IMG/VR virus record: IMGVR_UViG_3300038530_000849
Span: 1 to 25,766 of that record
Source of the DNA: a virus
Taxonomy: Duplodnaviria > Caudoviricetes
Length of the DNA: 25,766 nucleotides
Reading direction: 5' to 3' (one strand)
Each line of letters begins with the position of its first letter. Position 1 is the stretch's first letter. The position numbers were made by a program, and so were the translations under genes. The notes beneath the pieces were generated by a model that worked only from the letters and a program-made list of their open reading frames with translations, had not been told where the DNA came from and did no database searches. Shown one piece after another: positions 1 through 25,766 of the stretch.

Positions 1-13
1 CTCCTGATTTTAA

Positions 14-208
14 TTATATCCACATTACATTAGCATACGCATCTAAACCTTTATTAGAATAAGATTTAGCATATCCTAATTTAGATTTACAATCTTTAAT
101 AATGTTAGTTAATTCTTCTTGTTGTTTTTCTGTTCCATTAAAAAGCAATGGATTTCTGCGAGCATTTCTTAACTTCTTTTCATAATATTTTTTTTCTTCA
201 TTTGTCAT
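14..208 (-). CDS. small basic hypothetical early protein (64 aa)
   Basis: ORF preceded by the repeated module TATAATTAAAATCAAGAGGATAAAAAAATG; part of the co-oriented small-ORF array. Confidence 0.75.
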   Translation of the reverse strand: MTNEEKKYYEKKLRNARRNPLLFNGTEKQQEELTNIIKDCKSKLGYAKSYSNKGLDAYANVMWI

Positions 209-230
209 TTTTTTATCCTCTTGATTTTAA

Positions 231-368
231 TTATAATTGAATTAATTTTCTATACTCAACACCATAACCATTGTTAATATATATTATTTCAATTTGGTGG
301 TTATGCTCATTTAATTTAATCCATTTTTCTTGATCTTCATATCTTTCGAATGTTTTTATTTCCCACAT
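231..368 (-). CDS. small hypothetical protein (45 aa, MWEIKTFERYEDQEKWIKLNEHNHQIEIIYINNGYGVEYRKLIQL), not in the ORF track
   Basis: Read manually: ATG at 368-366 preceded by AGGAGGATAAAAAA, TAA at 233-231 forming the start of the next junction module; exactly fills the gap between neighbours. Confidence 0.8.
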   Translation of the reverse strand: MWEIKTFERYEDQEKWIKLNEHNHQIEIIYINNGYGVEYRKLIQL

Positions 369-389
369 TTTTTTATCCTCCTATTTTCT

Positions 390-647
390 TTATACGAAAT
401 ATTTAATAACTTGTTCAAGCGTTATGTCAATTAATTGATTATTGTTTTCAATATCTTCAATCAAAAAATATTCATGTTCCTCGTTTGGCAGGAAGATTGT
501 AATATCTTCTTCTTGATGAGAAATATTCGGTCTTACATCTCTATGCTCTTGATAAGTATCAACGAAACCATAAATACCATTTTTTTCTAATGTTAACAAT
601 AAACCTTTGATCATCAACATTTCTTTTATTGTTGTTTCTTTATTCAT
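390..647 (-). CDS. small acidic hypothetical early protein (85 aa)
   Basis: ORF with junction module TAATTAAAATCAGGGGAATAAAAAATG. Confidence 0.8.
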   Translation of the reverse strand: MNKETTIKEMLMIKGLLLTLEKNGIYGFVDTYQEHRDVRPNISHQEEDITIFLPNEEHEYFLIEDIENNNQLIDITLEQVIKYFV

Positions 648-664
648 TTTTTATTCCCCTGATT

Positions 665-865
665 TTAATTACTATAATTTTCTAATATTAAATGTTCAAC
701 TGTATCATATATATCATTAAATATATCTTGAGCAGCTTCATTATATTCAGTTGTATCATCTTCATTAGTTACGATACATTTTTTATCATAATCTTTACCG
801 AATTTAAGACGCAAGATCATGTCCGCAATTTCGGAAGTTGTTTCAATTAATTTATCATCATTCAT
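665..865 (-). CDS. small acidic hypothetical early protein (66 aa)
   Basis: ORF with junction module identical to that of 390..647; D/E-rich. Confidence 0.8.
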   Translation of the reverse strand: MNDDKLIETTSEIADMILRLKFGKDYDKKCIVTNEDDTTEYNEAAQDIFNDIYDTVEHLILENYSN

Positions 866-888
866 TTTTTATTCCCCTGATTTTAATT

Positions 889-910
889 ACTATACTATAC
901 TATACTATAC
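889..910. repeat. pentanucleotide tandem repeat (ACTAT)x4
   Basis: actatactatactatactatac at 889-910. Confidence 0.85.
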
Positions 911-911
911 A

Positions 912-933
912 GAGAGGCTATATTTAGCCCCTC
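912..933 (-). other. stem-loop directly after the stop codon of 935..1303
   Basis: Minus strand GAGGGGCTA-AATA-TAGCCTCTC, 9-bp stem with one G-U; no U-tract so not a classic intrinsic terminator. Confidence 0.6.
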
Positions 934-934
934 A

Positions 935-1303
935 TTAGCCCCTAATTTCTTCTTTAATTTTCTTAATATCTTGTACGCTTAACATATTAGAGAAAACTTC
1001 ATCAAGATGATTACTTTCACTTAATATCTCTTCGCCCACAATATAAGCGTACATATTAGCAATCTTTTCAGCGTCGCTAAAATCGGTTGTAACTTCACCG
1101 AAGTTGCCCTGCTCATAGTCTTTTATCATTTCGATTATATCAAAAGTTTCAGCACCTAAAAACTCTTTAGCTTTATGATTACCAATAATGAAATAATCTG
1201 TATTACATAGCTCGTGGTGTAAATCACAAGCGTAAGTATCCACATAATTATTATCTAATTTATTTAATATATCTTGTCTTACTTCTTCTTTTTGATTTAT
1301 CAT
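935..1303 (-). CDS. acidic early protein (122 aa), possible Ocr-like/anti-defence protein
   Basis: About 26 D/E versus 11 K/R; DLHH..NTDYFIIG and YE..NFGEV.TD.SDAEKIANM segments look like a recurrent phage family; SD AAAGGA upstream. Confidence 0.7.
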   Translation of the reverse strand: MINQKEEVRQDILNKLDNNYVDTYACDLHHELCNTDYFIIGNHKAKEFLGAETFDIIEMIKDYEQGNFGEVTTDFSDAEKIANMYAYIVGEEILSESNHLDEVFSNMLSVQDIKKIKEEIRG

Positions 1304-1329
1304 TTTTTTATCCTTTAATTTAAATTACT

Positions 1330-1381
1330 GATCTCATCAGGTAGCCAACTAGACTACGACGCACCGCAGTGCGTTTCGATC
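1330..1381 (-). ncRNA. type II hammerhead self-cleaving ribozyme
   Basis: Minus strand: GATC GAAAC GCAC-TGCG-GTGC GTC^ GTAGTC-TAGTT-GGCTAC CTGATGA GATC. Full catalytic core (CUGAUGA, GAAA, GUC), stem III ACGCAC/GTGCGT, stem I GTAGTC/GGCTAC, open stem II GATC/GATC. Confidence 0.95.
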
Positions 1382-1642
1382 TTATTTATATTCCTCAAAG
1401 TTAACTGAAGTAGAAACAAAGAATTTGTATTTGTTTTCAAGATACTTCCAGTCAACCTTATGATAATTATCAACTGTAATTGGACAGTATTCTTCGTACC
1501 AATCGCCCTCTTGTAAGGCTAGATGATTTGTCAGCAGCCACTCAGTTGATACTACTTTATTATCGTACTTTATTTCATTTAAGTTATCTTCGTATATACC
1601 TTGTAACTCTTCTTCAGCGAATTTTGTTAATTTATTTATCAT
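1382..1642 (-). CDS. small acidic hypothetical early protein (86 aa)
   Basis: ORF with junction module AAATTAAAATCAGGAAGGATAAAAAAATG; its stop codon abuts the hammerhead. Confidence 0.8.
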   Translation of the reverse strand: MINKLTKFAEEELQGIYEDNLNEIKYDNKVVSTEWLLTNHLALQEGDWYEEYCPITVDNYHKVDWKYLENKYKFFVSTSVNFEEYK

Positions 1643-1669
1643 TTTTTTATCCTTCCTGATTTTAATTTA

Positions 1670-1987
1670 TTATTTGTTAAATATTGATTTGTTGTTAAAT
1701 TCAACTAATACTGAAGCTTCAAAACCGTTTACAAAATCTTTTAATCTTTGGAGTAATTCTTCTGTGGTTTTGGCTTCAAGTATATTATTACTACAGCCAT
1801 TTTTCTTTATAATTCTTGCAATTGCAGGTTGTCCAAAATGAGGATAGTTATAAAAATAACTTCCCACATTATGAGTTGAATTATCTAAATCATAAGCATT
1901 TATATTTTCATTTGAAAGTTGATTTAATGTATCAACTAATTTGATTATTTGTTTTTCATCATTTAATTTTTTTTCATACCATTTCAT
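1670..1987 (-). CDS. hypothetical early protein, first gene of leftward operon (105 aa from MKWYEKK)
   Basis: ORF track starts at 2035, but ATG at 1987 has SD AAAGGA at good spacing and the 2035 start overlaps the putative -10 box. Confidence 0.7.
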   Translation of the reverse strand: MKWYEKKLNDEKQIIKLVDTLNQLSNENINAYDLDNSTHNVGSYFYNYPHFGQPAIARIIKKNGCSNNILEAKTTEELLQRLKDFVNGFEASVLVEFNNKSIFNK

Positions 1988-2033
1988 TTGTTTTCCTTTG
2001 GTTAATTTATTATTTGTTTTATTCATAAAAATC

Positions 2034-2061
2034 ATTATCCATAATTTGACATGTTCGTCAA
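2034..2061 (-). promoter_or_regulatory. putative sigma70-type promoter for the leftward early operon, with overlapping inverted repeat
   Basis: TTGACG (2061-2056) - 16 bp - GATAAT (2039-2034), A-rich UP region; TTGAC-ATGTTC-GTCAA inverted repeat at 2046-2061. Confidence 0.5.
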
Positions 2062-2229
2062 TAGTTTTTTTTATTTTTTTTTGACATATATTTTTAACCT
2101 TTATTTTTAACTAATTAAATTAAGATATTTGTTTAATCTTTTAATCCGGATCAGCTCCAGATTTTTCTTATCGCACACGTAAAAAAATAAATAAAAAGAA
2201 TCGCAGCAGTTAATCATTCGGTATAAATG

Positions 2230-2277
2230 TATCGATAAAAGATATCGATTTAAAAATATCGATAAAAAAATATTGAT
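2230..2277. repeat. phased TATCGAT palindrome array
   Basis: ATCGAT at 2231, 2244, 2258 and degenerate ATTGAT at 2272, each preceded by T, 13-14 bp period. Confidence 0.7.
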
Positions 2278-2417
2278 TTGCAAAATTTTAGCCTAGTGGG
2301 GCATATTCAGGGGGGGGTGCCGGACACCGGATGCTGTGTATGTATGTATTTAGACCCCTACCAACTTTTTAAATATTTGATCTTGCTGTCAAATTTTATA
2401 TATGCGATAGGAAATAT

Positions 2418-2765
2418 ATGGAATCACAACAATCGATATATGCACATCTACAAGATATAGCTACCGATAATAAAAAACTATGGTCCTATAGTGGTAAGTT
2501 AAGTCAGCTATACAAATCAGAATCAAAGCTGAAAGAGCAATCAAAAAAATCTGCTATCAATTTAGATGACAAAGAATCATTACGACAATCAGTCCTAGAA
2601 CACTTATATGCAGAAAGTTCAAAAGGTAATGCACAAGCATCAGATAAACTAGCTAGATTAGCTGGGTTAGGAGAAGAAACTCAAGATATAATTATTGAGA
2701 TAGTAAATTACAATCCACCTAAAGCAAAGAAAGGAAAGAAGAAATTAACATCTTCGAACACATAA
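2418..2765 (+). CDS. putative terminase small subunit
   Basis: First rightward gene upstream of TerL, 115 aa, helical with GNAQASDKLARLAGL segment and basic C-tail; SD AGGA; positional inference. Confidence 0.5.
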   Translation: MESQQSIYAHLQDIATDNKKLWSYSGKLSQLYKSESKLKEQSKKSAINLDDKESLRQSVLEHLYAESSKGNAQASDKLARLAGLGEETQDIIIEIVNYNPPKAKKGKKKLTSSNT

Positions 2766-2779
2766 ATGGATTAGCTATA

Positions 2780-2899
2780 ATGAAATGTATGTTATGCAAA
2801 AATATATTTTTTATTCTAGATATGCCTATGCAATTGAATGATCCTGATTTTTGTCCCTACTGTGGATGTGAATTTGAACTAGAAATTGATATTAATTAG
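2780..2899 (+). CDS. 39-aa zinc-ribbon-like protein (MKCMLCK...FCPYCGCEF), not in ORF track
   Basis: Manual translation: CxxC-x18-CPYC; fills gap after putative TerS; weak SD. Confidence 0.55.
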   Translation: MKCMLCKNIFFILDMPMQLNDPDFCPYCGCEFELEIDIN

Positions 2900-2949
2900 A
2901 CCCTTAATAGGGGCTAGTGTTAGACCCTATGTATAGTAATAGTATAGTA

Positions 2950-3108
2950 ATGAATGATAGAAATAAAAGTTGCGAAGAATGTTGTTGCGTAGACTCGGAA
3001 AGTAATCCAATTCTTGAAGAGTGGGACAAGCAAGGGTTTCTTGTAAAAAGTATATGCATGATGTGTTATGCAGAAAATCTAGATGAAAATAAGAATACCA
3101 ACGATTGA
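2950..3108 (+). CDS. small Cys-rich protein (CEEC...CMMC)
   Basis: Two CxxC pairs; ATG at 2950 preferred over the track's 2917 start; overlaps TerL start. Confidence 0.55.
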   Translation: MNDRNKSCEECCCVDSESNPILEEWDKQGFLVKSICMMCYAENLDENKNTND

Positions 3109-4531
3109 GCCAAGAGATTATCAAATACCTTTTTTAAAAGCGTTTGATAGTGGCATACAATATTCAGTTATATCGTGGCATAGACGAGCAGGTAAAGATG
3201 TTACGTCATTCAATGCTATGATCAAGCGTGCTATACAAACACCAGGTAACTATTACTACCTATTCCCTACTAGAGCATGGGCCCAGCGTGCTTTATGGGA
3301 TAACATATGTGAATGGGCTGGTGGTAAAAAACTAATCGATTTGTTATGTCCACCGGAAATAGTACGCAGAAAAAACAATTCAGACTTTTTTCTTGACTTA
3401 ATCAATGGCAGTAGAATAAAGATAGATGGAACAGATAATCTAAATTTCGTTGGACAAGGAGGATCAGGATATGTTTTATCAGAGTTTTCTTTACACAAAG
3501 AAGAAGTATCCGGATTCCTTGCACCTATATTAACTGAAGGTAGTGCATTTGTAATATTCAATGGCACACTACGAGGAAAATCAAATCATTTATGGAGATT
3601 ATATGAAAATAATAAAGAAAATAAAAACTGGTTTACACAATGGTATCAACTGGGGGATACAAAAACTGCGTATTGGGTTGGTAGCGGTATGGATATTAAT
3701 CCAGAGCTTGCTAGTAAAATTAGTCCTTATGATGGAAAAGCTTATAAAAATATTCAAGAAGATGTTGACTCGGGGATAATATCCTATGCAATGGCTCGTC
3801 AAGAATATTTGAATGAAGCCATTTCTCAAGTAGAAAATAGCTACTATGGTCACGAGCTTGAGGTTTTAAAAAATGAGGAGAGGTATGGAAATCTCGATAT
3901 TGGAAATGGGAGTGTATTTACTTTTTGGGATTTGGGTACTTCTGATGCTACAGCCATAATATTTGCACAAGTTATAGATGGTAAACCTATTATAATAGAT
4001 TATCACGAGTCTAGTGGTAAAAAAATTGAAGACTATGCGATAGTAGTAAACAGTAAAAACTACAAGTATGGTGGCCACTTTGCACCGCATGATGTATCCA
4101 AGCGTATGTTGTTTGGTGATCTAGTATCTACAGCAAAAGAAGTAGGTATAGATTTTAGACGTGTACCAAAAACTAGCTCGGTATTACAAGATATAGAAAT
4201 ATGTAGACGTAAAATGCGAGAAGTATATATTCATACTAGGTGTGAAGATTTATTAGAACATCTTGAGCATTATAGAGAAGGACCAAGTGGTCGACCTGTA
4301 CATGATAAACACTCTCATGCAGCTGATGCATTTAGAACAATGATCATGGGAATACATTTAAATCTTGTACACCCTTATTTATCAACAGGCAAACAAATTA
4401 AATTACCAAACACAGTAGGGAAGGCAGAAGAGTATGTCGATTGGGAATCCAATACAGCTAGCGAAAAACCGCTATGGAAAAGATTTCGAGAGTCTAATGG
4501 ACTTTTATCTGACTCATGGAGTGGTGTATAG
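3083..4531 (+). CDS. terL: terminase large subunit
   Basis: PRDYQ adenine-binding motif, WHRRAGKD Walker A variant, VLSE Walker B, FNGT motif III, FWDLGTSD RNase H-like nuclease and HDKHSHAADAFR C-terminal motif. Confidence 0.95.
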   Translation: MKIRIPTIEPRDYQIPFLKAFDSGIQYSVISWHRRAGKDVTSFNAMIKRAIQTPGNYYYLFPTRAWAQRALWDNICEWAGGKKLIDLLCPPEIVRRKNNSDFFLDLINGSRIKIDGTDNLNFVGQGGSGYVLSEFSLHKEEVSGFLAPILTEGSAFVIFNGTLRGKSNHLWRLYENNKENKNWFTQWYQLGDTKTAYWVGSGMDINPELASKISPYDGKAYKNIQEDVDSGIISYAMARQEYLNEAISQVENSYYGHELEVLKNEERYGNLDIGNGSVFTFWDLGTSDATAIIFAQVIDGKPIIIDYHESSGKKIEDYAIVVNSKNYKYGGHFAPHDVSKRMLFGDLVSTAKEVGIDFRRVPKTSSVLQDIEICRRKMREVYIHTRCEDLLEHLEHYREGPSGRPVHDKHSHAADAFRTMIMGIHLNLVHPYLSTGKQIKLPNTVGKAEEYVDWESNTASEKPLWKRFRESNGLLSDSWSGV

Positions 4532-4775
4532 TGATGATAAAGTTTTTGTTATGGCTATCATGCATAACAAAGATGCATTGTTAAAAAATAAAAAGAAAGA
4601 GCTTGACAATCTAAATTGTTGGTATGTACATTACGCAGCAGGGGATATTTCTCGTTTATTTGAAATCGCACCCTATGAATTAGAGTGGGCATTATTTGAA
4701 CGAGGAAAAAATAAACCACTCAAATGTTATAAAGTAGATAGGATAAGGAGATTAATTTATGGGAGGCGGCAGTAG
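4434..4775 (+). CDS. conserved hypothetical phage protein between TerL and portal
   Basis: 113-aa ORF (WYVHYAAGD motif) overlapping TerL by 98 nt and the next gene by 17 nt. Confidence 0.7.
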   Translation: MSIGNPIQLAKNRYGKDFESLMDFYLTHGVVYSDDKVFVMAIMHNKDALLKNKKKELDNLNCWYVHYAAGDISRLFEIAPYELEWALFERGKNKPLKCYKVDRIRRLIYGRRQ

Positions 4776-5184
4776 TACACCTAGACCACCAAAGATCAAA
4801 ACACCACCACCACCGGTTGAAGACATATCAACAGCATATCAATCTCCAACTATGCGTCAAGAAATAGCCAGACGACAACGACGTGGTGCATTTGTAACTC
4901 GTGGACAAACATTAGGAGCAAGTGGAGAAGTTCTTGGTGCAGGACCAACAGAATTAGCACCAATTGCACAAGCTACAGGTACAGATACACCTGAAAAAGA
5001 ATTATCTAAAGAAGAATTTTTAAAACAAAATCCTAGTAAAGTAAAAGTATTTGGTGGACCTGGATACTCATATGCAATGAACAAAAGAAGAGAGGATGAA
5101 AATAGAAGATATGCTTCTTATCTTAAAAAATTAAGAAAAGATACAGAATCTCGTATGGGTGCAACTAGAGGGCAAACAATATAA
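4759..5184 (+). CDS. putative small virion/assembly protein upstream of portal
   Basis: MGGGS..PPPP N-terminus and basic RRQRRG segment typical of the pre-portal gene of podoviruses; TAATG coupling to portal. Confidence 0.6.
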   Translation: MGGGSSTPRPPKIKTPPPPVEDISTAYQSPTMRQEIARRQRRGAFVTRGQTLGASGEVLGAGPTELAPIAQATGTDTPEKELSKEEFLKQNPSKVKVFGGPGYSYAMNKRREDENRRYASYLKKLRKDTESRMGATRGQTI

Positions 5185-6845
5185 TGGATGCTAAATCTTT
5201 AATTAAAATGTACAATCGTGAAAAAACGAGTACAGAACGAAGTAACTTTAATGATATATACGAAACCTGTGCAGAGTTTTGCAATCCAAAAGCAGATGAT
5301 ATACAAAGTAAAAAAACAGCAGGTGAACGTACAGACTCACAACGAGTAACAGATATTGGTATAAAAGCAAGACGTATGTTTACTGCTGGTATGATGTCCC
5401 ATTTATTTCCACAAGGACAAAATTGGATACGAGTAGTTACTGTTAATCGTGAACTTATGTCTAACGATAATGTTATTCGTGCATTATCTTCTGTATCTAA
5501 AAAATTTATTAATGCTATAGAAAACTCAAACTTTTATGAAGAGATGGGACAATGTATTGATCATTGTGGATACATTGGAACAACTACATTATATTGTGAG
5601 TCAGATAAGAAAAACTTTATTAACTGGCGATCACATTATATTAATCAATTTTATTTTTGTGAAAACTATCAAGGCCAAGTAGATACTGTTATTCGTGAGT
5701 TTAAACTTACTGCTAGACAAGCATTACAACAGTTTGGTGAAGATTGTCCAGAACGTATACGACAAGAAGCAGAAAATATGTCTACGCAAACTAAAGAGCA
5801 TGAGTTTATTCATGTAGTTATGCCTAGAAATGGATATACTCCTAATACAGATAAAAAAGAAAATAAAAAAGTTGCATCAATTTATGTTAGTTTAACTACA
5901 AAAGAAATAGTAATGGAATCAGGATTTGATGAAATGCCTTACTCTGTGGGTCGTTTCTACAAAACAAACTATGAAAAGTATGGTAGAAGTCCTGCATCAG
6001 AAGTAATTAATACACTTCCTATGATAAATAGAATGGAAGTAGCTCGTATTCGTGGTGCTGAAAGAGTATCTAACCCCCCGTGGTTAGCTCCTAATGATGG
6101 TAGTGTTAGACGTATATCTAACGATCAAGGGTCTATTATATATTATAACGCAGGTAACCCACTATCTAAACCTGAACAACTACGACCAATGGACAATATT
6201 GTTGTTAATGATGCAATGATACAAAAGAAAGAACAAGAAGTAATGGATGCTTTTTACATTCCATTGTTTAATCCATTACATAATAAACAAAACATGACAG
6301 CATTTGAATCACAAGAAAGACTTAACTTATCATTACAATTTCTTACACCTGCGGTCAATAGATTAAATAAATATTTTGTTAAGCCAGCATTAGAAAGAGC
6401 ATTTGGTATTATGTTACGAGCTGGTGCATTTAGAGAACTTGAAATAGAAGAGTTATCAGAAGCTAGTCTTGATTTTGATTTAGTAGGTAAAGCATCTATA
6501 GCATCAAGGCAAATAGAATTATTTGGCACAATGACTGCTGTTCAACAAATGGCACAGATAGCACAACTTAAACCTGAAATATTTGATAATTTAAATCCTG
6601 ATAAAACAGCACGATTTATTCAAGAAGTAAATATGATGCCAATAGATTTACAATTATCAGAAGATGAAGTACAAGAAATAAGAGATGAAAGAGCAGAAGC
6701 TGCTGCTGCACAACAACAAGCAATGCAAGCACAAGCATTAAGTGACGCATATGCTAAAACAAGACAAGCACCCGAACAAGGTAGTGGTGCAGAGTTTGTT
6801 CAAGAATTAGTTAATCAAGAAGTAGAAGCAGCAGAAGAGGGTTAA
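5184..6845 (+). CDS. portal (head-tail connector, BPP-1 Bbp21/T7 gp8 type)
   Basis: 553 aa; ESGFDEMPY, YGRSPA, NPPWL, MTAFE motifs and Q/A-rich C-terminal helix; synteny. Confidence 0.92.
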   Translation: MDAKSLIKMYNREKTSTERSNFNDIYETCAEFCNPKADDIQSKKTAGERTDSQRVTDIGIKARRMFTAGMMSHLFPQGQNWIRVVTVNRELMSNDNVIRALSSVSKKFINAIENSNFYEEMGQCIDHCGYIGTTTLYCESDKKNFINWRSHYINQFYFCENYQGQVDTVIREFKLTARQALQQFGEDCPERIRQEAENMSTQTKEHEFIHVVMPRNGYTPNTDKKENKKVASIYVSLTTKEIVMESGFDEMPYSVGRFYKTNYEKYGRSPASEVINTLPMINRMEVARIRGAERVSNPPWLAPNDGSVRRISNDQGSIIYYNAGNPLSKPEQLRPMDNIVVNDAMIQKKEQEVMDAFYIPLFNPLHNKQNMTAFESQERLNLSLQFLTPAVNRLNKYFVKPALERAFGIMLRAGAFRELEIEELSEASLDFDLVGKASIASRQIELFGTMTAVQQMAQIAQLKPEIFDNLNPDKTARFIQEVNMMPIDLQLSEDEVQEIRDERAEAAAAQQQAMQAQALSDAYAKTRQAPEQGSGAEFVQELVNQEVEAAEEG

Positions 6846-7120
6846 TGGATATAGTTGATAAAGTAACCTACGATTTTGAGTGGGATAACGAGAAGGATTT
6901 ATCAGAAGAAACTAGACGAGCTTTTGTAAATCTTTTTAATATAGAAAATAATGATGCGTTATTAGTAACAAAATTTTTAGTAGGCATTTGTAAATGGCAA
7001 GATCAAACAGAATATAATGATCCTGTTATAGAAGCAAAGATGAATGCTTTACGAAATGTAATATTAAGTATTAAAAAACAAATTAACATGAAACCCATAG
7101 AGGAGGTCACTAATGAGTGA
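6845..7120 (+). CDS. small head-associated protein (Bbp19-like position)
   Basis: 91 aa between portal and scaffold, coupled to both; AFVNLF...LRNVILSI pattern. Confidence 0.55.
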   Translation: MDIVDKVTYDFEWDNEKDLSEETRRAFVNLFNIENNDALLVTKFLVGICKWQDQTEYNDPVIEAKMNALRNVILSIKKQINMKPIEEVTNE

Positions 7121-7979
7121 AGAAGAAGTAGTAGAGTCTACTGAAGAAGTAGTTGAAGAAGTCGCAGAAGAAACTCCAGTTGAAGAATCATCAGGATCAT
7201 TTGTTGATAATATGTTATCACAAATTGATAATGAAGATATTAAATCAGCAGGATTTTGGAAAAACCTGGAAGGTAAAGATGCTAACGAAGTTGGAATGTA
7301 TATTAAAGAACTTCAGAGCTTTGCAGGTAAAAAAGGTGATATTCCAAAGTCAGATGCTTCGCAAGAAGAGTGGGATGCTTTTTATAATAAACTGGGTAGA
7401 CCTGAAGATGTCGACGGCTATGATTTTACCATTGGTGATGAGTTTACTAAAGTGGTTGGAGAAGAGTCAGCACCTTTCTTTGAAGATGCAGTTGAAGAGT
7501 TTAAAAAAGAAATCTTTAAAATAGGTGCAAGTGCAGATCAAGCTGAAAATTTAGTTGATTGGTATTTAGGGTTTGTAGCTAATAGCATTGAAGAAGACAA
7601 TAAAGCTGTTGAAGAAAATATGCAAGCTATGGAAGCTGAACTTCGTAAAGAATGGGGTGACAGTTATGATGGCATGATGAATGGTATTGAAGTTATGCTT
7701 GAAGCTAATGGTATGCCAAAAGAAAATATTGAGTTTGCAAAAGAAGCTGGTTTATTAAAAGACCCATCATTTGCAGTTGCATTAGGAAGAATAGCTACTA
7801 AATTTGGAGATGATCCGGAAATAGGACATCATCAAACTAATACTATGGCAGGTGTTCGTGACCAACTATTTGATGTTGAACAAGAAGTTAAAGAATATCT
7901 TAAAACAGGTAAACCAATTCCTAAACATATATCAGACAAACGTATGGACCTAATGAATAAGTTAGGTGAAAATTTGTAA
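7113..7979 (+). CDS. capsid scaffolding/assembly protein
   Basis: Very acidic N-terminus, EEWDAFYNKLGRPE and LRKEWG motifs, immediately upstream of MCP; SD GAGGAGG. Confidence 0.85.
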   Translation: MSEEEVVESTEEVVEEVAEETPVEESSGSFVDNMLSQIDNEDIKSAGFWKNLEGKDANEVGMYIKELQSFAGKKGDIPKSDASQEEWDAFYNKLGRPEDVDGYDFTIGDEFTKVVGEESAPFFEDAVEEFKKEIFKIGASADQAENLVDWYLGFVANSIEEDNKAVEENMQAMEAELRKEWGDSYDGMMNGIEVMLEANGMPKENIEFAKEAGLLKDPSFAVALGRIATKFGDDPEIGHHQTNTMAGVRDQLFDVEQEVKEYLKTGKPIPKHISDKRMDLMNKLGENL

Positions 7980-8031
7980 AGTTTTGTCTTGACATATATA
8001 AGTAGCATATAGTAATTATTTTTTTAACGAA

Positions 8032-8121
8032 AGAGATAACCTATTTTTAGACCTCTGTAAGTTAGCGTCAACCCAGACGTAAACTGGCAGGCAAGACCTC
8101 CTTTTGGAGATAATCAGAGCC
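8032..8121 (+). ncRNA. candidate structured cis-regulatory leader of the major capsid gene
   Basis: Two hairpins sharing a GATAAYC/GACC internal loop and a central CCAG/CTGG stem with possible pseudoknot. Confidence 0.5.
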
Positions 8122-8171
8122 GATTAGTCGTGTAAATTAATTAGCCAATTATTTAAAAAAGGAGATATAAA

Positions 8172-9158
8172 ATGGCTTCAACTAGTATAACAACTGCATT
8201 CGTAAAGCAGTATGGTGCTACTCTAGATTTACTTACTCAAACAATCGGTGGTAAATTTAAAGGCACTCACCTCGAAGAATCTATCGAAGGTGAAGAAAAA
8301 TATTACGATCAGTTAGGATCAGTTATTGCTGACGAGGTTACTTCTCGCTATGCTGATTCTCCTGAAAATGACATATCTCACGACAGACGTAGAGTAGTTG
8401 CTACTGCGTATGACGTTGGATTAATGTTAGATAAGTTCGATAAAGTTCAAATGCTTGTAAATCCTGAATCAGAATATGTTCAGCAACAAGTAACTGCACT
8501 TATGCGTAAGTATGACATTGAGTTCTTAAAAGGATTATTTGGTACTGCACAAACTGGTAAAACAGGAAGTGGTACTGCATCTTTAGCTGCTGCTAATAAA
8601 ATTGCTCACAACAACGAAGGTCTTACTATTGATAAGATTGCTGAAGCAAGAGAGATTATGGAAACTAATGGTGTTGATCTTTCTGATCCATTAAACAAAC
8701 CATATCTTGCTGTTAGTCCTAAAGCTTTACAAGACTTATTGACTAACACAACTGTTGCTTCTATTGACTTCAATAATATTAAGTCTTTAGTTAGTGGTGA
8801 TATGAATACATTCTTTGGATTCGAAATCATCAAGTCTAATCAGCTTCCATTTGTAAATGATGCAAATGATGCTGACGGAACAAACCATATCGCAAACCTT
8901 TCTTGGGGAGCATCTGACGATCTTCCTGTTGCAGCAAGTGGTGGATCAACTACTGCTGGTAAGAGAGCTTGTGTTGCATATACTCGTTCTGCCGTACGTC
9001 AAGTTACTAATCCTCAAATTATGACAGAGATTAGCAAGCGTGACGATAAGAGATTTAACTACTATGCTTACTCTTGCATGAGAACAGGTGCTGTTCGTAT
9101 GGAAGAAAAGAAAGTTGTTCAAATCGGTGTCAAAGAATCAGGTGCTAACGCAGGTTAA
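8172..9158 (+). CDS. major capsid protein
   Basis: 328 aa; ITTAFVKQY N-terminus, HDRRRV, FFGFEIIKSNQLP, GAVRMEEKKVVQI C-terminus; strong SD AAGGAG; follows scaffold. Confidence 0.92.
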   Translation: MASTSITTAFVKQYGATLDLLTQTIGGKFKGTHLEESIEGEEKYYDQLGSVIADEVTSRYADSPENDISHDRRRVVATAYDVGLMLDKFDKVQMLVNPESEYVQQQVTALMRKYDIEFLKGLFGTAQTGKTGSGTASLAAANKIAHNNEGLTIDKIAEAREIMETNGVDLSDPLNKPYLAVSPKALQDLLTNTTVASIDFNNIKSLVSGDMNTFFGFEIIKSNQLPFVNDANDADGTNHIANLSWGASDDLPVAASGGSTTAGKRACVAYTRSAVRQVTNPQIMTEISKRDDKRFNYYAYSCMRTGAVRMEEKKVVQIGVKESGANAG

Positions 9159-9171
9159 GGAGGATAATTAG

Positions 9172-9639
9172 ATGGCAACAAATTCAACACAGATTACTGA
9201 AGTATATGGGTCTAATACATCCATTACTGCAAGTACAGCCAAAGATGGCACACAAAAGTTGTTTGACTCAAACACTAATGCAGTTGAAGTTAAAACTGCA
9301 AAGTTTGACTTTGTATCAGCTGCTGCTGCTCAAGACACATTCAACTTAACAGTATTACCACAAGGTGCAGTTGTTCTTAATGCAACTTTACAAACTAGTG
9401 GTGCTTTAGGTAGCGATAGTAGTACAAGAATCAATTTCTTTATTGATGATGTACAAATCGGAACACACGATTCTATCGGTGCTATAAACTCTGGTGCTGT
9501 TCAAAAACACACAGGGTGGGATCAAGCACCTGTAGCTGCTACAGGCATAGGTCTTGTAACTGCTGTAGTAAGTGACTCAAATACAGTAAGTGGATCAATC
9601 ACTTGTACTGGTCAAATCTTTTACTACGTTGGTGTATAA
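9172..9639 (+). CDS. putative capsid decoration/cement protein
   Basis: 155 aa beta-rich, LPQGAVV motif, directly after MCP with strong SD AAGGAGG and before terminator. Confidence 0.6.
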   Translation: MATNSTQITEVYGSNTSITASTAKDGTQKLFDSNTNAVEVKTAKFDFVSAAAAQDTFNLTVLPQGAVVLNATLQTSGALGSDSSTRINFFIDDVQIGTHDSIGAINSGAVQKHTGWDQAPVAATGIGLVTAVVSDSNTVSGSITCTGQIFYYVGV

Positions 9640-9651
9640 CAAGTAATATCA

Positions 9652-9698
9652 GGTGGCATCTAACTACCTTCTCGGTTAGTATAAGTCCACCATTTTTT
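9652..9698 (+). terminator. interrupted hairpin plus U-tract after the capsid genes
   Basis: GGTGG/CCACC outer stem, CTAACT/GGTTAG inner stem, loop ACCTTCTC, followed by ATTTTTT. Confidence 0.55.
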
Positions 9699-9708
9699 AA
9701 GGATAAAT

Positions 9709-10329
9709 ATGGCATTAGGTAAAATAGAAATATGTAATCATGCACTTCTTAAAGTAGGTGCAGACACAATCGCTTCACTTGATGTTTCACAAGCCACAGA
9801 TGATGGCGTTATTTTTTCTGCAAAACTTTGTAACATTCTTTTTGATCAAGCATTGGTTGAAACATTACGAAGTTATAATTGGAACTCTGCAACTAAACGA
9901 GTTCAGCTTACCAGGTTAGCAGAAGCACCCGCTTTTAAATATCAATATAAATATGCGTTACCTATAGATTATGTTAGATTAATTAATCTGTATGCGTCTA
10001 CAGAAGCATATGATGACACAACAGAATGGTCCATAGAATCAGGAGAAGTATTAACAGATTATGATGCTGCATATCTTAAATATGTAGCTAAACCGGAAGA
10101 TGTTAGTGTGTTAGACCCATTAGCACAACAAGCAGTTATATGTAATCTAGCTATGAAACTTGCTGTGCCTATGCATTTAGATGAAAAACTTAAAAATAAT
10201 TTATTGACAGAATTACAAACAATCATACTACCTGCTGCTCGTAGTATCGATACAATAGAAAACAAAAATTGGGACAACGAAGAAAGCAATTTTCTAGTAT
10301 CAAGAAACTACAGTTCACCAATAATATAG
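9709..10329 (+). CDS. tail tubular protein A / head-tail adaptor (T7 gp11-like)
   Basis: IEICNHALLKVGA N-terminus, WNSA.KR, Y.LP.DY.R motifs; synteny. Confidence 0.85.
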   Translation: MALGKIEICNHALLKVGADTIASLDVSQATDDGVIFSAKLCNILFDQALVETLRSYNWNSATKRVQLTRLAEAPAFKYQYKYALPIDYVRLINLYASTEAYDDTTEWSIESGEVLTDYDAAYLKYVAKPEDVSVLDPLAQQAVICNLAMKLAVPMHLDEKLKNNLLTELQTIILPAARSIDTIENKNWDNEESNFLVSRNYSSPII

Positions 10330-10338
10330 GAGATAATC

Positions 10339-12648
10339 TTGGCTATAAGTTATATACAAGCATTTAACTCTGGTGAACTATCAAGAAAAATGGATGGTCG
10401 TTCTGACCTAGAAATGTACAAGACTGGTTGTCGTGATTTAGATAATTTTTATGTACTATCACAAGGTGGAGTAGAAAGACGTAGTGGTACAGAGTTTATT
10501 GCTAAAACAAAAGGAGTAAGTAGTGCTGGTGATAAAGCTGTAAAACTTATACCTTTTGATTTTTCTGCTGATACTAATTATATTGTTGAAGTAGGTATTG
10601 GGTATATTCGAGTATATAATTCTGATGGTACTCAAGTATCAGATAGTGATGTTACAGGTACAGTACCATATACAGAAAGTGATTTAGCTGATATACAAGC
10701 GATTAGACGATTTGATACATTAATATTAACACATCCAAACCATGAGCCAATTAAATTAGTTCGTGCTACTATTGCACCTACATTTACTGTTGAAGAAGTA
10801 TCTTTTGTATATCCACCAGTTATGGACCAAAACATTACTGCAACTACATTAGCTATAAGTAACGCAGCAGTTGGTACAGGTAAAACTCTTACAGCTTCTA
10901 CTAATTTATTTCATACAAATCACGAAGGATCAACTTGGGCAATAGATCATGTAAGAACACCTGCACAAAAAACAGTAACAGGTGAATCTACTGCAGTAGG
11001 AGAAACATCATCATCAACATTAGATGTTAGTTTTAGTACATGGAATGTGCAAACAGATGGTACGTTTTTAGGGTCAGTAAAAATACAACGAGATAAAAAT
11101 GATGGAGCTGGATTTTTAGATTACATTGTACTTGGTGATACTACAGGTGGTACAGCAAGAAACTTTAGTTACTCAACACCTATAGCAGAAGATGGTAATA
11201 CACAAATAAAATTAGTGCATGATTTAGATAATAGTAATCCTGGTAAAATTTTATATGAAATACAAGCTGATGAAAACTTTACAAAGGGATTAGTAAAAAT
11301 TACTACTAGAGGTGGTAGTCCTAATACTGATGGATTATCTACTACAGCAACAGTAGAAGTACTATCACCGCTAGGTGGTACAGGTACAACAACTACTTGG
11401 AATGAAGCAGCATTTTCAAACTTTAGAAAATTTCCTGCAGCAGCAGAATTTTATCAAAACAGATTATTTTTTACAGGATCAGAAGATGAGCCATCAACTA
11501 TCTTTGGGTCTATATCAGGAGATATATTTAACTTTTTACCTGGTGCTACATCAGATATGGCCATCAAACGAACAGTTGATAGTCCTGAAAAAGCACAATA
11601 TTTAATTGCTAAAAGAGATTTGTTTATGGGTACAGATGGAGGAACAGTATCTGTTAAGTCTGTAAACCAAGATGCTTTGATTACTGCATCTAATATTAAT
11701 ACACAAGTAGAAAATTCATATGGGTCTGCTAAAGTACAACCAGTAGTAGCAAATGATGTAGTTGTATATGTACAACGTAATGGATTAAAATTAAGAGAAC
11801 TTATATATAGTAGAGAAGCAGATGTATTTGTTGCTAATGATTTAAATGTATTAAGTGAAGATATAACCGGTACAGGTATAAAAGAATTGTTTGTACAAAA
11901 AAATCCTGAACAGATTATATGGTGTATAAAAGAAGATGGTACTGCGTGTATACTTACTTATGATCGTATGCAAAAACTTATGGGTTGGGCAAACATTATT
12001 ACTACAGGTACAATAGTTAGTGGGGCTACTATACCAGCAAGTGGAGAGGATTTAGTATATCTTTGTGTTAATCGTGGTACAACTGATTCTCCAATATTTT
12101 GTATTGAAAAGTTTGCAACTAGGTCTAATTTAGATTTTTATGTAGATAGTGGTGTTACAGCTACAGGAACTAATATTACTTCTGTTAGTGGATTAAATCA
12201 TTTAGAAGGCAAGACAGTACAAGTAATAGCGGATGGTAACTTTCATTCAACACAAACTGTATCTAGTGGTGCTATATCTATAGATAAACAATCAAGTACA
12301 ATTATAGCAGGCCTATCTTTTACTTCAACATTACGACCTATGCCTATAGAGCCAGCACTCGTTGGAAGAAACTCACAATCAAGAGTAAAAGCAGCATCTA
12401 AAATTATAGTACGTTTTTTAAATACTAAAGGTGGAGAGGTTGGAGAACAGGGCAGACAGTTAACTAGTTTTCCAACATTAAAAACAACTGACCCTGCTGG
12501 ACAAGCAATAACAGTTAAAACTGGACAACAAAGATTTTTTGTAGGATCAGATTATGAAAGAGAAAAACTTATTGAAGTTAAACAAGATTTACCTTATCCT
12601 ATGACTGTGTTAAGTATAGCGACTAATATAGATGTGGAGGGATCGTAA
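10339..12648 (+). CDS. tail tubular protein B / nozzle (T7 gp12-like), TTG start
   Basis: FNSGELS..MDGRSDL..Y, GGVERRSGT, FYQNRLFF, GLNHLEGKTV, PYPMTVLSI motifs; SD AGGAG before TTG. Confidence 0.88.
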   Translation: MAISYIQAFNSGELSRKMDGRSDLEMYKTGCRDLDNFYVLSQGGVERRSGTEFIAKTKGVSSAGDKAVKLIPFDFSADTNYIVEVGIGYIRVYNSDGTQVSDSDVTGTVPYTESDLADIQAIRRFDTLILTHPNHEPIKLVRATIAPTFTVEEVSFVYPPVMDQNITATTLAISNAAVGTGKTLTASTNLFHTNHEGSTWAIDHVRTPAQKTVTGESTAVGETSSSTLDVSFSTWNVQTDGTFLGSVKIQRDKNDGAGFLDYIVLGDTTGGTARNFSYSTPIAEDGNTQIKLVHDLDNSNPGKILYEIQADENFTKGLVKITTRGGSPNTDGLSTTATVEVLSPLGGTGTTTTWNEAAFSNFRKFPAAAEFYQNRLFFTGSEDEPSTIFGSISGDIFNFLPGATSDMAIKRTVDSPEKAQYLIAKRDLFMGTDGGTVSVKSVNQDALITASNINTQVENSYGSAKVQPVVANDVVVYVQRNGLKLRELIYSREADVFVANDLNVLSEDITGTGIKELFVQKNPEQIIWCIKEDGTACILTYDRMQKLMGWANIITTGTIVSGATIPASGEDLVYLCVNRGTTDSPIFCIEKFATRSNLDFYVDSGVTATGTNITSVSGLNHLEGKTVQVIADGNFHSTQTVSSGAISIDKQSSTIIAGLSFTSTLRPMPIEPALVGRNSQSRVKAASKIIVRFLNTKGGEVGEQGRQLTSFPTLKTTDPAGQAITVKTGQQRFFVGSDYEREKLIEVKQDLPYPMTVLSIATNIDVEGS

Positions 12649-13136
12649 TGACATTAGCGTTAGCATTTGGAATACAAGGTACTGCATCAGTTATTGGTGG
12701 ATTGTTTGGTAGAAGTGCAGCTAAAAAGAAAGCAAAAGCAGCAAAAGCTATGGCACAATACAATGCTAATGTTGCTAGAGTTAATGCAAAATCTGAAGCA
12801 GATGCTATTGAGTTTAGTGCTAGACGTTTAGCAAAAGAACAACGTGAATTACAAGCTATGAGTCGTATGAGTGTAGCTAGTCGTGGTGGTACATTACAGG
12901 GTACAGATTTACTTTCTTATTTAAATCAAGTAGAAGAAATGCAATTAGATCAATTAGAATTACAACGACAAGCAGATATAGCTATTATAACTGGTGAGCA
13001 AAAAGCACAAGGTGCAATTTATCAAGGACAACAACAAGCAGCAATTGCTAAAGCAGAGGGTAGAGCAGCATTAGCTAAAGGACTTCTTGGTGCAGCATCA
13101 GCATATACTGGATTTAAAGTAGCAACAAAAAATTAA
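12648..13136 (+). CDS. internal virion/ejection protein (gp14-like)
   Basis: Hydrophobic G/A-rich N-terminus, A/Q-rich helices, position after nozzle. Confidence 0.7.
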   Translation: MTLALAFGIQGTASVIGGLFGRSAAKKKAKAAKAMAQYNANVARVNAKSEADAIEFSARRLAKEQRELQAMSRMSVASRGGTLQGTDLLSYLNQVEEMQLDQLELQRQADIAIITGEQKAQGAIYQGQQQAAIAKAEGRAALAKGLLGAASAYTGFKVATKN

Positions 13137-13148
13137 TAGGAAATAATT

Positions 13149-14942
13149 ATGGCTATACCATTACCAAAATATAAATCACAAGTAAGAGTATCAGGACAAG
13201 GTACAGCACAAACTATTGATCCTAGTTTAACTATTCAAGCTGCTGGTGCTGGTGATGCGTTACTTGGTGAAATTGTAGAAAAAGCTGGTGGTGTAGCATC
13301 TGAATATTTTCAAAAGAAAGCTAAATCAAAAGATGCTAAAACAGTTATTACAGCTGAAAAAGCTATAGCACAAGCAGAATTAAATATAGAAAAAGAAATA
13401 AATAAACAACTTGATGCTGGTAAAAATTATCAAGACGTTTATGAAGGTATTGTTAAAGCAGAAACTGAAACATTAAAAACAACAATAGATGGTTTAAATT
13501 TTGAGTATGGAACTGTAAAAAGAGATGTAAACAAAAAGTATGAAAACTTTAATACAAAACTTAATATTAATTCTGAAAAAGAAAAAAGAAGATTAAATAC
13601 TATTGTTAAAAATGCAGCTATATCTAATGAATATAATGGTGCTACAAATCAATATAATGTTCTTACATCAGCTTTTCGAGAGGCAATAAAAAATGCTAAA
13701 ACTGAACAAGAAATACAAGATATAACTTCATTATATGAATCTAATGTACAATCTTTACAAGATAATTTATCAGATGATAGCAATAAAAATAAATTTAAAG
13801 CATATACTGCACAAACTTCTACATTAGTTTCTACTGTTACAAAAGCAAAAACAGCTTCTTTAGAATTAGGAAAAAGTATAGATGATGTTGAACTAATCGC
13901 TGCAACAGCTCTTAATACAAATGATTATGAAAAACCTGGTCAAACTGTTACTATTGGATTTCCACCAACACCTATAGCAACAGGTCCTAATAAATCTCAA
14001 GTAATTTATTCTTTAGGCTTACAACAGTTAGTTGACCTTGATAAAATTAGTCCTGCTGAAAAAATTGAATTAGAAGCTAAATTTGAATCAAAAAAATTAT
14101 CTAATAACTTTTATATACAATTAAAACAAAATATTCCTGAAGCTGAAAAACTTTTATCAGACCCTAATTTTGATAGAAATTTAATACCATCAGCAACAAC
14201 AGCTTTATTTAATCAAAAAAATGCAATAGAAGCACAGTTTAAAACAATTCAAAACAATAATGCTAGTACATTTTTAACTAATGCTAATAAACTTCAACCA
14301 AATGTAGTAGTTGAAAATTTAGATGATATTTCTGTTATTGACCCTAATGATCCTACAAAAAGAATACCTAAAACAATAACAATAATGGGTATTGAACAAC
14401 CAGTTATTGATCAAAACAAATTAACTATAATGACTAATATATTTCGAACTTTGCGTGATCCTATTTTTATGGATGAAGATACTCGTGCTGTATATGATAA
14501 TATAATGTTTGAATTTCAATTTGCAATTGAAGGAGATGAATTTGTAACAGAAGAGTTAATGACTCTTATATCTAATCAAAAATTTAATGGAGAAATGTAT
14601 AAAGGAATTTTATCAGCAATATTATCAGATGAAAATTTAAAAGATGATTTTTCAAATAATGAAAGAACAATATTTAAAGAATTATTAGGAGCATATCCAG
14701 CATATAGTGAACAATTTGGAGCTACATTAGCTGCACAATATCATGCAAATGCTCTTCAAGAATATTATAAACACTTAGAAGATGGCACATCTTTAGATGA
14801 ATATAAACAAACAAACTCATATAAAACTTTTATAAGTGCTAAAATAAATAAAGATGTAGCTCAAAGAGCTGTAAACCCATCTAATAATGAAGAACGAAAA
14901 AATTTAGTAAATGGATATTTAAACCAAGCAAAAAAAAAGTAA
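13149..14942 (+). CDS. putative internal virion/ejection protein (gp15-like position)
   Basis: 597 aa helical protein, MAIPLPKY N-terminus, synteny only. Confidence 0.55.
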   Translation: MAIPLPKYKSQVRVSGQGTAQTIDPSLTIQAAGAGDALLGEIVEKAGGVASEYFQKKAKSKDAKTVITAEKAIAQAELNIEKEINKQLDAGKNYQDVYEGIVKAETETLKTTIDGLNFEYGTVKRDVNKKYENFNTKLNINSEKEKRRLNTIVKNAAISNEYNGATNQYNVLTSAFREAIKNAKTEQEIQDITSLYESNVQSLQDNLSDDSNKNKFKAYTAQTSTLVSTVTKAKTASLELGKSIDDVELIAATALNTNDYEKPGQTVTIGFPPTPIATGPNKSQVIYSLGLQQLVDLDKISPAEKIELEAKFESKKLSNNFYIQLKQNIPEAEKLLSDPNFDRNLIPSATTALFNQKNAIEAQFKTIQNNNASTFLTNANKLQPNVVVENLDDISVIDPNDPTKRIPKTITIMGIEQPVIDQNKLTIMTNIFRTLRDPIFMDEDTRAVYDNIMFEFQFAIEGDEFVTEELMTLISNQKFNGEMYKGILSAILSDENLKDDFSNNERTIFKELLGAYPAYSEQFGATLAAQYHANALQEYYKHLEDGTSLDEYKQTNSYKTFISAKINKDVAQRAVNPSNNEERKNLVNGYLNQAKKK

Positions 14943-14945
14943 AAA

Positions 14946-17900
14946 ATGATAGACCTTAAAACATTTACAGAAACTGCTATACAAAATAATCCGGATGCAA
15001 CAGCAGAAGATATAACAAATGCTTATAATTTATATGAAAAAGATTATAACAATGAGCAAGCAGCATATATGCAAAATCCTCCTAATCCAAAAACATCAAC
15101 ATTAACTGATATTGAAGCTTTTAATAAAACATATATAGAAAATAAAATAGGAGTAAAATTTTCTAATGATGAGCTACCAGCATACATGGGTACATATATG
15201 GGTATGCCTAATATTAGTAATGAAGAATTTTTAAATGAAATAGTTAATCTTGAATTAAATAAAGCACCTGTAAAACCTATATCTAATTTAGAAAAAGGAT
15301 TAACTGATTTTGGTGGTGAAGCTATTAATCCTGAAACATTTAGTTTGTTTAATTTACCAAGTCAAATGGATATTTTAGATTTAAATAAAGATAATATTAT
15401 AGATTATAAAGATAGACAAGCATATTATGATCAAGATTTAAGTCTTAAACAAAAAGTAATATATAATGTTGCTGATTTTATACATGATAGAACTTTAACA
15501 TATGGTTATCCTGTTACTAAATTTATAGATCAAGTACCTAGTTGGTATAGAGCTATTAAATTACAACTTGATTCAGAAAATACACCTATACCTTTACTTG
15601 ATGATATAGTTAAAGTTACTGGTGGTTTTTCTCTTTATGAAACTCAACAATTAGAAAAATATAGAGAAGAATTAAATGCAAGTGGTAATAAAAATTTTGC
15701 AGCTGCTATGGGTATAACAAAAGGAGCTACTGATACTTTATCATTTTTAAACGCATTAAGACTTGTACCAGGTGCTGGTTTTACTTATGGAACATTAGCA
15801 AAAGTACCAACTACATTAAAAAAAGGTAGTGCTGTTAAATATACTTTTGGAAACGTGCTTCGAGCATTAACTAATGGACAAAGAATAGCATTAGTATCTG
15901 CATGGACAACAGAAGGTGTAACACAAGAAGAACGATTAGATATATGGAAAATAACTACTTTATATGCTAGTACACCAGCATTATCAGGTAATGTTCCTAG
16001 TAATGTAGGTGCTAAAGGTGTTGATTTTATTCTTAATAGTTTAATATCTACTTTTAAAGAAGATGGAATATTAGATATTATAAAAAATGAAAGTTTATCA
16101 GGTGTTGAAAAATTATGGGCAGCAGGTGAACTTGTTGGTTATGATGCAGTATTTTCTGCAATGACACAAAGTTATGGAAAAACTGCTAATGCTCTTCGTG
16201 CTGATTTTCAAGCTATGGATCAATATACTAATCGGTTATCAATAGAGGCTCAACGACCAGGAACGTCTGGATTATTTAAAGATGATGGCAGTCCTCTTCG
16301 TAAATTAAGTTATGAACAATTAATAAAGTCAGGATTTTATGGAACTGATTTATCATCAGGTAGAGGAGGTGTATTTATTTTAGATAAAATTGAAACTCAA
16401 GGACTTAAAGAAATACAAAATACAAAAAATGAATTAGAAAAAGAATTAAAAAAAATACAAATTACTGAACAAAAAATTGTAGATGTAGGAAGAGATGAAA
16501 CTAAAGTTGATGAAGTTAAACCTACTGATGAAGTTAAACCTACTGATGAAGTTAAACCTACTGATGAAGTTAAGCCTGTTGATGAAACTAAAGTTGATGA
16601 GGTTAAAGAAACTAAAGTTGATGAAGTTAAAGAAACTAAAGTTGATGAAGTTATTCCTGAAAAAATATTAGATAATAAAGAAATTAAAAAAGCTGTACAA
16701 GAAACTATTCTTCAAGGAATAAAAGATAATGAATCACAACCTGTTATAGATCAAATAATTAGAGGAAATCAAAGAATAGAAGAATTATATACTGTATTAG
16801 ATGCACCAAAAGGAACTCAAGTAAAAACAGTAATAAATAAAATAAATAATATTAGGCAAAATAAACCAGCAGAAACTTTTACTATAAAAGAATATTACAA
16901 ACTTTTAGAAAAAACTAGTAAAGATGCTCTTGTAAAAGGAACTTCTGATATACAAAAACAATTTAATGAGTTTTCAAAATTTGCTGATAATAATTTACCA
17001 TATAAAACAGCTGATAGAATTAAAAAACAATTATCAAAACTTATTGAAAAAGGAACAACACCATTAAAATTTAATGAACAAGCTAGATCAATATTAGATA
17101 GAGCTACAGGACCTCAACAAAAAATAGAACAAGTTATACCTATAAAAGATATGTCTAAACGAGTAGATATGACTGAAGCTGAAATGTTGCGTGTTATTTT
17201 AAAAGAACAAGAAAAAGCTGCTACTGGTGCAAGAAAATCAACAGTAGATAAAATTGTAGCAAATCAAAAAATAGCACAAGATATTTTAAATAAAATGCCA
17301 GCAGCAACAAAAAGTAAAATGATTACTGCAATGAACAAAATTGCAAAAGCAAAAACTGATGCAACAAGAGAAAAATATTTAAATGAATTTACACAATATG
17401 CTAATAAAGTTGTTGATAATTTTTATAGATCAGAAGCATTAAGTAATTTAAATTTTGCTAAATCAGAAGCTCAAAGATTACTTAAAAGTAAAAGAGTTAA
17501 TGATGAAATAAAAAATGAAATAGAAAAAGTTATAACAGAAATAGATAGTGGTAAATTAAAAGATAGTATTGATGATCTTATTAATAAAGCAACGATACCG
17601 GAACAAATAGAGTTACTAGCTAATTTAAAATTATATACTGAATTAATTCCTGTAAAACCACAGTCAGAACTTTCTACAAAAGAATTAAACCTACAAGCTG
17701 AAATGTTAAATAGCTATGTAAGTAAAATGAGTAGAATTATTGATGATATTACAAATAATAGAAAGTCAAAAATACAAGAACAAGTAATTAAAGAAAAATC
17801 TATTATTAATCAACGCAAAGAAACTAATGAGTTTTTTGAAAAAGTAAAAGATAAATTTGATAAATTTGTAAAAACACCTTTAGTTGGATATTCAATACCT

Positions 17901-20144
17901 CCAAGAGCGTTAGCTGAACAATTAGATTTTAGCAGAAGAGATGGTGTATTTACAGAGTATCAAACTAGATTAGAACAAGATTGGTCAAACATTTATAGAG
18001 TACAAGATGATATTGATAAAATTATGCTTCCTGTTTCTAGATTAATGGAAAAGAAAAAATTTTTAGAAAATAAAGATGTTATACAAATACCAGTAATAAC
18101 TGTTGGTGGTAAAAAATTTAACGTAAAATTAGGTATAGCAGATAGATCAAGAATTTATTTAGCTAAACGTGATCCTGAAACTTGGGAAGAATCACAAAAA
18201 GCTGGTTTTAAAAAAACAAGAGGTAATCGATTTATTATTGATGAAGTGGCCTACAAAGCTATAGAAAATTATATGCGTAAAAATAATGAAATAGAAATTT
18301 CTGAAAGAATAATACAAGCATATTCAACATTAAGCAGATATACTGATGATGCCTCTATAAGAATAAATGGATTTCCTTTATCAATAGATAGTTATACAGG
18401 ACCAAGAATAAGAGAAGGTGCTTTAGTTGGTGCAGAAGGATTAATTGCACTAAAAGATATAAATTTAGAAACAGGTAAAACATTTAATGATAATGTAAAT
18501 AATTTCTTTATAGAAAATAGTGGTAGATTTAAGCCAAGAGCAAAAGCTAGTAAAAAAGCATTGTTAATATATAATCCAGAAAAAGTATTAGGAAATGTTA
18601 CACAAATAGTTTCTTTGTATTATGGAAGAGGAGAAACTTTAAAAGATATAAATTTATTTTTAAATGAAATAAATAGATTAGGATCATATGATGAATTAGA
18701 AAGAACTACTATTGCTGAACAATATCAAAAAGTAGGTAGGCAAGTAGAACTTTCTAACTATAAAAAATTTATAGAAAGTTTAAATAAAGCAGGATCACCA
18801 AGATTTCAAGGACCTGTAAGTAGATTTTTTGCAGGTGCAGAACAACAATTTATTACTTATTTAGGACCAAGAGCATTAGGATTAAATTTAAAAGTGTCTG
18901 CTGTTCAAGCAGCTTCACTACCTACTGCTGCTTCTGTAATGAATAAACAAGATACTGATAATATGTATAAAGCATTTTTTACTGGTAAGCCTACTAGTAT
19001 AGCTGAAATGAGTAATAAATCACCTTATTTATCTGCCAGATTTAATAAAGGAAAGTTAGGATATATCTTTTCAGAAAAAGGTATGGCTGAAAAAGATTCT
19101 AGATATATGGGATTAATTAGAGGAATGGACTCAAAAGTTATTGGCTCTATATATTCATCTATGCAAAAAAGAGTTATGAGAGAACAACCATTTTTAAAAT
19201 CTAAATCACCTGATGATTTTAATAGAGAAGTTGAAAGATTAACTATGGATATTATGTTTAAAACACAGCCTACTTTTGAAGATGTATCAAGGCCACTTGC
19301 AGCAACAGAAACAAATCCATTAGTTCGTATGGCTTTTGTATTTTCTTCACAAAGAAATAAAAACTATTATTTATTATATTCATCTTTTATGGATACAGCT
19401 AACGCTATTTCTCAATATGGTTTTGCAAGTAAAGAATTTAAAGATCAGTTGTTGCAATCAAGTAATACTCAAATGAATCTTTTACTTGCTTCGAGTATAG
19501 TAGCTGGTCTTAACATAACTGCTAAAGAATTTATGAGTTTAGCTACAGAAGAGAAATATGCAACATTACCTCCTGATTATTTTGAATATGCAGATAAATC
19601 TATAAAAGAAAAATTCTTAAAAGAACTATTAATAGTGTATGGGGGTAATGTAGGTGGTGGTCCTAGTGCTGTTGTAAGTGCGTTACAAGGATTTGATTTA
19701 ATAAAAACACCTTATGATGCACCATTATTAGATTTAAAAAGTGGTTTTGAAGCATTAAAAATGACTCAAGAAATGTTAAAATTATTAGATGCTGGTAAGA
19801 TAAGAGATTTAGAAAATTATTGGCAAGTTAATGGATTGTTATATGCAGATAAATTATCTGAAGGATTAAATTTATTAGCAGCTATTCCTCAAGTTAGAAA
19901 AACAGTTGGTCCTATTCCTACAGCAAACTTATATAAATGGTTTTATGAAATACCTGCTGCTCTCGTTAAAGAGTTAAAAGAAACTGACAGAGAAAAATAT
20001 CAAGAAGGAAAAGCAAAAAGAAAGAGAGAAAAAGAAAGAGAGAAAGAAGAAAAAATTTCACCAAAAAGAAAAGAAAAGGAAGAACTTGATAAAATAATAG
20101 ATAGTGTAAATTTAAAATTAAAACAATTTAAAAATCCAAAATAA
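14946..20144 (+). CDS. large internal virion/ejection protein (gp16-like position)
   Basis: 1732 aa helical, K/E-rich protein between internal proteins and tail fibre; no catalytic motif recognised. Confidence 0.6.
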   Translation: MIDLKTFTETAIQNNPDATAEDITNAYNLYEKDYNNEQAAYMQNPPNPKTSTLTDIEAFNKTYIENKIGVKFSNDELPAYMGTYMGMPNISNEEFLNEIVNLELNKAPVKPISNLEKGLTDFGGEAINPETFSLFNLPSQMDILDLNKDNIIDYKDRQAYYDQDLSLKQKVIYNVADFIHDRTLTYGYPVTKFIDQVPSWYRAIKLQLDSENTPIPLLDDIVKVTGGFSLYETQQLEKYREELNASGNKNFAAAMGITKGATDTLSFLNALRLVPGAGFTYGTLAKVPTTLKKGSAVKYTFGNVLRALTNGQRIALVSAWTTEGVTQEERLDIWKITTLYASTPALSGNVPSNVGAKGVDFILNSLISTFKEDGILDIIKNESLSGVEKLWAAGELVGYDAVFSAMTQSYGKTANALRADFQAMDQYTNRLSIEAQRPGTSGLFKDDGSPLRKLSYEQLIKSGFYGTDLSSGRGGVFILDKIETQGLKEIQNTKNELEKELKKIQITEQKIVDVGRDETKVDEVKPTDEVKPTDEVKPTDEVKPVDETKVDEVKETKVDEVKETKVDEVIPEKILDNKEIKKAVQETILQGIKDNESQPVIDQIIRGNQRIEELYTVLDAPKGTQVKTVINKINNIRQNKPAETFTIKEYYKLLEKTSKDALVKGTSDIQKQFNEFSKFADNNLPYKTADRIKKQLSKLIEKGTTPLKFNEQARSILDRATGPQQKIEQVIPIKDMSKRVDMTEAEMLRVILKEQEKAATGARKSTVDKIVANQKIAQDILNKMPAATKSKMITAMNKIAKAKTDATREKYLNEFTQYANKVVDNFYRSEALSNLNFAKSEAQRLLKSKRVNDEIKNEIEKVITEIDSGKLKDSIDDLINKATIPEQIELLANLKLYTELIPVKPQSELSTKELNLQAEMLNSYVSKMSRIIDDITNNRKSKIQEQVIKEKSIINQRKETNEFFEKVKDKFDKFVKTPLVGYSIPPRALAEQLDFSRRDGVFTEYQTRLEQDWSNIYRVQDDIDKIMLPVSRLMEKKKFLENKDVIQIPVITVGGKKFNVKLGIADRSRIYLAKRDPETWEESQKAGFKKTRGNRFIIDEVAYKAIENYMRKNNEIEISERIIQAYSTLSRYTDDASIRINGFPLSIDSYTGPRIREGALVGAEGLIALKDINLETGKTFNDNVNNFFIENSGRFKPRAKASKKALLIYNPEKVLGNVTQIVSLYYGRGETLKDINLFLNEINRLGSYDELERTTIAEQYQKVGRQVELSNYKKFIESLNKAGSPRFQGPVSRFFAGAEQQFITYLGPRALGLNLKVSAVQAASLPTAASVMNKQDTDNMYKAFFTGKPTSIAEMSNKSPYLSARFNKGKLGYIFSEKGMAEKDSRYMGLIRGMDSKVIGSIYSSMQKRVMREQPFLKSKSPDDFNREVERLTMDIMFKTQPTFEDVSRPLAATETNPLVRMAFVFSSQRNKNYYLLYSSFMDTANAISQYGFASKEFKDQLLQSSNTQMNLLLASSIVAGLNITAKEFMSLATEEKYATLPPDYFEYADKSIKEKFLKELLIVYGGNVGGGPSAVVSALQGFDLIKTPYDAPLLDLKSGFEALKMTQEMLKLLDAGKIRDLENYWQVNGLLYADKLSEGLNLLAAIPQVRKTVGPIPTANLYKWFYEIPAALVKELKETDREKYQEGKAKRKREKEREKEEKISPKRKEKEELDKIIDSVNLKLKQFKNPK
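16494..16652 (+). repeat. in-frame tandem repeats (18-bp DEVKPT x3-4 and 24-bp ETKVDEVK x3)
   Basis: gatgaagttaaacctact and gaaactaaagttgatgaagttaaa units visible directly. Confidence 0.9.
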
Positions 20145-20193
20145 TCTTGACAATGGGTAATTTATAATATACACAACAATGTAAGGGGAAAAC

Positions 20194-21423
20194 ATGGCAA
20201 TTTCAACATTAAAAAACAGAGAATCTTATTTATCATTAGAAAATCAGACAAGTTTTGATTTTACTATTAGTGGTGTAAGAGTACCATTTTTTGCAAATTC
20301 AGATATTAAAGTTTTTAAAAGAGAGTCTGGAGAAACAGCAGACACAGAATTAACATTTAATGCTTCTCCAACTAATAATACACAGTTTAGTATTACAGCA
20401 GTAAATAACGATACCAGGCAAGGTGGGACCATAGTTCTTGGTGGTACAGGTTATGCTGCTAATACTACTATAACAATAGAACGTGTTGTTCCTTTTACCC
20501 AAGAATACACATTACAAGAGGGGTCATCTATTGATCCTACAGCTTTGAATACTGCATTAGATAGAGCAGTAGCACAAACACAACAATTAGATGATGATAG
20601 AGTTGTTACGTTTCCTGCATCTGACGCTTCATCTGTAACATATAATGTAACTGAAAGTGCAGCATCAAGAGCAAGTAAAGTATTAGGGTTTGATAGTAGT
20701 GGTAATATTAATACACAAACATTTTCTACTGTAGCAGGTGATGCTGTTACTGGTGGTAATGGTATAGATATTACTGCTAATAATATATCAGTAGATGTTA
20801 CAAGTGATTTTTCATTTAATTCCGGTGAATTACAATTAGCTTCAGATTCTGTTGATACAGCAGAAATAAAAGATAGTGCAGTAACAGAAGCCAAGATAGG
20901 TAACAATGCAGTTACAGCTTCTAAAATAGCTGGTAATGCAGTTGGATCAGCACAAATATCTGATGGTGCAGTAGGCTCTTCAGAGTTAGCTGGTAATGCA
21001 GTTAGTCTAGCTACAATGGCACAGATAGCACAAAATTCTTTTATTGGTAGAACAAGTAGTGGTACAGGTAATCCTGAACACGTTGCTTCAACAGCAATAA
21101 GTGATTTAGTAATTGGAGGACTTCTTACAGATGGTACAGGATCAGGTACAGGTAGTGGTACTGGTACACTTGTTAATGCTAAAATTATAACTTTAGGAAC
21201 AGGATCAAATAAATTAATTATTAAATTTTTTACAATAACCTCAACAGATGATAATGATCAAACTTTTACATTTGCAAGTGCATTTCCTAATTCAGTTTTA
21301 TTTTGCACTGTATCTGATACTTTAGGTACAATATCAAGTGTAACAACGTCTCAATTTACTTATAATAGATCAGATGCTTACGATAATACGCTTACATTAT
21401 TTGGAATAGCATTCGGTACTTAA
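20194..21423 (+). CDS. tail fibre protein
   Basis: N-terminal T7 gp17-like anchor (ITIERVVP...ALDRAVAQTQQL), 10-aa AVT.AKI repeats, C-terminal FTFASAFPN domain. Confidence 0.82.
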   Translation: MAISTLKNRESYLSLENQTSFDFTISGVRVPFFANSDIKVFKRESGETADTELTFNASPTNNTQFSITAVNNDTRQGGTIVLGGTGYAANTTITIERVVPFTQEYTLQEGSSIDPTALNTALDRAVAQTQQLDDDRVVTFPASDASSVTYNVTESAASRASKVLGFDSSGNINTQTFSTVAGDAVTGGNGIDITANNISVDVTSDFSFNSGELQLASDSVDTAEIKDSAVTEAKIGNNAVTASKIAGNAVGSAQISDGAVGSSELAGNAVSLATMAQIAQNSFIGRTSSGTGNPEHVASTAISDLVIGGLLTDGTGSGTGSGTGTLVNAKIITLGTGSNKLIIKFFTITSTDDNDQTFTFASAFPNSVLFCTVSDTLGTISSVTTSQFTYNRSDAYDNTLTLFGIAFGT

Positions 21424-21445
21424 TTTAAAAAAAAAGGATAATATT

Positions 21446-21742
21446 ATGTCAATAGAAGCACAAAAATTCCCTAACACAGGGGAAAGTATTCAAGTCGGTG
21501 GTATGACTGTAAAAGGTAATGCTAATACAGCTATAACTGTAAAAGCAAACTCAATTATAGAAGTTGCTGATACAGCAGGTGCTGGTGCATATGTTAAATT
21601 AGATACTTCTGATCCAGGTACAGTATCTAGTGGTACATCAGGTGCATTCTTTATTCCACCATTCGGAGTATCAAGACCATTTAAAACTGGTGAAAATACA
21701 GTTATTCGTGGCTCTGCTGTTATTAATGTACGAGAGTTGTAA
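21446..21742 (+). CDS. small beta-rich tail-associated protein
   Basis: 98 aa, SD AAGGA, TAATG-coupled to next gene. Confidence 0.55.
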   Translation: MSIEAQKFPNTGESIQVGGMTVKGNANTAITVKANSIIEVADTAGAGAYVKLDTSDPGTVSSGTSGAFFIPPFGVSRPFKTGENTVIRGSAVINVREL

Positions 21743-23847
21743 TGTCACTATCGTTAAATTTAGGACAAAAAAGTGGTACAGATTTATCTAATAGTTTGTT
21801 ACCTGAACAGACTAATTTAAATACTTGGCTTACACAACCATCTACAGATGGTAAAACATTAACTAATGTTAAAGGTACAGATGTTTCTTTTAAAGATATT
21901 AATGCACTTACTTTTGATGGTAGTGATGATTTAATACAAGCTAATAACACAACTTTAGGTGCAGGTAATTTTTACTATGAAATAATATTTAAATATCAAA
22001 CAGGTGATAATCAATATATTTTTATAGATGGAGATACAGGTGTAAACGATAGATGGATAGGTTTATTTTATACATCAGGAAGTGGTGATGGGGTACAAGC
22101 TAGTTTTGACAGCGGAACAAAAGAAACTTTAACTGTTTTTAGTTCTGCACAAGTATCTAATAATGATATTGTAAAAGTTATATTAAAAAGAGCAGGGTCA
22201 ACATTAGAAGTTGAGGGCCATAATCTAACTCAACAAGGAACTCAAACAGACTCATCAAGCAATAGTGGTGATTTTTCAGGTGGTAATAAATTAACCATAG
22301 GTGGTTTATGGAATGGAACAGGTATTTCAAATCATGCCGCTTTTGAATTATATTCTTTTAAAGCGGGAACAAGTGAAACAGATTTAGTTGTATATTATCC
22401 TTGTTCAGAGGGTTTAGGAGATAGAGTATTTGATGTTAGTGGTACAGGAAATCATGCAACAGTAACAGGTGCTACTAGAAGCACAGAGTCTAGTAATTTA
22501 ATACAGTCTTATAATAATCAATATGGTTTTACTACTAATGTTATAACACATAAATCAGCATTTGTTGGTACAAACATAACAGCTGTTTTAAATGCAGATG
22601 ATGAATTAGTATTAACAAAAACAAGTAGTGGAACTGGTAATATCATTTTAGGATTACCTATTCAATTAACAGGAAGTGTAACATATTCTTATGAAGCTAA
22701 AAATAGTCAAAATGGAGCTATAGCACAGAATATATTTTTAAATGATTCAGGTGCTACATTTAAAAATTCTAGTGGTCAAACAGTATTAGGAAGTTCTAAT
22801 ACTTTTAATACATTTACAAGTAGTGGTACTGTATCAACCGATCAAGATATAGGATTTCAAATGACAAACTATTCTTTCTTTACTAATGGAGAAACAGCAA
22901 CTATTCGTAATTTAACTATAAGACCTACTAGTGGTACTTATAGAATACCTGCATTACCTAATAAAACAAAACAAGGTTACACAGCAGATGGCGTAGCTGA
23001 TGAAATAGAATTTAATCATAGTATAAATGCTAGTTCTGATTTTGAATTTGAAAGTGAATTTATTGTTAATGACCCCTCATTATCATTACAAGCAGTATTT
23101 TCAGCTACAGGAAGTACAACCAACGACAGAGGTATGTTTATTAGATATGAAGCAGGTAGTACAAGATGGTTAATAAAATTAGGAGATACTACTTATTATA
23201 TTAGTAGTCATTCAATAGCTAGAGGAGATGTATATAAATTTAATATTAAATATCATTCTAGTACACAGAAAGTTACAGTGACTATGACTAAAAATGGAAC
23301 AACTACCACACCTATAGATAATCAAGATGTAACTTATGTTCCTGATTTTAATGGTCAAGCATCATTAGGCTCATTACGTTGGTCAACTTCATCACCCGCA
23401 GGGTTTACATTTAAAACTTGTAAATTTATACAAGGAACTACAACTAATGTAGAACTCGATATTAATAATAGTGCAGGATTATCTACTGTTGCTGACTTAT
23501 CAGGCAATGGAAATAATGGTACATTACAAAGTGCTACTCTTTCATTAAATTGGGCTAAAAGATATACTGACTCTGATGGTATTATAACAAATGCTAATTA
23601 TACAGGAGGAGATACTGATATAACAAATCCTAGTGGATATGTTCATAATGGTAGCGAATGTGGATTAGATTTAACTACTACAGATGTAAGTGCATCAGAC
23701 ATAGCAAGCATTAATAATGCAAGTGCTACACAAACTTTTGCAAAACGAGATGCAACAAATTCAGAATTAGTTACACAACTTTTACAATATAGTAGTGCGT
23801 TATCAGACGCAGGAGAATTAGCGAGGACAAGAGCTTATGTCGGTTAA
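21742..23847 (+). CDS. LamG/concanavalin A-like virion protein (probable receptor-binding/fibre protein)
   Basis: MSLSLNLG N-terminus; ALTFDGSDD, LTIGG, VFDVSGTGNHATVTGA and second DG.ADEI...DLSGNGNNGTL module; S/T/G/N-rich. Confidence 0.72.
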   Translation: MSLSLNLGQKSGTDLSNSLLPEQTNLNTWLTQPSTDGKTLTNVKGTDVSFKDINALTFDGSDDLIQANNTTLGAGNFYYEIIFKYQTGDNQYIFIDGDTGVNDRWIGLFYTSGSGDGVQASFDSGTKETLTVFSSAQVSNNDIVKVILKRAGSTLEVEGHNLTQQGTQTDSSSNSGDFSGGNKLTIGGLWNGTGISNHAAFELYSFKAGTSETDLVVYYPCSEGLGDRVFDVSGTGNHATVTGATRSTESSNLIQSYNNQYGFTTNVITHKSAFVGTNITAVLNADDELVLTKTSSGTGNIILGLPIQLTGSVTYSYEAKNSQNGAIAQNIFLNDSGATFKNSSGQTVLGSSNTFNTFTSSGTVSTDQDIGFQMTNYSFFTNGETATIRNLTIRPTSGTYRIPALPNKTKQGYTADGVADEIEFNHSINASSDFEFESEFIVNDPSLSLQAVFSATGSTTNDRGMFIRYEAGSTRWLIKLGDTTYYISSHSIARGDVYKFNIKYHSSTQKVTVTMTKNGTTTTPIDNQDVTYVPDFNGQASLGSLRWSTSSPAGFTFKTCKFIQGTTTNVELDINNSAGLSTVADLSGNGNNGTLQSATLSLNWAKRYTDSDGIITNANYTGGDTDITNPSGYVHNGSECGLDLTTTDVSASDIASINNASATQTFAKRDATNSELVTQLLQYSSALSDAGELARTRAYVG

Positions 23848-24226
23848 TGAAGAAGATATAGTTGTAGTACCACACAAATACGATAAATTTTTTAACAAAG
23901 AAAATGGTGTAGTTTATGCTTTTCTTGAAGTGCCTACAACATTTTTATCTGAAGAATTACCAACAGATGCAACGTGGTCTACTAAAGAAGATGAATCACA
24001 AAAAACTATAGAAGAATATGTTATATCCATACAAAAATCTAATGATGAAACTAAATCTATTATAGGATTAATGGGTACAATAGCACCTACTTATCGTGTG
24101 CGTATGTTCGGTAAAAACGATTTACAAGATTGGGAAACTTGGTTAAATACCAAAGGATATAGTATAGATAACTTTCTCACCATAGAAGAACGTAATATCT
24201 TATTGGAATCAGATGACTATGAGTAA
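23837..24226 (+). CDS. hypothetical acidic protein (possible fibre chaperone/partner)
   Basis: 129 aa overlapping both neighbours. Confidence 0.65.
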   Translation: MSVNEEDIVVVPHKYDKFFNKENGVVYAFLEVPTTFLSEELPTDATWSTKEDESQKTIEEYVISIQKSNDETKSIIGLMGTIAPTYRVRMFGKNDLQDWETWLNTKGYSIDNFLTIEERNILLESDDYE

Positions 24227-24758
24227 GAAAGGTAAAAACGTAACTATCAAAGGTGTACTGTATGAAGATGGTATGTTTGATCACCGCAAAGATGATGACA
24301 TCTACAAATCTAAAGGCGGTAAAGAAGCAGTAGAATCTACAGTTACTGAAACAGCTACAACAGAGGTAGTAAGCCAGGCAACACAATCAGGCATACAAGC
24401 TGTAGTTACACAGGTCCAAACACAGGTAGCTAATCTGGGTGCATCAGGATTAATAGCTGTAGGTAGTGCGGGTGCATTTCAGGTAGAACATATGCACGAC
24501 CATACAACACAAGCAGTAGAAAAAGCTACACCTATGATAACAGAGTTAATAGAAACAGGTACAATACAAGATACAATACCTGAAGGACATAGTAAGTATG
24601 GACAGGAGATACCTGTAGTTAAAACATTTTTTGGTGTTAAGGTTGGAGAAGAAAGAACTAAAACAGACGAACAAAGACAAGCTGAAGAAACTATGGTAAG
24701 ATCAGCAAGAAGTCCTGGTGTAAATGATTTTCAAGAAAAAGAAGCGAGTATGGAATGA
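24213..24758 (+). CDS. hypothetical protein with central G/A-rich hydrophobic segment
   Basis: QVANLGASGLIAVGSAGAFQV segment, T/E/Q-rich flanks; ATGA coupling to next ORF. Confidence 0.7.
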   Translation: MTMSKKGKNVTIKGVLYEDGMFDHRKDDDIYKSKGGKEAVESTVTETATTEVVSQATQSGIQAVVTQVQTQVANLGASGLIAVGSAGAFQVEHMHDHTTQAVEKATPMITELIETGTIQDTIPEGHSKYGQEIPVVKTFFGVKVGEERTKTDEQRQAEETMVRSARSPGVNDFQEKEASME

Positions 24759-24904
24759 TACACTTTGATATAATTTGGGAACATATACAACCACACATTA
24801 CAGGTATCTGTATTGGATTAGGTGGATTAATATGTACGTTAAGTATGTTTATGCCAAGACATTGGAAGATATTTAAATTAATTAGTTGGATGAAAAAGAA
24901 ATGA
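24755..24904 (+). CDS. 49-aa single-pass membrane protein (MIHFDIIWEHIQPHITGICIGLGGLICTLSMFMPRHWKIFKLISWMKKK), not in ORF track
   Basis: ATGA overlaps at both ends (24755-24758 and 24901-24904); hydrophobic stretch followed by basic tail. Confidence 0.75.
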   Translation: MIHFDIIWEHIQPHITGICIGLGGLICTLSMFMPRHWKIFKLISWMKKK

Positions 24905-25464
24905 TAAAAAATATAATTTTATGGATAGGGTTTGTGTTACTAATAATGTTTGCAAGCATTACTAGAGGTGACTTATATGTGTATGATTTAGAAGCTACGC
25001 TTACAGAAAGTAATGTTACCTATGTGGACCAAGAGCCATTTTATTATGATATATTTCATATACAAACAGATGGATATGCGACTTTGGCCTTTGATAACTA
25101 CGATGCTGATTTAGGTAGTAGTAATTCTAACTATGATTTTAATGATCCATATCTTTATTTGTATGAGATAGAACAACATACATTAAATGGATTTAGTAGT
25201 GGGTCAGTACAACTTACACTGTTTGATGAAGATGATGATGGTAATGAAGATAGTCCGGAAGGATTATACTTTTATCTAGATGATGTACAGATACATAATC
25301 AGTTAGTAGCAGTTGTATCTAGTTATGACCCATACGTTGTAGGTACAGTAGATTTTACAGTAACAAGTAATCAACCATTAAGTATTATTCCAGAGCCACA
25401 AGCTATAAGTTTAATATTGCTAGGTGGTGCAAGTTTATTAATAGCTAAAAGGAAACTGTCGTGA
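24901..25464 (+). CDS. secreted PEP-CTERM sorting-domain protein (187 aa)
   Basis: N-terminal signal peptide MIKNIILWIGFVLLIMFASITRG; acidic beta domain with DPYLYLY..DEDDDG; C-terminal IPEP + hydrophobic helix + KRK; ATG 24901 coupled to upstream TGA. Confidence 0.88.
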   Translation: MIKNIILWIGFVLLIMFASITRGDLYVYDLEATLTESNVTYVDQEPFYYDIFHIQTDGYATLAFDNYDADLGSSNSNYDFNDPYLYLYEIEQHTLNGFSSGSVQLTLFDEDDDGNEDSPEGLYFYLDDVQIHNQLVAVVSSYDPYVVGTVDFTVTSNQPLSIIPEPQAISLILLGGASLLIAKRKLS

Positions 25465-25613
25465 ATGATTGTATTGAAAAAGGTTTAGTAGGAACAATAG
25501 GATTTGTTAGTAGTTGGAATCTACAATGGGTTAATCCTTTGTTATCGTTAGTTATATCTATATTAACTATAGTATATTTAGTTATAGGAATAAAGCAAAG
25601 GTTGAGTAAGTAA
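25461..25613 (+). CDS. 50-aa membrane protein, holin-like (MNDCIEKGLVGTIGFVSSWNLQWVNPLLSLVISILTIVYLVIGIKQRLSK), not in ORF track
   Basis: GTGA overlap with upstream stop, SD AAGGA, TAATG coupling downstream; long hydrophobic helix and basic tail. Confidence 0.7.
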   Translation: MNDCIEKGLVGTIGFVSSWNLQWVNPLLSLVISILTIVYLVIGIKQRLSK

Positions 25614-25766
25614 TGGGTCATAAAAAAGGTCATAGTAGAGTAAACGAAGCGGGTAACTATACAAAACCAACCATGCGTAAAGCATTGTTTAATCGTATTA
25701 AAGCTGGGGGTAAAGGTGGTAGACCTGGACAATGGTCTGCTCGTAAAGCACAGATGTTAGCTAAAC
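25613..25766 (+). CDS. small basic conserved phage protein, truncated by window end (recalled as DUF5872-like)
   Basis: MGHKKGHSRVNEAGNYTKPTMRKALFNRIKAGGKGGRPGQWSARKAQMLAK; GGKGG.PGQWSARKAQ motif recognised from memory. Confidence 0.75.
   Translation, partial: MGHKKGHSRVNEAGNYTKPTMRKALFNRIKAGGKGGRPGQWSARKAQMLAK

Follow-up and report, generated by a model that had tools for sequence, protein, structure and literature searches.

What a self-cleaving RNA does between two genes of a phage has been an open question since 2011 (PMC6765202, in the part of that article available), and the locus described here raises it again. The window, by which we mean the whole 25,766-nt stretch that was analyzed, is a linear virus record (IMGVR_UViG_3300038530_000849) that is 72% complete and carries terminase-like, head-tail adaptor, capsid and tail genes on its plus strand. 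A group of seven small ORFs is read leftward, on the minus strand, from about position 2035, and a 78-bp gap (1304-1381) that separates the second from the third is where an earlier note on this DNA had recognized an intact type II hammerhead ribozyme. We found the motif where that note had placed it and with the sequence it had given, with the core and all of the stems complete. It does stand out as a GC-rich island in an AT-rich region (54% GC, compared with 27% for positions 1-2400 of the window) and begins at the base after the upstream stop codon; from its end to the Shine-Dalgarno-like sequence we count 14 nt, where the note had about 15. The features to which we will refer are as follows.

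2034..2061, minus strand: best sigma-70-like promoter candidate (10/12), at the head of the small-gene cluster; not above chance (18 sites found, 21.4 expected)
1382..1642, minus strand: upstream ORF, encoding an acidic product of 86 aa without a family match (ORF list, family searches)
1382..1384, minus strand: UAA stop of the upstream ORF; its final A (1382) stands at the position beside stem II where an A is conserved (sequence and class survey)
1330..1381, minus strand: type II hammerhead motif, short-loop subclass, no pseudoknot (sequence, descriptor, siblings)
1381-1378, minus strand: stem II, 3' strand (sequence)
1377-1374, minus strand: GAAA core strand (sequence)
1359..1374, minus strand: stem-loop III, 6 bp (1374-1369 with 1364-1359), UNCG-type tetraloop 1368-1365 (fold and one two-sided sibling change)
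1358, minus strand: C17 (hammerhead numbering)
between 1358 and 1357, minus strand: predicted cut, following C17 in the GUC triplet (position from hammerhead numbering)
1341..1357, minus strand: stem-loop I, 6 bp (1357-1352 with 1346-1341), 5-nt loop 1351-1347, U1.7 at 1351 (fold and two one-sided pair-keeping changes)
1334..1340, minus strand: catalytic core strand CUGAUGA (sequence)
1333-1330, minus strand: stem II, 5' strand; stem II has 4 bp and is open (sequence)
1328..1332, minus strand: AUCAG, the anti-core tail; it overlaps the 5' strand of stem II, and its predicted partner is 1340-1336 (energies, covariation in relatives)
1304..1327, minus strand: linker rich in A and U that contains a Shine-Dalgarno-like AAGGA at 1315-1311; sibling ribozymes share its first part (sequence, siblings)
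935..1303, minus strand: downstream ORF, 122 aa, acidic (26 D+E, 11 K+R), all-helical model, phrog_10208 family (family search, structure model)

The motif (1381-1330) satisfies both the sequence and the descriptor for a type II hammerhead. The CUGANGA and GAAA strands and the UH triplet, with the U16.1-A15.1 and G10.1-C11.1 pairs, are all present; a loop caps each of stems I and III and stem II is open, which is the type II topology. A descriptor that combines core and stems matched the window exactly once. 2000 dinucleotide shuffles produced 20 loose matches, in no case with the 6-, 6- and 4-bp stems, whose strict lengths were taken from the window element itself. A pattern based on sequence alone matched the window twice, with 0.14 matches expected, and just one of the two has stems; the stemless match is due to tandem short repeats (PTDEVK, ETKVDEVK) at 16470-16690 on the plus strand, inside a 1732-aa ORF. 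In a survey with a sequence-only pattern, all three stems were present in 125 of 140 distinct matches. The type II descriptor detected no further hammerheads in the window or in L001, a longer identical copy that goes on with cell-wall hydrolase and nuclease-like genes. We conclude that the window element is a real hammerhead of type II topology, lying outside the pseudoknot family RF02276 as that family is modelled. On its own it is ordinary, and its self-cleavage, as predicted from the motif, is likely.

A comparison with the Rfam Hammerhead_II family (RF02276), which the earlier note had proposed, gave a divided result. A search of 131 nt returned this family at 18.9 bits (E 0.077), but the cut-off is 37 bits; there was no match to the element at the gathering level, and a search of 3.2 kb gave none at E 10. 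In the RF02276 consensus, loop I forms a pseudoknot of at least 4 bp with the bases directly after stem II, and this is absent from the window element. The best 4-base match between its 5-nt loop I and the tail begins 3 nt into the tail and contains G-U pairs; in the siblings it begins 6 nt in. Two pattern scans of viral contigs provided 192 distinct cores that passed the descriptor, with only exact duplicates removed, and these form two classes. The long class (n = 127) has a long stem-loop I, a stem II of 2-3 bp in 115 cases and a loop-tail pseudoknot of at least 4 bp in 126, and the short class (n = 65) has a short stem-loop I and a pseudoknot in only 13. Three other features of the short class were not imposed by the patterns: a 4-bp stem II (61/65), a U at the seventh base after the cut, position 1.7 (62/65), and an A immediately 5' of stem II (63/65). 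The window element falls in this class and has U at 1.7 as well as A beside stem II. Of a larger set of 308 short-class representatives, 303 have this A; two patterns imposed U1.7 on this set, which is therefore no evidence on that base. Among loci chosen for the comparison, the Rfam cut-off was reached by 0/10 of the short class and 8/10 of the long. The poor score of the window element is thus a property of its class, and standard annotation misses the short subclass for the same reason. With one pattern alone we estimate that about 1000 stored viral stretches match.

It is likely that U1.7 and the A beside stem II form a U-A contact. The available part of PMC11875169 describes a Hoogsteen contact between U1.7 and a loop II A in sTRSV, Schistosoma and minimal hammerheads, and reports that U7 was not essential in the constructs of that study. 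Like these, the window element has a U, unpaired, at the seventh base 3' of the cut, and its 4-bp stem II has an A immediately 5' of the 3' strand. It differs in that stem II is open and the A is supplied by the 5' flank, where it belongs to the stop codon, and not by a GNRA loop. The A beside stem II partly reflects stop codons and is common in the long class too (90/127 at -4). For this reason, and because Fig. S5 of PMC3088659 (seen in part) scores a U...A motif by type, we do not claim the subclass as new. The short-class elements in L153, L113 and L102 have A and not U at 1.7, and L153 has a U beside stem II, a possible swapped contact.

Several precedents bear on what such an element could do. 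In the available part of PMC3088659, Perreault et al. (2011) describe natural type II hammerheads clustered between prophage genes and propose that these process long transcripts; for the clustered phage hammerheads cleavage is documented both in vitro and in E. coli, and a link to ardA is noted. The open stem II, full core, sense-strand position between phage genes and proposed processing are shared with the window element. It differs from these and from RF02276 in having no pseudoknot between loop I and the 3' tail, a 5-nt loop, a 4-bp stem II and a score of 18.9 against 37 bits; moreover, its tail pairs with the core and it is present in a single copy in the window. Dense arrays, with at least five type II hammerheads per 3-4 kb and one at each gene junction, occur in L114-L116, L095, L097, L102, L103 and L146. 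The same source describes HHphage of haloviruses HF1/HF2, an early-region hammerhead that closely precedes a start codon and near whose cleavage site a transcript 5' end was mapped. The window element is similar in position; HHphage is a structural variant before the first ORF of an archaeal virus, whereas the window element has a consensus core and is inside a gene cluster. Three type II hammerheads cleave in Desulfovibrio cells (PMC8782182, as far as available). Those of Desulfovibrio vulgaris are likewise of type II and near phage-like genes, with cleavage demonstrated in cells and in vitro; for the window element it is predicted. The accessible text of PMC6765202 suggests processing by intergenic phage hammerheads without defining its purpose, and that of PMC10085705 and PMC13725137 contains background on hammerheads only.

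The genomic context fits such processing. Among 176 surveyed elements with enough flanking sequence, 149 lie in the sense orientation within 60 nt of the end of an upstream ORF and within 80 nt of a downstream Shine-Dalgarno sequence and start, compared with 5 in the antisense orientation, and the median distance to the start codon is 22 nt. In 195 of 301 short-class representatives the stop codon ends at -1 to +2 of stem II; the antisense control gave 17. Processing of a polycistronic phage mRNA is therefore likely, as judged from context, and this is the same as the published hypothesis (PMC3088659, seen in part). We infer an early operon from the gene layout, since promoter-like sites are no more frequent than chance and no terminator-like site was found in the small-gene region. 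The capsid protein comes no closer than 37.5% identity to those of HTVC010P-type pelagiphages, too distant for naming a host; a search for similar DNA in cultured phages gave no match across most of the query.

The association of the ribozyme with any one gene is loose. Eleven close sibling loci have five unrelated upstream genes and two unrelated downstream genes. Among 80 loci with genes for relatives of the downstream protein, just 2 have a hammerhead, both of them 100% identical copies; an obligate link between ribozyme and downstream gene is rejected by the other 78. In the related phages L003 (terminase 85% identical) and L004 there is no hammerhead in about 8 kb and about 4.5 kb, respectively, of matching region. 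The ribozyme is, by these comparisons, a movable junction module that is dispensable in related phages. Other repeats are found in both: in L004 an intergenic element of some 70 nt that contains an inverted repeat is found twice (2900-2995 and 3733-3805), preceding two genes where the hammerhead is absent, and L003 has a different repeated element (4781-4858 and 5607-5682). The earlier note had looked to covariation in related phages for support. Across five distinct sibling rows all 79 of 79 cells are paired and the core is invariant, and the only changes are one two-sided change in stem III and two one-sided changes in stem I. Thus every change keeps pairing, but the result is not significant alone (106/500 shuffles).

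The minimum-energy fold predicted for the window element is not the catalytic one. Instead, CUGAU of the core (1340-1336) pairs with AUCAG (1332-1328) in an anti-core fold of -19.6 kcal/mol by nearest-neighbor energies, compared with -19.0 for the catalytic fold, with pairing probabilities of 0.81 and 0.13. A RUCAG tail follows the core in 22 of 65 short-class elements and in 1 of 127 of the long class, and its first base varies with core position 7. Where the tail is free of stem II, elements with U7 have AUCAG in 13 cases and GUCAG in 1, and those with C7 have GUCAG in 18 and AUCAG in 1 (P = 3e-7, or 5e-4 when clustered at 55%); with a purine at N7 the tail occurs in 1/84. A scan in which N7 and the tail base were both left open, and which shares some contigs with the earlier sets, gave 115 distinct matches, of which the 105 with all stems were kept and the other 10 dropped. 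The two bases are paired in 104 of the 105 (60 U-A, 42 C-G and 2 U-G, with 1 U-U), and for 46 clustered representatives the covariation has P = 5e-11, clustering being no phylogenetic correction. These data establish that in relatives the tail covaries with core position 7. The 5-bp tail characterizes a subset, 72 of the 308 representatives in a set enriched for GAUC stems, and a test of core:tail duplex energy over the whole class was not significant (P = 0.41). In prokaryote genomes 8/8 were paired, too few for significance (P = 0.14), and avoidance of tail extension into stem I was likewise not significant (12/46, with 16.8 expected).

In the window the tail overlaps stem II. Compared with five aligned siblings, which have a free AUCAG tail, the window element is 3 nt shorter, and its overlapping form keeps all five pairs. 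In the overlapping form an AG follows stem II in 38/71 elements where N7 can pair, in 16/35 where it cannot and in 25/202 otherwise. The case for covariation therefore rests on the free-tail form, since in the overlapping form AG is also frequent where N7 cannot pair. It is likely, to judge from the predicted folds and the covariation, that the tail drives product release and damps cleavage. The covarying core-pairing tail is what is new here, the kind of ribozyme, its setting and the idea of processing having been published; no report of such a tail was found in a literature that was mainly open-access. The earlier note had named neither this tail, nor the likely U-A contact, nor the lack of a pseudoknot.

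With moderate confidence, we favor a reading in which this short-loop type II motif cuts its own transcript, the polycistronic mRNA of the small genes, just past a stop codon, whereupon the AUCAG tail folds onto the core, releasing the products. The small-gene cluster would be transcribed leftward from a host-type promoter. Stem II would close last, and U1.7 of loop I would dock on the stop-codon A beside it, permitting a fast fold in the absence of a pseudoknot. Cleavage after C1358 would leave an upstream RNA that ends in hairpin III and a cyclic phosphate, and a downstream RNA that begins with a 5'-OH and hairpin I. Each hairpin would stay on its own product, so that only the 4-bp stem II and the U-A contact would join the two. 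Capture of CUGAU by the tail would then displace stem II, disfavor re-ligation and add a second 5' hairpin, and this hairpin does appear at the new 5' end in the predicted fold of the downstream product. In the uncleaved RNA this pairing would make the reaction slower. The two RNAs would afterwards decay and be translated independently. In the pseudoknot class, by contrast, stem II is shorter and the downstream product alone would contain the tertiary pairing; release in the short class would be provided by the tail. A 5'-OH end protects against RNase E but not against RNase J1. The stabilization of the downstream RNA that the earlier note envisaged may occur, depending on the nucleases of the host. 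The idea that cleavage unmasks the ribosome-binding site is unsupported, as the calculated cost of opening this site falls by 0.3-1.7 kcal/mol at 37 C but increases at 10 C, the change at 20 C being below 1.

The main rival, which we consider unlikely, takes the anti-core fold at face value: the tail would keep the ribozyme mostly off, and the fraction cleaved would be set by transcription kinetics or by a ribosome terminating at the abutting stop codon, where it would sit over the strand of stem II and over the tertiary A. The two folds are indeed within 0.6-1.4 kcal/mol of one another at 37 C, and the frequency with which the stop abuts stem II (195/301) would suit this mechanism. Hammerhead cores with a purine at N7 are slower, and the near absence of tails from these (1/84) looks as if slower cores cannot afford a competitor. 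However, the stop abuts stem II in the pseudoknot class as well, which has no tail, and abutting is no more common with the tail (66/95) than overall. In addition, a 5-bp hairpin should exchange rapidly, and would therefore slow cleavage and not gate it.

There are two further readings. According to one, which seems to us quite improbable, this is a plain constitutive processing site whose AUCAG is incidental, a GAUC stem followed by AG after the loss of 3 nt from a sibling tail. The window is indeed 3 nt shorter than the five aligned siblings, and AG follows GAUC stems in 21/51 elements with U at N7 and in 7/13 with C. Yet those siblings bear a free AUCAG tail of the covarying type, the shorter form retains the five pairs, and after stems that do not end in UC the AG is found in just 25/202. 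The other, to which we give very little credence, treats the ribozyme as an inactive or near-neutral passenger in a mobile junction cassette, consisting of ribozyme and ribosome-binding linker, that is spread by recombination and whose cleavage barely matters or whose RNA is misfolded. Its absence from the matching regions of L003 and L004, its shuffling among genes and the anti-core fold as predicted minimum all agree with such a history. Against it, the core is invariant among siblings with all changes preserving pairs, and the GC-rich island has been kept in a region of 27% GC. Processing followed by tail-driven release accordingly remains the reading that we prefer.

The earlier note had likened the element to the RNase III sites of T7 early mRNA, and the identity of the downstream gene bears on that analogy. 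Its product belongs to a family common in phages (488 viral stretches) and was modelled with a pLDDT of 95.6. In a structural comparison with 48,161 chains, T7 Ocr (1s7z) ranked fourth, with 93 of 106 residues aligned, an rmsd of 3.9 and a Z of 4.3, a level the tool calls common. Foldseek gave nothing at E 0.001 in the PDB, with 1s7z absent among the matches listed, and beyond the PDB it returned uncharacterized viral proteins only; an ESM Atlas look-up named no family. The ORF did not match the Ocr family PF08684 at E 1, and a profile-profile comparison with Ocr gave a probability of 0.6% (E 0.098). An identification as Ocr thus has no sequence or profile support, and the modelled likeness to T7 Ocr is weak. 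Sigma-70-like sites within 200 nt upstream of genes of the downstream family were found at 11/79 loci, compared with 4/71 and 0/78 in controls. In 5/79 of these loci, with differing upstream sequences, the phrog_10208-like gene is closely preceded by a conserved hairpin, roughly 50 nt long and interrupted by an internal loop.

L007:675-725; L008, L009, L014 and L619 (before the gene); L606:877: the hairpin just described (folds)

Rfam gave no match for the four of these hairpins that were scanned, and nothing relevant for nine downstream-gene loci. In outline the hairpin resembles the long one ahead of T7 gene 0.3, which we take to be an RNase III site, although the T7 record has no such annotation. 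By this analogy it is possibly an RNase III-type site. The comparison with T7 survives as a weak lead in the hairpin; kinship with Ocr is not established. Both systems would involve a cut between early genes. RNase III processing requires the host enzyme and leaves 5'-phosphate and 3'-OH ends, while the window motif is by prediction an RNA-only device.

A broader proposal can be offered tentatively, and as a whole it is more doubtful than the mechanism above. Short-loop phage type II hammerheads may form a large subclass, below the annotation cut-off, in which a covarying, strand-displacing RUCAG tail captures the core and makes cleavage one-way or couples it to ribosome termination at the stop codon from which the tertiary A comes; here the element would precede an Ocr-like DNA mimic, in the slot that is elsewhere taken by an RNase III-type hairpin. 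If this were true, ribozymes and processing sites for host enzymes would be interchangeable modules. The covarying tail permits a two-base compensatory test that would distinguish tuned or one-way switches from plain cutters.

Some minor features of the small-gene region were also recorded. Similar stretches occur on opposite strands at 933-880 (minus) and 2908-2950 (plus), each having an inverted repeat built on GGGGCTA and then repeats of TATAG; the former folds into a 9-bp hairpin with no U tract, and neither fold exceeds shuffles. Three small ORFs on the minus strand (390-647, 665-865 and 1382-1642) encode strongly acidic products with 17 D+E each and 6-9 K+R, as is often the case for host-takeover and DNA-mimic proteins. 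Finally, minus-strand junctions at 1669, 889, 671, 233 and 16, and none on the plus strand, share a near-identical linker of 13-14 nt that ends in ATCAG or ATCAA just before the Shine-Dalgarno sequence and is a possible recombination cassette or protein-binding site.
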